From an uncultured Spirochaetota bacterium (lineage in GTDB: Bacteria; Spirochaetota; Spirochaetia; SZUA-6; Fen-1364), in assembly GCA_963781885.1 (NCBI GenBank), contig CAWAHW010000004.1, forward strand, positions 98,139 to 162,138: a stretch of 64,000 bases of DNA, in the 5' to 3' direction. Made by a program: the position numbers and the translations under genes. How positions within the stretch are numbered: position 1 is the first letter of the stretch; each line of letters begins with the position of its first letter. This document shows positions 1-64,000 of the stretch, in pieces. Below the pieces are notes generated by a model. The model was given only the letters and a program-made list of their open reading frames with translations, was not told the DNA's origin and made no database searches.

Positions 1-296
1 CGGAAGTCATTCAGACCCATGGCCTGTTCGGGCAGGTGTCGTTCCACAGCCTCACGAGCCAATACGGGCAGCAGGTGACGGGGCGGCACTCCACCGCCGA
101 GGAAGAGGTGGAGCGGACGCGCCTGCGCGGAATCATCAACAGGATCAAGGACGGGACGTTTGCAAAGGAGTGGAGCCTCGAGCAGCAGGCAGGCTATCCC
201 ACGCTGAACCGGGTTCACCAGCAGAACATGACTCACCCCATGACGCCCATCGAAGAAAGGCTTTTGCGTGAAATGGGCTTCTGGAAGAAGGAGTGA
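1..296 (+). CDS. Ketol-acid reductoisomerase (IlvC/KARI)-like protein, C-terminal part (5'-truncated by window)
   Basis: Frame from nt 3 reads EVIQTHGLFGQVSFHSLTSQYGQ...IINRIKDGTFAKEWSLEQQAGYP, matching the KARI C-terminal pattern (S.TAEYG...I..G.FA..W..E..AG.P) with divergent HSLTSQYG. Confidence 0.65.
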   Translation, partial: EVIQTHGLFGQVSFHSLTSQYGQQVTGRHSTAEEEVERTRLRGIINRIKDGTFAKEWSLEQQAGYPTLNRVHQQNMTHPMTPIEERLLREMGFWKKE

Positions 297-312
297 CCGG
301 GAAGGATCCTCC

Positions 313-1167
313 ATGAAAAAAGCAATCACCCTGCGCATGTTCCCCGATGAGCTCGCGACGCTGCGGCGCGTGGAGATCGCGCGCGACGCGGGCTTCGAAG
401 CCGTGGAGGTGAACCTGGAGCCGTGGCAGGAGTACTCGCTGGACACCGATGAGAGCGAGCTGGTGTGGCTTCGCAAAGACATCGAGGCGCGCGGCATGCA
501 GGTGAGCGCCGTCTACGACCGGGAGCAGTGGCACTATCCCATGTCCAGCCGGGACCCGAAAACGCGCGACCGATGCGGGCTCATCATCGAGCGCCTTGCG
601 CGGGCCGCGGTGGCGCTGGGGGCGGACACGGTGCTGGTCATGCCGGGGGCGGTGGACAACAGCGTGCTTGCTCCACACCCGGAGATCGTTCCCTATGCAG
701 ATGCCTATAGAAACGCCCAGGAGGTTCTGCGCCGCGTGGCGCTTTCGGCAGGAGAGAAGCACCGGGTTCATCTTGCCGCTGAGAATTGCCCGGGCAAGTT
801 CCTGATCACTCCGCTGGAGTTTGCGCGATTCCTGGACGAGATCGACAGCGAATGGGTGAGCGGCTGTTTCGACATCGGAAACGCCCTCTGGTATGGCTAC
901 CCGGAACATCGGATCCCGGTGCTCGGCGCGCGGATCTGGCGCGTCCACGTGAAGGACAACCGCCTTCTGGGCGGGGGCGCCGTGGCCGCCGCCCCCCTGC
1001 TCGCCGGGGACGTGAACTGGCCCGCGGTGCGCGAAGCGCTGGCGGCAACGGGTTACGACTCCTGGCTTACAGCGGAGGTGCTCCCTGCGTATCGTTATCA
1101 CGGCGAACGGCTGATCCATGAGACGAGCGCCAGCATGGACGCAATCTTTCGTCCCCCAGAAGTGTAG
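313..1167 (+). CDS. Sugar phosphate isomerase/epimerase (AP-endonuclease-2-like TIM barrel)
   Basis: AGFEAVE, LAAEN, FDIGN, VHVKD and AE metal-binding motifs; ATG at 313 after GGA-containing RBS. Confidence 0.85.
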   Translation: MKKAITLRMFPDELATLRRVEIARDAGFEAVEVNLEPWQEYSLDTDESELVWLRKDIEARGMQVSAVYDREQWHYPMSSRDPKTRDRCGLIIERLARAAVALGADTVLVMPGAVDNSVLAPHPEIVPYADAYRNAQEVLRRVALSAGEKHRVHLAAENCPGKFLITPLEFARFLDEIDSEWVSGCFDIGNALWYGYPEHRIPVLGARIWRVHVKDNRLLGGGAVAAAPLLAGDVNWPAVREALAATGYDSWLTAEVLPAYRYHGERLIHETSASMDAIFRPPEV

Positions 1168-1183
1168 GAAGGCCAGCGCGCGT

Positions 1184-2695
1184 CTATTCGGGCCGGGTCC
1201 GGAGCCGGATCACGTTCCATGAAAGGCTTGGAAGGATGGCCCTGAAACCTCCATCGTCCAGCGTTGTGTCGTCCGTGCGTCGCGGAGCCACCCGTTGGGG
1301 TTCTGCCGACGTGTTTCTGGCCTTTGTGTCCCCGTCCGAAAGGACAAGGTGCTCAATGACGGTGCATGTCTTGAAACCGCTCAACGATCCGCGCAGGAGC
1401 AGCTCGTGGTGCGGGCTGCGGTTGACGCAGAAAACCGAGACGGTGCCCGCCCGTGCGTCTTGCGTTGCGACGCTTTCCAGGAAAGGGACATCGCCGTGCT
1501 TTTCGCTTCGGTATGTCGGGCTGCTGACAAGGGTCTTCAGCACGTTCCCCCTGCCGAACCGGGATGCGTGCAGAAAGGGGTAATACGTCGTCTGCCGCCA
1601 CGCCGGTCCCGCATTGCTCGTCATGATGGGCGCTATGGCGTTCACAAGCTGCGCGAGACACGCGATCCGAACGCGATCCGCGTTTTTCAGCAGCGTGATG
1701 AGGCAGCATCCGACCACCAGAGCGTCCTCAAGCGTGTAGACATCCTCCAGGAGAGCCGGCCCCACCGTCCAGGGCTCAACAAGGGCATCAGCCGATTTTG
1801 AATGGTACCACACGTTCCATTCGTCGAAGGAAAGCTTCATGAGCTTCCGGCTCCGCATCTTCGCCTTAACGTAGTCCGCCGTGCTGGCGACGGTTCGGAT
1901 GAAGGCCGCCATGTCTTGAGACTGGGCAAGGAACTCGGGCAGGTCGTTCGCGGCATTATCCAGGTAGTAATGGAGCGAGAGGTAATCGACGTCCTCGTAG
2001 CATTGCTCCAGCACGGTGGCGTCCCACTCGGGGAAGGTTGGCATATGGCTGCTTGAACTCCCGCAGGCCACCACCTCAATCGTTCCGTCGACCGTCTTCA
2101 GCGCCTTCGCCACCTCGCGGGCCAGCGAGCCGTACTCCATGGCGGACTTGCGTCCGATCTGCCACTTCCCGTCCATTTCATTGCCCAGGCACCACACCTT
2201 GAATCCGAAGGGTGTCAAGGCGCCATGCGCGCAGCGCATGTCGCTCCAATGCGTGCCTCCGGGGTGGTTGCAATATTCGATGAAGCTCCGCGCCTCGTCT
2301 ATGCCCCGCGTGCCCAGGTTGAGCGCCGGCATCACCTGGGCTCCCGCCTTGGCGCACCACTCGTTGAATTCCCTTATGCCTACCCGATTGGGCTCAAGGG
2401 AGCGCCACGCCAGGTCCAGTCGACGCGGGCGCGTCTCAAGGGGACCGACGCCGTCTTCCCAATTGTACGCCGAAACAAAATTTCCACCGGGGTAGCGCAC
2501 CAGCGAGACGCCCAGCTCCCTCACCAGCTCAAGCACGTCCCGACGGAAGCCGCTTTCATCGGCGCTCGCGTGAGAGGGTTCGTAGATTCCCCCGTAGACG
2601 GCCCTTCCGACATGCTCTATGAACGAGCTGAAGAGACGGTCGTCCACGGCGGCATGGACGGCGTCGTCCTGGAATGAAATTGATGCTTCTATCAT
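1184..2695 (-). CDS. abfA: Alpha-L-arabinofuranosidase, GH51 (no signal peptide)
   Basis: FSSFIEHVGRAVYGGIY, RYPGGNF, WCLGNEMDGKWQ, FDEWNVW, AQLVNAIAPI. Confidence 0.93.
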   Translation of the reverse strand: MIEASISFQDDAVHAAVDDRLFSSFIEHVGRAVYGGIYEPSHASADESGFRRDVLELVRELGVSLVRYPGGNFVSAYNWEDGVGPLETRPRRLDLAWRSLEPNRVGIREFNEWCAKAGAQVMPALNLGTRGIDEARSFIEYCNHPGGTHWSDMRCAHGALTPFGFKVWCLGNEMDGKWQIGRKSAMEYGSLAREVAKALKTVDGTIEVVACGSSSSHMPTFPEWDATVLEQCYEDVDYLSLHYYLDNAANDLPEFLAQSQDMAAFIRTVASTADYVKAKMRSRKLMKLSFDEWNVWYHSKSADALVEPWTVGPALLEDVYTLEDALVVGCCLITLLKNADRVRIACLAQLVNAIAPIMTSNAGPAWRQTTYYPFLHASRFGRGNVLKTLVSSPTYRSEKHGDVPFLESVATQDARAGTVSVFCVNRSPHHELLLRGSLSGFKTCTVIEHLVLSDGDTKARNTSAEPQRVAPRRTDDTTLDDGGFRAILPSLSWNVIRLRTRPE

Positions 2696-2780
2696 CCGAA
2701 CCTCCCTGCAACCAGGAAACCTTCAGGCGACATTCCCCGGCGAAACCTCCACAATCCGACGTGCGTGCCGGATGCATGGC

Positions 2781-4712
2781 TTACGGCAGTTCAAGGCGGA
2801 ATATCGCGACGGAATAGCCGGGGACGGAAAGGCCCGCGGCGTCCGTTGAAAAGGAGCTCTCGGTCACCGCCACATTCTGCGGCCCTCCGGGCACATTGGC
2901 GCTCATGGGATCGGGGCCAGTGAGGATCCACCGCGTGCCGTTTCGGGCGGGCACGGCGGGGTGGACATCGAAGAGGAGCCTGTCCGCGTCCTGCCCGGAG
3001 TTCACAACGGCGATGGTCAGGGCTTTGCCGTCCTCCGTCAGCGCCGCCGCAATGTCGAGCTTCCCTCCCGCACCCGTGACCGCGACGGGGACCGACCCGA
3101 AGCAGTGACGATAGAGCTTCAGCACCAGTCCCGTCGTGTCGAAGACGGCATCCGTGCGGGACGTCTTGATGGCGCCGATGACGTTCACCGTCTGCGCGTA
3201 GTTCGCCATGAAGTAGATGTCGCTGTTCCTGAAGAAGGCGTGCAGTCCCCTGGCGATCCCCAGGGCATCTTTGAGGTGGTACTGCACCCCCAGCTCGCCG
3301 TAGACGTAGGGTCCATACCAGTAATTCCACTCATCCATTGCGATGCGGATGTTCGTGCCTTTGAGTGCGGGAATGGAGCCGCGGTAGGCACGGTGGGCAA
3401 GCGCAAGACGATCGATATCGTCCGCGAGCTGCCGGGAATGGGCGTCCACGTCCGCCAATTCCTTGTGGTAGATGTGCTCGCTGATCAGGTCCATGTGGTC
3501 CGCGCTCCCCGCGAGCATCCCCTCGTCCCATGCGCCGACTGACCCCACGGCAACGACATGTGCGGCGGGATCGACGCGCCGGATAGCGTCCACAACGTCG
3601 TTATGCTTCTTGACGTACGTGGCGAGTGGCATGTACCCCAGTTGCCACTGGCCGAACATCTCGTTGCCCACCGCCCACCAGGTGACCGGGAATGGATCCG
3701 GATGGCCGTTTGCCGCGCGAAGCTTCCCCATCGGGGTATCCGCCGATCCGACGCAGTATTCCACTTCGTCGACCGCGTCCTTCACCGTCCCCAGTCCCGT
3801 GTTGAGGGAGACATAGGGCTCCGCCCCGATGATCGCCATCAGGTCCATGAACTCGTGGATGCCGACGTCATTCGGCTCGATGCCCTTCCAGGCAGGGTTC
3901 TGCCGCGGCGGACGCGTGTCCCGATCCCCGATGCCGTCCCGCCAATTGTATCCGCTTACGAAATTTCCGCCTGGCCAACGATAGATGGGGGAGCCGAGCT
4001 CCTTCAGGAGCGCAACGACGTCACTTCTCCATCCGTCGATGTTGTCCGACGGCATGAGGGAAACCGCGCCGATGCGGAAACTTCCTTTGCCTGTGCCGAC
4101 GATCTCCATTCGCGCGCTGTCGCTCGCCCAGGGGGAAACGAACCGGAAAGGATAGGTCTCGTACTGACGGCCGGGCGTGATGGAAGCAAGCTCCGCGGAC
4201 GCTCCTGAATCTCCCACCATTCGAACAGTCACGGCAACGCCGGGGTCTGAAGCGAGCACGATTCTTCCCGAATACCCCCTCCCGTTCACGAGGGCGAGCC
4301 CATCCTGCGAAATCCCTGCCACCGTTCCGCCGTTCGGCAGATGAACGGAAGGTGAATGGATTCCGGTAAAAGGCGCGTCGGTGTCCATGGAGACGGCTTT
4401 CGCCGGCCCGATGACCTTCCAGGGTGAAGCCCTGAGGTAGTCGTACGGTCCCGAGCCCCAGTTGGGGTCCGAGGTGGTACCCCAGGGGGCGTACCTGTCG
4501 TTGATGATGAAGAAGAACTTTCGGTCCTCGAGCATCTCTGCCCAAAGCCCTCCATAGACGCCGCGGCCTATGTGCTCGATGAACTGCCCGTAGACATACG
4601 GAGAGATCGGCGCGCCGGCGCGTCCCGTATCGATCGCGATCGTGCGGGGCGCACCCCAGCATCCAAAGGAGACAAGCAGGAACCCGCCAACGATCGAAGC
4701 AGGCAGTTTCAT
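2781..4712 (-). CDS. Exported GH51 alpha-L-arabinofuranosidase with inserted CBM-like domain
   Basis: Signal peptide; YGQFIEHIGR, RWPGGNF, WAVGNEMFG, DEWNYW, AQTVNVIGAI. Confidence 0.88.
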   Translation of the reverse strand: MKLPASIVGGFLLVSFGCWGAPRTIAIDTGRAGAPISPYVYGQFIEHIGRGVYGGLWAEMLEDRKFFFIINDRYAPWGTTSDPNWGSGPYDYLRASPWKVIGPAKAVSMDTDAPFTGIHSPSVHLPNGGTVAGISQDGLALVNGRGYSGRIVLASDPGVAVTVRMVGDSGASAELASITPGRQYETYPFRFVSPWASDSARMEIVGTGKGSFRIGAVSLMPSDNIDGWRSDVVALLKELGSPIYRWPGGNFVSGYNWRDGIGDRDTRPPRQNPAWKGIEPNDVGIHEFMDLMAIIGAEPYVSLNTGLGTVKDAVDEVEYCVGSADTPMGKLRAANGHPDPFPVTWWAVGNEMFGQWQLGYMPLATYVKKHNDVVDAIRRVDPAAHVVAVGSVGAWDEGMLAGSADHMDLISEHIYHKELADVDAHSRQLADDIDRLALAHRAYRGSIPALKGTNIRIAMDEWNYWYGPYVYGELGVQYHLKDALGIARGLHAFFRNSDIYFMANYAQTVNVIGAIKTSRTDAVFDTTGLVLKLYRHCFGSVPVAVTGAGGKLDIAAALTEDGKALTIAVVNSGQDADRLLFDVHPAVPARNGTRWILTGPDPMSANVPGGPQNVAVTESSFSTDAAGLSVPGYSVAIFRLELP

Positions 4713-4788
4713 ATATCTTCTCCCGAACGCGCTGGATTGTCGATGACACCGTCCGCCTCCGCGACCGCGCCCGACGCGGAGGGCTGCC

Positions 4789-5610
4789 TCATTTTATCAA
4801 CCCCGTCAATTGTGGGGCGAGGAATCTCTGCAGGGTGAGGAACATGACGAGCAAAGGCAGAGCCGTCAGGAAGGCGCCCATGAGGGTGAGATTGTAAACC
4901 GGAAACCCGGAAGAGGAACTGATTGTCGTTATCCCCAGTATCAGGGGGAATGCTTCATGAGTGTTCAACATGATGAGCGCAAGGAAATAGTTGTTCCAGA
5001 TGGCAACAAATGAAAGGAGAAGGATGGTTGTGGCACCCGGCAGGATGGTGGGAAGACCGATCCGCAGGAAGATGGTCGCTTCCCTCGTTCCGTCCATCAT
5101 GGCCGCATCGAACATCTCTTCGGGAACCTGGTTCCAATACACGACCATGAGGTAGACGCCGAATATGTTCATCGCGGAGGGAACGATGATGGCCCACGCC
5201 GTGTTCAGGAAATGGAAGTTCTTGAACTCGATGAAGAGCGGAAGCGTCGTGGCGAATCCGGGGACCAGCGCGAATCCAAGGATGAGGATGAAGAGGATCT
5301 TGCGGCCGAAGAAGCGGTACCGCCTGAACGCGAATCCCGCCATGGCCGCGGCGAAGGTGCCCACGAGCGAGCCAGAAACGGAATAGAGGAAGGAGTTGAT
5401 CAGCCAGTGGACGAACACGCCATGGTTGTATGAGAAAACGCCAATGAGATTATCAATGAAATGGTTGGGAAATCCGGGCGCAAATGTGCCCTCCATGAGC
5501 TGCCCGATGTCCTTTGTCGAGCTCTGGACGAGCCAATAGAAGGGAAGGAGAAAAAAAAGTGAAAGGAGTATCGTGATGATTTCGAACCGGGGGCGATAGG
5601 ACGCTTTCAT
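4789..5610 (-). CDS. Carbohydrate ABC transporter permease (MalG-like)
   Basis: Multiple TM segments; EEMFDAAMMDG EAA loop; WNNYF. Confidence 0.9.
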   Translation of the reverse strand: MKASYRPRFEIITILLSLFFLLPFYWLVQSSTKDIGQLMEGTFAPGFPNHFIDNLIGVFSYNHGVFVHWLINSFLYSVSGSLVGTFAAAMAGFAFRRYRFFGRKILFILILGFALVPGFATTLPLFIEFKNFHFLNTAWAIIVPSAMNIFGVYLMVVYWNQVPEEMFDAAMMDGTREATIFLRIGLPTILPGATTILLLSFVAIWNNYFLALIMLNTHEAFPLILGITTISSSSGFPVYNLTLMGAFLTALPLLVMFLTLQRFLAPQLTGLIK

Positions 5611-5643
5611 GTCCGCCGCCTTTCTTCCTCGAAGGGTTGGATT

Positions 5644-6507
5644 TCACGCATGGACGTCCAGTTCCTTCATGGATTGCCTCATGAAAAAGAATGAGACGAC
5701 GAATGTGACCGCGGCCAGAACGAGGCACATCGCGATCGAATAGGTGAAAGCGCCGTAGGCAAACGCCTGGTTGTAGATGTACATCGCAGGCGAGAAGTTC
5801 TGGGGAAGGGGCATGAGGATGTTGATCATCCGGGGTTCATTGAAGACCTGCATGGCGCCGATCGAATTGAAGATGAAAAGCACGAAGACCGAGTTCTTGA
5901 GAAGCGGCACCTTGATGTAGTACGCCACCTTCAGCCAGGTTGCCCCGTCAATCTCCGCCGCCTCGGCATACTCCTTGGGAAGGGAGACCAGCGTGGAATA
6001 GATGATGAGCGAGGTGAATCCCGTCCATTCCCAGAGGATGATGATGAGAAGGATCCAGCGCACGCTCGAGAGGGTGATGAAATTCGGGTTGGTCGCACCG
6101 AACAGCTTCCATACTGCCACAAGGGGGGACATGGATTTGGAGAACATGTAGGACCAGAGGATCCCGGCCACGACTCCGGGCACCGCATAGGGAAGGTAGA
6201 AGATGAGCCGGTACACCGCGGAGTGCCTGACCCTCTCGTACAGAAGCCCGATGAAGATCGCGATCACGATCATGCCGGGGACCTGGACGAGGAGCAGAAA
6301 AAGAGGAAAAACGAACGATTTCCAGAACAAAGGGTCCGTGATGACGGAAATGTAATTGCTCAACCCCACGAACCACATTCTCGGCCCGTGCTGTCCGAAC
6401 AGGGACAGGTATCCGCCATAGAGGACGGGATATGCGGTCACCATGATGAAAAACGCCAGAAAGGGGGAGAGAAACAGCAATGCCCTGAACGCTTGACCCC
6501 GCCTCAT
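5644..6507 (-). CDS. Carbohydrate ABC transporter permease (MalF-like)
   Basis: VGLSNY, EYAEAAEIDGA EAA loop, TM segments. Confidence 0.9.
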   Translation of the reverse strand: MRRGQAFRALLFLSPFLAFFIMVTAYPVLYGGYLSLFGQHGPRMWFVGLSNYISVITDPLFWKSFVFPLFLLLVQVPGMIVIAIFIGLLYERVRHSAVYRLIFYLPYAVPGVVAGILWSYMFSKSMSPLVAVWKLFGATNPNFITLSSVRWILLIIILWEWTGFTSLIIYSTLVSLPKEYAEAAEIDGATWLKVAYYIKVPLLKNSVFVLFIFNSIGAMQVFNEPRMINILMPLPQNFSPAMYIYNQAFAYGAFTYSIAMCLVLAAVTFVVSFFFMRQSMKELDVHA

Positions 6508-6603
6508 ATCCGTCTTTCCATTCCTTCGCCAGAATATCGCAGGGGTATCATATAACCCCGCTGTATCGTATCAAAGCGGACATTCATACCAGCGGCAGAA
6601 AGA

Positions 6604-6638
6604 GGGCTGCCTCAGGGGTTTCGCCCCGGGGCAGCCCG
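6604..6638 (-). terminator. GC-rich hairpin between the binding-protein and permease genes (terminator or mRNA-stabilising stem)
   Basis: GGGCTGCC...GGCAGCCC inverted repeat just downstream of the SBP stop. Confidence 0.5.
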
Positions 6639-6682
6639 ACGATTGCAGTGACGATCCGACCGTGCGATTCAGCTCTGCTTCC

Positions 6683-8009
6683 TTAGGGCAATTTCCCCAC
6701 AACGACGTTGCTGAACCCCTGCTTCTTCATGAAGGCGACGACGTTGGCCTCCCAGTTCGTCAGGAAGGTGGCGGCGTCTTCCTGTCCATTGACGAACTTC
6801 AAGTTCTCCTGGTCATGACTTGATGAGAACGAAGTCCATGATCGGGAGCGCCGTGAATGCGGTATTGACCTGACCCATGCCCTGGACGCTGACGGGCGTG
6901 ATTGCCTGCCCGCCGAAATACGGATACGGCTGCTGGGCCAGATCCGGCGCCAGCTCATTCTTGAATACGGACGACCAGAGGATGGGAAGCTGGCTCTTGT
7001 CATGGAGCTGCACGAGCGATTCCTTCGCCGAGTTCAGCCAGAGGACGAAGAGCGCTGCGGCTTCTGGATTCTTGCTCTGATTGCTCACGTAGAAACCGGA
7101 TCCCCCCATCTCGCCGTTCGTGGGATTTGCGGCGTCCCACTGCGGTGTCAGGGCGACTCTCCAGGTTCCGTCCGGGGTCTTGCAGTTCAACTGAAGCCAT
7201 TCCGGGTACCACCCGCCGCACACGACGGTGGCATCTTTGCCGTCGGCAAGCCCCTTGTACCAGTCCGCGTTCCACCACGATTCGGCCGTGACTGACTTGT
7301 CCTTGAAGAGTTTTTGCCAGTACTGGAATACCTTCAAGGCGGTCGGGTTGGTGAAATTGATATACCATACCCCGTTCGAGTAATCGAACATCTTCCCGCC
7401 GGCCTGCCATACCAATCCCATCGTCACGAGCACGAAATTCGACGGATAGGAGATCATCGAAATGCCGGGATTTGCGGCGTGCAGCTTTGCGGCCTGCGTG
7501 GCGAACTCCGCCCACGTCTTGGGCACGGTCAATTTGTACTTGTCGAAGATATCCTTCCTGTAGACCATGGTGCTCGCGCCGCTGTCCTGGGGCGTCCCGT
7601 AGATCTGCCCATCCATGGCGGTCCATTTCAGCGTGACATCGGGATAATATTTCAGGTAGGTACTGAGTGATACCCACTTGTTGATCGGCTGGAAGCTCCC
7701 ATACGACATGAACTGAGGCGCGTAGGTGTATTCGGACATGATCACGTCAGGAAGCCCGCTCCCGGCTGCCGTTGCAGTCAAGACTTGGGCATAGGGGACG
7801 CCATTGTTCGTCCAGTTGATCTTGATGTCCGGATATGCCTTTGTGAAAAGATCGTTGGAGAAGTTCTCGTTACTGGTCCAGGCCCACTCTGACAATTCCA
7901 CTGGCGCCCCGGTATACGCCGGATATCCGCCCGGACCTGGGGCGGCAAGCAGTGGCATTGCCATGAGCACGAAAATGGAAACGACACCAATGATCCAAAT
8001 ACGTTTCAT
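6683..8009 (-). CDS. Sugar ABC transporter solute-binding protein (family 1), +1 frameshift near 6825
   Basis: Signal peptide MKRIWIIG...; GLPDV, YGTPQDSG, VYRKDIF; C-terminus continues in a second frame (SHDQENLKFVNG...). Confidence 0.85.
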
Positions 8010-8332
8010 AAGACACCTCCTCCTGCACATTTGGTTGTCCCAGATAGCTTCGGCCAAGAGAACCTGCTCATCTCAATACCGTTCTGAAATTATGGATTCG
8101 TACCAACCCTTACAAAGACACACCAAGCGTTTCGTTCACCTCCTTTCTCTCTGCCCGAGTTGCGGGCCGATTTTCCATAATTCCCTGGTTGAATGCCTCA
8201 GAATAGACTTGAGAATAGCTTCTGTCAAGAAATATCGCAGTATATCGGGAGTGTATCAATATCTTTGATACCAATTGTCCCTTAAAGGCAGCAAGCTGAT
8301 GCCCGCCCGCACCTCAAGGGCCCGCAGAGGCT

Positions 8333-9271
8333 CTACAGGTACATCCGCAAAACAATGTCCTGGTCGTAATTGCCGAATCCGCGGCCGAAAATGTTGAGCC
8401 CTCCCACGTGCTCTGCGTTTTCCTTGATGCCAAATTTTACTTTGACGGAATGATGTTCCGCGAGCTTCAGGTCCGCAATAGTAACGGGCGAGACGGGAAC
8501 GCCGTCAATATATGACCCCTCCTCCGTCACCGACCATACCTTGTTGAGGCCATACTGTGACCCCTCGAGTTTCCACCAGCCGGGCGTGTACGTACCGCGC
8601 TTGTCGCCGAAGTCCCCCGGGGAGATCCAGGTGCCCACCTCCACGCCATTTACCCACATCGTGATATCGGACCTCCACTGGGGATTTGTCCCCGGAGTTT
8701 CCGAGGAAAGCTCCGCGATGACCTCCAGGTGCCTCACCGGCTTTTGCTGGTAGAGTGAATTGTTGGGAAACTGGTAGACAACGTAGCCCTTCTCGAACCA
8801 GAGCAGGCCGGCTTTTACCCGCTCGGGCTCCAGAAACGAGGCTGGCGTGTCCAGAAAGCCTATGATTTTTTCGGTCGAGCACATCCCGCAGGGAGGGGAG
8901 ACGGAGTATTCGATGAACAGACCGATCGGCATTTCGACCTCTATCGCATCGTTGACCTCGGTTGCGGGCTCGGAGAAATTGATGACGAACTCGCTGTAGA
9001 GCGCGGCGCAGATCTTCTGCGTCCCTTTTGCGGCCTTGATACTGCGCGTCTCGATAAGCTTGGCTTTTTCGAGAATCATGATGTTCGTGGCGACGGTGGA
9101 CTGCGGGAGTCCCGTCGCGTCACTGAGCTCGTTGACGTTCTTCTCACCCTTTCGGAGTATCTCCAGGATCATGATTCGGACGCTGGAAGCCAGCCCTTTA
9201 AGAACTGCAAAATCTCGCGGAAGCTGGACGATCAGAATGCGACCTTGCCTTTTATTGGCATTGAACTTCAT
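8333..9271 (-). CDS. ArsR-like winged-HTH transcriptional regulator with long C-terminal domain
   Basis: LASSVRIMILEILRKGEKNVNELSDATGLPQSTVATNIMILEKAKLI HTH; sits next to the GH51 locus. Confidence 0.8.
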   Translation of the reverse strand: MKFNANKRQGRILIVQLPRDFAVLKGLASSVRIMILEILRKGEKNVNELSDATGLPQSTVATNIMILEKAKLIETRSIKAAKGTQKICAALYSEFVINFSEPATEVNDAIEVEMPIGLFIEYSVSPPCGMCSTEKIIGFLDTPASFLEPERVKAGLLWFEKGYVVYQFPNNSLYQQKPVRHLEVIAELSSETPGTNPQWRSDITMWVNGVEVGTWISPGDFGDKRGTYTPGWWKLEGSQYGLNKVWSVTEEGSYIDGVPVSPVTIADLKLAEHHSVKVKFGIKENAEHVGGLNIFGRGFGNYDQDIVLRMYL

Positions 9272-9517
9272 GTAACGGTTCTTCCTTTCACGTACTTTAT
9301 CTATGTATATCATCTTACATGATTTAATCAATAACTTGTGCATGTTATTTGCGTCAGGGCATCGAATTTCGGCAAATAACATGCTGATTTCTCAAAACTG
9401 AATGTAAATGAATCAAAGAGGCTAATACAGATTTGAAATTTATGGAGCAAATGCTTCCAGGGGGCAACCCCGCCTGAGATTCACAGCAGCGAGAGGACGG
9501 TAAGATGCCCGCCGCGA

Positions 9518-10324
9518 TCACAGCGGCGCGACGGTGAGGGCGAGTCCTGCCTGCGCGAATGATTCGATGAAGTCACGGGGCACGTTTGAGTCCGTAATCA
9601 CCCGGCTCACACGAGAGAGAGGGGCAATGAGCGCCGGCGCGGTCTTTCCGATCTTGCTGTGATCTGCGACCACCCATACCTCCCTGGCGTGATCGATGTA
9701 GAGAGCCGCCGCGTGCGCCTCGGCAGCCGTAAATGTGGACAGGCCGTGCGTAAAGTCAAGGCCGTCGACGCCGATCAGGGCGACGTCGAGATGGAAGTCC
9801 TGGATGGTCCTTTCCGCGATATGCCCCACGAGCTCGTAGGAGCGTGGACGCAGGGTGCCGCCGGTGACAATGACCTCAATCGATTCGGCGGCTGCCAGCT
9901 CCATGGCGATATTGATGGCGTTGGTAACCACGGTGACCCTCTTCTCCTTGAGCGCCTTGATCACCTGCGCGATCGTGGTCCCTCCCGTGCAGCCAATCAC
10001 CTGGCCGTCTTTAAGCAGGGAAGCGGTGAGCACGGCGATCGCCCTTTTCTCCTGGAGATAGGCGGTGAGCTTCGACTGGAATGGAAGCTCATCCCGAGAA
10101 TCATTGGTCGTTGCCCCGCCATGGGTGCGACGCAGCATCCCCCTGCCCTGCATGGCATCGAGGTCCCGCCGAATCGTTGCCCGGGAGGTCTTGAGTAGAG
10201 CCGCCAGCTCATCGCCGTCGACGCTCCCTTTTCGAGCCAGCTCGCTCCTGATCCGTTCGAAGCGTTCTTCCTTGATCAATGTCGCCTGTCCATTTCTTCG
10301 CTCGATAATACCCGAAACGGTCAC
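9518..10324 (-). CDS. DeoR/GlpR-family regulator (AgaR-like)
   Basis: SRATIRRDL...LRRTHGGA; VTNAINIA; GGTLR; DHSKIG. Confidence 0.9.
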   Translation of the reverse strand: MTVSGIIERRNGQATLIKEERFERIRSELARKGSVDGDELAALLKTSRATIRRDLDAMQGRGMLRRTHGGATTNDSRDELPFQSKLTAYLQEKRAIAVLTASLLKDGQVIGCTGGTTIAQVIKALKEKRVTVVTNAINIAMELAAAESIEVIVTGGTLRPRSYELVGHIAERTIQDFHLDVALIGVDGLDFTHGLSTFTAAEAHAAALYIDHAREVWVVADHSKIGKTAPALIAPLSRVSRVITDSNVPRDFIESFAQAGLALTVAPL

Positions 10325-10392
10325 TTATGTGAAGGGCATGTTCAAATGAGCGATTTAAAATATAAAAACGATCAAAATCGTACAAGTAAATG

Positions 10393-10422
10393 TTGACATT
10401 TGATTGATTAGTGTAGTAGTCT
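10393..10422 (+). promoter_or_regulatory. Sigma70-like promoter in the divergent AT-rich agaR/agaS intergenic region
   Basis: TTGACA at 10393-10398; TAGTCT at 10417-10422 (18-nt spacer). Confidence 0.5.
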
Positions 10423-10428
10423 GTGGCG

Positions 10429-11628
10429 ATGGCAACGACAACGAATGCTTTACAAAACCTCCTAGATTGCCCCGCCGCTGAGCGGGAGTCCCGCGGCTAT
10501 GGAAACACCGCAACGGAAATCGCCAGCCAGCCCGCCGTGTGGCGAAAGACAATGAAGGTCGTGGTGAGCGCCCTCCCCGCCCTCGCTGCCTTCTGCGCAA
10601 AGTCCCCTCGGCTCCTGGTCACCGGGGCGGGCAGCTCCTACTATGCGGCGCTCAGCATCGTTCCTCTTCTTCGGCGCTCCTATGGATGTGTCGAGGCCAT
10701 CCCGTCCACGGAGATCCTCATGGACCCGGATTCGTCATTCCCCGAGGGAGAGTTCATCCTCGTCTCCCTTGCGCGTTCGGGCAATAGCCCCGAAGGCAAC
10801 GCCGTCTTCGAGCTTGCAGAGAAGCTCCGGCCGGGACTTGTCAGGCAACTGGTCATCACGTGCAACAAGGACGGAGAGCTCGCCCATCTGGCGGATTCCC
10901 GCAACTCGCGGGGCTTCAAGCTGCTCCTACCGGAGGAAACCAACGACAAGAGTCTCGCAATGACCGCATCGTTCAGCTCTTTGACGATCGCCGGCTACGC
11001 GCTGGGGTATCTCCGGTCGCCTGAGAAGTATCGTGACGCGGTTGAAGGCCTGTCACGGGGGGCGGAATCTCTCCTTTCAACAGGGTCCACCCTGGCGAGC
11101 GATCTTGCGCACGAAGGGTTCGGCCGCATGTTCTTCCTCGGTTCCCGCCCCTTCCTGGGAGGAGTGATGGAAGCGCAACTGAAGGTGCAGGAGCTGAGCG
11201 GTGGATCCGTCATTGCGAAAGCGGAGGATACCCTCGGTTTCAGGCACGGGTTCATGGCCGCGGTGGATGCGAACAGCCTGATCGTCCTTGCATTGTCGCA
11301 GGATCGCTGCCGGCGCCTCTATGAGATGGACCTCCTTGCAGAGATACGCCAGAAAGGCCTCGGCAGAAAGTGCGTGGCCGTGACGGGAGGAGGAAACGCG
11401 TCTGACCTACGGGAGGTCGCCGCGCTCACGGACGCGCATTTCGACTACGGTCGTGCTCCTTCCGTGACGGACCAGGTCCAGGCACCGCTGGTCGCGATGA
11501 CCGGACAACTTCTGGGTGTCTTTCTTTCCTTGAACGCCGGGCTTCGGCCAGACAACCCCTCGCCTTCCGGCGTCATCAACAGGGTGGTCCAGGGAGTCCG
11601 CATCCATCCACGTGAGGCCTGCTCGTGA
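10429..11628 (+). CDS. agaS: SIS-domain protein, AgaS-like (galactosamine-6-P deaminase/isomerase family)
   Basis: TATEIASQP, TGAGSS, SLARSGNSPE, TCNKDG, MTASFS, GFRHG, PDNPSPSGVINRVVQGV. Confidence 0.85.
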   Translation: MATTTNALQNLLDCPAAERESRGYGNTATEIASQPAVWRKTMKVVVSALPALAAFCAKSPRLLVTGAGSSYYAALSIVPLLRRSYGCVEAIPSTEILMDPDSSFPEGEFILVSLARSGNSPEGNAVFELAEKLRPGLVRQLVITCNKDGELAHLADSRNSRGFKLLLPEETNDKSLAMTASFSSLTIAGYALGYLRSPEKYRDAVEGLSRGAESLLSTGSTLASDLAHEGFGRMFFLGSRPFLGGVMEAQLKVQELSGGSVIAKAEDTLGFRHGFMAAVDANSLIVLALSQDRCRRLYEMDLLAEIRQKGLGRKCVAVTGGGNASDLREVAALTDAHFDYGRAPSVTDQVQAPLVAMTGQLLGVFLSLNAGLRPDNPSPSGVINRVVQGVRIHPREACS

Positions 11629-11647
11629 CGGAAGCGGAGGTCCCTGC

Positions 11648-12547
11648 ATGAAGCTCCTCGTTGCCGGCGATGCGAACATCGATTTCCAGATGACGGGGCT
11701 CGCCTCCCTTCCCCAGACGGACAAGGAGGTGATGTGCAGCGAGTTCACCGCCTCGATCGGTGGGTCTTCGACGATCTGCGCCGCAGCCTACTCATGCCTC
11801 GGAGGGCACGCAGAGTTCTGCGGCCTCATGGGGGACGATGAGAACGGCAGGCTCACCGAACGGATGTTGCGTCGGGCGGGCGTGGGGCTCGATCTGCTGC
11901 GATTCACGAGCGACTGCGCCACCGGCGTGACGGTGAACCTCGTATTCGCCTCCACGAGGACGCAGATCACGTATCCCGGCACGCTCTCCATTGTCGATGA
12001 GAGCGGCACCCTGCTGCGGGAGGTCGGGCGGTGCGGGCATCTTCACCTGGGAGGCCTGTATCCGCTCGCAGCGTTTCTTCCCCGGGTCACCGAAGTCCTT
12101 GCGGCCGCGCGCGCTGCCGGTGTCACGACATCGCTCGCCACGCAGTGGGACCCCCGGCAGGAATGGAAGCATCTCGAAGACTGGCTGCCTCTCCTCAGCT
12201 ACCTGTTCGTGAATGCGGATGAGGCCCTTTCGATCACGCGACGCACAAAAATCGATGACGCCTGGAAGGATCTGGCTGGCCGTACGGCGTGCCCTTTGAT
12301 CACTCTTGGCGCTTCGGGGGCGTTCGCGATCGGCCGCCGCATCCCTGGCTTTTCCGTGCCCGTCAGGGACACGACGGGTGCAGGCGACAGCTTCGCCGCT
12401 GGTTTCCTTTTTGCGATCAAGGAAAGGCTCCTGCCGCCGGAGGATGCCATCCGGTATGCCTGCGCGGCGGGGGCGCTCTGCTGCACCTATACGGGCGGAG
12501 TGAGCGCGGAGCTCAGCCACGCACGCGTGGTGGAGCTCCTTCCATGA
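11648..12547 (+). CDS. PfkB-family carbohydrate kinase
   Basis: IGGS N-terminal motif; DTTGAGDSF anion hole. Confidence 0.9.
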   Translation: MKLLVAGDANIDFQMTGLASLPQTDKEVMCSEFTASIGGSSTICAAAYSCLGGHAEFCGLMGDDENGRLTERMLRRAGVGLDLLRFTSDCATGVTVNLVFASTRTQITYPGTLSIVDESGTLLREVGRCGHLHLGGLYPLAAFLPRVTEVLAAARAAGVTTSLATQWDPRQEWKHLEDWLPLLSYLFVNADEALSITRRTKIDDAWKDLAGRTACPLITLGASGAFAIGRRIPGFSVPVRDTTGAGDSFAAGFLFAIKERLLPPEDAIRYACAAGALCCTYTGGVSAELSHARVVELLP

Positions 12548-12604
12548 GGACGTTCGGCGCTTGAGCGCGACGTATAGCTCGATTTTCGTGCGAAGGAGGG
12601 TTGT

Positions 12605-13854
12605 ATGAAGCACCGTTTCCTGTTTTTCATGGTCTTCCTGCTTGCCTGCGCATCGTTGTTCGCGCAGGAATCCATCACCGTCATCTTCCCCAAGCATGAG
12701 GCGGACCTGACGGGCGCTTTCGCTTCGAGGGTGAAGGAGTTCGAAGCGAGCTCAAAGATAACGGTCAACCTGATCCAGATGGGGTGGGATGACGTCAACA
12801 ACAAGCTGACCGCCGAAATGGCCAGCGGCGGCAGCGCGTACGACGTCGTCGAGTTCGACAACGGCAACGTGGCAGCCTGGCTTGGCGCCGGATGGGTGGA
12901 GCCGCTGGATAGCTACATGCCGAAGGGCTACACCAACGGCATGATCCCCGGGCTCGTGGATCTATTCACCGGGGGGACGGGAAGCTGTACGGGATCGTCT
13001 GGAACAACGATACACGCTTCTTTTTCTACAACGCCAGCATGCTGAAGAAGGCCGGCATCGCGAACCCGCCGCGTACGTGGGACGAGCTCATTTCCCAGAG
13101 CAAAACGCTCATGAGCAAGGGCATCGCCAAGTACGGAATGGCGGGCTTCTGGAAGGCCGAGTGGGCGCTCGCGAACGACTTCCATTTCTTCGCGTACACC
13201 TACGGCGGCAAGATCGCCGACAAGCAGGGCAACATCCTCTTCAACACCGACCCGAACACCCTGGCCGCGGCGCAGGAGATGGTGAAGATGCTCAAGGAGG
13301 GGGTGGTGGACCCCGCTTCCCTCACTTACGACCAGGAAGCGGTCAACAATATCTTCCTCAAGGGCGATGTCGCATTCCTCAGCCAGGGCATACCGGGGAT
13401 CATGTCCTACGCGCAGGACCCGGCCCGTTCCAACGTGATCGGCCAGGTCAAGGTCGGCCTCGTGCCGGGCGGCAAGGTGGGAACGAGCGCGGCGCTCACC
13501 CTCCCCGAGGCGTACGCCATCCCCAAGGGCTCGACGAACAAGGCCAATGCCTGGAAGTTCATCGAGTACATGACCAGCAAGGAGACGAACAAGAAGCTGG
13601 CGCAGGAGATCGGCATCCTGCCCATCTGGAGCGCCCTGTATACCGACCCCGATCTGGTGAAGCTCTACCCCTACTGGGCGGATTTCTCCAGGCAGATGGC
13701 CAGCGCCAAGGGCCTGGCCGTGCTGACGTGGTACAATAACTTCGTGGACGTCTGCATTCCCGAGACGCAGAAGATGCTTTCCGGGAAGCTCGCGCCGAAG
13801 GATGCCTTGAACGAAATGGCGGGTCTGCTCAAGGATTACGCGGGCAAGCCGTAG
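12605..13854 (+). CDS. Sugar ABC solute-binding protein, frameshift in G-run at 12971-12976
   Basis: Signal peptide; shifted frame restores GDGKLYGIVWNNDTRFFFYNASMLKKAG. Confidence 0.85.
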
Positions 13855-13943
13855 CCGGATCTCGATCTCCAGGGGTGGGACGGGCACGTCGTGCCCGCCC
13901 CCACCTCGCCACCGTGATGTCCTGGGTCCGCGCGGAGTGAGAT

Positions 13944-14852
13944 ATGGCGATTCGTCTCTTCAATCCGCTGACAATGGATGAGCCGCGGAAGCTCGGGATC
14001 ACGCTGGTGCTGCCGTCGCTCGTCATCGTCTTCGGTTTTCTGATATTCCCCTTTCTCTATTCCCTCGTCCTGAGCCTCATGAACTACGATCTTGCCCGGC
14101 CCCAGGGCAACGGCTTCATCGGCCTGGGGAACTACGTCCGCCTGACGCAGGATCCGTACTTCTTGAACTCCGTGGTCGTTACGCTCGTGTTCAGCTTCTC
14201 CTCCGTGATCCTCGAGATCATCCTGGGCGTCGCGATCGCCCTGGTGATGAACCAGAACTTCAAGGGCCGGGGCGTTCTGCGCGCGCTCATCATCATCCCC
14301 TGGGCGCTCCCCTCGATCGTGAACGCCTCCATGTGGAGCTGGATCCTCAATGCGAACTACGGCGCCCTCAACGCCTTGCTCTCGCAGCTGGGGATCCTGC
14401 ACGCCTACAGGCCGTGGATCGCCGACCCCTCATGGGCCATGGTGCTGATCATCCTGACCAATGTCTGGAAGGAGACCCCATTCACCGTCATCATGGTCCT
14501 TGCAGCCCTGCAGGGAATCCCTCTGCATCTGCGCGAGGCAGCAGTCATGGATGGCGCGGGGGCGGTGCGGAGATTCATTCATGTCGTCCTGCCCATGATC
14601 GCGCAGATCGTCATGATCTGCGCTCTTCTGCAGGTGGTATGGAGCCTGCTGCATACCTTCGAGCTGGTGTACGTCATCACGCGTGGCGGGCCGTTCAACT
14701 CCACCGACATCATCCCGATGAGGATCTACTGGCAGACATTCAAGGGGTTGCGCTTCGGGTACGGTGCCGCGATGGCATACCTGGCGGCCATTGCGCTTCT
14801 GATACCCGCCGTCTTCTACATACGGTCCGCGTACAAGACCACGGTCGAATGA
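13944..14852 (+). CDS. Carbohydrate ABC transporter permease
   Basis: FIGLGNY, IIPWALP, EAAVMDGA. Confidence 0.92.
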   Translation: MAIRLFNPLTMDEPRKLGITLVLPSLVIVFGFLIFPFLYSLVLSLMNYDLARPQGNGFIGLGNYVRLTQDPYFLNSVVVTLVFSFSSVILEIILGVAIALVMNQNFKGRGVLRALIIIPWALPSIVNASMWSWILNANYGALNALLSQLGILHAYRPWIADPSWAMVLIILTNVWKETPFTVIMVLAALQGIPLHLREAAVMDGAGAVRRFIHVVLPMIAQIVMICALLQVVWSLLHTFELVYVITRGGPFNSTDIIPMRIYWQTFKGLRFGYGAAMAYLAAIALLIPAVFYIRSAYKTTVE

Positions 14853-14865
14853 AAAGGGGAGACCG

Positions 14866-15729
14866 ATGAGGTTCGTGTTCAAACGCTTCGCCTTTCGCGT
14901 CTTCCTCTACGTCGCGGCGCTTTTCATTGCCGTGTGGGTCCTGGCGCCGTATGCGTGGCTCATCATCTCATCGCTCTCCACCAAGATCGACCTTCTGAAC
15001 GTGCCGTTGAAGTGGATCCCCTCCCGGCCGACCCTGGAGAACTATCGGGGCCTCTTCTCTGACGGGCAGAGCGCGCTGAGCCAGGGGATGAGCTTCTTCT
15101 CCCGGTCGATGCTGAACTCCCTCATCGTGACATTCTCTTCCATGGGGATCTGCATGTTTTTCGGCGTGTTTACCGCCTACGCCGTGGCACGCCTCACCTT
15201 CCCGGGAAGGAAGTTCTACCTCATGCTGCTCATGGGCAGCTACATGATGCCGCCCATCGCCATCGTGATCCCCGGATACATCATCCTCAAAAGCCTGCAC
15301 CTTCTGGATTCAAGGATCGGATTGGCGCTCGTCGATATCACCTTCATCCTGCCGCTCGTGGTCTGGATCATGCGCGGCTTCTTCCTGAGCATCCCGCTCG
15401 AGCTCGAGGAGGCGGCGCGAATCGACGGCTCTTCGCGTCTCGGGGCGCTGCTCCGTATCATCCTGCCGCTCTCCGTTCCGGGGCTCGTGAGCGCCGGTGT
15501 CTTCTGCTTCATCGCCTCCTGGAATGAGTACTTCTACGCTTTCCTCTACACCTCCATGCGCGCCCGGACATTGCCCGTCCTGATCGGGGAGTTTACGACG
15601 AAGGTCGGCACCGACTATTTGAAAATGGCGGCAGCCGGTGTCGTCGCAAGCGCTCCCCCCGTTCTCCTTGCCCTGATCTTTCAACGCTTCCTGATTCGAG
15701 GCCTTACCGAGGGCGCCGTGAAGGGGTGA
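14866..15729 (+). CDS. Carbohydrate ABC transporter permease
   Basis: ELEEAARIDG, WNEYF, GLTEGAVKG. Confidence 0.92.
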   Translation: MRFVFKRFAFRVFLYVAALFIAVWVLAPYAWLIISSLSTKIDLLNVPLKWIPSRPTLENYRGLFSDGQSALSQGMSFFSRSMLNSLIVTFSSMGICMFFGVFTAYAVARLTFPGRKFYLMLLMGSYMMPPIAIVIPGYIILKSLHLLDSRIGLALVDITFILPLVVWIMRGFFLSIPLELEEAARIDGSSRLGALLRIILPLSVPGLVSAGVFCFIASWNEYFYAFLYTSMRARTLPVLIGEFTTKVGTDYLKMAAAGVVASAPPVLLALIFQRFLIRGLTEGAVKG

Positions 15730-15797
15730 TCGGCGGGGAGCGACATCCTCCATATGGCGGCGGGGCAGGCGTTCAAAATGCGTATATTCTTGCGGTC

Positions 15798-16307
15798 ATG
15801 GGAATGAGGGCAAACAGGGCGCTGTCCGTCGTCATCACCCTTCTTTCTGCGGCGATATGCCGGGGAGAAGAGGCGGCCAAGCCCGTGAAGGCTCTTCTGC
15901 CGGTCGACGGGAAGCTCACCTACCTCGAACGGGCCGATTTCCGCCGCAATGAAAGCGGCAGATTCGTCGGGTTTCCGTCAACAATATCCATTTCGCCGCG
16001 GAGCAGGCTGTCTTCCTGCCGGATGAGCCGCCGCGCCTGGAGGCCCTGGCAGCCGCGCTGAAACTGATCGACGGCAGGAGCTTTCTCGTGGTCGGCCATA
16101 CGGCCGATGTCGGCACGCAGGAGAGTTAGTACACCCTTTCCGTGCAGAGGGCCAAGGCGGTCGTGGATTTTCATGGCATCGCAAGGGATCAGTGCCGGGC
16201 GCTTCCTCTACGAGGGACGCGGCGGTACCGAGCCTGTCGCTCCGAGCGACACCGAGGAGAACATGGCCCGGAACAGACGCGTGGAGATCTTCATTCTCGA
16301 CCAGTAG
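15798..16307 (+). pseudogene. OmpA-family pseudogene (internal deletion, nonsense codon, frameshift)
   Basis: Signal peptide plus ~55 aa joined out of frame to NNIHFAAE...VVGHTADVGTQES*YTLSVQRAKAVVDF...RNRRVEIFI; TAG at 16127-16129. Confidence 0.75.
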
Positions 16308-16346
16308 GGGAATGGCGCGCCGGCGCTCGATAGCGGCGCCGAACTT

Positions 16347-17006
16347 TCAGGACCTGTGTGCGTCTTCCAGGCCGGCCAGCGCCCTCTGGTAGGCCGGAGA
16401 AAGCTCCTGCCGTCCCGTCATGCTCACATTCAGGTCCCGCAGAAGGCCGTCGCTCAATCCGTAGATCCACCCATGGACGGCCAGGCCCTGGCCGCGCTCC
16501 CAGGCCTGCTGGACGATCGTGGTCTGCGCGACATTGATCGCCTGCTCGATCACGTTCAGCTCGCACAAGCGACGGATCCGGGCTTCGGTGTCCGGGAGCG
16601 CTGCCAGAACGGCCTGGTGCTTCTGCATGACGTCCTGCGCGTGCCGGAGCCAGTTGTCGATCAGCCCGAGCGTGCGGTTGTCGTGGGCCGCGGTCACGCC
16701 TCCACATCCGTAGTGGCCGCAGACGATGACGTGCTCCACCTGCAGCACGTCCACGGCGTACTGGATGACCGAAAGGCAGTTCAGGTCCGTATGCCCGACG
16801 ATATTGGCGACATTGCGATGGACGAACAGCTCACCCGATTGAAGCCCGACGATCTCGTTGGCCGGGACCCGGCTGTCCGAGCAGCCGATCCAGAGGTAGC
16901 GCGGTTTCTGCTGCCGGGAAAGTGACGTGAAAAACGCCGGGTCACGCGCCGTGATCCGGGCAGCCCAGTCCCTGTTGTTGTGAATGAGACGATCGATCGT
17001 GCTCAC
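16347..17006 (-). CDS. can: Beta-class carbonic anhydrase
   Basis: WIGCSDSRVP, HRNVAN, CGHYGCGG. Confidence 0.95.
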   Translation of the reverse strand: MSTIDRLIHNNRDWAARITARDPAFFTSLSRQQKPRYLWIGCSDSRVPANEIVGLQSGELFVHRNVANIVGHTDLNCLSVIQYAVDVLQVEHVIVCGHYGCGGVTAAHDNRTLGLIDNWLRHAQDVMQKHQAVLAALPDTEARIRRLCELNVIEQAINVAQTTIVQQAWERGQGLAVHGWIYGLSDGLLRDLNVSMTGRQELSPAYQRALAGLEDAHRS

Positions 17007-17113
17007 GGTCCCCTCCCGCTCATCGCTTCACCAATATAGGTGTGCGCCTTGCCGGCCGGCAAAAGGAATGGGGGATGACGTGCCACACAGGAAAACCTCG
17101 ATCGGGCGGGAGC

Positions 17114-18322
17114 TCAATTCTCAAGGATCGTGATTTCGACCCTTCGATTCTTCCGCATGCCTTCCTCCGTGGAGTTGTCCCCGATCGGCGAGCTCGCTCC
17201 CATGCCGCGCGCCGTCAGCCGTTCCGCGGTGACCGCACCCGTGGACAGGAGCACATCCGCCGCCGCTTTTGCCCGTTGCTCGGACAATGCCTGGTAGTCC
17301 TTTTCGGTGTATCCCGGTGCGAGGGCCGTGAACCCGGCGACGGAGATGTCCCGGTCGGGGTAATTCTTGAGTATGTCGGCAATACGACGCAGCTTGTCCT
17401 GCTCGGCGGGGAGGAGCTGGTCGGAGTTCGGGGGAAAGTTCACATTTTCCAGCGTGATGGTCACGCCCTGGTCCGTCGGCTGCACGTTCACATCCGGAAT
17501 CGCCTGTGCGTCGAGCTGCTTCTGGATATCGCCCGCCACCTGGGCGCGATCCAGGGGTGCCGCGTCGACGAGGTCGCTGTGGGAGTCGCCCTTGAACTCA
17601 ACATCGTCGCCGGTGTTGAAAGAGAAGAGGAAATCGAATGACTCCTCGTAGGCAACCGGCTTTCGTTCCGTGAGACTCCACCAGCATTTCTGGTGGGAAT
17701 AACCGGCGACCCTTGTGGGGTGCATGCGCGCGGTGCCGGGGGAGGAGGTCACCGGGTGGAAGACCTCGTAGTCGATTGTCAGCAGCGCGGTGGGGATCCC
17801 GTTCCTGGTCACATTGCTCACGTAGGTGTACGTGACCGAAATGGGGAACTGGAATGGATCCGGAATTCCGAAGCTCGCGCGGAAATCGTGCAACTCGGTC
17901 GCGGGGGCGGTCCATGTCCCGCCGACAGGAACGTCTCCGTCGGGGAAAGAGGGCACATTGCGCACCACCGGCATGAAATAGGAAGGATCGATCGTATAGG
18001 CGCCGTGGCCGTCCCGCCAATATTCGGAGGAGTAGTGCTCTGACCACTCGTACGTATTGGTCGATCCGAACGCTCTCTCCGACGTCTGGAAGTCGACAAC
18101 GTTGTATCCCGCGTCGCCGCGGGTATCGGTCACATCAACGGCGATCTTGTCCAGGATATCGACATCGTGGCCGAACCGGCCGTTGACGTACACCGATTCG
18201 TGCACCTGGGAGAGAATCCTGTACTTCTCCCCCTTCGTGTATGCGAAGCGAAATACGTCCGCCGGAAGCCAAGGAGCGGCAATCAGGAGTGCCGCAGCAA
18301 CAAGAAGAAGCCGTTTCGCCAT
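17114..18322 (-). CDS. OmpA-family protein (exported N-terminal domain plus OmpA C-terminal peptidoglycan-binding domain)
   Basis: Signal peptide; LENVNFPPNS, GFTA, LSEQRAKA, RGMGASSP, NRRVEITI. Confidence 0.88.
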   Translation of the reverse strand: MAKRLLLVAAALLIAAPWLPADVFRFAYTKGEKYRILSQVHESVYVNGRFGHDVDILDKIAVDVTDTRGDAGYNVVDFQTSERAFGSTNTYEWSEHYSSEYWRDGHGAYTIDPSYFMPVVRNVPSFPDGDVPVGGTWTAPATELHDFRASFGIPDPFQFPISVTYTYVSNVTRNGIPTALLTIDYEVFHPVTSSPGTARMHPTRVAGYSHQKCWWSLTERKPVAYEESFDFLFSFNTGDDVEFKGDSHSDLVDAAPLDRAQVAGDIQKQLDAQAIPDVNVQPTDQGVTITLENVNFPPNSDQLLPAEQDKLRRIADILKNYPDRDISVAGFTALAPGYTEKDYQALSEQRAKAAADVLLSTGAVTAERLTARGMGASSPIGDNSTEEGMRKNRRVEITILEN

Positions 18323-18492
18323 GATGCCCTTTTTCATTGTCGGAAGGTCGCCCTCCAAAATCGCACCCCTGTGGACGGCCGGCCCCCCCGACATTGGAAG
18401 AGATCGCCCCGGGCTGGTATCTTCTGGTTGTGGTCCCCGTCATCGACATCAATCCAGCGCACACGGGTGCACGCCCGGGCCAGCCCGGCGCC

Positions 18493-19122
18493 GTGGTGAT
18501 ATATGTCGTTGACGACGAGCCCCTTGCCCTGGATGGCCTGTGCAGGCTGCTCAGGTCAGTGGGCCACGACGTGCGCGCCTACAATTCCCCCGAGTCATTT
18601 CTGCAAGAGGCCGCTGCCGGCATGGCGGGATGTCTTCTCCTGGACGTGCAGATGCCGGGGCTCAACGGGCTGGATCTCCAGGAGCGGCTGACGGCGGCAG
18701 GCTGCCTTCTCCCCATCATCTTCCTGACGGGGCACGCGGACATTCCCATGAGCGTGCGCGCCATGAAGGCGGGAGCCGTGGACTTTCTCATCAAGCCCGT
18801 GCAGGAAAAACCGCTGTTCGAGGCGCTGCAACGGGCATTCGAAAAGGACGCGCGCGAGCGCCGCCAGCGGCAGGAGCTTGCGGAAATCGAGCGCCGGGCA
18901 GAGACGCTCACGCCGCGCGAGCTCGAGGTATTCTCCCTCGTGATTACCGGTATGCTCAACAAGCAGATCGCGGATCGCCTTGCGACGACTGAGAAGACAA
19001 TCAAGGTCCACCGCGGACGGGTCATGGCAAAGATGAACGCCCCATCGCTTGCCGATCTCGTCCGCATGGCAGGCCGGCTCGGCCTGCCGGCACATCGTCC
19101 CGACTCCCCCGCATCGACCTGA
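18493..19122 (+). CDS. FixJ/NarL-type response regulator (REC + LuxR HTH)
   Basis: VVDDE, LLDVQMPG, FLTGH, KP, LTPRELEV...NKQIA..L...EKTIKVHRGRVMAKM; GTG start inferred. Confidence 0.9.
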   Translation: MVIYVVDDEPLALDGLCRLLRSVGHDVRAYNSPESFLQEAAAGMAGCLLLDVQMPGLNGLDLQERLTAAGCLLPIIFLTGHADIPMSVRAMKAGAVDFLIKPVQEKPLFEALQRAFEKDARERRQRQELAEIERRAETLTPRELEVFSLVITGMLNKQIADRLATTEKTIKVHRGRVMAKMNAPSLADLVRMAGRLGLPAHRPDSPAST

Positions 19123-19209
19123 CCGGGCATTGGACCAAGGTCCAATAGCTCGGAGGGTTCAAACCGACCATACTTGGCTCCACGGTTCGCATCGCGGGAG
19201 GAAAATTCC

Positions 19210-20832
19210 ATGAAAAATCTCCGGCCGGTCGCGTGCGCGTGCGCCTTGACGGCTCTCGCGCTTTTGTCATCATGCACGGCTCCCGGCAGTCCAACGCCCG
19301 GCGCAACAACGGGCGGCATCGCGGGCAGGGCAGTGTACGCGAACGGGACGAGCTCTGCCGGGTACCTCATCAGCGTCGAGAAGCTGCAGGCCGCCGAAAC
19401 CGCCACCGTGCGGGCGTCCCTCGCGGCGCATGCAGTCGTCCCGCGGCAGGTGACCCTTTCAACGACCACGGCCGCGGACGGCACCTACGCACTCTCCGAT
19501 CTCGACCAGGGCTCCTATACGCTCTATGCGAGCAGCGCGACCAGCACGGAGAAGGCAGTCGAGACGAATGTCGAGGTGGCGGCGGGAAAAACGGTCACCG
19601 CGGCCGACCTTGCGCTCACGGAGACGGGAGGGATTTCCGGCACGGTCCTGGTGAGCGCTTCAGAGACCGACAATGCCGGCACGATGGTGTTTGCCGCCGG
19701 CACGTCGTACATCGGCATGACCGATGCCGCCGGCTCATTTTCCATTGCCGGTATCCCCGTCGGGACGACATGCAGCCTGATGATCGTGCATGACACGTAT
19801 ACGCACGCCGCGGTCACCGTGACCGTGCAGGACTCGTCGGTGAAGGACATCGGGAGGATCGACGCGACGCTCGACTATCCCTGGTCGTCGGGTCATGGGG
19901 CGCCGTCCGCCTCCATCGGCGCACCGGGAAACCTGTACGTGAATGTCGGCGAGGGCACCATATTTCGCAAGGCCGGCACGGCATGGCAGCCGGTGACGCT
20001 CCTTTCCGGCAGCATGGGCACACCGGTGAGCTGGCTCGGTGTGTGTCCGCGTCGTCCGGTCGATCCGCCGCTGAACGGAACCTATTACGACAGCTCCATC
20101 GGCATCGTGTACGCCTGGGACGGCGGTGCATGGAGGGTCGTCTGGAAAGACGCGCCGCCGGCAACGATCCTCCTGCATCGGGAGCTGCTCGCTTCCACCT
20201 ATGCCGACTTCAACCTCGTCGGGCTGGGGTGGGACTGGGGAGACAGCGGGCTCGTCCAGTATGCTCCGGACAACGGGCCGGGGGTTGCAGCGCCCCAATT
20301 CGGATCCAGCTCCTATTTCTCCAATGTCCAGGGCAGCCTCAACGGTCACGACGGGCCGCGGTATTATACGGCGCTGCGCATCCGCCCGCAGACGGTCCTC
20401 GGCCTGGACCATGTGACACTCGGGCAGCTTGCCTCCATTTCCTATTACACCCGGCAGCAGAACGCGGCAAAACCGGGGGCGTGGCAACTGAAGATCTATA
20501 CGGAGCCTCCGTCGGGAGGCACGGCGTGGTACGGCCACAGGTTGAATGCCGTCACCCCGTCCTATGCGGATATCGCGTGGCACCTCAACACGACCGATTC
20601 GATGAGCTTCGAGCAGGTGCTCGCCGGCGAGAGCACGACGGGTGATTCAAGTCTTGTCGGAAAGTCGCTGTCCTATATCCAGGGCATTCCGTCGTACACG
20701 AGCGAGCCGATTCTCTGGATCGACATCATCGCGGGCTTCGCGACCGCCGGACCCGAGGTGGAGAGCTATCTCGATGGCGTGACGATAAGACTCGGCAGCG
20801 GCGCTTCCATCGTCCTGGACCTGGGCGACTAG
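19210..20832 (+). CDS. Lipoprotein with two carboxypeptidase-regulatory-like domains and an unassigned C-terminal domain
   Basis: Lipobox LLSSC; GGIAGRAV... and GGISGTVL... beta-sandwich repeats. Confidence 0.65.
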   Translation: MKNLRPVACACALTALALLSSCTAPGSPTPGATTGGIAGRAVYANGTSSAGYLISVEKLQAAETATVRASLAAHAVVPRQVTLSTTTAADGTYALSDLDQGSYTLYASSATSTEKAVETNVEVAAGKTVTAADLALTETGGISGTVLVSASETDNAGTMVFAAGTSYIGMTDAAGSFSIAGIPVGTTCSLMIVHDTYTHAAVTVTVQDSSVKDIGRIDATLDYPWSSGHGAPSASIGAPGNLYVNVGEGTIFRKAGTAWQPVTLLSGSMGTPVSWLGVCPRRPVDPPLNGTYYDSSIGIVYAWDGGAWRVVWKDAPPATILLHRELLASTYADFNLVGLGWDWGDSGLVQYAPDNGPGVAAPQFGSSSYFSNVQGSLNGHDGPRYYTALRIRPQTVLGLDHVTLGQLASISYYTRQQNAAKPGAWQLKIYTEPPSGGTAWYGHRLNAVTPSYADIAWHLNTTDSMSFEQVLAGESTTGDSSLVGKSLSYIQGIPSYTSEPILWIDIIAGFATAGPEVESYLDGVTIRLGSGASIVLDLGD

Positions 20833-20873
20833 AACGGCGTCCGCCAGGCTCTGCCCGCTGGGGCCTGGCATTT

Positions 20874-22637
20874 TTGCAGAGCAAGGAGAGCGCCATCGTG
20901 GAGATGCACATGCAGGCGGAAGGGCAGAGCGAAACCGACAATTCCGTCACGCTGGGGCTTCTGCTGCGCAAGGATCGAGACGAGCCCAAGAGGAGCGCCG
21001 TGCAGCGGGTGCTCGCCCACCCCCTCACGATAGCGCAGAAGATCGAGGCCATCACGACCATCGACGAAAAGACCGATGCGGCAGGGGTGCTGCAGGCCGT
21101 GCGCGCCGCATCGGCGCAGATCGCGCACAATCACGCGCAGAGGATCGCCCAGGTCATCAAGAATGAGATTGCCACGCGCTCGCTCCTGGGCTTCCTGTTC
21201 ACGGATTTCGCCCGGGTGCAGAAGTTCGGCAGGAGGAAGTATGTGCTGGACGTGCGTCTCCTGCCCCCGCGGATGCGCGTCGATCCACGGCTGGAGGAGC
21301 TGCTCACCACCACGATCCGATCGGTGGGCCGCGACCTCTCGGCCTGCCTGGTGCGCGTCATCGCGCACGGATGGCTTCACCTCACGCCGAAACAGTACAA
21401 CCTGCTCGTGCTCCTGAAGCGTCTGGCCGATCGCGTGTCCGATTTCGATTTCACACGCCTGGACTTGTCCAGCAGGAAGGCCATCGAGAGGCTCCGGGGA
21501 ATCGAGTCACTCTTTCTGATGCTGCATTACAACGCCGACACGCTGCAGGTCATATTCGACGCGCTGCAATTCTTTTCCGAGAAGCAGCACGAGCCCGAGA
21601 GCGAGAATACGCGTGTCTTCGGGCTCATTCTCCAGCTCCTCACCGAGGATTGCACGGTTCCTTCCCTCTCCAACTGCATCCTGGGTCTCAACATGAGAAA
21701 GCATCGACGCTACCTCTCGCTGCGGAATCTCATGCGCGCGGACCTGGGCGAGATGGTCCACGTGGAGTTGTTCGACTTCGATTCCTCCATTCGCGCACGC
21801 GTGGAGAAGCGCATCGACGACACGCTGGAGTCCCTGCACGTGCTCCACGACCAGCTCCAGGAGGCGCGCCTCACCAGCAGCTACCTCGCGGTGGACGCGC
21901 AGGGCAGGCCGGACACGGGGGCTCTGAAGGAGCTCTACGAAGCGGGGACGGGCCGCGAATCGGATGGCTTCGACGAGGGCCAGGAGAATCTCGTCCTCTT
22001 TGTCTCGCGTCTCCTGCGGAGCTTCGACAAGGTCTTCTCTTCACTCCTGAACGGGAAGTGCGTCGTGGAATCGGTGGGGCGCGTCGAGCTTTTCTCCCCG
22101 TCGTTTTTCGCGCTGGACTTCACGAAGCTCAGGACCATTGCGGACAGGCTCGATCAGGAGCTTTTCCGCTACTCCCGCTTCCCGCTTTCGCGTTATCTCC
22201 GCATCAAGGAAGGACGGCTCCAGGCAATCGGGACGGAAATGGAGGTGAGCCAGCACATCCAGCAGGCCGTGGTGTGCCTTGCGGATCTCGGCAGGACGGT
22301 CATGAAGATCCTGAGCCTCCGCGTGCCGGCGCCGGCGCATGCGGAGGTGCGCGAGCCGCTTCAGCCGATCATTCTCCATGGCAAGGCATTCTCCATCGCC
22401 CTTGAAAACAGCCGTATCCAGGCAAAGTCGCTGCTCGGCGGTCTGACCGTCGGGCACGCCCTCCGCCACGCCGTGACGCTCTGCTTTTTGGCGGGCCTGC
22501 TCCTGCAAGATGATTTCGTCGCCATGCTACTCACCCGGGAGAAAAGGCTCGAACAGGAGCTGCGCGGGCGGCTGAAATCGCTCGCCGGCATGCTGGACCC
22601 GGTCAGCTACGAAGAGATCGCGTCGATCTACGCATGA
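20874..22637 (+). CDS. Hypothetical helical cytoplasmic protein (587 aa)
   Basis: Long uninterrupted ORF with host-like codon usage; no recognisable motif. Confidence 0.7.
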   Translation: MQSKESAIVEMHMQAEGQSETDNSVTLGLLLRKDRDEPKRSAVQRVLAHPLTIAQKIEAITTIDEKTDAAGVLQAVRAASAQIAHNHAQRIAQVIKNEIATRSLLGFLFTDFARVQKFGRRKYVLDVRLLPPRMRVDPRLEELLTTTIRSVGRDLSACLVRVIAHGWLHLTPKQYNLLVLLKRLADRVSDFDFTRLDLSSRKAIERLRGIESLFLMLHYNADTLQVIFDALQFFSEKQHEPESENTRVFGLILQLLTEDCTVPSLSNCILGLNMRKHRRYLSLRNLMRADLGEMVHVELFDFDSSIRARVEKRIDDTLESLHVLHDQLQEARLTSSYLAVDAQGRPDTGALKELYEAGTGRESDGFDEGQENLVLFVSRLLRSFDKVFSSLLNGKCVVESVGRVELFSPSFFALDFTKLRTIADRLDQELFRYSRFPLSRYLRIKEGRLQAIGTEMEVSQHIQQAVVCLADLGRTVMKILSLRVPAPAHAEVREPLQPIILHGKAFSIALENSRIQAKSLLGGLTVGHALRHAVTLCFLAGLLLQDDFVAMLLTREKRLEQELRGRLKSLAGMLDPVSYEEIASIYA

Positions 22638-25177
22638 GGCTCGCTCTCTCCGGCGGTCCGATTCAGCCAATCCGCAACCCATACGAGCGGGGCGTTCCAG
22701 TTGATTGCCACCTCGTTCGTCGAGAATGAGCCCAGGACATCGAGATAGCGCTGTGCGATGGGCGTACTTGAGAAGCCGGCAGCGCTCGTCTCGGGGTCCT
22801 CGATGTTTTTGTCAGGACCTCCCGTCAGGATGCCCGGAGGCGGTGCGGGGTATCCCGCCTCGGGATCATTGGCCCAGAGACGGTGATGCGGATGAGCGGC
22901 CGCATAGGCGCCGTAGCCGGTGACGAAGCTCCTTCGCAGGGCGTTGTCGCCGAGCAGGTAGTCCATGGAACGGACCACACCGTCGCGATACACGGGCTTT
23001 TTCGTCACGTCGAAGGCGATCGCCAGCACGATCGCGTTGTTGAGGATATTGCCGTTCGAGCCCCAGACGTAGCCGTCGGCGTCGATGGGCGCTCCGTAGG
23101 CGCTCTTGCCGGCAATCGCCAGATAGCGGTCGGCAGCGCGGACGATCTGCGTCGTCAGGAGCGCACGGTCCGAGGCGGCGATTTTGGCCTGGGGGGCGGA
23201 GATCAGCGAGATCGCGCCCAGGGCGGCCGTATCGCTCCAATCCATGGCGTGCGGCTTGCCCCCATCGAGCCCGGGGACGGCCTTCCAATACGGAGATGAC
23301 GACAGCCAGTCGAGATAGTCGCGCTCCCCGGTCGTGGCGAGGAGCTCGGCCGCTGCCCAGAAGAACTCGTCCGACACGTCCGCGTCCAGGTAGTTGCCTC
23401 CCCCATCGCCGGGGACGTTCCCCGCCAGGAGGCCGGGGTTCTCCCTGGCCGCCTTCCACGCGGCGCGGGCCGCGGTGAGGCAGCGTTGCGCGAAAGGCGC
23501 ATCCAGGGAGGCCCAGAGACGAGCAGCCTGGGCGGCAACGGCAGCGAGGTTCAGCGTGGCGGCGGTCGTCGGCTCGTAGACGAAGCGGCCCCAGGACCAT
23601 CCGTCCTTCCCGGTGATGTTGTTGTCCATTTCCGAGATGAGAGCGCTCGGCACGGCAGACCACGTGCGGTCATGGAGCTTCTGGAAGCACATCCCCGCGA
23701 GCTTCTGTCCGGCGGGAATCTGCATGTTCAGCATGAACTCGAGCTCCCAGCGGGCCTCGTCGAGGATGTCGGGCACACCATTCCCGCTTTCCGGAATGCC
23801 GAGCTGCCCGTCCGTGAAGCTGGCGGGAGCCCGTTCGTACGCGTTCTGCAGGGTCCAGACCGAGATGCCGCCGTTGACGACGTACTTTCCGAAGTCGCCG
23901 GCATCGTACCAGCCGCCCCGGCCGTTTACCAGGAAGCCGTATGCGTCCCAGGACTTGCCCTGGGCGTCCTTGCCGGCAAAGACCGCGACCTGCGCGTCCG
24001 TGAGATGTCCGGCCTCCCGGGCCCAGGCCGCGCCCGCGTACTCAGGCGTGATCGCAATGCCGCTGCGGCTTCGGTAGAAAAACTTGAGAGCGTCCTTCTC
24101 GAGGCCCGAGAGCATGTCATTCCCGATGCGGAAGGTCGGGCTCTGTCGATCTCCAATGACGATGTAATAGCTTCCGCTCACCGTGAACGAGGAAAAGTCC
24201 GCTGCCTGGGGAGCATCGCCCGAAACGGGATCGAAGGGGCGCGGCTCAGTGGTCCCGCGGGCGACCTCTTTGCCGCTCGTGGCGTCCACGAGCGACCAGG
24301 GCAGCGGTTCCCGACTCAACACAGGGACGGAGGCGACCTTTTTTCCGTACGGGAAGTAGCCGAGCTGGTTGATCGCAACAAGCGGCTGCACGGGTGCAGC
24401 CGGCGCGGGCTTCTGAGTCTGGAGCACGAGCCGGCTCGGCTGCGGGACGTCCGTGCTGCCGACCTTGAAAAAGAGGGCACGGCCGAAGAGGCTCGGATTC
24501 TGCCACGAGTTGTCGCCCGTGTCGGCCAGGGACCAGATCAGCTTGACGTTGCGGTCCTTTGTGGAGGCGCCGTTCAGTTGGGCCTGGAATCCGATCTCCT
24601 TGCCGTGGGAGGGCGCGTCTTTCGGTCCCAACGCTATCGCCCCTTCGAAACCCCAGCCATCCGCGGTCTTGAAAACCCTGGCCCGGAGCGGACGAACGGT
24701 GAAGTTGTTTCCCGAGACGTTGATCCTGGACAGGTCGGTGTTGCCAATGTCCAACGGCGTCACCCTGTATTGCGCAATGTCGCGGAGGTACTTTTTCGAG
24801 CCCAGGTCTCCCGAGAGGTTGACGTAGAACTCCATGGAATCCTCGTTCCACGTGTCAGCCCTGTGCGCGCCCGCGATGATGTTCTTGTCCTTCGCGAGCA
24901 TCAGGACATAGAAGTTGGTCTCGTCTGCTGCCACGGCGAAGCTGAAGGAGCCATCTTCGGCGCTGTCCCGGGACTTCATCGGGCCGCGGTCGACGGTCTG
25001 GACCGGGATGCCTTTCCAATCGTCCAGGGAGCCATCCAGCACGATGGAAACCGGGAAGGGCACGTAGACCGCCGTCCCCGTGATCTCGCTGGGCGCAACG
25101 GCCTCCTGCGCTCCCAGCGATAGTCCCGCTCCCCAAAAGCAAATGGAGACGAAGGATGCAGCGATGAACCTCTTCAT
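22628..25177 (-). CDS. Exported GH9 endoglucanase with N-terminal CBM9-like and Ig-like domains
   Basis: LDGSLDDW (CBM9-like), INQLGY, GGWYDAGDFGKY, GDGGGNY, HPHHR, STNEVAINWNAPL. Confidence 0.9.
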   Translation of the reverse strand: MKRFIAASFVSICFWGAGLSLGAQEAVAPSEITGTAVYVPFPVSIVLDGSLDDWKGIPVQTVDRGPMKSRDSAEDGSFSFAVAADETNFYVLMLAKDKNIIAGAHRADTWNEDSMEFYVNLSGDLGSKKYLRDIAQYRVTPLDIGNTDLSRINVSGNNFTVRPLRARVFKTADGWGFEGAIALGPKDAPSHGKEIGFQAQLNGASTKDRNVKLIWSLADTGDNSWQNPSLFGRALFFKVGSTDVPQPSRLVLQTQKPAPAAPVQPLVAINQLGYFPYGKKVASVPVLSREPLPWSLVDATSGKEVARGTTEPRPFDPVSGDAPQAADFSSFTVSGSYYIVIGDRQSPTFRIGNDMLSGLEKDALKFFYRSRSGIAITPEYAGAAWAREAGHLTDAQVAVFAGKDAQGKSWDAYGFLVNGRGGWYDAGDFGKYVVNGGISVWTLQNAYERAPASFTDGQLGIPESGNGVPDILDEARWELEFMLNMQIPAGQKLAGMCFQKLHDRTWSAVPSALISEMDNNITGKDGWSWGRFVYEPTTAATLNLAAVAAQAARLWASLDAPFAQRCLTAARAAWKAARENPGLLAGNVPGDGGGNYLDADVSDEFFWAAAELLATTGERDYLDWLSSSPYWKAVPGLDGGKPHAMDWSDTAALGAISLISAPQAKIAASDRALLTTQIVRAADRYLAIAGKSAYGAPIDADGYVWGSNGNILNNAIVLAIAFDVTKKPVYRDGVVRSMDYLLGDNALRRSFVTGYGAYAAAHPHHRLWANDPEAGYPAPPPGILTGGPDKNIEDPETSAAGFSSTPIAQRYLDVLGSFSTNEVAINWNAPLVWVADWLNRTAGESEPHA

Positions 25178-25320
25178 GGCTCCTGCTCCTGACTTCGATC
25201 GATTCAGCGCAGCTCTTTGTACCATGCGATTTTTCTGGCATCAATGATGGGAACGAGAAACTGTCTCTGTCGATCAGATCAAGCCCGGTCGCGCTGACGG
25301 CATGACGCCTCCGCGTGCCG

Positions 25321-26614
25321 TCAGGCTTCCACGACCTCCATGGCAATGCGCGCCCAGTCCCAGAGTCGGTCCGGTTTGTACATCACGGTGGAGATGTCCT
25401 TCATGATCACCTCCATGTGGCTGTCTTTCGCCCGGTCCAGGACATCCGTAAGCGCCGAGCGCGCCGTGCCCGGGTTCCAGGATTCCTCGACGAAGATCGC
25501 GGGGCTCGGCTTGAAGCTGAGCACGTAGTCCCCGGCCACGTCGCGGAGGATGCGCTCCGCGTTGCACCACGGGCTCATGGAGATCTTGCGGAGGTTCGGG
25601 ATGCGGCGCAGGAGCGCGATCTTGCGGTCCAGCGGCTCGCAGCAGCCATAGTACGTCAGCCCCCACCGGGACAGCCAGCGCAGGTCGTGACGCAGCGCGA
25701 ACTCCCAGTGCATCTCCGGGGACACCTCGGAAAATATCTGCGCGTTGGAGCAGCCCCACATGTTCTTCGGGAGCACGCGGGACGGGTCGAATCCCGCGCC
25801 GGGCAGGTCCCATGTGTATCCGTACCCGCCGGACCCGATTCGGGTGTTATTGCAGTCCAGCGCGAGGAGGTTCTGCTGCTCGAACTGGTCGAGCTCCACC
25901 ATCCACGCGTCCACCATGCGCTCCACCGCCGCGTTGACCATCGCGGGCCGCTCCACCAGGTCGATCATCGCCTCCTCGAGGCCCCACCAGCGGATGAGGT
26001 AGTCCCACGGCGTGAACCAGATGTGCGACTGCGCCGTCTTGCGGACGGGCATGATGCCCCGGAAGAGATCCTCCATGGCGGCAAAAGTCACGTCCGTCGT
26101 CTGCACGTCGTGCGTGACCACCGGGCATGTGGATCTTCTCGATGTCCGCCTCGGTCCTGATCTGCACGTGGAAGTGCCGGGAGACGATGTCGTTTGCCGC
26201 GTCGGTGCGCGCCACCTCCACGTCTTCCAGGATCCCGAAATCGGTGCTGTGGATGGCCATCGGGCACTCGATGAAGTCGCTCACCACCATGTCGCACGGC
26301 ATGTGCCTCCACTGGTACAGGGTGCGGCGGAGGCGCGTCTCCAGCTCGCGCGCCCAGGGGTCCGCGCAGTGAAGGGTGAGCTCGTTGTCCACGTTCATCT
26401 CGTGCCAGGGGATCTCGTTGATCCAGACCATGGGCCGCATGTTCTCAAGGTCATTGAGGCGTCGCCAGAGTCCTGCTTTTTCCCGGTGCACCGGCAGCGC
26501 CGCGACCGCGGCCAGCTCTGCGCCGAGGCGCTTCAGCGTCTCGCGCTCGGACGCGGAGAGCCGGATCTCACGGATCGAGAGGGGCGGCGCATAGCTTCCG
26601 GGATCGTGCAGCAT
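25321..26614 (-). CDS. URO-D/MetE-like TIM-barrel superfamily protein (frameshift near 26124)
   Basis: WRRLNDL..RPMVWINEIPW; C-terminal YYGCCEPLDRKI..LRRIPNLRKISMSPW; halves join across one indel. Confidence 0.7.
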
Positions 26615-27657
26615 TCAAGCGCTCCTGTACTCGCGGATGGTATCGAACATGGCGAGCACATTTGCCAGGGGCGTCTCAGGGAGAATCCAATCGTGACTCG
26701 CCCCGGCGACGTAGCCGCCGCCGGGCGCCATGATGTCCAGTATCGCCCGCGTGTCGGCGCGCACCGAGTCCGGCGTTCCCGTGATGAGCACGTGATGCGA
26801 GTCGATGGCCCCGTTGAGCACGATGCGCCTGCCGAAATCGCGCTTCAACGCGCGGGGCTCCATGCCCTCGCAGGACGGCTGCAGCGCGTGCACGGCATCG
26901 AGACCCGCCTTGATCATGGGGGGAATCAGCGGGCGGAAACCGCCGCAGCAGTGGAGCATGACCTTCTTCCCGAACCTGTGTCCCAGGTCGATGAGACGGG
27001 ACAGCGAGGGAAGCGCGAACTGCTCGAACAGATCGAGGCCGAGCAGCGGCCCGTCTGTGACCCGAAATCGTTGCCGATGAAGAAGATGTCGATCGCCGAG
27101 CCTGCCGCTTCGAACATGCGGCGGCTCACCTCGGCGTAGAAGTCGGTGATCTTCCGAAACAGCGCCTCCGCGGCGTCGGGATGGTCGTACATGAGGAAAT
27201 ACAGCCGGTCCAGGCCCATGAAATCGATGGCATCGTGCCAGAACGGCGACCAGTCGCCGCCCAGGATTGCGTACCGGCCGTCGTACTGCTCGGCCTCGGC
27301 CCTTGCCTGGCTCACGTCCATCCAGTCAGGGTCCGGCCAGGCGTAATCGAGGATGTCTTTCAGGCTCGACGCGTGCGCCAGCGGATGCGACAGCGGCTGG
27401 CCGTAACCGATGCCCGTCCGCTCGATCCCGAAGGGACTCTTCCACGTGGCCCCGGGCGACAGCCCGAGGTCCGGGCCCGCGTAGCGCGCGCTCACCCGGC
27501 GGAAATCGTCGCCAAGACGGACGCGCAGTCCCTCATCGTCCAGACCGAGCTCCGCCTTTGCCGCGTCCCAGAATGCCGGCGACGCGCCGCACCAGGCCGG
27601 CACCCGGTCGGGCTCGCGGTGGGCAAATGCCGTGAGCACTCGCTCGCGCGACGTCAC
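26615..27657 (-). CDS. URO-D/MtaA-CmuA superfamily protein (frameshift near 27060)
   Basis: MTSRERV....REPDRVP, GNDFGSQTG, LHCCG, GGGYVAGASH. Confidence 0.85.
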
Positions 27658-28835
27658 GGGCGGGCGCTCCCCACGTCGGGCTCATCACACTCCTCCAGTG
27701 ACAGCGGGTAGCGGCCGTGCGTGCGCGCGAGGTTCACCACGTACTCATAGCGTTCCGCGCTCACATTGGTGGGCACGGAATGATCCGACTGGAAGATGTA
27801 GCCGCCGCCGCGTGCCGCGTTCAGCTTGCGCAGCACCTGACGCCGCAGCTCCGGCAGCGGCGCATTGGCCCATGCAAGAACGTCCATGTTGCCGCAGAAT
27901 CCCATGCGGTGACCGTATTTCCGGCGGAGATCCACGACGTCCAGGCCTGATTTCGCCTCGAGGGGATTGTACGCGTCCAGACCCATGGCGATGAAATCGT
28001 CATAGATCAGCGTCGCATTCCCGCACCCGTGGTAGATCACCGGCAGGCCCGCCTCATGGCAGATGCGGATCTGCTCCGCGACGATGGGACGGAAATGCCG
28101 CCGCCAGAAGTCGGGGGAAAAGAGCATCCCGTTCACGTAGGCCACGTCGCCCCAGATCACCATGCCGTCCAGCAGCCCGGCGCCGGCCTTGATCTGCGCC
28201 TTTGTCATCTCGATGAGAAACTCACCGACGCGCTCGATGAAGCGTCCCAGCTCGTCGGGGTAGAGGCCGATCCACATCATGACGTTCTCTGTCCCCACGA
28301 TGCGCCAAAGCTGCTCGTGACCCTCGCAGATGCTGCCGTACACGGGGAAATCCGGGTGGAGCGACTTCACCGTCTCGATCCATGCCGGGCTGTTGCGCGT
28401 GAACCCGTCGCCGACACCGGCGATCTGGTTGTCACCCGCCGCGTGAAAACGCCGCTCGTCCCAGGGGTCGTCGAACCGGAAGGCTTCCATCTTTTCCAGG
28501 GAATCAGTCTCGAAGCCGACATAGTCCGGCATCGGGTCGGCGAACTTCTTGCGGATGATCGCCTCATACCCGGTCCGCACCACCACTTCCTCCTGGTTCT
28601 CCCGGACGATCTCGAAGGGCTTGATGTGCGGATCCATATTGGGAGTCGTGACCTCCCAGTCCAGGTCATAGTGGCGGTAGATATCCGCATCAGCGGGCAG
28701 GCCGAGCTCGGCGCGCCACCGCGCCAGGAAACCGCCCCAGAAGAAGTCGCTGACAGGGACCCTGTCCGACTCCCGGTGATGCAGGGCGGCGTCCATGCGC
28801 GCGATCTTCCGCAGGCAATTGTCGCTTCGCGTCAT
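27654..28835 (-). CDS. URO-D/MtaA-CmuA superfamily protein
   Basis: HRESDRVP, WGDVAY, YHGCGN, GFCGNMD, GGGYIFQSDHSVP. Confidence 0.85.
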   Translation of the reverse strand: MTRSDNCLRKIARMDAALHHRESDRVPVSDFFWGGFLARWRAELGLPADADIYRHYDLDWEVTTPNMDPHIKPFEIVRENQEEVVVRTGYEAIIRKKFADPMPDYVGFETDSLEKMEAFRFDDPWDERRFHAAGDNQIAGVGDGFTRNSPAWIETVKSLHPDFPVYGSICEGHEQLWRIVGTENVMMWIGLYPDELGRFIERVGEFLIEMTKAQIKAGAGLLDGMVIWGDVAYVNGMLFSPDFWRRHFRPIVAEQIRICHEAGLPVIYHGCGNATLIYDDFIAMGLDAYNPLEAKSGLDVVDLRRKYGHRMGFCGNMDVLAWANAPLPELRRQVLRKLNAARGGGYIFQSDHSVPTNVSAERYEYVVNLARTHGRYPLSLEECDEPDVGSARP

Positions 28836-28849
28836 GTCATTCTCCGCGA

Positions 28850-29173
28850 TCAATCGAGATGGAAGACTTCTTCCATCTCGGACCACCACTCCCCGGGGGA
28901 TCGGTTGTCCAGCGGCTTCTGCATCGGCTCCATGATCGCCCACCACTCCTGCGTGCGGGGATCCGCGGCCATCTTCGCCATGTCCGCGTCGTAGTCGGAT
29001 CCGACGTATTCGAAGTAGGCGAAGAGCAGGTCGTCCTTCAGGTAGATGGAATAGTTGCGGATATTGCACGCGGTGATCGTGGCCAGGACGTCCGGCCATA
29101 CCTTCGCGTGGTGCCGTTTGTAGGCGGCAAGATGTTCGGGTCGAATCCCGATAAGCTGTCCGTGCCGGATCAT
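28850..29173 (-). CDS. rhaM: L-rhamnose mutarotase family
   Basis: YKRHHAKVWP, IRNYSIY, TQEWW, WWSEMEEVFHLD. Confidence 0.9.
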   Translation of the reverse strand: MIRHGQLIGIRPEHLAAYKRHHAKVWPDVLATITACNIRNYSIYLKDDLLFAYFEYVGSDYDADMAKMAADPRTQEWWAIMEPMQKPLDNRSPGEWWSEMEEVFHLD

Positions 29174-29298
29174 GGGGACCTCCCTCCCGCGGGCCGGAAA
29201 CAGCCGCCTCCCGAACGCCGCGGAATACGCGGGCACGCGTGCCGCCCGAAGGCGGCACCGTGAGGGGAAGGCGGCCCTCAATCAGGACGAGGTCCTGC

Positions 29299-30504
29299 TT
29301 ACCACTGGGGCGGATAGAACTTGGCGACGTCGGCCGCGGTGATGACGTGCTGGGCCAGGTTCTTGCGGATCGCGAATCCCTTGCCGTTAAACCAATCCGC
29401 GGCGGTCTGTGCGGAGAGCGCGCCATCGCCTTCGGCGGTCTGGTAGGTGATCCCGTAGAGCTTGCCTGCCTTCACCAGGTCCATGCCCTGCTTCGAGTTG
29501 CCTGCCGCCACAACAACGACATCCGTGCGGCCGGCCTTTTCGAGGGCCTGCATGATGCCCAGTGCCTGTCCCGAGTCATCCGCTGCGCAGATCCCCTTGA
29601 GGTCCGTCCCGTACTTCGTGAGCCAGTCGGATACGATCTGCATCGTAGCGTTGGCATCGAAGGTGGCGGGAGCGGGTGACGCCATGGCGAGGGTCTTCAC
29701 CTCGGGGGCGTAGGTGGTGAGCTCCGCCGCCGCATTGTAGGAGCGCGCGAAGTAAGGCGATCCGCCCGGTGCATGCTGAACGTAACACACGCCGATGCTC
29801 TTGGCGCCCGGGTTCTGCTTGCGCAGCTGGTCGGCCCAGGCGCGCGCGAGAAGGCGGAACTGTCCGAAATCGTCCGGCCCGGTCCAGCCGAGGGAGTAAT
29901 TGAGCGCCTCGTTGTCCGGCAGCGTGTTGAACATGTGCAGGGGGATGCCGGCCGCGTTGATCTTGCGGGCCTGCTGGATGCCGGCCTTGGCGTCGAGCGG
30001 GATGAGAAGGATCATGTCCGGCTTCGCCGCGATGGCCTGATCGATGAGCTGGTTCTGGACGTTCAGGTCCCAGTTCGGGGAGAGGGCCTTGAAATTCCAT
30101 TTGTATGCATCCGCCACCTTCTTGGCGCCGAGGATGCAGGCCGTGGTCCAGGGATGATCGCCATGGACGATCATGATGACCGTTTTGCCAATGGCGCCGT
30201 CACCGGGCGATTTCGGGAGGTTCGTCGGGGTGACCTTCCAGCCCGCCCACTCCATGTCATAGAAGTGCATGACATTGGTCATGGGGAGCGCATTCGGGTC
30301 CGCGGGCCGGGCCGGCACCGCGGCGGGGGCGGGCGCGGACGAGACGAGCGGCTGACCGTCGGCGGACTGCAGCACCCTCGTGTCAACGGCGAGCGAGGCC
30401 TTCAGGTTCGCCTGTTGGGCGGCCGTCAGGGTCTGGCCGAAAGCCGGCGTGACGAGCGCCACAAGGGCGAGCACGACCACAAGGAACGGGAGTCTTTTCA
30501 TCAA
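29299..30504 (-). CDS. Monosaccharide ABC solute-binding protein (RbsB-like) with N-terminal extension
   Basis: Signal peptide; periplasmic binding protein type 1 pattern. Confidence 0.85.
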   Translation of the reverse strand: MMKRLPFLVVVLALVALVTPAFGQTLTAAQQANLKASLAVDTRVLQSADGQPLVSSAPAPAAVPARPADPNALPMTNVMHFYDMEWAGWKVTPTNLPKSPGDGAIGKTVIMIVHGDHPWTTACILGAKKVADAYKWNFKALSPNWDLNVQNQLIDQAIAAKPDMILLIPLDAKAGIQQARKINAAGIPLHMFNTLPDNEALNYSLGWTGPDDFGQFRLLARAWADQLRKQNPGAKSIGVCYVQHAPGGSPYFARSYNAAAELTTYAPEVKTLAMASPAPATFDANATMQIVSDWLTKYGTDLKGICAADDSGQALGIMQALEKAGRTDVVVVAAGNSKQGMDLVKAGKLYGITYQTAEGDGALSAQTAADWFNGKGFAIRKNLAQHVITAADVAKFYPPQW

Positions 30505-30591
30505 ACTGCCTCCTTACATATTTCCATCCGGTTTTCGCCCCCCTGTCACGGTACTCCGTGACGTTGGGCGTCCCGGAAATGGTCCGGTGGT

Positions 30592-31638
30592 TTACGAGCC
30601 CGCGGCTTTCCTTCCGCGGGCCGCCGACGCGCGCTCGGCAAGCTCTTTCATGAGCTCGGGCCGCTGCCCGAGGCTCTTTTCATGCCGGTAGACGGCATAC
30701 GCCTCGTAGAGGACGACGTAGGCCAGGATGAGGCCGGCGAAGAAGATCTTCACCTCGTTGCCGAGGCCGAAGAGGATGATTCCCGTGTACAACATCTCGA
30801 GGGTCATGATGGCGACGATGCTCCGCAGGACGCCTCCCTTGCCCCCCGACATTGCGGTGCCGCCGATGATGGTGGCCGAGATGACGTACATGAGCGAGTT
30901 GTCGCCAAGGTTCAGCGTGGCGGAGGTCGAGACGAGGACCGAGACGACCCCGCCGATCGCGGCCATCGCGCCCGAGAGCACGAAAGCGGCAATCAGGTAG
31001 CGGTCCGTATTGATGCCCGCGAGCCAGGCCGTCGTGCGGTTGCCGCCCACCATGTAGAAATTACGCCCCGCCCTCGTGCGCACGAGAATCAGCTCGATGA
31101 CGATCACCAGCGCGAGCATGATGACGATGCGCGGCGTGACGAGGGGCAGGAAGTTTTTACCGAGGAAATCCGAGATCGCGAACGCCTGGTCGTTGGAGAC
31201 GCTGATCGAGTTGCCGCCCGAGAACTGGTAGACCGTTCCGCGGAGGATCGTCATGGTCCCCAGCGTCACGATGAAGGAGTTGATCTTTGCCTTGGCCACG
31301 AGCACACCGTTGAGAAGCCCGACGAGTGCGCCGCCGAGCACGGCCACCACGATGGCTGCGGGAAAGCCGAGGAGAGGCTCGAGGCCGAGGGCGAGCGCGC
31401 CGGAGAATGTGACGACGCTGCCGATGGAAAGGTCGAGCTGGCCGCAGATCATCACCACGGTGAAGCCAATGGCCGCCGTCGCGTTCAGCGCGATTGCGTT
31501 GAGGATGGCGGTGAAGTTGGAGACGGTGAAGAACTTCGGCGCCAGGAGGGACATGAAGGCGAAAACGACGACGAGGAGGATGTAGATCCTGTACTTGTCT
31601 CCCAGGGCGAGGAGGTTGTTTCGTGCCGCCTTACGCAT
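30592..31638 (-). CDS. Monosaccharide ABC permease (RbsC-like)
   Basis: GQLDLSIG, FIVTLG, IIGGTAMSGGKG. Confidence 0.92.
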   Translation of the reverse strand: MRKAARNNLLALGDKYRIYILLVVVFAFMSLLAPKFFTVSNFTAILNAIALNATAAIGFTVVMICGQLDLSIGSVVTFSGALALGLEPLLGFPAAIVVAVLGGALVGLLNGVLVAKAKINSFIVTLGTMTILRGTVYQFSGGNSISVSNDQAFAISDFLGKNFLPLVTPRIVIMLALVIVIELILVRTRAGRNFYMVGGNRTTAWLAGINTDRYLIAAFVLSGAMAAIGGVVSVLVSTSATLNLGDNSLMYVISATIIGGTAMSGGKGGVLRSIVAIMTLEMLYTGIILFGLGNEVKIFFAGLILAYVVLYEAYAVYRHEKSLGQRPELMKELAERASAARGRKAAGS

Positions 31639-32600
31639 CGTCCCTCCCGAGCCGCCGGAGCGACAGCGCGTTGACGCCGACCACGATGATGAAGATCGCG
31701 CCGCGGACCATGTCCTGGGAGAAGGTATTGATGCCGATGAGCGTCATGATGTTGTTCAGGATCGCGATGATGAGCGATCCGCCGAGCACGCCCAGGATGG
31801 TGCCCCGTCCGCCGGCGAGGGTCATGCCCCCGATGACGATGGCCGTGACGGCCTTGAAATCGTAGCCGGCGCCGTTGTACCAGGCGCCCACGCGCGCCAG
31901 GGAGGTGACCGCCAGACCGGGCAATGGTCGCCGTGAAGGCGGCGAAAACGAACGAAATCATGACGGCGCGCTCGACGGCAATGCCGGACAGCTTCGCGGC
32001 GCGTATCGACGAGCCCGTCATCTTGAGCTTGACGCCGAACGACGTGCGCGTCAGCACGAACTGACCCACCACGACCAGAACGAGCAGGATGACGAGCGGC
32101 AGGCCGATGAGGTTGAAGAAGCGGAGACGGTAGATGCTGTCGAAAAGGGCCACCGCGTGCTGCTCGGAGCCCACCATGTCGGGGTAGATCTGCTTGTTCA
32201 CCCACACCAGGCGGATGACGCCCATCGTCACGTAGTTCACCGCGAGGGTCCAGATGATGGGGTTGGCCTTGAACTTGCCGACCACGAAACCGTTGACGAT
32301 GCCGATGAGCAGGCCGACCGCCAGGGAACCGACGATGGCAACCACGAAGCCGTAGCGGAGGAGCTCGATGCAGATGTAACCGGTGAAACCCATCGTCGTC
32401 GGCGCCGACATGTCGGCGTAGTTGCCCGAATACGTCACGAAGGCCATGCCCACGGCCACGATGCCGACGAGCGCCGCGGCATCGACGATGTTGAGCATGT
32501 TCTTGGCGGACAGGAAGTTCCCAATGGCGCCGGTGGCCTGGAGCAGCGCGCCCAGGATGAGGAAGAGAAGCGCGATGCCATACACGCCCGCCGTGTTCAT
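31631..32600 (-). CDS. Monosaccharide ABC permease (RbsC-like), frameshift near 31925
   Basis: GMAFV...DMSAP; continues as GLAVTSLAR...AIVIGGMTLAGGRG; start approximate. Confidence 0.82.
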
Positions 32601-32643
32601 GATGGCTCGAGAAGGGATCCCGTCCGGAGGGTGCGCGCGTCGC

Positions 32644-34168
32644 TCACCGGCAGGCCCCGCGACTGGTGTCGCCATTGGCGGCAAGGAGGAGGCTCTCCTC
32701 GCTGCATTCGCTGTAGAGCACCTCGCGGATGAAGTGGCCCTTGCGCATGATCATCACCCGGTCGGAGAGGCCGACGAGCTCCGGCAGGTCAGAGGAGATG
32801 AGGATGACGGTGCAGCCTTCACGCGCGAGCTTCTCGATCGAGGCGTGGATGGTCATCTTGGCGCCGATATCCACTCCCCGCGTCGGCTCGTCGAGGATGA
32901 GGACCTTGGGCTCGCTCGCCAGCCACTTGGCAAGGAGGACCTTCTGCTGGTTGCCCCCCGAGAGGTTCGCCGACCGGCCGCGACGGAACCGGCGGGTAGA
33001 TGGAGAGCTCGCCGATGAGCCGGTCCACCGCCGGCTTGCCGCGCGCCTTGGAGAAGACCGCGGCACGGGAAAGCCTGTCGACGATCGCCGAGAGGATATT
33101 GTCGTCAACGGGGAGCCTGATGGCGAGACCTTCCGTCTTGCGGTCCTCCGTGAGGTAGGAGATGCCCTGCGCGAGGTAGTCGGCCATGCTCGACCCGCGC
33201 ACGCGCGCACCGTCGAGCTCGATCGAGCCCTCGTCCGCGCGGTCCAGCCCGGCAAGCACTTTCGCAAGCTCGGTGCGCCCGGCGCCCGACAGCCCGCAGA
33301 TGCCGAGGATCTCGCCGCGCCGCGCCTCGAAGCCGACCTCGTGGAAGAACCCGAACCGGGACAGCCCCTTGACGCGGAGTCGCACATCCCCGATGGGGCG
33401 CGCCTCTCGCTTGTAGAACTCCTTCACCGACCGGCCCACCATCATCTGCACGATCTCCTCGTGGCTCGCTTCCCCGATGGGCACGGTCGCGATTTTTTTC
33501 CCGTCCCGCATGACCGTGACCCGGTCCGCGATCTGGAAGATCTCGGGAAGATGGTGGGAGATGTAGACGATCGCGATCCCGCGGTGCTTCAGGTCGCCGA
33601 TGATGGCGAAGAGCCGGTCCACCTCCTCGCGGGAGAGGGCGCTCGTCGGCTCGTCCATCACGAGGATGGAAGGCTTGTTCCCGAGCACCTTCGCGATCTC
33701 GACGAGCTGGGCCTCGTGCTGGCTGATATCCTCAATCGGAAGATTCGGGTCGAGGTCGAGACCCACGGAGGCCAGGAGCTCCCGGGCCTGGGCCCGGGCG
33801 CGGGCCTTGTCGAGGAAGAGACCCCGGCGCGGCAGCCGGCCCGCCAGGAGATTCTCCGCGATGCTGATGGGCCGCGCGAGACTGAGCTCCTGGTAGATCA
33901 TGCCAATGCCGTGGCGCTTGGCGAGCGTCGGGGAGTGGAGCAGGGCGACCCTGCCTGCAATTGCGATCTCGCCCGTGTAGTCATCGAAGGAGCCGGCGAG
34001 CATCTTCATCAGCGTCGACTTGCCCGCGCCGTTCTCTCCGACCAGGGCGTGGACCTCGCCGGCCCGAACGTCGAAGCTCACGTCGTCGACGGCGATGGTG
34101 CCGGGGAAGCGCTTGCCCACGTGTCTCATCTCGAGCGCCAGCCCGGACGGCGATTCGCTCACTCTCAC
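32644..34168 (-). CDS. Monosaccharide ABC ATP-binding protein (RbsA/MglA-like), frameshift near 32975
   Basis: GENGAGKST, MDEPT, TEDRK, LSGGNQQKV, DEPTRGVDIGAK. Confidence 0.9.
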
Positions 34169-34268
34169 TCTCCTTGAAGGGGACGCGGACGCGCCGCGCC
34201 CCCGGGGTCGGGGGATTGGTGGAGCAATCCTACGCCGCGTCAGCCGGACGTCGCAACAACAAAAACTT

Positions 34269-36008
34269 TCACTTTTGCTTCAAAGAATGCACGGGCTCGT
34301 CATCGCGGCAGGCCTTCGCCTTCGATTCTGATGGATAGTAGCCCTTGTATTTCTTGAACAGCGTGTAGAAGTAATTCACGTTCGTGTAGCCGATGCGCGC
34401 CGCGATGTCGCTCGCCTTGAGCGACGTGTAGCGCAGGAGATCCTCCGCCTTGCGGATGCGCAGCTCGTTGAGATAGGTGGCAAAGGGCTTGCCCACCGCC
34501 GTGTGGAACTGCCGTCCGAGGTAGGGGGCGGAGATGCCGAACTGCGCCGCGAGGATCTTCAGGGACAGCGGCTCGGCGTAGTTGCGCGTGACGTAGCGGA
34601 TGATGCGCACGATCGGCGTCTCGGCCTGCCGCGCGCGCGCGAGGGCGCGAATGGCCTCCTTCGCCATGCTCATCATCCACTCCAGCGCGCGCCGCGGCGT
34701 CTTCTGGTTGAAGAGGTTCTTGTAGAGGCTCTCGTAGTCGCTGAGGAGCGCCTGCTCGTCCAGGTCGTTCAACTTCAGCACGTGGATGAGCGCGGAGAGA
34801 ACCTCGATGGAAAAGCCGCTGAAGAACTCGGGGGTGACGAGCTCGGCCGAAAGCAGGCTTTGGTAGGAGTCCTCGAAGAATCGCTCCACCTCCTCCTCGC
34901 TGCCGGCCACGACGGCGCGCGTCAGGCTCTCGATGGAGACCGTGGAAAAGACGGGTTTCTTGGAGATGAAGTCGTCCACGTTCTCACGGGTGATGATGTG
35001 CTTGGGCAGGTAGTTGATGGGCTGCACGTCCAGGCCGCTGAACCAGTCGACGGCGATCTTCATTGCCAGCGCGCCGTCGGCCTGCGCGGGTTGGAACGTG
35101 ATGGCGTGCAGGCGGCCGGCCTTCACGTGGCTCATGCCCGTATGGGTCGATCCCGCTCCGACGCGCACGATATCCTCGCGCCCGGCCGCGCGCAGGGCCT
35201 CATTGATCCCCCCCATGGCAATGTCGTCGTCGGGCCCCACGATGCCCCGTAGCTCGGCGCCGAACTGATGCAGCCAGCCCGTCACGAGCTGCGCCGCCAG
35301 GGCCGGATCGAATGTCCCCTCCCGGCTGCCCTCACCCATGGCGAGGCAGCGCATACGGGGCGCCACGGCGGCGAGCTCCGTGACGATCGACCACGTGCGC
35401 GCCTCGTAGCACGAGCTGCCCGGCATGTGGCGCACGATGGCGTAGCCGCCCTGGTGGCGCAGCCTCTCCGCGAAGCTGCGCGCGAGCATCCGATACTGCC
35501 CCCAGTCGTCGGGCCCGCACCAGGCGAGGATGAATCGGTACGCCTCCTCGTCGGGGATGAAATTGCTCACGATGACGGGGATGGCGCGCGCGTGCAGCTG
35601 CTGAACCCAGCGCGTGCAGGCTCCGGAGCTGATGGGAACGAGGATCACGAGGTCCGTCTTCTCCGCGATGGCCCGCTGCACCTGCTCGTCCTGGCTCTCC
35701 ATCGTCATTGCCCCGGCCAACGTGCGGAGATCCACGCCTGCCCGTTCGGCGATGCGGGTGAGGCCCTCCGCGAAGGCGACATGATAGGGATGCAGACCGG
35801 GCTGGAGGAACGTGACCCGCTTGCCCCGGGCTCCATCTCCGAGGGATTCCGGAATGCCGCACTTCTGGATGCCCCACCCGGCGTACTCCTTGTCGTACCA
35901 ATGCCGCGCGTCGGTTTTCGGGTACTGGGACGGGTTGCGTGGACGCGGGGGGACGTCCTTCTGCCGCGTATTCCACGATATGAGGAGCCGGTCGCTGCTT
36001 GAGAACAT
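34269..36008 (-). CDS. AraC-family regulator with periplasmic-binding-protein-like sensor domain
   Basis: C-terminal YLGRQFH...YLNELRIRKAEDLL...GYTNVNYFYTLFKK; N-terminus aligns by eye to the SBP at 29299-30504. Confidence 0.88.
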   Translation of the reverse strand: MFSSSDRLLISWNTRQKDVPPRPRNPSQYPKTDARHWYDKEYAGWGIQKCGIPESLGDGARGKRVTFLQPGLHPYHVAFAEGLTRIAERAGVDLRTLAGAMTMESQDEQVQRAIAEKTDLVILVPISSGACTRWVQQLHARAIPVIVSNFIPDEEAYRFILAWCGPDDWGQYRMLARSFAERLRHQGGYAIVRHMPGSSCYEARTWSIVTELAAVAPRMRCLAMGEGSREGTFDPALAAQLVTGWLHQFGAELRGIVGPDDDIAMGGINEALRAAGREDIVRVGAGSTHTGMSHVKAGRLHAITFQPAQADGALAMKIAVDWFSGLDVQPINYLPKHIITRENVDDFISKKPVFSTVSIESLTRAVVAGSEEEVERFFEDSYQSLLSAELVTPEFFSGFSIEVLSALIHVLKLNDLDEQALLSDYESLYKNLFNQKTPRRALEWMMSMAKEAIRALARARQAETPIVRIIRYVTRNYAEPLSLKILAAQFGISAPYLGRQFHTAVGKPFATYLNELRIRKAEDLLRYTSLKASDIAARIGYTNVNYFYTLFKKYKGYYPSESKAKACRDDEPVHSLKQK

Positions 36009-36346
36009 TGACTATGATGGATGATAGCGGAAGCCGCGGGAGCGCGCAATCGCGGCGGGTGCCGTCCGCGCGACCGGGCCCCGCCGGGGGGCAATACCTC
36101 GCCGGCGCGCTTGTCCCGCGTCGATTCCAGGGTCTGGCCGGCGTCGTGCTTGTTCCCCGCCCAGTCTTGGAGAAAACCAGGATCGTTTGGGCGATTGCTT
36201 CGGCAGGCTCATCGACATATCCGTGCGCATGCGTCTGGCGCTCAAGCGAGGATGTCGGTCTCCGTGAGCTCGCGCAACGGCGCGTCGACGGGATTTCGCC
36301 GCCGCCCCCAACGCCGATATGGCATTTGAAGCGTCATTTCTATAAG

Positions 36347-36448
36347 CCTTCAGCGAGCATCGGCGGAGAAGCTTTTCTTGCCGTCATGAATGGTACCCGT
36401 CGTGCCTTGGGGCCGGCATCAGGCGCAAGCACGTGGCCAAATAAAAAA
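36347..36448. repeat. Direct repeat of the 5S downstream flank (copy of 49246-49359)
   Basis: GAAGCTTTTCTTGCCGTCATGAATGGTACCC...GCGCAAGCACGTGGCCAAATAAAAAA present at both sites. Confidence 0.9.
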
Positions 36449-36558
36449 GCCTGGCAACGACCTACTCTCCCACCTCAAGTAGCACCATCGGCGTGGCAGG
36501 GCTTAACTTCCGTGTTCGGGATGGGAAGGGGTGGAACCCCTGCGCCATGTCACCAGGC
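36449..36558 (-). rRNA. rrf: Orphan, diverged 5S rRNA copy (possible pseudogene)
   Basis: Full-length alignment to the 5S at 49360-49474 with several substitutions and a net 5-nt deletion. Confidence 0.75.
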
Positions 36559-36907
36559 AATATTCACACGAGGGATAGGGCCTTTTCGCTGTCCTGCGCG
36601 CCACGCAATTGCGCCCCTTTCGGGTCGCAAGGTGTCGCTGGGCCAGCTGGCGGGCTGCGCACTTTTGCCGGGCAAAAGTGCTGGGGAAAGAAGTGAATGA
36701 ATGTCACGGATGAGGGGAGTGCCCCTCGAGCGGACTAGCGGTGCGTCGCTCCACGCCGTCTTGCTCAAACAGCGCGTGGGCTATCTTCATCACTGATCAC
36801 ATTCTCAAGCAACGACGACTGCCACAGCCGATCCAGAGGAAGGCGAACGCGGATTCAATTCTCGAGAAGATCCGACAACCTCCTCAAGCTGTCTCGGAGT
36901 CGTGACA

Positions 36908-38716
36908 CTAGTTCCAGATCCGTGCCACGAAGCCTGCGCTGTGAGTGGTTCCATCGTTGTATTGGTCGAAGAACCCACCCAACAGGATCCTGCCGTCACT
37001 TTGAACGGCACTGGACCAGACACTGGTAGCCTGGCCGGCATAGTTGAACCCACTGCCAGGGCTGAACGTGGCGTCGAAGCTTCCGCTGGCATTCAGGCGC
37101 GCAGCTTGACCGACAGGATGGTCGGTACCATCGCTGTAGCCGGTGAAAGCACCGCCAATGACGATCTTGCCGTCCGTTGGCTGCACGGCGATCGTATAGA
37201 CGACGTCATTTGCTCCCGTGTGGCCTGAGTTGAAGGAGGTGTCGAGGCTGCCGTTGGCGTTCAATCGTGCTATACGGCCACTACAGCTCGTCCCGTTGTA
37301 GGTCGTGAACCATCCGCCCAGGAGGATCTTGCTATCGCTGGGCTGCAGGGCAATCACGTAGACCGTGGCGTTGGCTCCGGTGCCACCAGAATTGAAGGTA
37401 GTGTCGAGGCTGCCGTCGGCATTCAGGCGCGCCAGCCAGCCGACAGTGTGATCGGTGCCGTCGTTATAGCTGCTGAAGGCACCCCCTATGAGGATCTGGC
37501 CATTGCCCAGCACTTGAATCGAATTGACCGTGCTATTGGCTCCCGTGCCACCGGAATTGAAGGAAGTGTCGAGGCTTCCGTCGGCGTTCAGCCGCGCCAG
37601 ATGGCCGACGGTGTGATCGGTGCCGTCGTTGTAGCCGGTGAAAATACCGCCGAGGAGGATCTTGCCGTCCGCGGGCTGCAGGGCGATCGTCTCCACGTTG
37701 TTGCCAGGTCCCGTGCCGCCTGAGTTGAACGAGACATCGGGGCTGCCATTGGTGTTCAGCCGCGCTAGAGCTGGACTCCCGGTACGACAACCAACAAGGA
37801 TCTTGCCATCGTCCTGGACGGCAGATGAATCGAACCATGGCATCTTATCCGGCCAATTGGAAGAAGAATCAAACGAAGTGTCGTAGCTGCCGTCCGCGTT
37901 CACTCGAACAACACCGTTGCCAAGGTGCGTTCCGGTACTGTCTGTATAGCCGTAAAGCAGCCCACTGAAAATCAATTTGCCATCGCTCTGTATGACAATC
38001 GAAGATACATAATTGTTCGCCGTACCCAGGGAGGTATCCAGCATTCCCGGGTCGTTTTTAACCAGGACGGTTGCAGAAGCGACGGATGAGTCGCTCATCC
38101 CGGATTTCACCGCGCAGGCCTTGATCGTCTTCCAACTCCCTTTCCCGTTCACCAGGACCGGCAAGGAGCTCTGAAATACGGGTGACGAAGCCGAAGGCGT
38201 TGAGCCATCAGTAGTATAGTGGATGACCGCTCCCCCGGTAGTGTCGTTGATCGTGACAGACTGATCGGTGGTATATACGCCGGAGCCGGGAAAGATGGAC
38301 GGTGTGGAGACCTGGATGTAGTTGATTTTGTAGGTTGCACTTCCCACCCCGCTGGTCTTCATCCCTGTCGCGGCCGCAATCGCCTTGATGGTCTTTACGG
38401 TCCGATCGCTTGCCACCAGGATCGGTGCGCTGTAGAGCGTGGAGGATGTCGTTGGCGTACTGCCGTCCGTCGTGTAGTAAATGGAAGCCCCCGCCAAGGA
38501 GCATGACAGCCCCACCGTGAAGTCTACGGTTGAGACATACTGCCCGCTCGCATCCGCGGTCGGGGTGAACGTGGGGGTGGCCACAGTCTGCTGCAGCCGC
38601 TCCTGCAGGTCGTTCAGCAGTGAATTGGGGTTGCAGGAGAGAAGCATGACGACTGCCGCCGAGAGAGCCAAAGAAAAGGCCGGGACCCCTTTTCGATACC
38701 GCGCCATCCTGCCCAT
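36908..38716 (-). CDS. Surface lipoprotein: two chitobiase/Fn3-associated domains plus Delta-60 beta-propeller repeats
   Basis: Lipobox LLSC; ATPTF...IYYTTDGSTPT twice; repeated Q.DGKIL.GG.F...ARLNADGSLDTSF. Confidence 0.85.
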   Translation of the reverse strand: MGRMARYRKGVPAFSLALSAAVVMLLSCNPNSLLNDLQERLQQTVATPTFTPTADASGQYVSTVDFTVGLSCSLAGASIYYTTDGSTPTTSSTLYSAPILVASDRTVKTIKAIAAATGMKTSGVGSATYKINYIQVSTPSIFPGSGVYTTDQSVTINDTTGGAVIHYTTDGSTPSASSPVFQSSLPVLVNGKGSWKTIKACAVKSGMSDSSVASATVLVKNDPGMLDTSLGTANNYVSSIVIQSDGKLIFSGLLYGYTDSTGTHLGNGVVRVNADGSYDTSFDSSSNWPDKMPWFDSSAVQDDGKILVGCRTGSPALARLNTNGSPDVSFNSGGTGPGNNVETIALQPADGKILLGGIFTGYNDGTDHTVGHLARLNADGSLDTSFNSGGTGANSTVNSIQVLGNGQILIGGAFSSYNDGTDHTVGWLARLNADGSLDTTFNSGGTGANATVYVIALQPSDSKILLGGWFTTYNGTSCSGRIARLNANGSLDTSFNSGHTGANDVVYTIAVQPTDGKIVIGGAFTGYSDGTDHPVGQAARLNASGSFDATFSPGSGFNYAGQATSVWSSAVQSDGRILLGGFFDQYNDGTTHSAGFVARIWN

Positions 38717-38733
38717 TTTCCACCCTTCCTTCT

Positions 38734-40860
38734 TCATTCCGATTCCCAAAGTACGGCCGCCTCTTCGCTCTGGCTGTCCGCCGCGCGCGTCGCATCGACC
38801 CTGGACGCCTGGAGGTCTGTGTACTGCGAGGCAAGCGTCGGATCGATGGCCTTCAGCTCGTCGAAGCTTTTTTGTGCCCCCGCCTGATCCTTCAGTTGTC
38901 GATCCACCCGGATGAGTGCGATCAGCGCGTGCGCGCTCTGCGGATCCAGCTGGCTGGCCTGCTGGTAGCAGCCCAGCGCGTTCCGCCAGTCCGCCTTCTG
39001 GAAGTAGAGGTTCCCCAGATTGAGAAGCGAGGGAAGATAGGCCTTCTGGGCGAGAACCTGCCTGAGCACCGCCTCGGCCTTGTCCCCCTGGCCGCACTTG
39101 GCGTAGAGCACTGCAATCTTGTTCATGACCGCGAGGTTCGAGCCCCCCTGCGTCTGGCCCTGGAGTTGGGCCACCCTGTCGCCCAGCACACCATCGACGT
39201 ATTTCTGCGTCTCGGCAAGGTACGCCTGAAGGACCTGCTCAGACTCGGGGATGGCGATTGTCGTCCCCGTCCCCGGAAGCCCCACCGACTGGTACGCTTT
39301 CCACGCCTCCTGGACGGGATAGAACCCCGCCTGACCGGTGGCGTTGTTGTCGTTCCACTCCTGGGCCCCGAGCTCCCAAGCCCTCATGAATCCCTGGTGC
39401 CTTATCGTGATCTCCACCGGGATCCATACGTGCCCGCCCTGGGAAATGTATTGCTCCCGGCTGATCAGTGCGTCCTCGGCCTGATCGGGTGTGAGCTTGG
39501 TATCCACCGCGACGAAGATGTGCCCCGGGATGGTGATAAAGGCGGCATCGATGCCCACCGCCTGGAGCAGCGAGCTGTACAGGATAGAAATGTCGCTGCA
39601 GTCTCCTGCCCGATACTGGAAGGTCTCCCGCGGGAACTGGAGGAAGTCCACCGCATACTTCTGCTTGGAGGCCTCCGAATACGGGGTGATCGGGTTGGCG
39701 GTGTAGTTCAGGCCGTAGAGATCAAGGGCCTCGTGCAGCGCGACGGCCGCCACGAGGCTGCTGTTGATCGAGCGTTTCTCCCTGGCACGAACGTAGCTGG
39801 TGACCGTTCGCGCGAAGTTAAGGACCTGGGGCTCCTTGGCCGTGACATAGGCGGCAGCCTTGCGGTTGTCGTCCCACGTCATAGCGTTTCTTCCATAGAG
39901 GGTCAGCGTGGCCACTTGCTTGTCCGTGTAGCTCTGCCCCTCAACCGAGAAGGTGAGGCCCACCTCCGCGGCTACCTTGGTCCCCTCAGTGATCTCAAGG
40001 ACCTTGTCGGTGAAAAGTGCGTAGAGGGATATTTCCTTTGTCTCTCCCGGGGAAAGCGTTCCGGGAATGGCGACGGTCTTTGGTGCGTCCATGTACTGAC
40101 GGATGTACACCTGGGCGGTCAGGTTCGTGGCGGGGGACTTGAGGCTGCTCTTGATCTGAAGGGTCCCCAAGGGGTGATCGTCGTAGTACTTGTAGAAGAG
40201 AGGGAACGCGGGCTGCAGGTTGATCGATTGTACATCGACCCTCCCGCCGAGGTTCCCCAGGGCGACGTCGATCCCCGCCATGACGTTCAGGCCCTGGTAG
40301 AGTCCCACGTAGTAGGCATACCGAGCACCGACGCTTAGTCCTAACCCCGAGGCGAGAGAAAACCTGACCCCAAAGCCACCGGCGATGTAGGGGTCCCAAG
40401 CGGCCGCGGAGAAGTCATTGTACGTTGCCACGTAGTAGCCGCCCTCCGCGAAGGCGAAGGGGGAGAAGATGTCTCCAATCGGGATTTGGATCTCCACACC
40501 CAGGCGGGCCGTGGCAAAAGAGAGACTTGGGGCCTGAGTCGACGCCGCGGCCGCATACTTGTACTGCAGGCCGCCCAGGACCGCGAAGATCGAGTGAGGG
40601 AAGCTGTACTTCAGCCCGACGTCTCCGGTGACGCCAAAGCCGAAGGAAGTGGTGGCGGGGTTGCCTGGGTTCTGGATGTCTCCCATGGGAATATCGAAGG
40701 CCGGCATCAACTCCAGGGAAAGAGGCGAAGGGATCTGGGCGATTGTGCTCGTGACGACGGCCCCTGGGGGGGTGTTTTGCGCGGTGACCGTGCACGGGTT
40801 CATGAGCAAAAAAAGGAGTAGCGGCGCACAGAGTTGAAGGACACCCTTGACCTTTTTCAT
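38734..40860 (-). CDS. Exported protein: putative OM beta-barrel + Ig-like + transglutaminase-like + TPR (paralogue 1)
   Basis: Signal peptide; alternating aromatic/Gly strands; WDDNRKAA; GDCSDISILYSSLL..VG....IPGH; WIPVEIT; C-terminal TPRs. Confidence 0.7.
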   Translation of the reverse strand: MKKVKGVLQLCAPLLLFLLMNPCTVTAQNTPPGAVVTSTIAQIPSPLSLELMPAFDIPMGDIQNPGNPATTSFGFGVTGDVGLKYSFPHSIFAVLGGLQYKYAAAASTQAPSLSFATARLGVEIQIPIGDIFSPFAFAEGGYYVATYNDFSAAAWDPYIAGGFGVRFSLASGLGLSVGARYAYYVGLYQGLNVMAGIDVALGNLGGRVDVQSINLQPAFPLFYKYYDDHPLGTLQIKSSLKSPATNLTAQVYIRQYMDAPKTVAIPGTLSPGETKEISLYALFTDKVLEITEGTKVAAEVGLTFSVEGQSYTDKQVATLTLYGRNAMTWDDNRKAAAYVTAKEPQVLNFARTVTSYVRAREKRSINSSLVAAVALHEALDLYGLNYTANPITPYSEASKQKYAVDFLQFPRETFQYRAGDCSDISILYSSLLQAVGIDAAFITIPGHIFVAVDTKLTPDQAEDALISREQYISQGGHVWIPVEITIRHQGFMRAWELGAQEWNDNNATGQAGFYPVQEAWKAYQSVGLPGTGTTIAIPESEQVLQAYLAETQKYVDGVLGDRVAQLQGQTQGGSNLAVMNKIAVLYAKCGQGDKAEAVLRQVLAQKAYLPSLLNLGNLYFQKADWRNALGCYQQASQLDPQSAHALIALIRVDRQLKDQAGAQKSFDELKAIDPTLASQYTDLQASRVDATRAADSQSEEAAVLWESE

Positions 40861-40978
40861 AACAGGCTCCTGCCGGCGTCGAACGTTTCTTTGATACTAC
40901 CATTCTAATTGGCAACGGGACAACCAGGAGAAGGACAGCCCGCGATGTGCGACGAAAAGTAACGAGGGCGCAAGCCTC

Positions 40979-41124
40979 ACCATCGGCGCGGCAGGGCTTG
41001 GGCATAAAAAAAGCCTGGCAACGACCTACTCTCCCACCCCGCGCCGCGGCGGTTCGCGGTGCGAACCGTTGTGGAGATTTGCGGCGCTACCATCGGCGAG
41101 CACGGGTTTGACTTCCGTGTTGGG
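40979..41124 (-). repeat. Cluster of 5S rRNA-derived fragments with a hairpin insertion
   Basis: 21-nt exact 5S segment 40979-40999; 25-nt exact 5S 3' end 41013-41037; diverged 5S mid-segment 41088-41124. Confidence 0.85.
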
Positions 41125-41548
41125 CGTGCCCCGCCCGAGGGCATGGCTTTAGCCGCGATGCCCAGCCCCACGGCGGGCGGGTCGCGTGCTGCGGGGGTTC
41201 CGTCCTCGCAACTCCACGGAGTACCGTGGAAGGCTCGGACCGCTTCGCGCCCCTCCGCCCGCTCACGCATTCCGTTGCTGCGCGCGGGCGGAATCGACGG
41301 CGTCGAACTGCGGGCAAGGCCCAGCTCGTTCGTGAAAGGCAAGGAGGAGGCGCTGCAGGTCTACACGGTGCCAAGCGCGAGCCTGTGCAGACCTGGGACT
41401 GGATTCCCGGCGGTTTCAGGCCGATCTCCGCGGCGGGCGCCGCCATGTTGTACGAAAATGAACCTTGATCTTTCAAATTCCCTCTGCTATGATCCTATTA
41501 TTCCCCCGTTGAGGGTCATTTCCGAATGTCTATTTGCAAGGAGTCTAT

Positions 41549-42409
41549 ATGAGAAAACGATCAGTGTTGCTCGTGATAGCAACGGCGTCGGTCGCGTTAC
41601 TTCTGGCATCCTGTTCGGCTCCGGTCATATCGGTCAGTGACGCGGAACTTTCCTACGACAGTAATGGGCACATGACAAGCGATGTCACGTACACGTATTA
41701 CGACGGAAGCGGCATCGAGACCGATACATTCTCCGCCGCTGGTACGTACGAATATGTCTGGAAAACCTGGGATGCTCCGAGCTCGTCATGGCGGCAAAGC
41801 GATGGCGCCCAGGCCACCTACTCGTATGACACGAGCACGCGGTTGATGACGTTCAACTATACACAGTTTTGGAATGGGGGAGTCGGCGGCAGTTATGTCA
41901 CGCCCACCAGTACTTGGAGCTCCACAAAGACCGAAACATATCCCATGATCCTCGGCTCGAGCAACTGCTATTGGCAAGTTTTGACTGGAAAAGACGGGAA
42001 TTATGAAAGTACCGATAATTCGACCGCATGGAACGGATTGAAGTACACAAATACCATGAGTGCAACCATCGCTTCCGATCTTTCGACGGTCACCACTGCC
42101 AGCGAATGGGAAGCCTATAGTACAAGCGGCGTGGCGACAAATGGCAGCAAGAGCAGCGACGTCATGACGAAGGACCAGATCTTCCCGAGCACCGTCAAAA
42201 CCCTCGACGATGCCAAAGGAAAGGTCATTACTTTTACGTGGTTGACCGATGTCAGTACGCCCTATACCTGGAATTCGGGAACCAACTTCAGCCAGGGCGT
42301 TCCCACGACCAACCATAACGCCGGCAGCCAGACACTCAGCTCCGCCAGTGATGGCTCCTGGGTGGCATGGGTTAGCTACTCCCAGGCCAGACACCTCACC
42401 GTCAGGTAG
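41549..42409 (+). CDS. Ser/Thr-rich hypothetical lipoprotein
   Basis: Lipobox LLASC; upstream TTGATC-N17-TATGAT; lower GC than host genes. Confidence 0.75.
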   Translation: MRKRSVLLVIATASVALLLASCSAPVISVSDAELSYDSNGHMTSDVTYTYYDGSGIETDTFSAAGTYEYVWKTWDAPSSSWRQSDGAQATYSYDTSTRLMTFNYTQFWNGGVGGSYVTPTSTWSSTKTETYPMILGSSNCYWQVLTGKDGNYESTDNSTAWNGLKYTNTMSATIASDLSTVTTASEWEAYSTSGVATNGSKSSDVMTKDQIFPSTVKTLDDAKGKVITFTWLTDVSTPYTWNSGTNFSQGVPTTNHNAGSQTLSSASDGSWVAWVSYSQARHLTVR

Positions 42410-42427
42410 CTTTTTCGCGGCAAATCC

Positions 42428-42459
42428 AAAAACGGACCGGCGCAACCCGGTCCGTTTTC
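42428..42459. terminator. Bidirectional intrinsic terminator between convergent lipoprotein genes
   Basis: AAAAACGGACCGG-loop-CCGGTCCGTTTT. Confidence 0.65.
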
Positions 42460-42606
42460 CATTGGCGGGCAAATCGGCTGCCATACGGCTTCTGCTCGCC
42501 GCGGTCCGGGTGCCATTGACTGCGCCGTTGCCGCTGGAAGCGAACTTCTCCACGCATTCGGTTGCCGAATTCCGCGGGTGGGATTCCTAGTGGAGACGCC
42601 GTCCCA

Positions 42607-44315
42607 TTACGGCGCGATAAACTGGTACCCGCCCATTGACCAAGACCCGGAGTTCCGCGTGACTCCATCCAGATCGTCGGCGAATCCCCAGTTTTGCGCA
42701 ACGCCGTCAAGGCCTTGCTGTCGAGCTTCGACGGGCGCGTTGATCTTGTTGAGGTGCCAGTCCTGGCTCGTAGGGTCGGTGAACATGTCGGTCAGCAGGG
42801 CGCCCGAGGTAACATTTCCGCTCGCACCTGAAAAGCCGTTCATGTCTATTGGGGTATAGACGGAACCACTCACGCTCGCAAAGGGCGCATTGGGCATTGG
42901 AACACGTAGTTGTTCTTGAAAGAAGCAGGCAAAGAATCGGACGTTGCGGTAACACCATATTTCCGTTGCTGCCCCGTAGCAAGTGAGAAAATTAGGTTGT
43001 TTTCAATCGTCGCACTTGCGCCGTTGAGATTTGTGATGCCCTCATCCCCATCGGTTGATGCGCCAAATAAAATTGACCCCGCGCAAATCGTGTTATTTCG
43101 CAGTGTTGGAGATGATCCATCGACAAGGACTCCCGCGGTGCCCGGACCTTGGTCTGTCAGGCCTCCGTGAATAATGTTGTTGTAAATATAGGCCTGACAT
43201 CCAGACTCCATACTGATACCCATGCTGCTTGAATATGCATCGCCTCCATAGATCGTGTTGTACGCGACCGTCGCAGCGCTCCCGATATCGTAGATGCCGA
43301 CGGAATAGTCGTAGGTTCCGCTGGTCCCGCCGCTTATCTTGTTGTGCATAATGCTTGGATGGGCGCCATTGCACAGTATTGCAACGGTATTGCCGTTTTT
43401 TCCTCCCGAGATGGCGTTGCGCTGGACGGTAATTGAGGATAAATTCAAAGTCAGCCCATAGGAATTGTCCCCGCCTCCCCCATCGATGGAATTGCTCTGG
43501 AGCGTCACCCCTGTGCAGTTGGCGCAGTAGATCCCTGTCGTGTTGTTTCCACTGAAATCGCCCTTTATTGAAAAGCCATCGATCGTGAGAGGGCGAGAAG
43601 TGTTGTCCAGCAATATCGTTTCGACATTCGGTGAAACCTGGATCACGGTCGGATACAACGAAGACCCATTTATCGCCCAGTCCGGGTCCTCCCTCTTCGT
43701 CCAATCCGTCGCGTCGTATCCTCCGTACAACGATATTCCGTCTTTCAAGATGATGACGCTCGATGGCTGATATGTTCCCGCAGCAACATGAACTGCCGCG
43801 CTGGAATAGACGGCACCGGCAGTGTCTATCGCCTTTTGAATCGTTTTCTTCGGGAGGTCAATCGTCCCCGGATTGTCGTCATTTCCGTTCGTGCCATGAA
43901 CATAGACAACGCCATCCAGCACTCCGTACGTCAGCGCAACCTGCTTGACCGCATAGCCTTCCCCATTTGCGCAATCGACCGTCAGTGTCTTTCCGCTTCC
44001 TGTCGACCATGACGTCTTCGGGCGGAAAGTCAAAGTGTCATTTGGCAGCGTCGTCACGGACCAGGTCCCGCCGTCGCTTTCGGGTGCCATCGATCCGCCG
44101 ACCGCGAGTGTCGACGTGTCGATGGTCGCGGAAAAGGAGACCACGATGGGGGTCGTCGGCGCGACGCCCGAGCCGGAGGGGAATGAGAGCACGGTCTTCG
44201 GCGTCTGATAATCCTTCACCGCCAGCTCGAGGGTTGTCCGCAACGGCAGCGGGCAGCCGGCAAAAAAGGGCAGAATCGCCACCGCGAGAAGCGCTTTTCC
44301 GACACGCCTGTCCAT
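42607..44315 (-). CDS. Lipoprotein: Ig-like domain + DUF1565/parallel beta-helix + choice-of-anchor-Q-like C-terminus (frameshift near 42900)
   Basis: Lipobox FFAGC; YV..NGNDDNPGT..PKKTIQKAI; Gly/Asn-rich helix repeats; DLDGVTR...MGGYQF. Confidence 0.75.
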
Positions 44316-44329
44316 GTGTATGCCGGCGA

Positions 44330-44406
44330 TTATGCTCCCGGAATCGCCACTTGTCAATTTCCGGTGGAGAGCAATTTCTTGACACGGGTTGCGCCTGTGC
44401 TACTAT
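44330..44406. promoter_or_regulatory. Back-to-back sigma70 promoters for the lipoprotein and TGase-TPR genes
   Basis: + strand TTGACA(44379)-N16-TACTAT; - strand TTGACA(44357-44352)-N18-CATAAT. Confidence 0.6.
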
Positions 44407-44440
44407 TGGAGCAAATGAGTCAATTGACGTGAGGCGGGGC

Positions 44441-46540
44441 ATGGTCCGTCCAACGGTTCCGCTGGCGCTTCTTTTTTGCGTCACATTTGCCGCGTCGGCG
44501 CAGTCCGCGCAGGGACCGTCAACGGGGAAGCCGTCAGGCGAGCTGCCGTCTCTTGCCCTCATGCCGGGCATCGAGCTTCCCCTGGAAGTGGGAAAACAAC
44601 TCTTCGAGCCGCTGGGCGGCATGGGCGGCATTTCCGTGGCTGTGCCGTTTGGTCGTCTGCCTTTCCTCTCGGTCCTGACGGACGTGGGATACAGCTACGC
44701 ACCCGTGCGTGCCCAAGCCTCGATGTCGATGATATCGGTGGCCCTGGGGGCCGGGCTGAATTACGACCTGACTCCGCAGCTCATTCTCCAGGCACGCGTG
44801 GGTGCGGGAGGGTTCTTTGGCCTTTTCAATTCAACGATAAGGGATCCAACGGGTGTTCCCTATGACCCGCAATCGGGGTTCGACCCCTTCGTCCAGGCAG
44901 GGGTGGGCATATCTTTCTACCTCACGCCCGTTTTCAGCGTCGACCTGAGCGGCACGTATTACCAGTACATCGGACTTTCGCAGGGGATCAGGGTCCAGGC
45001 GGGAAGCTCCCTGCATTTCAGCGGTCTCAGCAGAAAGCTGGATCTTCTTGACCCGCGCATGCAGCGAGTCTTCCCCTCACTCCTGCAGTATTACCAATCC
45101 GTTCCCATCGGGACGGCGACGATACGCAACGGCGAACGATTCCCTCTGAAAAACGTGCAGGTGTCGTATTTCGTCAAGGGACTCATGGACGGTCCCCGGG
45201 TCTGTGCGACCATTCCGCAGATGAAGCCGGGCGAATCCCGCTCCGTGGACCTCCGTGCGCTTTTCTCCGACCGGATCCTGGACGTGCGGGAGGACGGTCA
45301 CGTCGCCGCGACCATCACGATTGACTACCTGCTCAACGGCGGCAAGCAACGGAAAATCGTGGCGGAAAGCCTGAGCGTCCTCAACCGAAACGCCTCGACG
45401 TGGGACGACAACCGAAAGGCCGCGAGCTTCGTGTGTGCCAAGGACCCCGACGTGCTGCGCTTCGGCAAGGCTGTTGCCGAGACGGTGCGCGCGGCGGGGC
45501 CGGACAGCATCGACCTTCCCCTGCGCGAGGGAATGGGTATATTCGAGGCGCTCTCCCAGTACGGCGTCGGCTACGTCGTGGACCCGAACACGCCCGCCTA
45601 CGAGTCGGCATCGAAGGATCCGCTCGTTGTCGATTTCCTCCAGTTTCCCAACCAGACCCTCAAGTTCAAAGGTGGGGATTGCGACGACCTTTCCATTCTT
45701 TACACATCCCTCCTGGAAGCTGTTGGAGTTGAAACGGCGTTCATCACGGTGCCGGGACACATCTATGCGGCTTTCGCTCTGGAAATGACGGCCGCGGATG
45801 CGATGAAGTCGTTCGCGAATGACAAAGAGGTGTTGATTCAAAATGGGAAGGCGTGGGTGCCGGTAGAGATCACAATGGTCGGCAAATCGTTCCAGGAGGC
45901 GTGGCAAGCGGGAGCCCAAGAATGGAATACGAACAAGGACACGGCAGGATTTTATCCCGTGCACGATGCGTGGAAGGTATATGCGACCGCGGGGACGCCA
46001 ACGGGCATCGGTGAAATCCAGGACCTCGATCGGACGGCATTTGCACCCCGGGTCGGCGGTGAGATCGCCCGATTCGTGGATCGCGAGCTCGCCCCGCAGG
46101 TGGACCGCCTCCGCCTGGCAATGGGGGATTCGTATGACAGCAAGCTCCTCAACAGGCTCGGCATCTTGTACGCCCGGTATGGAAGAATGGATGACGCGGA
46201 GGCGACATTCCAGAAAGTCCTCATGAAAGAGCCCTATGTTCCCGCGCTCATCAATATGGGCAATCTCGCCCTGCTGAAGGGCGACTTTGAAGGAGCCGCC
46301 ACCTTTTTCCAGACGGCGCTGTCGAAGGCGGCGGATAATGCCCCCGCGCTGGCAGGCATCACACGGGCAAGCTACGGCGAGGGTAAGCTTGCGCTTGCGA
46401 ACCAGTACCTCGCATCGCTCAAGGCACAGGATCCCGCCTCGGCGGACAAGCTCGCCTTCATGGGCACGGGAGACCAGACGGCAAGGGCCGCCTCCTTCAC
46501 AGACGCCCTCCGCAACGTCGAGTGGACGGAGAGTCAGTGA
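44441..46540 (+). CDS. Exported protein: putative OM beta-barrel + Ig-like + transglutaminase-like + TPR (paralogue 2)
   Basis: Signal peptide from ATG 44441; WDDNRKAA; GDCDDLSILYTSLL..VG....VPGH; WVPVEIT; TPRs; collinear with 38734-40860. Confidence 0.7.
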   Translation: MVRPTVPLALLFCVTFAASAQSAQGPSTGKPSGELPSLALMPGIELPLEVGKQLFEPLGGMGGISVAVPFGRLPFLSVLTDVGYSYAPVRAQASMSMISVALGAGLNYDLTPQLILQARVGAGGFFGLFNSTIRDPTGVPYDPQSGFDPFVQAGVGISFYLTPVFSVDLSGTYYQYIGLSQGIRVQAGSSLHFSGLSRKLDLLDPRMQRVFPSLLQYYQSVPIGTATIRNGERFPLKNVQVSYFVKGLMDGPRVCATIPQMKPGESRSVDLRALFSDRILDVREDGHVAATITIDYLLNGGKQRKIVAESLSVLNRNASTWDDNRKAASFVCAKDPDVLRFGKAVAETVRAAGPDSIDLPLREGMGIFEALSQYGVGYVVDPNTPAYESASKDPLVVDFLQFPNQTLKFKGGDCDDLSILYTSLLEAVGVETAFITVPGHIYAAFALEMTAADAMKSFANDKEVLIQNGKAWVPVEITMVGKSFQEAWQAGAQEWNTNKDTAGFYPVHDAWKVYATAGTPTGIGEIQDLDRTAFAPRVGGEIARFVDRELAPQVDRLRLAMGDSYDSKLLNRLGILYARYGRMDDAEATFQKVLMKEPYVPALINMGNLALLKGDFEGAATFFQTALSKAADNAPALAGITRASYGEGKLALANQYLASLKAQDPASADKLAFMGTGDQTARAASFTDALRNVEWTESQ

Positions 46541-46697
46541 GGTCGGTGCTCCCGGGGGCTCCAACCACGGATTCTCTAGCAATTCGGCGCGCGCGGGATC
46601 CGGCGGCGGCGCTTTCCTGGAGGCAGGAGCGAAACTCTCATGGCATTTCCTGGCGCATTTCGGGGTGAGTGCGAGCCTGGTCCGGATCTGCGCTTAC

Positions 46698-46723
46698 GGG
46701 CATAAAAAAAGCCTGGCAACGAC
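46698..46723 (-). repeat. 5S rRNA 3'-terminal 13 nt plus A-tract flank, truncated by IS66
   Basis: GGGCATAAAAAAAGCCTGGCAACGAC identical to 41000-41025. Confidence 0.85.
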
Positions 46724-46808
46724 GTAACCGTCAAAACAACCACACCTTGTAAAGAGGCCTTGAGGAATCAATCCTGAGCCCACGATTTGAGCGCTCAGGA
46801 GGTGATGC

Positions 46809-47150
46809 ATGGATCAAGTCCCCGCGAAAATGAAACAGCGGCATCGCTCGGCTGCGGAGTGGCGCGAGCTGATAAGCGCTTGGAAGCAAAGCGGCAAGAC
46901 GCGCGAGATGTGGTGCCACGAGAACGGCGTGGGCATGGAATCCCTACGTCGATGGACGAAGCGACTTCGAAGAGCAGACGCAGCCGTAGCCTTCGTCCAG
47001 ATTGAGAAGTCCATTTCTGTTTCAACGAAGTCCGTCCCGATACACCTTCGCATCTTGGCAAGCGGCGATGTGGAGCTTCAGGGGGAGTTCAGCGAGGAGC
47101 TTCTTCGCGGAGTGTTACGTGTCGCACGGGAAGCGGCTGATGTTTCTTGA
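46809..47150 (+). CDS. tnpA: IS66 TnpA accessory protein
   Basis: W...I.AWKQSG.T...WC..NGV...LRRW pattern. Confidence 0.8.
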   Translation: MDQVPAKMKQRHRSAAEWRELISAWKQSGKTREMWCHENGVGMESLRRWTKRLRRADAAVAFVQIEKSISVSTKSVPIHLRILASGDVELQGEFSEELLRGVLRVAREAADVS

Positions 47151-47487
47151 GTGGGATCGGGTGAAGGTGTTTGTGCGCCCCGGTGGCACAGACCTGAGGA
47201 AACAGATCAACGGTCTGGCAGCGATGGCGCAAAGTGCGATGGCCGGGGATCCACTGTCCGGGAACCTATTTCTGTTCAGCAATAAGGACCGGCATCTACT
47301 GAAGGCGCTGTACTGGGATCATAGCGGTTTTTGCCTGTGGCAGAAGCGCCTGGAGCGGGAGAAGTTTCCCTGGCCGCACACACAGGAGGCGGCACGCGAA
47401 ATCAGCGTTGAGCAGCTTCGCATGCTGTTGAGCGGGATCGACTTCTGGAACGCGCATCAGAAGCTGAGCTATCGAAGCGTCATATAG
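47140..47487 (+). CDS. tnpB: IS66 TnpB accessory protein
   Basis: TDLRKQINGL, LFLF, LKALYWD.SGFCLWQKRLE. Confidence 0.92.
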   Translation: MFLEWDRVKVFVRPGGTDLRKQINGLAAMAQSAMAGDPLSGNLFLFSNKDRHLLKALYWDHSGFCLWQKRLEREKFPWPHTQEAAREISVEQLRMLLSGIDFWNAHQKLSYRSVI

Positions 47488-47526
47488 GACTACCGGGGAT
47501 CCCGGCTCTCATGATAAAGTGCCCGG

Positions 47527-49134
47527 GTGAGCGACAAACTGGGAGCGCTACCGGACGGTGTGAAGGAGTTGCACGATCGTATTCGTCAGCTTGAGGCCAG
47601 CCTGGAGAAGGAACGTGCCGAGAAGATTGAATACCAGCACGAAGCTCTGAAGCATTTCGAGGAGATCCAGCTTCTGCGGCGACGGATATTCGGTCGCAGA
47701 GCGGAGAAGCTCAGCGAGGAAGACCGGCGTCAACTTCTGCTGTTCAACGAGGCTGAGGAAATTCTGGCGCAAGGCAGCGGGCAGCCTGAGGAGCAAACCG
47801 TCGAGGTTCGTGCTCATAGCCGACGAAAGAGCGGGCGCAAACCCCTGCCGCCCGAGATTCCCCGAGTCGAGACAATTCACGACATCAGCGAAGAAGAGAA
47901 GCAATGCGCCTGCGGGCAACAGATGGGCCGCATCGGGGAGGAGATCTGCGAAAAGCTTGAAGTGATCCCTGCCCGCATTCGGGTGCGCCGTCACGTGCGG
48001 CCCAAGTATGCCTGCCATGCCTGCGAAGGCTCGGGAGACGAGAGTCGAGCAGCAGTTCGTATTGCTCCTGCTCCCGTACAGCTTCTGCCCAAAAGCATCG
48101 CCTCTCCCGCCCTTGTGGCTTACATCATGGTGGGCAAGTTCTGTGATTCCTTGCCGTTCTACCGCCAGGAGAAGCAGTTTGCGCGCATCGGAGTGGAGGT
48201 CAGCCGTCAGGACATGGCCAACTGGAGCATTGCGGTGTTTCAGAGGCTTCGGCCGCTTCGGGAGTTGATGCGTAGCCAGATCCGTCGAGGCCCTCTGGTG
48301 CAGATCGATGAGACGACGGTGCAGGTCATGGGGGAGCCCGGGCGGCCCAACACCTCAAAGAGCTTTATGTGGGTATTCCTGGGAGGAAGCCCCGGTCAGC
48401 CTGTCGTAGAGTATCAGTACCATCCTACCCGCTCGGGCAAGATTCCTTTCGACGCTCTACGAGGGTATGAAGGCTTCATCCAAACAGACGGCTACGATGG
48501 TTATCAAGAGCTGGGAAGCCAACCGGGGATCGTGCATGTCGGATGCTGGGCACATACCCGGAGAAAGTTCTTCGAGGCCAAGGAAGTCTCCAAGACCAAA
48601 GGCAGCGCCGATGTCGCCTTGGCCAGCATCAATGAGCTTTTCAAGATCGAACGGACGCTCAGAGACGAGGATCTTGCTCCCAATCAGTTCACACAACGCC
48701 GTCGCGAGCAGACTGAACCTGTACTTGAGAAGCTGCGCGTATGGCTGGAGGAGCGCGAGGGTCAGGTCCCTCCGTCCACGACGCTGGGCAAGGCGATCGG
48801 CTACACCGTCGGGCAGTGGCCCAAGCTCATCCGTTACCTGGACAGCCCGCTGTTGGCTCCCGACAACAATGCCTGCGAGAGGGCCATTCGGCCCTTTGTG
48901 ATCGGACGCAAGAACTGGATGCTGTCAGGAAGCCCCGCAGGAGCGGAAGCCAGCGCGGCATGGTACAGCCTCATCGAAACCGCGAAGAGCAACGGCGTTG
49001 AGCCCTATCTGTACTTGTGTTACATCCTCGCCAGATTGCCCGACAGCAACAACCCTGCAGACTTTCAATTCCTTCTGCCCTGGAATATTTCAAAAGAATC
49101 CTTGCTCGATTTCCAGTCGGGACGTCTGGCCTGA
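47527..49134 (+). CDS. tnpC: IS66 DDE transposase TnpC
   Basis: Leucine-zipper, CACG/CHAC zinc finger, QIDETT, QTDGY, GCWAHTRRKF, DNNACERAIRP. Confidence 0.95.
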   Translation: MSDKLGALPDGVKELHDRIRQLEASLEKERAEKIEYQHEALKHFEEIQLLRRRIFGRRAEKLSEEDRRQLLLFNEAEEILAQGSGQPEEQTVEVRAHSRRKSGRKPLPPEIPRVETIHDISEEEKQCACGQQMGRIGEEICEKLEVIPARIRVRRHVRPKYACHACEGSGDESRAAVRIAPAPVQLLPKSIASPALVAYIMVGKFCDSLPFYRQEKQFARIGVEVSRQDMANWSIAVFQRLRPLRELMRSQIRRGPLVQIDETTVQVMGEPGRPNTSKSFMWVFLGGSPGQPVVEYQYHPTRSGKIPFDALRGYEGFIQTDGYDGYQELGSQPGIVHVGCWAHTRRKFFEAKEVSKTKGSADVALASINELFKIERTLRDEDLAPNQFTQRRREQTEPVLEKLRVWLEEREGQVPPSTTLGKAIGYTVGQWPKLIRYLDSPLLAPDNNACERAIRPFVIGRKNWMLSGSPAGAEASAAWYSLIETAKSNGVEPYLYLCYILARLPDSNNPADFQFLLPWNISKESLLDFQSGRLA

Positions 49135-49359
49135 GTTCATTACCGCAAGACGCCTCGCGGCTACGCACACAGGGGTGTGGTTGTTTTGACGGTTACCCCG
49201 CTTGAGCCGGGCGGTAGGTGCGGTTTAATTAGCGGTTACATTTAACCTTCAACGAGCATCAGCAGAAAGAGAGAAAGAGAAGCTTTTCTTGCCGTCATGA
49301 ATGGTACCCATCATGCCCTGGGGCCGCATCATGCGCAAGCACGTGGCCAAATAAAAAAA

Positions 49360-49474
<115 letters not shown>

Positions 49475-49664
49475 AATATAGACACGAGGGAATGAGCCAC
49501 AGCGTCATGCGACCGCCGCGACCCAGGGGGAAGAAGTGAACGAATCAGAGCGATGTCTGCGGCAATGCGCTCTCGCCGTCCTGCGCGCCCTCTCGGGTCG
49601 CTGGGCCAGCTGCCGCGCCTCGCCGTTCCACGCTACCGCTGGGCGGTAGTGTGGGGGAAAATAT

Positions 49665-52663
<2,999 letters not shown>

Positions 52664-53009
52664 ATATTTTCCCTTTCAACCGCGGGTGCCACGCTCAGGA
52701 CTGTCACGGGGTAATCCGTGACATTCATGCCCCACGGTCGCTCGCGCTCCGTCCTTCCGGTGCCAATGGACAGACGTCTGCGCTTCCTTCACTTCACACC
52801 GCCCTCAACGCTCCTCGCTATTCGCGCCCAGCGCTTCCTGCGGCTTCCCCTTCCCTCGAGTTGTCAAAGACCATCACCGCCACGGTATTCCGTGACATTC
52901 GCGGCCACGGTGGCCACCGCATTCGGTGACATTCGGTATTCCGTGGCATTTGCGGCCACCGTTTTCGGCGGCATTTCTATTGTTCGGTCGCGGCGACACG
53001 CGCCGCTCG

Positions 53010-53083
<74 letters not shown>

Positions 53084-53312
53084 AGGCGATGAACACCATC
53101 GCACCGCGGTGGCTGGCACGGCTGCCCGCGCCCGTTCCGCGGATTGGCACCACGGCGGTTTCCCGGCGTGATATATACAGAAAGGGAGAGGAGTTGGAGA
53201 GAGAGCGAGCTATCTGCACCTCACTCTCGCCGTCCTTCGCGCCCCCTTCGGGGTCGCTGGGCCGGCTGCCGCTCGGTGCAGTTTGTCGTGCGCCGAAGCG
53301 CACGACAGTTCT

Positions 53313-54866
<1,554 letters not shown>

Positions 54867-55157
54867 AGAACCTGACCTTGCGGCCAGGTTTTATACTTCG
54901 TTACCGCGCCTCCACAGCCTCGCTGACTTTGCGACTGCTTACGGCGCGTTTCGCCTTCCCACGGTTACCCATGGGCCGACGGACCCGCTCTTCTCTTTCT
55001 CCCCTTCCCTTTGCTGTCAAGGATCATTCCCTCTAAGGTTCACCCCAGAGGTCGCTCAAAAGGCCCTCGCGAACCCTTCATGCATTTTGCCCCAGAGACG
55101 GCACTTTCCCCCTCCTGATGAGGCCAGAGTCAAGTGCATCACTTGAGGCAAGGCCGG

Positions 55158-55186
55158 TTTATATACTCATTCACGGGATGTGTCAA
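55158..55186 (-). promoter_or_regulatory. rrn sigma70 promoter
   Basis: TTGACA-N17-TATAAA on the minus strand ~290 nt upstream of 16S. Confidence 0.75.
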
Positions 55187-55242
55187 GCGCGGCATGAGAA
55201 AAAAGATTCAAAAAGCGCAAAAGATCCGGCTCCTGAGAATCC

Positions 55243-55271
55243 TTGACGCCATACCGGCACCCCGGTACTAT
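55243..55271 (+). promoter_or_regulatory. ahcY-adk operon promoter
   Basis: TTGACG-N17-TACTAT. Confidence 0.65.
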
Positions 55272-55289
55272 GAGCGGCAAGGAGAGAAA

Positions 55290-56547
55290 ATGGAGAAGAG
55301 CAAGATCAAGGATCCCAGCCTCGCCGCAGCGGGCAAGCTCAGGATCGAATGGGCCGAATCACGCATGCCGGTTCTCATGGCGCTTCGCGAAAAGCACGGT
55401 AAAAGCAAGAGCCTGAAAGGCATGAAGGTGGCCGGCTGTCTCCACGTGACGAAGGAAACGGCTGTCTTGGTAAAGACACTCGTAGTCGCCGGGGCCGATG
55501 TTTCCTGGTCGGGATGCAACCCGCTTTCCACGCAGGACGATGTGGCGGCGGCGCTCGCCGCGGAGGGAACGTCGATCTATGCCTGGCACGGCCAGACCCG
55601 GGAGGAGTTTTACTGGGCGATCGACAAGACACTTGAGTTCGCTCCGACCCTGACGCTTGACGACGGGGCGGACCTGATATTCCGCGTGCACAGCGCGCGC
55701 ACCGACCTTGCAAAAGGGATACTCGGAGGAACCGAGGAAACGACAACGGGCGTTCATCGCCTCCGCGCAATGGGGGAGGCAGGCAAGCTCCTGTACCCGG
55801 TCATCGCGGTGAACGATGCCGAAACGAAATGGGATTTCGACAATGTCTATGGCACGGGCCAGTCTTCGATAGATGGAATCCTGCGCGCGACCTCCATCCT
55901 CCTCGGCGGCAAGGTGATGGTCGTTGCGGGCTACGGCCACTGCGGCCGCGGCGTTGGCAATGCGCGCGCGGGGCATGGGCGCGCGGGTCGTCGTCACGGA
56001 AGTGGACCCGATCTTCGCGCTGCGCGCGACAATGGATGGATTCGACACGATGCCGATGGATGAGGCAGCGTCGATTGGCGACGTTTTCATCACGGCCACG
56101 GGGGTCAAGGACGTCGTCGTGAAACGGCACTTCGAGCGCATGAAGGATGGGGCCGTGGTGTGCAACACGGGGCACTACGATTGCGAGATCCGCATTCCCG
56201 ACCTCGCGGCGCTGGCGAAGTCCGTGCGCGAGGTGAGAGCGAACAACGAGGAATACCAGATGAAGGACGGCCGCAGGATCTACCTGCTCGCAAAAGGCCG
56301 GCTGGTGAACCTCGCGGCGGCGGAAGGCCATCCCTCTGAGGTCATGGACATGTCGTTCGCCAACCAGTTCATGTCGCTCCTGAGGCTGGCGCGCGAAGGC
56401 AAGTCGATGGAGAAGCGCGTCTACACGATCGACAGAAGCCAGGACAAGGAGATTGCCACGGTGAAGCTTTCCACGATGGGGAAGAAGATCGACACGCTCA
56501 CTCCCGAGCAAGTGGCATATCTCACGGACTTCGCGAGCGGCACGTGA
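55290..56547 (+). CDS. ahcY: Adenosylhomocysteinase (frameshift near 55966)
   Basis: GCLHVTKET, CNPLSTQD, EETTTGV, FDNVYGTGQS, GYGHCG, GRLVNLAAAEGHPSEVMDMSFANQ. Confidence 0.95.
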
Positions 56548-56783
56548 CATCCTACGCGTCATGCCGCACCTGCGGGAAGTACGTCGCCACCTCCGCGCTC
56601 GTGAACCGCGGGTATTGCTCGGAGGACTGCACACGCGCCTATGCGCTGTGCGCCAACTGCGGAAAGGCATTCCCGCGGGGCGGGGGCTTCGACGGCGAAT
56701 ACTGCACGAAGGAATGCACGATACGCTACCAGATCCTCAGAAAATACGGCCCGGAACCGGTGACCGTCGTCACAGAGGTGTGA
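56544..56783 (+). CDS. Small protein with two treble-clef-like Zn fingers
   Basis: CRTC...YCSEDC and CANC...YCTKEC; overlaps the ahcY stop and abuts the adk start. Confidence 0.75.
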   Translation: MTSYASCRTCGKYVATSALVNRGYCSEDCTRAYALCANCGKAFPRGGGFDGEYCTKECTIRYQILRKYGPEPVTVVTEV

Positions 56784-56784
56784 A

Positions 56785-57420
56785 ATGAAGCTGATCTTTC
56801 TCGGACCCCCCGGCGCGGGCAAGGGAACGCTCGCCGGTCTTGTGAGCAAGGAGCACGGAATCCCGCAGATCTCCACGGGGGACATGTTCCGCGAGGCGAT
56901 CAAGAAGGAGACGGCGCTGGGCAAGCGCGTGAAGGAGATACTCGGCAGGGGTGACCTTGTGCCGGATGATCTCACCGTGAGCCTCGTGCGCGAGAGGCTT
57001 TCCCAGGACGATGCCGGCCGGGGGTACATCCTCGACGGTTTCCCCCGCACCATCCCGCAGGCCGAAGAGCTGGAGAAGTTCCAGAAGCTGGACGCGGTGG
57101 TGAACTTCGCCATCTCGGACGAGCTGGTCGTGAAGAGGCTCTCCGGGCGCGAGATCTGCAAGAGCTGCGGCGCCATCTATCACGTCGTGAACATGCCATC
57201 GAAGGTGAAGGGTGTCTGCGACAAATGCGGTGGTCCGCTCTACACGAGGCCGGATGATTCCCTGGAATCGATCACGAACCGACTCCAGGTCTACCGGACG
57301 CAGACGGAACCGCTCATTGCGTTCTACCGGGGTCGGAAACTGCTGAGAGACATCGATTCATCGAAGTCGCCCGAAGACACGCATCGCCAGATCCAGGCGG
57401 CTCTCACCGGTCTGAAGTAG
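56785..57420 (+). CDS. adk: Adenylate kinase (Zn-lid type)
   Basis: GPPGAGKGT, STGDMFR, LDGFPRT, CKSC...CDKC lid, RPDD. Confidence 0.97.
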   Translation: MKLIFLGPPGAGKGTLAGLVSKEHGIPQISTGDMFREAIKKETALGKRVKEILGRGDLVPDDLTVSLVRERLSQDDAGRGYILDGFPRTIPQAEELEKFQKLDAVVNFAISDELVVKRLSGREICKSCGAIYHVVNMPSKVKGVCDKCGGPLYTRPDDSLESITNRLQVYRTQTEPLIAFYRGRKLLRDIDSSKSPEDTHRQIQAALTGLK

Positions 57421-57429
57421 CTCTGCTCT

Positions 57430-58386
57430 TCACCGGTCGGGAGGGGCGGAGCCTGTCGCTGCATCCGCGGGTGGCGCCGGCGCGCCAGCCGGTACCGACA
57501 GCGGCATGAGCGAATGGGTGGTGAGAGCCGCCTCGACCTTGTCCCGCTCCAGGAGCCCTGGCGAGCTCAGGAGCGCCTTCACGGCTTCCGCGTCTTTGAA
57601 ACCCGCGTCGAGCGCCTTGCCCAGGGAGTCCAGGCCGCGGTCGGGATCCTCGATCACCGTCAGGAGCAGCCGCGCCTCCCCAAACCATGCATCGGCCTGC
57701 TTCGCATCCGCACGGACGATCTTGTCGTAGAGATCCAAGGCGCGCGAGTACTTCTTCTGCTGCTCGGCAGCGGCCGCGGCGAGATACTGTGCCTCCGCGT
57801 CGTCGGGCTTTTTTTCCAGGTACCGCGACAGGGCATCGGAGGCGCCGGGCGCGTCGCCCTGGGATAGGAGAAGCGAGCCCACCGCGTAGAGAGCGTCCAG
57901 GTCGTCAGGCGATTTCAGGAGCAGGGTCTGCAGCCGCTCCAGCGCATCAGACGGCCGCTTCAGCTTCCAGAGTATGATCCCGCTGTTGTACAGGGCGTCG
58001 AGGTCCGCAGGGGCCAGAGCCAGGAGCGCGTCGTATTCCGTGAGGGCTTCCTCCTCATGCCCGCCAAGGTGGAGGGCCCAGGCAAGACCGGACATCACCT
58101 GGGTGTTCTGCGGATCGGTGGACAGGAGACGCTTGAACAGGGCGACGGCATCATCCGTGCGCTTCATGTGGGCGTAGGCCATCGCGAGATTGTAGTCTGC
58201 CTTGGCCAGCCCGGGGTCAAGGCGGATGGACTGCTCGAATCGCAGGATCGCCTTGTCGTACTGTCCGAGCTCGATGTAGGCATTCCCGAGGTCGTAGTAT
58301 TCCGCGGCCAGCGCGCGATTCTGGGGGCTGGTCGCGCAGCCTGCCAGCAGGAGCATCGCGAGGAAGACGACGGACGCGCGTCTCAT
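57430..58386 (-). CDS. TPR-repeat lipoprotein
   Basis: Lipobox LLAGC; multiple TPRs (YYDLGNAY, DYNLA, LYNSG). Confidence 0.85.
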   Translation of the reverse strand: MRRASVVFLAMLLLAGCATSPQNRALAAEYYDLGNAYIELGQYDKAILRFEQSIRLDPGLAKADYNLAMAYAHMKRTDDAVALFKRLLSTDPQNTQVMSGLAWALHLGGHEEEALTEYDALLALAPADLDALYNSGIILWKLKRPSDALERLQTLLLKSPDDLDALYAVGSLLLSQGDAPGASDALSRYLEKKPDDAEAQYLAAAAAEQQKKYSRALDLYDKIVRADAKQADAWFGEARLLLTVIEDPDRGLDSLGKALDAGFKDAEAVKALLSSPGLLERDKVEAALTTHSLMPLSVPAGAPAPPADAATGSAPPDR

Positions 58387-58493
58387 GGGCCGACTATAGG
58401 ACGAATCAATTGCGGATACAACGGCAAGGTTGACAAGCGAACCGGGACGGATTAGGATTGTCGCGAGTATCACAACGAGATAGACGATACGAA

Positions 58494-61400
58494 ATGGCAG
58501 TAAATCCGGTTCAACGAAATATCGTCGGAACGCTGAGCAGAGAATCCAAGATCACCTCCCTGACCCTCCTCAAGAACTTCTATGACGAGGAAGTCTTCAC
58601 GGTCCTGGTGAAGGAGATCTACAACGCGGATATCGGCATCAGCGAGGCGGCGATCCAGGCATCCGGCTCCCTGGGAAACGAGATCGCGATCCAGCACCTC
58701 TACCAGATCGTCGAGCGTGGGAAGCAGCCGCAGCGCATCGCGGCGATCAAGTCCCTCATGGCCATCCGCGCCCCCTCCTCCACGGGAATGCTCATCAAGT
58801 ATTTCTCCCACTTCCCCGAGGAAGAGCTGCGCGCGGAGATACTGCGCGCCATCAACACCATCTCCCCCACGGCCCCGCAGGTCCAGGAGCTGAACGCCGC
58901 CGTCTACAACGATCCGAAACAGAGTGAGACTGTCCGGCGCATCGCGGTGGAATCCCTCGTGGAGATGGAGAAGTACGCGCTCCTGAAGGACACCCTCCCG
59001 CGCGCCCTGCCGAGCGTCCAGCAGGCGGCATTCATCAAGATGCTGCAGACCGGAAGCCAGGAGGTCATGGAGCTTCCCACGGAATCCCTTTCTCCCGCCG
59101 CCCGGGGAAGCTATCTCTGCGTCTATACCCTGAAGGCGAAGAACCCGCAGGCCAATTACGTCATCGAATCGCTGCAGAAAGGCGACAAGCAGACGTTCCT
59201 GGCCTTCCTCACGTCGCTCACGCAGTTTCAAGGCAGGCTGCGCTACCCCACGCGCGTCTTCCGCCTCCTCCTCATCTCGCCGTACCTCGACGCGGAGACG
59301 GAGGCGCTTGTCGGCGATTTCCTGAAGAAGATCGTCCTGGAGGTAAAAAACACCTCCCCGCATCTGCTCAGCGAGTTCTCCGTCATCACGTCGGCGCACT
59401 TGGACACGGTTTTCGCAAAGACACGCAAGAACCACATCTCCCTGCGCGGCATCACCAAGGAGATGCTCCTTGCCACCGTGCTCGCCACGATCATGGAGAA
59501 GTATTCCACCCCGTCGGTGCTTGCCGACGTGACGGCCTTTTTCAAGGAAGACGGCTATACGGGCCGCACGCCTCCCGTGGCGCAGATCCGTTCCCTCCTT
59601 GCCGGAACGCCGAAGGAGGACCAGAACAGGTTCGAGGCCTGCATTCCCCTCTTCGCGCAGACGGAGAAAAAGGACCGTTTGGCGGTGCTCACGCAGCTTG
59701 CGCGGGTGGACCTGAACCGTCCCTTCTACCTGCGCCGGCTCAATCGCCTCATCAGGGTCGCCGGCGCGCTTGAAATCAAGACAACCGCAAAAAAGATACA
59801 GGAGATACTGGATTTTGCGCGCGCGGAGCGCATCCATTTCCTGGAAGAGACGAGCGTCGTCACGCTCTGCCAGCTCCTCACCCGTTCCATCATCGAGCAG
59901 TCGCGGGAGTACTTCAAGGAACCGAACCGGAACATCCGTTCGCTCAACGGCTACATCCGCGGGGCGCGCTTCATCCCCGCCAAGATCATGCTCGGCCCGC
60001 TGGTCCACATCGCGCAGCTGCCCAGCCTCACGCCCCAGTCGCGCACGCTCGTCGTGGAGACCCTGGAAAGCATGAATCTCGCCGGCATGCAGCGCCAGCT
60101 CCTGCCGCTCTTCAAGGCGCTGGACCTGCGCGATGCGGCGGAGGCGCTGAAGCTCCGCATCGGCGACATGCTGGCGAAATATGCCGATGCGACGTTCGGC
60201 CATCTCGCGCTCGACCTTACGTCGCACGCGTCGCCCACGGCGCGCACCGTCGCCGTCCGCATCATCAAGGCGCTTGCCGCGCGCGGCTCGGGGGCGCCGG
60301 CGGACGTCGTGACGAACCGCCTCTACCTCCTGCTGGAGGATGCGGAGCGCGGAGTGCGCGTCGAGGCTCTGCTCGCGCTCCTGGTCATGGCGGACGACTA
60401 CGCCGCGCAGATCGTGAGCGACCACGTGCAGGCGGGTGACGCGGAGATGGTGTCCGAGCTCCTGGCCGGTCTTTCCAAGCCGCTTGCGCGCGACACCTTC
60501 TCCCTCGCGCTCGACATGATCCGCATGGACAGCCTCCCCGTCCAGAAGGCCCTGCGCGCGCTCCTTCCCGAGCTCAGCCAGGGCGGCTACGCGGAAGAGT
60601 TGCGCCAGGGGCTGCTCGCCATCCTCACCATCGTGCCGCGCGAGGGCTCCCGCAACGAGCCGCAGGCCGCCGCGGAGGACAGCCAGGCGGCGAGCACGGA
60701 AAGCACGCTCGGCCAGGCGAAGCTGGAGTTCAAGTTCCGCCGCGAAAGCACACAGACCCTGACGGTGTTCTTCATCGACATCGCGGGGTACACGGAAAAA
60801 TCGACGACGATGAAGCCGACGGATCTGATGAAGCTCATCAAGGCATTTGAAGACATCGTCTCGGAAACCATGGACGACTGTCAGGGCAGGATCGTGAAAA
60901 AGATGGGAGACGGGATCCTGGCGTACTTCAAGTCACCGGTCGGCGCGACCGTTGCCGCCCTGACGGTCCAGAAGAAGATCAAGGACTACAGCGCGATGCG
61001 CATCGACCAGGAGAAGTTCCAGACGCGGATCGGCCTCAACACGGGCTCGGTGATCCGCAAAGGCAAGGACATATTCGGCGAGGTCGTGAACGTCGCCTCG
61101 CGCATGCAGAGCAAGGCGCCGCCGGGCGACATTCTGCTGACGGATGCCACCTACCAGGAGATCAAGGACTACGTGCGCTGCACGCAGCTGGGCAACATCG
61201 AGGTGAAGGGAATCAAGGACTTCATCACGGCCTACTCCCCGCAAGAGGTGATCGCCGATACGACGAAGCTCATGGACGGCGCGGAAGAGCCGGGGCTCCA
61301 GAGGCTGAAGGAATCGATCTTCGTGCCCAGCTTCCAGGATCCCTTCCGGCAAGGGGGACGCGGGACCGCTTCCCGCGCTCATCAAGGAGATCTTCTCCGA

Positions 61401-61503
61401 GATCTCCCGCGCAATAGAGGAGCTTGCCTCCGACTATCACGATGAGTTTGAGTTCAAAAAATACCTCCAGGAGAAGTGGAACGCGCTGATGGCGAAGCTG
61501 TAG
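58494..61503 (+). CDS. HEAT/ARM-repeat protein with C-terminal class III adenylate/guanylate cyclase domain (frameshift near 61340)
   Basis: FFIDIAGYT, VKKMGDG, RIGLNTG, DIFGEVVNVASR; shifted frame ends ...KYLQEKWNALMAKL* at 61503. Confidence 0.85.
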
Positions 61504-61599
61504 GGAGGCTCCCGGAGGCATCCCGGGACCCGTCGGCCGTCGACAGCCATGGGGCCGCGGTAACCGCGGCATGTGACCCGCGGCCGCCCAGCAGTTCTG

Positions 61600-63077
61600 A
61601 TATGATGTGCCCCCGTCAAGCTCTAAAAGCCTCCTTTTTTCTTTAGAACTCCTTCTGAACATCGAGGCCAACCCGAAGAGATGGAGAAGGGCATAACCGA
61701 CGATCGACCAGTCTGATATGCGTGGATTGGTTACCGCAGGCCAATGTGATCGTCAGGAGCTTGCCTCCGTCTCATTACCAGGATCAGACCATAGTCTGCC
61801 TGCAGAACCGCTCGAGGATTCTCCGTTCGCCACGAACCTTCCCCATCCGTCCCGGTTGCCTCGATTGCATACGCAGCCTCCTCAAGCCACCCGATCAACC
61901 ATCGCGCCCCACAGGAACCCCGAGAGCTCTCGCGCCACCGCCGTCACCACGGTCTGAGAAGCTTTGCCGCGAAAAAGCAGACGCAGAAATTTCTTGTTTA
62001 GCCGCCTGCACGCACGGTTGGCATAGCTGACCAAGGATGGAGAAAGACCCTCGCGTCGTTTCATCAACCGAGTGCTACTGGGATGGTAGCTGCGGTATTG
62101 CCAGGCGGCCTCCACCAGAAGTTTGCGCAGGTGGGAATTACCCGCCTTTGTGATTCCTCCCAAGCGCCTCTTGTTTCCGCTGGATCGCTCGGAGGGCACC
62201 AACCCCAAAAACGCCATGAATTGATCCGCACCTGCAAAGCGCCGAAAGTCCCCGATCTCCGAAACAAGCGACAAGGCGATCAGCGTCTCCACGCCCTTGA
62301 ACGCCTTCAGCTTGGCTACAGGTTCGGCATAGCTTTTACCTGCCGCGATCTCTTCGATGCCCGCCTTGATCCGCCGACACTTCTCCTCCAGCTCGTCGAC
62401 TTGGCAGCGGTACTCGGTGAGAGTCAACTGCTCCAGCGGATCCTCCAACTCAAGAGCCTGCAACCATGCTCGATGCGGCTGCGTCCATGTGGCTCCTTGT
62501 TCATAACGTATCCGCCTCCGCAGAAGAAAACCCAGCACGCGCTGCTTGGCCTTGCGCAGATCGGACTTCATGTCCTCCAGCATTCGTAGATAGTCGCGAA
62601 CCGCTTCGTCTTCCCGCGTGGGTACATGAACGGCACTCACATCCCCGCTCCGAAGTGCGCGAGCAAGCATCACAGCGTCCCTTCTATCGGTCTTTATGCG
62701 ATCTCCCGGACGATGTGGAATCTGAGACGGAGCCAGCACCGCACACGGCACACCCAGTTCCGTCAATTGTCGATACAGGGAATACCCTAGACATCCCGCC
62801 TCGTAGCATGTCACCAGGTCCCCCGCGGACTGGAGCTTCTTGAAATAGGCCTGGATTACGCTCTTTTCATTGCGAATCACCGTCTCGGCCCTCGGCTTCT
62901 GATCGCGCCCGCTCAGGATCGCTATGGCGATCTTTTCTTTGTCGACGTCCATGCCAACGTAATGTACAATACCCATGACTGCCCCCTTGTGCGTTGTTTG
63001 TGGCGTGCCGCATCGAGACGCCAATCTCATGATACGGCCGATCCACGTTGTAGCAACCACCTGGGGGCACTTCATAT
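61600..63077 (-). mobile_element. IS110-family element, IS1111-like organisation
   Basis: Subterminal IR ATATGATGTGCCCCC (61600-61614) vs GGGGGCACTTCATAT (63063-63077), 14/15; ~270-nt non-coding region 3' of the recombinase; true ends lie a few nt outside the IRs. Confidence 0.85.
61882..62976 (-). CDS. IS110-family DEDD recombinase/transposase
   Basis: YVGMDVDK, CYEAG, KTDRRDA, GLVPSERSSG...GITKAGN..LR..LVEAAW. Confidence 0.95.
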   Translation of the reverse strand: MGIVHYVGMDVDKEKIAIAILSGRDQKPRAETVIRNEKSVIQAYFKKLQSAGDLVTCYEAGCLGYSLYRQLTELGVPCAVLAPSQIPHRPGDRIKTDRRDAVMLARALRSGDVSAVHVPTREDEAVRDYLRMLEDMKSDLRKAKQRVLGFLLRRRIRYEQGATWTQPHRAWLQALELEDPLEQLTLTEYRCQVDELEEKCRRIKAGIEEIAAGKSYAEPVAKLKAFKGVETLIALSLVSEIGDFRRFAGADQFMAFLGLVPSERSSGNKRRLGGITKAGNSHLRKLLVEAAWQYRSYHPSSTRLMKRREGLSPSLVSYANRACRRLNKKFLRLLFRGKASQTVVTAVARELSGFLWGAMVDRVA

Positions 63078-63210
63078 TGTCTCATTTTGGACCTTCCTGA
63101 GGTTTGGAAAAGGTATGCGGACTTTGAAAACGGCCTTTTATCAAGGGACAAAATGAGAACTGCATCATTCAGTCACCATACTGAGAATTGCTGACGGCCG
63201 CCGGCGGCAT

Positions 63211-63239
63211 TTGACCTTTTCTCCGCCAGATGCTATAGT
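63211..63239 (+). promoter_or_regulatory. infC operon promoter
   Basis: TTGACC-N17-TATAGT. Confidence 0.7.
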
Positions 63240-63273
63240 CGGCGAAATCCCCATCATGCGGGAAGGAGGTATA

Positions 63274-63804
63274 TTGGCCGAGAAGGATCTCAGGATCAAT
63301 GAGGGCATACGGGTCCGCGAGGTGCGATTGATCGACGCGGACGGAAATCAGAAAGGCATCGTGCCGACATTCGAAGCGCTGCAGTTGGCAAGGGAGTCGG
63401 GTGCGGACCTCGTGGAGGTCGCGCCGCAGGCCCAGCCGCCGGTGTGCAAAATCCTCGACTACGGGAAGTACAAGTTCGAGCTGGAGAAGAAAACCCGCGA
63501 GGCAAAGAAGCACCAGAAGCAGATCCAGATCAAGGAGATCCGGATGCAGCCGAAGATCGACAGGCACGACCTGGACTTCAAGACGCGCCACGTCCAGGAG
63601 TTCCTTGACGAGGGAAACAAGGTCAAGGTCACGGTGCGATTCCGGGGCCGCGAGCTTGCCCACACCGAGCTCGGCAAGGATGTCCTCGACAAGATCCTCG
63701 AGATGCTCGGAGACTCCTTCCTCGTGGAGAAGCCCGCCCAGATGGAAGGGCGGACGATGTCGATACTGCTGAATCCCAAGGGAAGCAAGGCCAAGAAAGG
63801 ATAG
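63274..63804 (+). CDS. infC: Translation initiation factor IF-3 (non-AUG start, ATA 63271 or TTG 63274)
   Basis: [42 protein letters not shown]; GGAGGT RBS with no ATG downstream. Confidence 0.95.
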
Positions 63805-63807
63805 ATC

Positions 63808-64000
63808 ATGCCGAAGATGAAGACCAAGAAGGCCGCGGCAAAGCGCTACAGCGTCACCGGCACGGGCAAGGTGCGCTACAAGAAGCAGGGCCTGCGCCAT
63901 ATCCTCACGAAGAAGAACGCAAAGAGAAAGAGGCGCCTGCGCCTGCCCGCCATCCTCAGCTCCGTCGAGACGAAGAGGGTGAAGCAGCTGCTGCCGTACT
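63808..64000 (+). CDS. rpmI: 50S ribosomal protein L35 (3'-truncated by window)
   Basis: [22 protein letters not shown]...RHILTKK; follows infC. Confidence 0.93.

Follow-up and report, generated by a model that had tools for sequence, protein, structure and literature searches.

Nine genes on the minus strand of the window (the whole stretch of 64,000 nucleotides that was analysed, from an uncultured Spirochaetota bacterium) encode a CUT2-type ABC importer with its regulator, a mutarotase of the L-fucose type and three highly divergent proteins of the URO-D/MtaA fold, here named U1, U2 and U3. Our preferred reading, tentative and given somewhat less than an even chance, is that these three proteins take part in the B12-dependent O-demethylation of methylated fucose by means of a shared corrinoid hub whose genes are not linked to the operon.

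Gene content and organisation of the operon

An earlier note on this DNA described the run of minus-strand genes at 25321-36008 as beginning with an rbsA-like gene. The run itself was confirmed, but its first gene (34269-36008) was found to be a hybrid of Peripla_BP_4 and AraC-type HTH domains, with the ATPase gene next in line (32644-34168). In their minus-strand order, the features are:

34269..36008, minus strand: cytoplasmic regulator, 579 aa, with a sugar-binding-protein domain and an AraC DNA-binding domain (Pfam)
32644..34168, minus strand: CUT2-type ABC ATPase with two nucleotide-binding domains, split by one extra base at ~32968
31635..32684 (3' end approximate), minus strand: permease 1, BPD_transp_2 type, split by one extra base at ~31919
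30592..31638, minus strand: permease 2, 348 aa, intact (open reading frame; orthologue with BPD_transp_2)
29299..30504, minus strand: secreted substrate-binding protein, 401 aa, extended at its N-terminus by ~100 aa (Pfam Peripla_BP_4, E 6e-33)
29174..29298, minus strand: structured spacer between the binding-protein and mutarotase genes, with a GC hairpin GUGCCGCC-UUCG-GGCGGCAC lacking a U tract
28850..29173, minus strand: RhaM-superfamily mutarotase of the L-fucose (FucM) type, 107 aa (Pfam rhaM, E 1e-35)
27654..28835, minus strand: U1, URO-D-fold protein, 393 aa, intact, H269-G-C271 (Pfam URO-D, E 1e-22)
26615..27657, minus strand: U2, URO-D-fold protein, 347 aa in relatives, H-C-C motif, split by a missing base at ~27052
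25321..26614, minus strand: U3, 'YGCCEP' family protein (431-433 aa in relatives), frame broken by one additional base at ~26123

Pfam analysis of the regulator identified Peripla_BP_4 (residues 73-321, E 3e-24) and HTH_18/HTH_AraC domains. The sensor part shares 41-49% identity with orthologues of the binding protein encoded in the operon, and the regulator gene is kept at the same position in relatives G007, G005 and G019. The two reading frames of the ATPase (32819-34168 and 32644-33387) correspond to its N- and C-terminal halves, respectively, and its orthologue in a JGI contig is a protein of 513 aa with two ABC_tran domains. The translation of permease 1 leaves frame after ~255 residues (orthologue 343 aa, BPD_transp_2), and permease 2 is 81-89% identical to intact orthologues. 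The closest solved relatives of the binding protein are CUT2 monosaccharide binding proteins, matched at E 1e-14 at best, so its ligand is not readable from homology.

The mutarotase gene had been called rhaM. Its product is indeed a member of the Pfam rhaM family, but it is far closer to L-fucose mutarotase (PDB accession nos. 7BYU/7BYW; E 2e-37 over the full length) than to YiiL of E. coli (E 2e-9). FucM, an L-fucose mutarotase of the RhaM superfamily (Watanabe et al. 2020, as cited in PMC11199699), has been described in a non-phosphorylating fucose pathway, whereas the gene of the window adjoins those of URO-D-fold proteins and an ABC importer. Based on this FucM-like mutarotase and on the GH29 and GH95 fucosidases that are the commonest glycosidase neighbours of the U3 family (see below), we infer the sugar of the operon to be of the fucose type and not of the rhamnose type.

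The gaps from mutarotase to U1, U2 and U3 are 14, -4 and 0 nt, in line with the tight spacing or overlap previously noted for the URO-D-fold genes, and gaps of 100, 87 and 125 nt lie ahead of the ATPase, binding-protein and mutarotase genes, respectively. The spacer ahead of the mutarotase gene has a predicted RNA fold of -72.2 kcal/mol (z -2.6), and its hairpin is mostly deleted in relative G019, so that it does not count as a conserved feature. Given the tight spacing from mutarotase to U3, and since no convincing terminator was found on the minus strand of the operon, co-transcription is plausible. As had been stated before, no kinase, aldolase or corrinoid gene is present in the operon, which for this reason has the look of a module that pre-processes a decorated deoxysugar.

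With an intact relative (88% identical) as reference, single-base indels were identified in four of the nine genes (listed above), leaving U1 as the sole uninterrupted URO-D-fold gene in the present assembly. Since same-genus relatives carry the operon intact (four genomes, in addition to one metagenome contig), these frameshifts are probably long-read assembly errors. The ATPase indel is not present in a 98.7% identical assembly (G009:C34), and a comparison of 11 kb between the two assemblies gave 25 indels of one or two bases, for the most part within short G/C runs. Each assembly carries frame breaks absent from the other; such differences fit uncorrected long-read consensus errors. A codon-usage scan, which detected two of the operon's four breaks, gave ~351 similar breaks genome-wide, and further URO-D paralogues and a second U3 copy are likewise split. 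The frameshifts could instead be real and the operon a decaying pseudogene cluster, with no import or processing of the sugar in this strain. Four frameshifts in 10.7 kb exceed the 0.8-1.6 expected from a rough genome-wide estimate (P 0.01-0.08), and those at 27052 and 31919 recur in G009:C34, so the operon may be decaying in this strain; we consider this quite improbable, as indels shared between assemblies can be systematic basecalling errors and no premature stops, deletions or insertion sequences were found within the operon.

The three URO-D-fold proteins

All three proteins had been assigned to the URO-D/MtaA superfamily on the first reading of the sequence, and this assignment holds, by Pfam URO-D for U1 and U2 and by structure model alone for U3. 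Their three motifs were likewise recovered, namely VIYHGCGN (U1), MLHCCGG (U2) and YYGCCEP (U3). U1 scores far under the cut-off of all NCBIfam MtaA, CmuA and HemE models; its best hits, though weak, are MtaA-type models (33-44 bits, cut-offs 235-244), with the MtaA/CmuA type slightly above HemE (27 bits for the equivalog TIGR01464, cut-off 303). The AlphaFold model of U1 is of moderate confidence (pLDDT 74.7), with low confidence in an insertion of ~90 residues (residues 60-150). Structurally, the model is matched best by HemE (2eja) and MtaA (4ay7/4ay8), followed by weaker matches to MetE (3ppc, 3bq5) and also weak ones to tagatose epimerase and class II aldolase. In an alignment of 21 sequences (the U1 of the window and co-located orthologues, 50-80% identical), conservation is at least 95% at H269, C271, E293, D351 and H352. 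The Glu lies 22 residues past the Cys of His-x-Cys, which we take to be the zinc-site spacing of MetE and MtaA.

The two pieces of U2 each match one half of URO-D (N- and C-terminal), and its intact orthologue matches Pfam URO-D with E 1.5e-29. U1 and U2 share 25% identity over 164 aa; in U2, H236-x-C238, H257 and H322 are conserved across phyla, and the His-x-Cys motif is kept in cross-phylum orthologues of both proteins. The present genome encodes ~20 URO-D-fold paralogues. U3 has no match among Pfam or NCBIfam models, and comparisons by sequence and by profile found no resemblance to U1 or U2. Homologues of U3 number more than 6,000 (2,049 clusters at 50% identity), all annotated as hypothetical, and it is 57-69% identical across phyla. 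By the model of its orthologue P0122 (85% identical; pLDDT 95.4, pTM 0.93), for which the 25 significant PDB matches comprise HemE and MtaA structures only, U3 is a protein of the URO-D fold. Its near-invariant residues are W286, Q292, E304, Y322, G323, C324, C325, E326, R342, K368 and E401, and it lacks the His of His-x-Cys.

The (beta/alpha)8 URO-D fold is shared with the methylcobamide:coenzyme M methyltransferases MtaA, MtbA and MtsA (4AY7/4AY8), which are also among the 25 matches of U3, and in U1 and U2 the His-x-Cys is likewise situated at a barrel-strand end. Differences from these enzymes are the low family scores and the insertion of U1, the missing His of U3, the lack of an adjacent corrinoid gene and an operon context of sugar uptake, not methylotrophy. 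Coenzyme M is unlikely to be the acceptor, as the host is a bacterium and not a methanogen.

That U1-U3 are ordinary HemE uroporphyrinogen decarboxylases of haem synthesis was rejected and has next to no probability. U1 and U2 do share the fold and Pfam family of HemE, the C-terminal His of its G-H-G region aligns with H352 of U1, and many records label U1 homologues 'uroporphyrinogen decarboxylase'. However, all three stay below the HemE equivalog threshold, which agrees with the view taken previously, and PDB HemE sequences are matched at only E 1e-3. The three carry Cys-containing motifs that are missing from HemE at the aligned position, with His-x-Cys replacing the HemE residues. Three divergent copies lie in a sugar operon without tetrapyrrole context, in a genome with ~20 such proteins.

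Neighbourhoods of U3 and the corrinoid machinery

Among 80 U3 loci from many phyla, the commonest neighbours were U1-like URO-D proteins (35), GH29 alpha-L-fucosidase (26; the commonest glycosidase), sugar ABC parts (17-23), sulfatase (13), mutarotase (11), SSF (11), RhaT (8), MFS (8) and GH95 (7). No recurring catabolic kinase or aldolase family was found near U3 in these loci. U1-type and U3-type genes are co-located in ~22 of them; U3 stands alone in 35, which makes an obligate two-barrel complex unlikely. Some operons are as small as AraC-U3-MFS (Victivallis vadensis), which suggests one additional step ahead of a standard pathway, and a GDSL esterase within the cassette of Faecalicatena contorta fits the stripping of sugar decorations. 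On a Bacteroidales contig, genes for GH29, U3, MFS, a transporter, PfkB, a corrinoid protein and a pterin-binding enzyme lie on one strand.

In characterised corrinoid systems, the substrate methyltransferase is usually encoded beside its own corrinoid protein, and the two other corrinoid protein/URO-D pairs of the present genome are adjacent. A corrinoid protein was identified within 10 kb of two of the 80 U3 loci (~1 expected by chance), and no B12-binding domain was found on the 809-kb contig of the window. The unlinked partners that had been envisaged do exist: three small corrinoid proteins, RACo, a pterin-binding methyltransferase homologue and DUF1638 are encoded elsewhere in the genome, including a PocR-AraC/corrinoid protein/URO-D module, an orphan corrinoid protein and one intact RACo.

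Of 50 U3-bearing genomes from several other phyla, 48 encode RACo (corrinoid reductive activator, PF14574). In comparison, it was identified in 6 of 100 other genomes from a single planctomycete order, which provides the baseline, and in 1 of 14 controls (Fisher p = 6e-30). Lifestyle confounds this association, as do gene-rich anaerobic glycan degraders; in the order to which the window belongs, RACo is present in 39 of 41 genomes and corrinoid proteins in all 41, regardless of the presence of U1. All 50 U3-bearing genomes possess a B12-binding_2 domain, and among the hits listed at least one lies in an open frame of ~210-290 aa in every genome but G047 (567 aa). Nine have a single hit, and eight of these carry 6-62 Pfam URO-D matches. 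In four of the nine, for which the surroundings of the hit were annotated, it sits with regulators and hub parts (e.g. PocR-AraC/corrinoid protein/DUF1638/RACo, or AraC/corrinoid protein/Hcy-methyltransferase/pterin-binding enzyme), with no substrate methyltransferase found beside it.

Proposed function and alternatives

In the preferred reading of corrinoid-dependent demethylation, the operon would import and pre-process a decorated L-fucose-type 6-deoxyhexose, most likely O-methyl fucose from plant, algal or microbial glycans. The CUT2 system would bring in the free sugar, and the hybrid regulator would detect it in the cytoplasm through its copy of the binding-protein domain. U1, U2 and U3 would be three ancient, highly divergent substrate:corrinoid methyltransferases (MT I role), each probably with its own methyl position or sugar as target. 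The sugar-O-CH3 bond would be polarised by a bound metal, for which His-x-Cys with Glu in U1 and with His in U2 are candidate ligands; cob(I)alamin carried by a distinct small corrinoid protein would accept the methyl group, and a pterin-binding methyltransferase, encoded elsewhere, would hand it to tetrahydrofolate. These last two proteins and RACo would form a hub shared by the URO-D-fold paralogues. The FucM-type mutarotase would equilibrate the anomers of the L-fucose formed, which would then enter the FucI pathway (~225 kb from the operon, with FucI full-length). The rarity of adjacent corrinoid genes, the missing His of U3 and the moderate U1 model count against this reading, as do the confounded RACo association, the difficulty of cleaving an alkyl methyl ether, a binding protein whose ligand is not readable from homology and the four frameshifts.

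By gene content, the proposed logic is that of the bacterial three-component corrinoid O-demethylases (Odm, Vdm and Mtv; acetogens, Desulfitobacterium), in which a small corrinoid protein is loaded by a substrate-specific MT I, gives up the methyl group to tetrahydrofolate through a pterin-binding MT II and is repaired by an activator of the RACo type. The genome encodes every type of partner, RACo is near-universal among U3-bearing genomes and the Bacteroidales locus combines U3 with two of the partners. Those known systems demethylate aryl methyl ethers and have clustered genes, whereas an alkyl (sugar) ether, which is harder to cleave, and dispersed partners are proposed here. In Eubacterium limosum, several MttB-family methyltransferases use one corrinoid protein and one methylcorrinoid:THF methyltransferase; this is a precedent for many substrate methyltransferases on one corrinoid protein, MT II and activator, albeit with the MttB fold and quaternary amines instead of the URO-D fold and sugars. 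A literature search found no corrinoid-dependent sugar demethylation and no enzyme cleaving a sugar methyl ether in that way; the only sugar O-demethylases found were cytochrome P450 enzymes of marine bacteria, which act on 6-O-methyl-D-galactose (PMC6292453). These have the same proposed physiological role, taking off a methyl ether that blocks catabolism, and are encoded with glycan-degradation genes, but they are oxygen-dependent haem monooxygenases with redox partners, of unrelated fold and chemistry.

It is less probable, though deserving of some weight, that the proteins catalyse another metal-dependent step (isomerisation, epimerisation, dehydration or decarboxylation) on L-fucose, L-galactose or a derivative. 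A mutarotase normally supplies the first anomer-specific catabolic enzyme, here U1; metal-site TIM barrels include sugar isomerases and epimerases, and U1 has its weak structural matches to tagatose epimerase and class II aldolase; U3 is conserved across phyla like a core catabolic enzyme, and a canonical 600-aa FucI is encoded in only about half of U3-bearing genomes. Yet the strong structural relatives are HemE and MtaA only, and His-x-Cys is, to our knowledge, a signature of alkyl-transfer enzymes and not of sugar isomerases. The cassette never includes its own kinase, aldolase or dehydrogenase, the present genome already has FucI, and 25-62 Pfam URO-D matches per genome suit a radiation of substrate specificities over a single pathway step.

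Removal of a methyl or similar ether decoration from a fucose-type sugar without a corrinoid, in which the metal centre would pass the methyl group to tetrahydrofolate or a thiol as in MetE, perhaps with two barrels cooperating like those of MetE, is improbable. The scarcity of corrinoid genes near U3, the MetE structures among the weaker U1 matches, the presumed likeness of its Glu spacing to cobalamin-independent methionine synthase and the co-location of U1-type and U3-type genes speak for it. Towards an unactivated alkyl methyl ether, however, a thiolate or folate N5 falls far short of cob(I) as a nucleophile; the near-universal RACo and corrinoid proteins of U3-bearing genomes would be a coincidence, and the Bacteroidales run would be left unexplained.

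U1-U3 are credible candidates for the oxygen-free removal of methyl groups from fucose-like sugars. Should they instead catalyse a non-demethylating step, deoxyhexose catabolism would gain a new point of entry or a new branch.

Operon organisation and assembly quality

The nine genes at 25321-36008 on the minus strand encode a regulator, an ABC importer, a mutarotase and three enzymes designated U1, U2 and U3, as follows.

34269-36008, minus: regulator with a periplasmic-binding-protein domain and an AraC DNA-binding domain, 579 aa
32644-34168, minus: two-domain ABC ATPase
about 31635-32684, minus: permease 1
30592-31638, minus: permease 2
29299-30504, minus: secreted Peripla_BP_4 binding protein
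28850-29173, minus: RhaM-superfamily mutarotase, 107 aa
27654-28835, minus: U1
26615-27657, minus: U2
25321-26614, minus: U3

The three URO-D gene motifs named in the earlier note are present, one each in U1, U2 and U3. Its reading of the first gene as rbsA was wrong, this gene encoding a regulator in which a binding-protein domain is fused to AraC. The feature set of a CUT2 monosaccharide ABC importer is complete, with a Peripla_BP_4 protein (identified by Pfam), two BPD_transp_2 permeases and an ATPase with two ABC domains (these identified as orthologues of genes with Pfam annotation on an intact contig); two of the importer genes are frameshifted in this assembly. The mutarotase, U1, U2 and U3 genes follow one another with gaps of 14, -4 and 0 nt and a pattern scan of the run gave no convincing minus-strand terminator, which makes a single transcript plausible, with wider gaps of 100, 87 and 125 nt lying upstream, before the ATPase, binding-protein and mutarotase genes, respectively.

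The sensor domain of the regulator is a paralogue of the operon's secreted binding protein, with 41-49% identity to orthologues of the latter, and both contain the N-terminal segment H(W/F)YD.E(Y/W)AGW. What the cell senses is probably the imported sugar in unaltered form. The 125 nt that separate the binding-protein gene from the mutarotase gene (29174-29298, minus) have a strong predicted fold (-72 kcal/mol, z -2.6), which includes a perfect GC hairpin without a U tract; this hairpin is mostly deleted in the same-genus relative G019. Located 95 nt downstream of U3 is a gene for a secreted 865-aa CBM9/CelD_N/GH9 endoglucanase-type protein (22628-25225, minus). The equivalent position in four relatives lacks this putative cellulase, which is probably a neighbour only.

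A switch of reading frame was identified in each of the ATPase, permease 1, U2 and U3 genes. Alignment to the orthologous locus of G019 (88% identical) showed single-base indels at 32968, 31919, 27052 and 26123, all within short G/C runs. A near-identical second assembly (G009:C34) is 98.7% identical to the window and differs from it over 11 kb by 25 indels of one or two bases. Of the four indels above it has those at 27052 and 31919 but not those at 26123 and 32968, and it carries many further ones of its own. The operon is intact in four same-genus relatives (G019, G007, G005 and G018) and on a 42.5-kb JGI contig, where U1, U2 and U3 consist of 393, 347 and 431-433 aa. A codon-usage scan of the 4.64-Mb genome (7 contigs, 63% G+C), counting positions at which the coding signal changes frame although no gene boundary is present, after removal of shadow ORFs, gave approximately 351 breaks of a similar kind and caught two of the operon's four; the second U3 copy and other URO-D paralogues of the genome are likewise split. 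These breaks are read here as probable errors of a noisy long-read assembly and not as gene decay. That the operon is truly decaying in this strain, which is a question separate from its function, is considered improbable, and this reading keeps some weight because four breaks in 10.7 kb are somewhat above the estimated genome average. The assembly looks like a long-read consensus that was not polished, and for this reason no apparent pseudogene of the genome should be taken on trust. The contig of the window holds 16,000 N. In a relative's contig (L001 1-2378, ENA contig_22064), an ATPase and a permease are fused into one 710-aa product and a permease fragment of 96 aa comes next, which suggests the same type of indel error in another long-read assembly.

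The mutarotase, the U3 neighbourhoods and the three enzymes

The mutarotase belongs to Pfam family rhaM (PF05336, 122 bits) and had been taken for a rhamnose mutarotase. It aligns over its full length with the L-fucose mutarotase structures 7BYU/7BYW (E 2e-37 and 131 bits with 7BYU) compared with E 2e-9 and 40 bits for YiiL of E. coli, and it does not reach the NCBIfam YiiL_rotase equivalog (56.8 vs 99.6), so that it is assigned to the FucM subtype instead. The enzyme of 7BYU/7BYW is FucM, which belongs to the non-phosphorylating fucose pathway (Watanabe et al. 2020, as cited in PMC11199699).

At least 600 U3 genes were found by a pattern scan of one genome per species. The best 80 of these, 57-80% identical to the query, were used for neighbourhood analysis, in which neighbours within 10 kb were clustered and then annotated with Pfam. 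Their carriers belong to Spirochaetota, Bacteroidota, Verrucomicrobiota, Planctomycetota, Acidobacteriota, Armatimonadota, Chloroflexota, Bacillota, Lentisphaerae and others.

Gene families within 10 kb of U3 among the best 80 loci
U1-like URO-D: 35/80
GH29 alpha-L-fucosidase: 26/80
ABC ATPase: 23/80
ABC permease: 18/80
ABC binding protein: 17/80
Sulfatase: 13/80
Mutarotase: 11/80
SSF transporter: 11/80
LacI regulator: 10/80
AraC regulator: 10/80
RhaT: 8/80
MFS: 8/80
GH95: 7/80

No recurring kinase, aldolase or isomerase family was found within 10 kb of U3 at these 80 loci. A cassette of URO-D, ABC importer, U3, URO-D and mutarotase recurs in Bacillota, Spirochaetota and Planctomycetota; the cassette of Faecalicatena contorta has an additional GDSL esterase, and Victivallis possesses minimal units such as AraC-U3-MFS. 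A full-length FucI is encoded on the window's own contig, about 225 kb away. U3 as a replacement for FucI was considered and rejected, canonical FucI being present in about half of the U3 genomes as well as in that of the window. The picture from gene content is one of cytoplasmic pre-processing, by the predicted products of the operon, of a decorated fucose-type monosaccharide that would then join a standard pathway. The decoration left without an enzyme is the methyl ether, sulfate and acetyl groups being already served by sulfatases and esterases.

U1 and an intact U2 orthologue match Pfam URO-D (PF01208) with 80.8 and 103.6 bits, respectively (cut-off 23.9). That the operon encodes a true HemE is effectively excluded, U1 scoring 27.4 bits against a cut-off of 303 for the HemE equivalog TIGR01464 (NCBIfam), to which the U2 and U3 pieces gave no match. 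The best NCBIfam models for U1 are methylcobalamin:CoM methyltransferase types, all with scores far below cut-off; for the MtaA/CmuA-type models TIGR01463 and PRK06252, U1 scored 32.7 and 43.9 bits (cut-offs 235 and 244), and the C-terminal piece of U2 scored 30-36 bits, also below the cut-offs. U1 and U2 share 25% identity over 164 residues. The structural model of U1 (pLDDT 74.7) matched HemE and MtaA structures equally well (TM ~0.6), and its top 26 PDB matches were all one or the other (TM 0.55-0.67). Compared with the MtaA/CmuA families, U1 has the same fold, as modelled, but scores far below the family cut-offs. Across orthologues from several phyla, H269-G-C271, E293 and D351-H352 are conserved in U1 and H236-C-C238, H257 and H322 in U2. 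The His-x-Cys of U1 with a Glu about 22 residues on resembles the zinc sites of alkyl transferases of the MtaA and MetE types (a likeness of pattern, not a residue-by-residue superposition).

U3, of the family marked by YGCCEP, had no match in Pfam (URO-D included, even at E <= 10), NCBIfam or PDB sequences; a profile search of the latter returned noise only, and hhalign against the U1 profile gave a probability of 0.2%. The family is large and unannotated, with more than 6,000 close homologues and 2,049 clusters at 50% identity. A very confident model (pLDDT 95.4, pTM 0.93) was obtained for an 85%-identical full-length orthologue using 97 diverse sequences, and all 25 of its PDB matches with E <= 1e-3 were HemE or MtaA (TM 0.45-0.62). 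The description of all three genes as URO-D-fold consequently stands by Pfam for U1 and U2, while for U3 it stands at the structural level, in the model, and fails by sequence. The Y-G-C-C-E segment, W286, Q292, E304, R342, K368 and E401 are nearly invariant, U3 having G-C-C-E instead of the His-x-Cys of U1 and U2. All three enzymes belong to the URO-D fold superfamily, outside HemE and the curated MtaA/CmuA families. A second U3-type gene in the genome (C1:106467-107889), 45-53% identical and split over three frames, adjoins ABC ATPase-like genes.

Corrinoid partners in the genome and in other U3 carriers

No B12-binding domain was found on the window's contig, the operon included. Among the 80 U3 loci, a small corrinoid protein (CP) lies within 10 kb in two, with approximately one expected by chance. 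The earlier note had allowed for unlinked partners, an idea borne out by the contents of the genome: besides ~18 Pfam URO-D paralogues and two U3-type genes, it encodes three small CPs (two adjoining other URO-D genes and one orphan), a single intact 630-aa corrinoid reductive activator (RACo) and one pterin-binding homologue (C1:267229-268050, by tblastn). One DUF1638 protein and three homocysteine-methyltransferase homologues are also present, and all of these apart from the CPs are dispersed. Many RACo matches carried a "stop inside" flag; in this genome at least, it comes from an alignment overrun past the stop codon, the ORF being intact.

One of the two CPs beside URO-D genes belongs to a module at C2:104275-107409 (L097 6275-9409) that comprises a PocR-AraC regulator, the 211-aa CP and a URO-D/MtaA-like gene, which gives the strongest Pfam URO-D match of the genome (E 1e-56); neither an activator nor a pterin-binding enzyme adjoins this module. 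The other pair, at C2:68464-71295, consists of a LuxR-type response regulator, a CP and a frameshifted URO-D. Labelling the surroundings of the other URO-D paralogues with a small labelled set gained little. Elsewhere, a relative's contig has a CP and DUF1638 about 4-6 kb from the U1 gene, and on a Treponemataceae contig PocR-AraC and a CP come directly after the cassette.

Each of the 50 U3-bearing genomes analysed from other lineages encodes a B12-binding_2 domain, and with the exception of G047 each has, among the matches listed, one within an open frame of about 210-290 aa. Nine genomes had a single match, and in all four that were annotated the CP belongs to a hub without a substrate methyltransferase; one example is a 2.3-Mb Clostridia genome with PocR-AraC/CP/DUF1638/RACo, another is Victivallis with AraC/CP/homocysteine methyltransferase/pterin-binding enzyme. 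Of these nine genomes, eight have 6-62 Pfam URO-D matches. Four genomes with one B12-binding_2 match each, G063 (Armatimonadota), G083 (Chloroflexota), G069 (labelled Nitrospiraceae) and G089 (Acidobacteriota), have 60, 62, 34 and 25, respectively; in G089 the genes for the CP and RACo and two strong URO-D genes lie side by side (C14:173426-177308).

RACo (PF14574) occurs in 48/50 U3-bearing genomes compared with 1/14 control genomes, and a sample of 100 further genomes, taken from the order to which one U3-bearing planctomycete belongs, had RACo in 6/100 and U3 in 0/100. This contrast (Fisher p 6e-30) involves one control order and is confounded by lifestyle, and co-occurrence of U3 with RACo and CP does not show their use. 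The presence of a CP anywhere in the genome was uninformative as a test, CPs occurring in 41/41 genomes of the window's own order regardless of U1 as well as in all 50 U3 genomes, and so was RACo within that order (39/41, whether or not U1 is present). The clearest physical link of the YGCCEP family to corrinoid methyl-transfer parts is a tightly spaced, single-strand run in a peat Bacteroidales MAG (SPRUCE 633, L032 8459-16431), comprising a GH29 fucosidase, U3, an MFS transporter, a second (sugar) transporter, a PfkB kinase, a CP split into two ORFs and a pterin-binding enzyme.

Proposed pathway and its meaning

Taken as a whole, B12-dependent O-demethylation of an imported methyl-fucose-type sugar by U1-U3 through an unlinked hub is the most likely reading, to which we give somewhat less than an even chance. 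The ABC system would import an O-methylated L-fucose-type sugar, which U1, U2 and U3 would each bind at a metal site, and the methyl group would pass to cob(I)alamin on an unlinked small CP. The CP would be unloaded by the pterin-binding enzyme or a homocysteine methyltransferase and reactivated by RACo, and the mutarotase would equilibrate the L-fucose so formed, for use by FucI. The MttB-family enzymes of Eubacterium limosum are a precedent for the sharing of a corrinoid hub, and the methanol:corrinoid methyltransferase is one for cob(I) cleaving an alkyl C-O bond with the help of a metal.

In comparison with a three-component corrinoid O-demethylase, the operon lacks the defining feature, a CP gene adjoining that of the substrate methyltransferase, whereas a CP, a methylcorrinoid:THF methyltransferase homologue and a reductive activator are all in the genome. 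The same demethylating role without cobalamin is judged improbable; another metal-dependent reaction, on fucose itself, is less so, if still unlikely. The B12-dependent reading may be extended, more tentatively than for the operon itself, to URO-D-fold proteins in sugar operons as oxygen-independent sugar O-demethylases: spokes of a dispersed network in which one hub of CP, RACo and pterin-binding methyltransferase, with its genes elsewhere, would serve a few to about 60 substrate-specific methyltransferases per genome, in at least eight phyla of glycan degraders. Its carriers would include gut Lachnospiraceae, Victivallis, soil Acidobacteriota and Planctomycetota. Two of the best 80 U3 records are named after cultured species, F. 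contorta (strain genome) and Victivallis vadensis (MAG), and with the family in such culturable organisms the question is directly testable.

Sugar methyl ethers block ordinary catabolism. Examples are the 2-O-methyl-fucose and 2-O-methyl-xylose of pectin RG-II and the methylated deoxyhexoses of algae, mosses, cyanobacteria and soil polysaccharides. In the literature searched there was no report of URO-D-like enzymes alongside mutarotases or fucosidases, nor of corrinoid-dependent sugar demethylation, the only sugar demethylases found being oxygen-dependent P450s (PMC6292453). New here are the fucose assignment through FucM, the fold of the YGCCEP family from the model, the genome-level association with RACo and the corrinoid hub, and the Bacteroidales run of U3, CP and pterin-binding enzyme; interest would be high if the chemistry were confirmed. 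Should the URO-D-fold families be the anaerobic answer to methylated sugars, they would supply a missing step of glycan turnover in guts, peat and sediments and assign a role to thousands of proteins that now carry the label "uroporphyrinogen decarboxylase" or "hypothetical" (more than 5,000 homologues of U1 and more than 6,000 of U3). They would also explain the orphan CP/RACo modules of non-acetogenic bacteria and tie polysaccharide degradation to the availability of vitamin B12.

Follow-up and report, generated by a model that had tools for sequence, protein, structure and literature searches.

Why should a spirochaete keep, close together on one contig, two genes for a large envelope protein that combines a predicted outer-membrane barrel with a transglutaminase-like domain, and why should each stand beside a lipoprotein gene of a quite different structural type? 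The four genes lie as follows in the window (the whole stretch of DNA analysed, 64,000 nucleotides, with positions counted from its first letter):

36908..38737, minus strand: partner lipoprotein of enzyme A; lipobox LLSC, two CHB_HEX_C/Fn3_assoc domains and seven delta-60 (DUF5122) propeller repeats
38734..40860, minus strand: enzyme A (P0001, 708 aa); signal peptide, 8-strand barrel, beta-sandwich, transglutaminase-like core, TPR
42870..44315, minus strand: partner lipoprotein of enzyme B; lipobox FAGC, Big_5 domain and DUF1565 beta-helix, divergent from B
44441..46540, plus strand: enzyme B (P0002, 699 aa); architecture as A, with Cys414, His440 and Glu476

An earlier note on this DNA had given correct coordinates for A and B and had rightly called them collinear paralogues (34% identity across 650 residues, E 3e-123, in protein alignment). 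The order of domains that it claimed is also the one on which AlphaFold2, Foldseek against the PDB and Pfam agree. The AlphaFold2 model of A (mean pLDDT 81.6), searched by Foldseek against the PDB, divides into these parts:

40261..40740, minus strand: barrel of OmpA/NspA/OmpX-like outer-membrane type, residues 41-200 (DSSP strands in the AlphaFold2 model; Foldseek)
39898..40239, minus strand: Ig-like beta-sandwich, residues 208-321 (AlphaFold2 secondary structure); together with the core it aligns to the sandwich-plus-core of TG2/TG3
39256..39897, minus strand: transglutaminase-like core, residues 322-535; codons of Cys421 at 39598-39600, His447 at 39520-39522 and Glu483 at 39412-39414
38806..39243, minus strand: long helix and TPR repeats, residues 540-685 (Pfam TPR_1/2/7/19; AlphaFold2 helices)

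An N-terminus that did not fold as a membrane barrel had been named beforehand as a refutation. In each of two independent models eight long strands (residues 47-200 in the model of A) follow the signal peptide and are predicted to close into an OmpA-like barrel, a call made from strand count and from fold matches to the OmpA transmembrane domain (1bxw), NspA (1p4t, TM 0.77), OmpX (1qj9) and Ail (Foldseek probability 1.0 for 1bxw, 1p4t and 1qj9); the Pfam profile OMP_b-brl (PF13505) reaches 24.3 bits on A, below its cut-off of 28.7. The resemblance to the OmpA N-domain, NspA, OmpX and Ail (TM up to 0.77) is one of fold: those proteins carry no enzyme, and the periplasmic domain of OmpA binds peptidoglycan.

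The core of A matches TG2, TG3 and band 4.2 in fold (Foldseek against the PDB). Transglut_core (PF01841) gives 27.2 bits for this core scanned alone (cut-off 23) and matches 37 of 38 relatives, while on whole proteins it gives 23.4 bits for A and 21.3, under the cut-off, for B. The model and the alignment place the triad as in transglutaminases: the Cys stands at the N-terminus of a helix (G-D-C-x-D; helix 424-434), and the His (P-G-H; strand 447-453) and an acidic residue (P-V-E; strand 477-482) lie on strands that come after it. The acidic residue is always Glu, within W-x-P-[VI]-E-[IVM]-T. The earlier note had staked its case on Cys and His being conserved across the family; Cys, His and Glu are in fact invariant in all 81 aligned relatives, and in every paralogue of this genome that reaches those positions. 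The TPRs proper of A are C-terminal (residues 575-685), and a sequence search of the PDB with the whole protein matched TPR entries only, the core profile finding nothing significant. PADLOC gave no match, and membership of the anti-phage ProA family was rejected: the NCBIfam match to the N-terminus is just 33-36 bits (cut-off 1500) and reflects a common sandwich-plus-transglutaminase module instead.

How general is the arrangement? The 'twice-repeated module' of the earlier note stands in so far as A and B are copies, but the module is not confined to these two, since about 10 paralogues occur in the genome. To judge from their sequences, A and B are copies of a conserved two-gene cassette of free-living Spirochaetota, present in 37 of 301 sampled genomes of the phylum (31 of 126 genera) with as many as about 10 copies in one genome, the copy numbers of the phylum survey being lower bounds, with three candidates scored per genome. 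The family seems to be absent from the small, complete genomes of the sample, possibly those of host-associated spirochaetes. Such absence may explain why the cassette went unnoticed; a search of the full-text literature found no published description of the architecture or of the cassette.

The neighbourhoods of 80 loci in other spirochaete genomes were surveyed, with partners sought by caller-free lipobox scans rather than by codon-usage gene calling, which passed over surface lipoproteins, their composition being odd and their starts overlapping. Lipoproteins were called by our own pattern rules, which ask for a signal peptide with a lipobox Cys at its end, rather than by a trained predictor. 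The enrichment for neighbouring lipoproteins that the earlier note had predicted was found: a strict lipobox detector placed an adjacent lipoprotein at 47 of 69 loci, against a genome background of 4.9% (binomial p 5e-45). The strict rule misses, for example, lipoboxes with W, N or C at -2/-1 and signal peptides whose n-region is long, and with relaxed detection and recovery of such cases by hand a co-directional downstream lipoprotein gene accompanies 62 of 66 barrel-bearing relatives. Its start usually overlaps the stop of the enzyme gene, mostly at offsets of -4, -13, -16 or -19 nt; for the partner of A it is either ATG 38737 (an ATGA overlap with the TGA of A) or ATG 38716, behind the ribosome-binding site AGGAAGGG. 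Relatives that lack the barrel retain the triad, and a tagged partner (see below) was found in none of seven (Fisher p 2e-7). The gene after one paralogue in this genome, C1b, encodes a protein of LVIVD type that is not a lipoprotein.

Against the family norm of a downstream, co-directional lipoprotein, the divergent layout at B is an exception. The claim that B and the beta-helix lipoprotein are divergently promoted agrees with a consensus scan, which places sigma-70-like promoters between them:

44329..44406, both strands: back-to-back sigma-70-like promoters, TTGACA-17-CATAAT on the minus strand (44357-44329) and TTGACA-16-TACTAT on the plus strand (44379-44406)

Enzyme and lipoprotein genes duplicate as units, and the partner of B has a homologue (31% identity, E 5e-21) in the lipoprotein encoded downstream of C4b, the closest paralogue of B. 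From this joint duplication, the divergent beta-helix lipoprotein is taken to be the partner of B.

What do the partners have in common? Their payloads are unrelated (66 Pfam families in 49 partners), but all 49 aligned sequences share the lipobox Cys, and alignment gives a consensus directly after it, C-[PSE]-[NSD]-[PS]-L-L-x-x-[VI]-[KQ]-x-x-[VI]. We describe the first 16 or so residues past the lipidated Cys as a tag, which is, on sequence grounds, a conserved amphipathic helix; in amphipathicity the tags exceed other post-Cys segments (p 2e-12). A profile trained on other genomes only ranks the co-directional partners of this genome 1-5 and 7 among 183 lipoprotein candidates (p about 9e-12), rank 6 being a lipoprotein 5 kb from another paralogue. 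Where tagged lipoproteins stand in tandem behind a single enzyme (loci L052 and L030) the tag is retained. In the window the tags are:

38582..38635, minus strand: lipidated Cys28 and tag CNPNSLLNDLQERLQQTV of the partner of A; rank 3 of 183 lipoprotein candidates by the tag profile
44202..44255, minus strand: lipidated Cys21 and divergent tag CPLPLRTTLELAVKDYQT of the partner of B; a weak profile match (rank 13 of 183), with a pattern like the tags of loci L039 and L057

No residue of the tag is invariant in a way that would point to a bond to be cut or to a Gln/Lys substrate, though Lys or Gln is frequent at positions 13-14. When the enzyme of locus L071 was read through its stop into the in-frame partner and the fusion modelled, the tag (727-740) was predicted to be helical, at low confidence (pLDDT about 58), and the model gave no confident docking of it. 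As the payloads are unrelated and the tag is constant, the tag is the natural candidate for a recognition element. There are familiar systems of this general kind: in sortase/LPXTG, exosortase/PEP-CTERM and rhombosortase/GlyGly-CTERM, a thiol or serine enzyme reads a short conserved terminal tag on unrelated cargo, and dedicated pairs of one enzyme gene and one target gene exist. Those systems show no homology to the cassette, and have C-terminal tags and enzymes in the inner or cytoplasmic membrane, whereas here the tag is N-terminal, directly past the lipobox Cys, and the enzyme is predicted to sit in the outer membrane.

The inference of the earlier note, that the pair may belong to an undescribed system dedicated to its cognate lipoprotein, gains support from the barrel models, the lipoprotein enrichment and the invariant triad, and also from the tag, the stop/start overlap, the joint duplication and the loss of the partner in barrel-less relatives. 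Because its gene almost always stands just before that of a tagged lipoprotein, each enzyme probably handles that one lipoprotein. We suggest, with confidence evenly divided for and against, that each cognate lipoprotein has a dedicated putative thiol enzyme in the periplasm, held at the outer membrane, which would bind to the tag and process the tether at the N-terminus of the lipoprotein. The OmpA-like barrel would anchor the enzyme in the outer membrane, with the beta-sandwich, the Cys-His-Glu domain and the TPR domain hanging into the periplasm, an orientation that would follow from OmpA-type topology. The second gene, usually translationally coupled to the first, would supply a lipoprotein whose payload (propellers, beta-helices, Ig-like repeats) is free to vary. 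At the inner face of the outer membrane the enzyme would recognise the tag, and it would act catalytically on the tether of its own lipoprotein, most probably by cutting it, so that the payload is released or matured; transfer of the payload to another acceptor would be less likely. Several points tell against this explanation: one enzyme per substrate, together with translational coupling, suggests a stoichiometric partnership and not a turnover enzyme; the tag has no invariant residue of the kind named above, and the fusion model does not dock it with confidence; the tag of B fits the profile poorly in a locus of atypical layout; and C1b is followed by a protein that is not a lipoprotein.

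A parallel for tether cleavage may be seen in LapG and LapA (with LapD) of Pseudomonas fluorescens and in DvhG of Desulfovibrio (PMC3032545; PMC13090378), where a periplasmic transglutaminase-like Cys enzyme, encoded near its adhesin, cuts the N-terminal anchor and frees the payload; the likeness to the proposed role of the cassette is one of analogy. LapG, a BTLCP (DUF920) that is small and soluble, has a Cys-His-Asp triad, is controlled by LapD and c-di-GMP and acts on a giant type I-secreted adhesin, not on a lipoprotein, whereas the cassette enzyme carries an outer-membrane barrel and TPRs in the same chain, has Cys-His-Glu and occurs once per substrate. A and B gave no match to DUF920 (PF06035), and the surroundings of those pairs that were inspected showed no LapD-like gene. 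The core profile matched 4u65_E ('putative cystine protease'), which we take to be Legionella LapG, at an E of 0.42, which is not significant.

Might the enzyme instead hold its lipoprotein without acting on it? The two proteins would then form a stable outer-membrane heterodimer, the tag helix being bound to the TPR or the barrel, and the true substrate would be elsewhere, such as peptidoglycan or another protein. We think this rather unlikely, although the tag resembles a docking helix with a hydrophobic stripe more than it does a cleavage motif, the coupled translation of one enzyme with one lipoprotein points to equal stoichiometry, and the triad persists in barrel-less relatives that lack a tagged partner. 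What it leaves unexplained is why about 10 catalytic paralogues per genome should need different lipoproteins; and no third conserved gene accompanies the pair, except for one encoding a small signal-peptide-plus-TPR protein in one clade.

Covalent anchoring, with the core serving as a sortase- or transglutaminase-like acyl-transferase that fastens the lipoprotein onto peptidoglycan, onto the enzyme itself or onto some other envelope component, seems to us unlikely. Fold and triad are common to true transglutaminases, one-to-one genetic coupling would suit a single-turnover or stoichiometric reaction, and the frequent Lys or Gln late in the tag could be read in this sense, but neither residue is invariant there and no acceptor suggests itself. 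Moreover, the bacterial transglutaminase-like domains of known activity are mostly hydrolases.

A comparison with Slam, offered by the earlier note, is rejected as homology and finds no support as mechanism. In Neisseria (PMC7857515), Slam is likewise a TPR and outer-membrane barrel protein encoded beside its lipoprotein (TbpB, LbpB or HpuA), with several specific pairs per genome, and the position of the cassette enzyme beside a downstream lipoprotein in the 62 relatives follows the same gene logic. However, in Slam the TPRs are N-terminal, the barrel is of the 14-strand DUF560 type and an enzyme domain is lacking, whereas here an N-terminal 8-strand barrel is followed by a central catalytic core and C-terminal TPRs; A and B have no match to DUF560 (PF04575) at E <= 0.1, and any relation in sequence or fold is limited to generic TPR and barrel. 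Surface export of a Slam-like kind, in which the lipoprotein, received by the TPR in the periplasm, would be helped to the surface by the barrel, there to serve as an adhesin or binding protein, is for us distinctly improbable. It would accord with payloads of typical extracellular folds and with the loss of the partner alongside the barrel, and surface exposure of lipoproteins is poorly known in free-living spirochaetes; but a barrel of OmpA/NspA type is too narrow to be the lone conduit, the domain order is opposite to that of Slam, and the invariant triad is given no role. In addition, a Borrelia LptD homologue is reported (bioRxiv 10.1101/2022.12.21.521298) to flip surface lipoproteins.

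That the genes are neighbours by chance in lipoprotein-rich spirochaetes, as the divergent partner of B and the 183 or so candidates in the genome might suggest, is so improbable in the face of the adjacency (62/66), the start/stop overlap, the partner-specific tag, the joint duplication and the barrel-dependence statistics that we reject it.

In diderms outside the Proteobacteria the sorting, exposure and shedding of outer-membrane lipoproteins are little understood, and spirochaetes are the most lipoprotein-rich case. For them the cassette offers a ready-made pair of one enzyme and one tagged substrate, and the tag is short and transferable. Cleavage or transfer of the partner by the enzyme, if it takes place, would mean that the N-terminus holds a sorting signal of a new kind and that the transglutaminase fold has a further job in the envelope; it might also give a tool for the controlled display or release of proteins. 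More tentatively, and on balance we doubt it, there may be a new pathway without counterpart in Lol, Slam, Bam or sortase, in which an N-terminal address tag, read by a cognate barrel/transglutaminase-fold/TPR enzyme, decides the fate of the lipoprotein (release, covalent re-anchoring or surface display), the pairs duplicating and moving as cargo of mobile islands.

Enzyme A (P0001) and enzyme B (P0002), the two look-alike genes of the window, are collinear paralogues, as the earlier note had held (34% identity across 650 residues, E 3e-123). Their lipoprotein neighbours are structurally unlike each other: a delta-60 propeller lipoprotein lies beside A and a beta-helix lipoprotein beside B. 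The description of a twice-repeated module was right in so far as A and B belong to paralogous cassettes (each an enzyme and its partner lipoprotein), but these are not just two: the genome carrying the window (4.64 Mb, seven contigs) has about ten paralogues, of which three are frameshifted or cut short. The local features are as follows.

Down to 36908, minus strand: A's partner, with lipobox LLSC, two CHB_HEX_C/Fn3-associated domains and seven delta-60/DUF5122 propeller repeats
38734-40860, minus strand: enzyme A, 708 aa
41549-42409, plus strand: a third lipoprotein, 286 aa, lipobox LASC
42870-44315, upstream of and divergent from B: B's partner, with lipobox FAGC, a Big_5 domain and a DUF1565 beta-helix
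44441-46540, plus strand: enzyme B, 699 aa
46723-49240: IS66-family element with three ORFs (46809-49134); its start directly adjoins a junction derived from 5S, about 180 nt past the B stop

Whole-protein Pfam signals are weak (OMP_b-brl at residues 70-184, Transglut_core at 408-482 and several TPR families at 575-685); scanned alone, the core matches Transglut_core at 27.2 bits, against a Pfam cut-off of 23, and 37 of 38 relatives match likewise. An AlphaFold2 model of A, built from 45 homologues (mean pLDDT 81.6), predicts a signal peptide, eight long beta-strands (47-200), a beta-sandwich (208-321), an alpha/beta core (322-535), a 30-residue helix and about four TPRs, in that order. In Foldseek comparisons of this model with the PDB, the N-terminal domain matches the eight-strand barrels OmpA-TM, NspA (TM 0.77), OmpX, Ail and OprF-N, the middle matches the sandwich-plus-core of animal transglutaminases 2 and 3 and band 4.2, and the C-terminal end matches TPR proteins. 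The model of a relative in another genome likewise has eight barrel strands (core pLDDT 94-98), so that the N-terminal barrel claimed from sequence is predicted, as an eight-strand OmpA-like domain, in both models. Cys421, His447 and Glu483 were invariant in a first alignment of 45 sequences, and the Cys-His-Glu triad that had been read from A and B is present in 81 of 81 members taken from 80 other loci plus A and B; among the ten paralogues of this genome, Cys and His are kept in all, and Glu in each one not truncated before that position. Within the transglutaminase-like superfamily the enzyme is divergent, and it carries an OmpA-like barrel and TPRs as fused domains.

Identity with LapG (BTLCP) was rejected: the enzyme has no DUF920, its triad has Glu where that of LapG has Asp, and the profile match to 4u65 (deposited as 'putative cystine protease', and which we take to be Legionella LapG) has an E value of 0.42. 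Weak NCBIfam matches (33-36 bits, against a cut-off of 1500) were seen between P0001 232-473 and P0002 365-507 and the N-terminal 300 residues of NF058533, the 1,903-aa 'anti-phage protein ProA', which suggests that a sandwich-plus-transglutaminase module is common to the enzyme and this defence protein; PADLOC gave no hit. A literature search found no description of the enzyme architecture or of the cassette.

How regular is the pairing with a lipoprotein? A lipobox detector independent of gene calls was run on 80 family loci fetched from other spirochaete genomes, lipoproteins being called by pattern rules throughout. Under a strict rule (a co-directional lipoprotein start between -25 and +170 nt from the enzyme stop), 47 of the 69 loci with enough downstream sequence were positive, against a background, with the same detector, of 4.9% (183 candidates in about 3,745 genes of the genome carrying the window), giving a binomial p of 5e-45. 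On inspection the misses were mostly detector failures, and relaxed rules place a lipoprotein beside 62 of 66 barrel-bearing members, bearing out the enrichment that the earlier note had proposed as a check; the four exceptions comprise two loci where a small gene intervenes and the contig then stops, one with a very short flank and one true negative. Since typical start offsets are -4, -13, -16 or -19 nt relative to the enzyme stop, enzyme stop and lipoprotein start overlap. At A, the TGA overlaps an ATG as ATGA (38737-38734), and an alternative start for the partner, ATG 38716, lies behind a ribosome-binding site, AGGAAGGG. In the same genome, a lipoprotein follows each of A, C1a, C7a, C4b, C6 and the frameshifted C7b. 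Behind the paralogue C1b comes a protein of 1,487 aa (C1:521509-525972) that, judged by eye, is rich in LVIVD-like repeats; it has a hydrophobic anchor at its N-terminus but no lipobox Cys. On the opposite strand, 5 kb from C1b, is a lipoprotein of 2,013 aa (C1:514842-520883) whose start, CPPPVTDLLATAV, resembles the tag. A three-gene variant occurs in one clade (L011, L015, L016 and L018; C7:16755-17693 in this genome), in which enzyme and tagged lipoprotein are separated by a secreted protein of about 300 aa; this protein has a signal peptide, a beta region conserved at the N-terminus and a single TPR (Pfam TPR_19).

No gene is coupled downstream of B, and the 125-nt spacer between B and its divergent neighbour contains two back-to-back sigma-70-like promoters. 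The nearest paralogue of B is C4b (39% identity), and the homology of the divergent beta-helix lipoprotein to the one that lies downstream of C4b extends to the N-terminus (31% identity, E 5e-21); it is therefore B's partner, as had been proposed, and its divergent position is a local rearrangement. The IS66 element takes up the site where a partner gene would normally be. A, C1a and C7a are mutually 50-58% identical, and their lipoproteins 42-45% identical; the pairs evolve as units. The third lipoprotein (41549-42409), which matches nothing in Pfam or NCBIfam and lacks a tag, is not counted in the module; it has paralogues in the same genome at C1:573071, C1:573986 and C7:277253, with the common motif ...SDTEVAFDSNGHMT.

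The partners otherwise have little in common. Their payloads are unrelated (66 Pfam families among 49 partners), and include propellers (NHL, RCC1, FG-GAP, SBBP, delta-60), sandwiches (Big_5, HYDIN-like, CARDB, fn3) and FGE-sulfatase domains. In a full-length alignment just two columns, the start Met and the lipobox Cys, are invariant, and what can be aligned is the tag of about 16 residues following the Cys, C-[PSED]-[NSD]-[PS]-[LF]-L-x-x-[VI]-[KQ]-x-x-[VI]-x-A-[AYF], sometimes with four more residues ahead of Leu-Leu. To judge from its sequence, the tag is probably an amphipathic helix starting about three residues past the lipid anchor: its helical hydrophobic moment is 0.51, against 0.36 for other post-Cys segments (p 2e-12). 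A model of a read-through enzyme-partner fusion predicts the tag as helical, at low confidence (pLDDT about 58). When a profile HMM trained solely on tags from other genomes was used to search the 183 lipoprotein candidates of this genome, the six co-directional partners ranked 1-5 and 7, and rank 6 lay 5 kb from C1b; 2.6% of the genome lies near family genes, and the probability that seven hits would fall there by chance is about 9e-12. The tag of B's partner, CPLPLRTTLELAV..., is a weak match (rank 13). At some loci (L052 9016-13000, L030, L061, L082) two or three lipoproteins with near-identical tags stand in tandem behind a single enzyme (DDISLRETIDEMVLGWTRE three times in L052); as the tag is kept, one enzyme may serve several tagged cargoes.

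Seven members (L020, L032, L036, L037, L047, L059, L087) align only from about residue 200, retaining sandwich, triad and TPRs, with the barrel replaced by other N-terminal regions, in L020 by a region of ankyrin repeats with a lipid anchor of its own. A tagged partner follows none of the seven (Fisher p 2e-7). The paralogue C1c (C1:205759-208925) is also barrel-less, with an N-terminal region of 560 aa.

The simplest reading is that an outer-membrane-tethered thiol enzyme would dock on the tag and act on its own lipoprotein at the N-terminal tether: the tag is the sole constant feature of the partners, the triad is invariant, and the barrel is required. In OmpA-type eight-strand barrels both termini are periplasmic, so the sandwich, catalytic core and TPRs would, in that orientation, project into the periplasm from the inner side of the outer membrane, where the lipoprotein anchor, with a helix three residues from it, would also be expected. 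If LapG and LapA are a guide, this action is most likely to be cleavage, which would free the payload or bring it to maturity. Covalent anchoring of the lipoprotein by acyl transfer is a live rival, as is a purely structural heterodimer; the one-to-one, translationally coupled arrangement speaks against simple turnover catalysis, as does a tag with no invariant scissile residue and no invariant Gln/Lys. The likeness to Slam raised by the earlier note is not supported as homology or mechanism, as the enzyme has no DUF560, eight barrel strands against 14 in Slam, and a domain order reversed relative to Slam (PMC7857515); identity with Slam was rejected, and a Slam-like conduit is unlikely because the barrel has just eight strands.

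The family is widespread but patchy. At least 786 relatives are in the protein database, none with a name other than "TPR repeat protein", and at least 567 loci are in GTDB species representatives; nearly all of these loci come from metagenome-assembled genomes of Spirochaetota, which often have several. When the phylum was sampled evenly, the family was present in 37 of 301 genomes and 31 of 126 genera, and many small, complete genomes of the same class are without it; copy numbers from this sample are floors, as only three candidates were scored per genome. In the window, four copies of the 5S rRNA 3' end with its downstream A-run (36440-36473, 41004-41037, 46702-46735, 49351-49384) delimit three blocks. 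The first comprises enzyme A and its partner, the second the orphan lipoprotein, enzyme B and the partner of B, and the third the IS66 element, and each cassette therefore occupies a separate inserted block next to the rRNA operon. A full-length 5S is present a second time (36449-36557), 12.9 kb from the 5S beside the 23S gene. Elsewhere in the genome, the lipoprotein region downstream of C1a consists of fragments bearing 69%-identical repeats; together, this broken region and the degenerate paralogues are at C7:176299-178513, C2:323951-325742, C1:205759-208925 and C1:94893-97262, and they suggest rapid turnover of cassettes. The window has the appearance of successive insertions at the 5S end, from which the cassettes look like mobile cargo.
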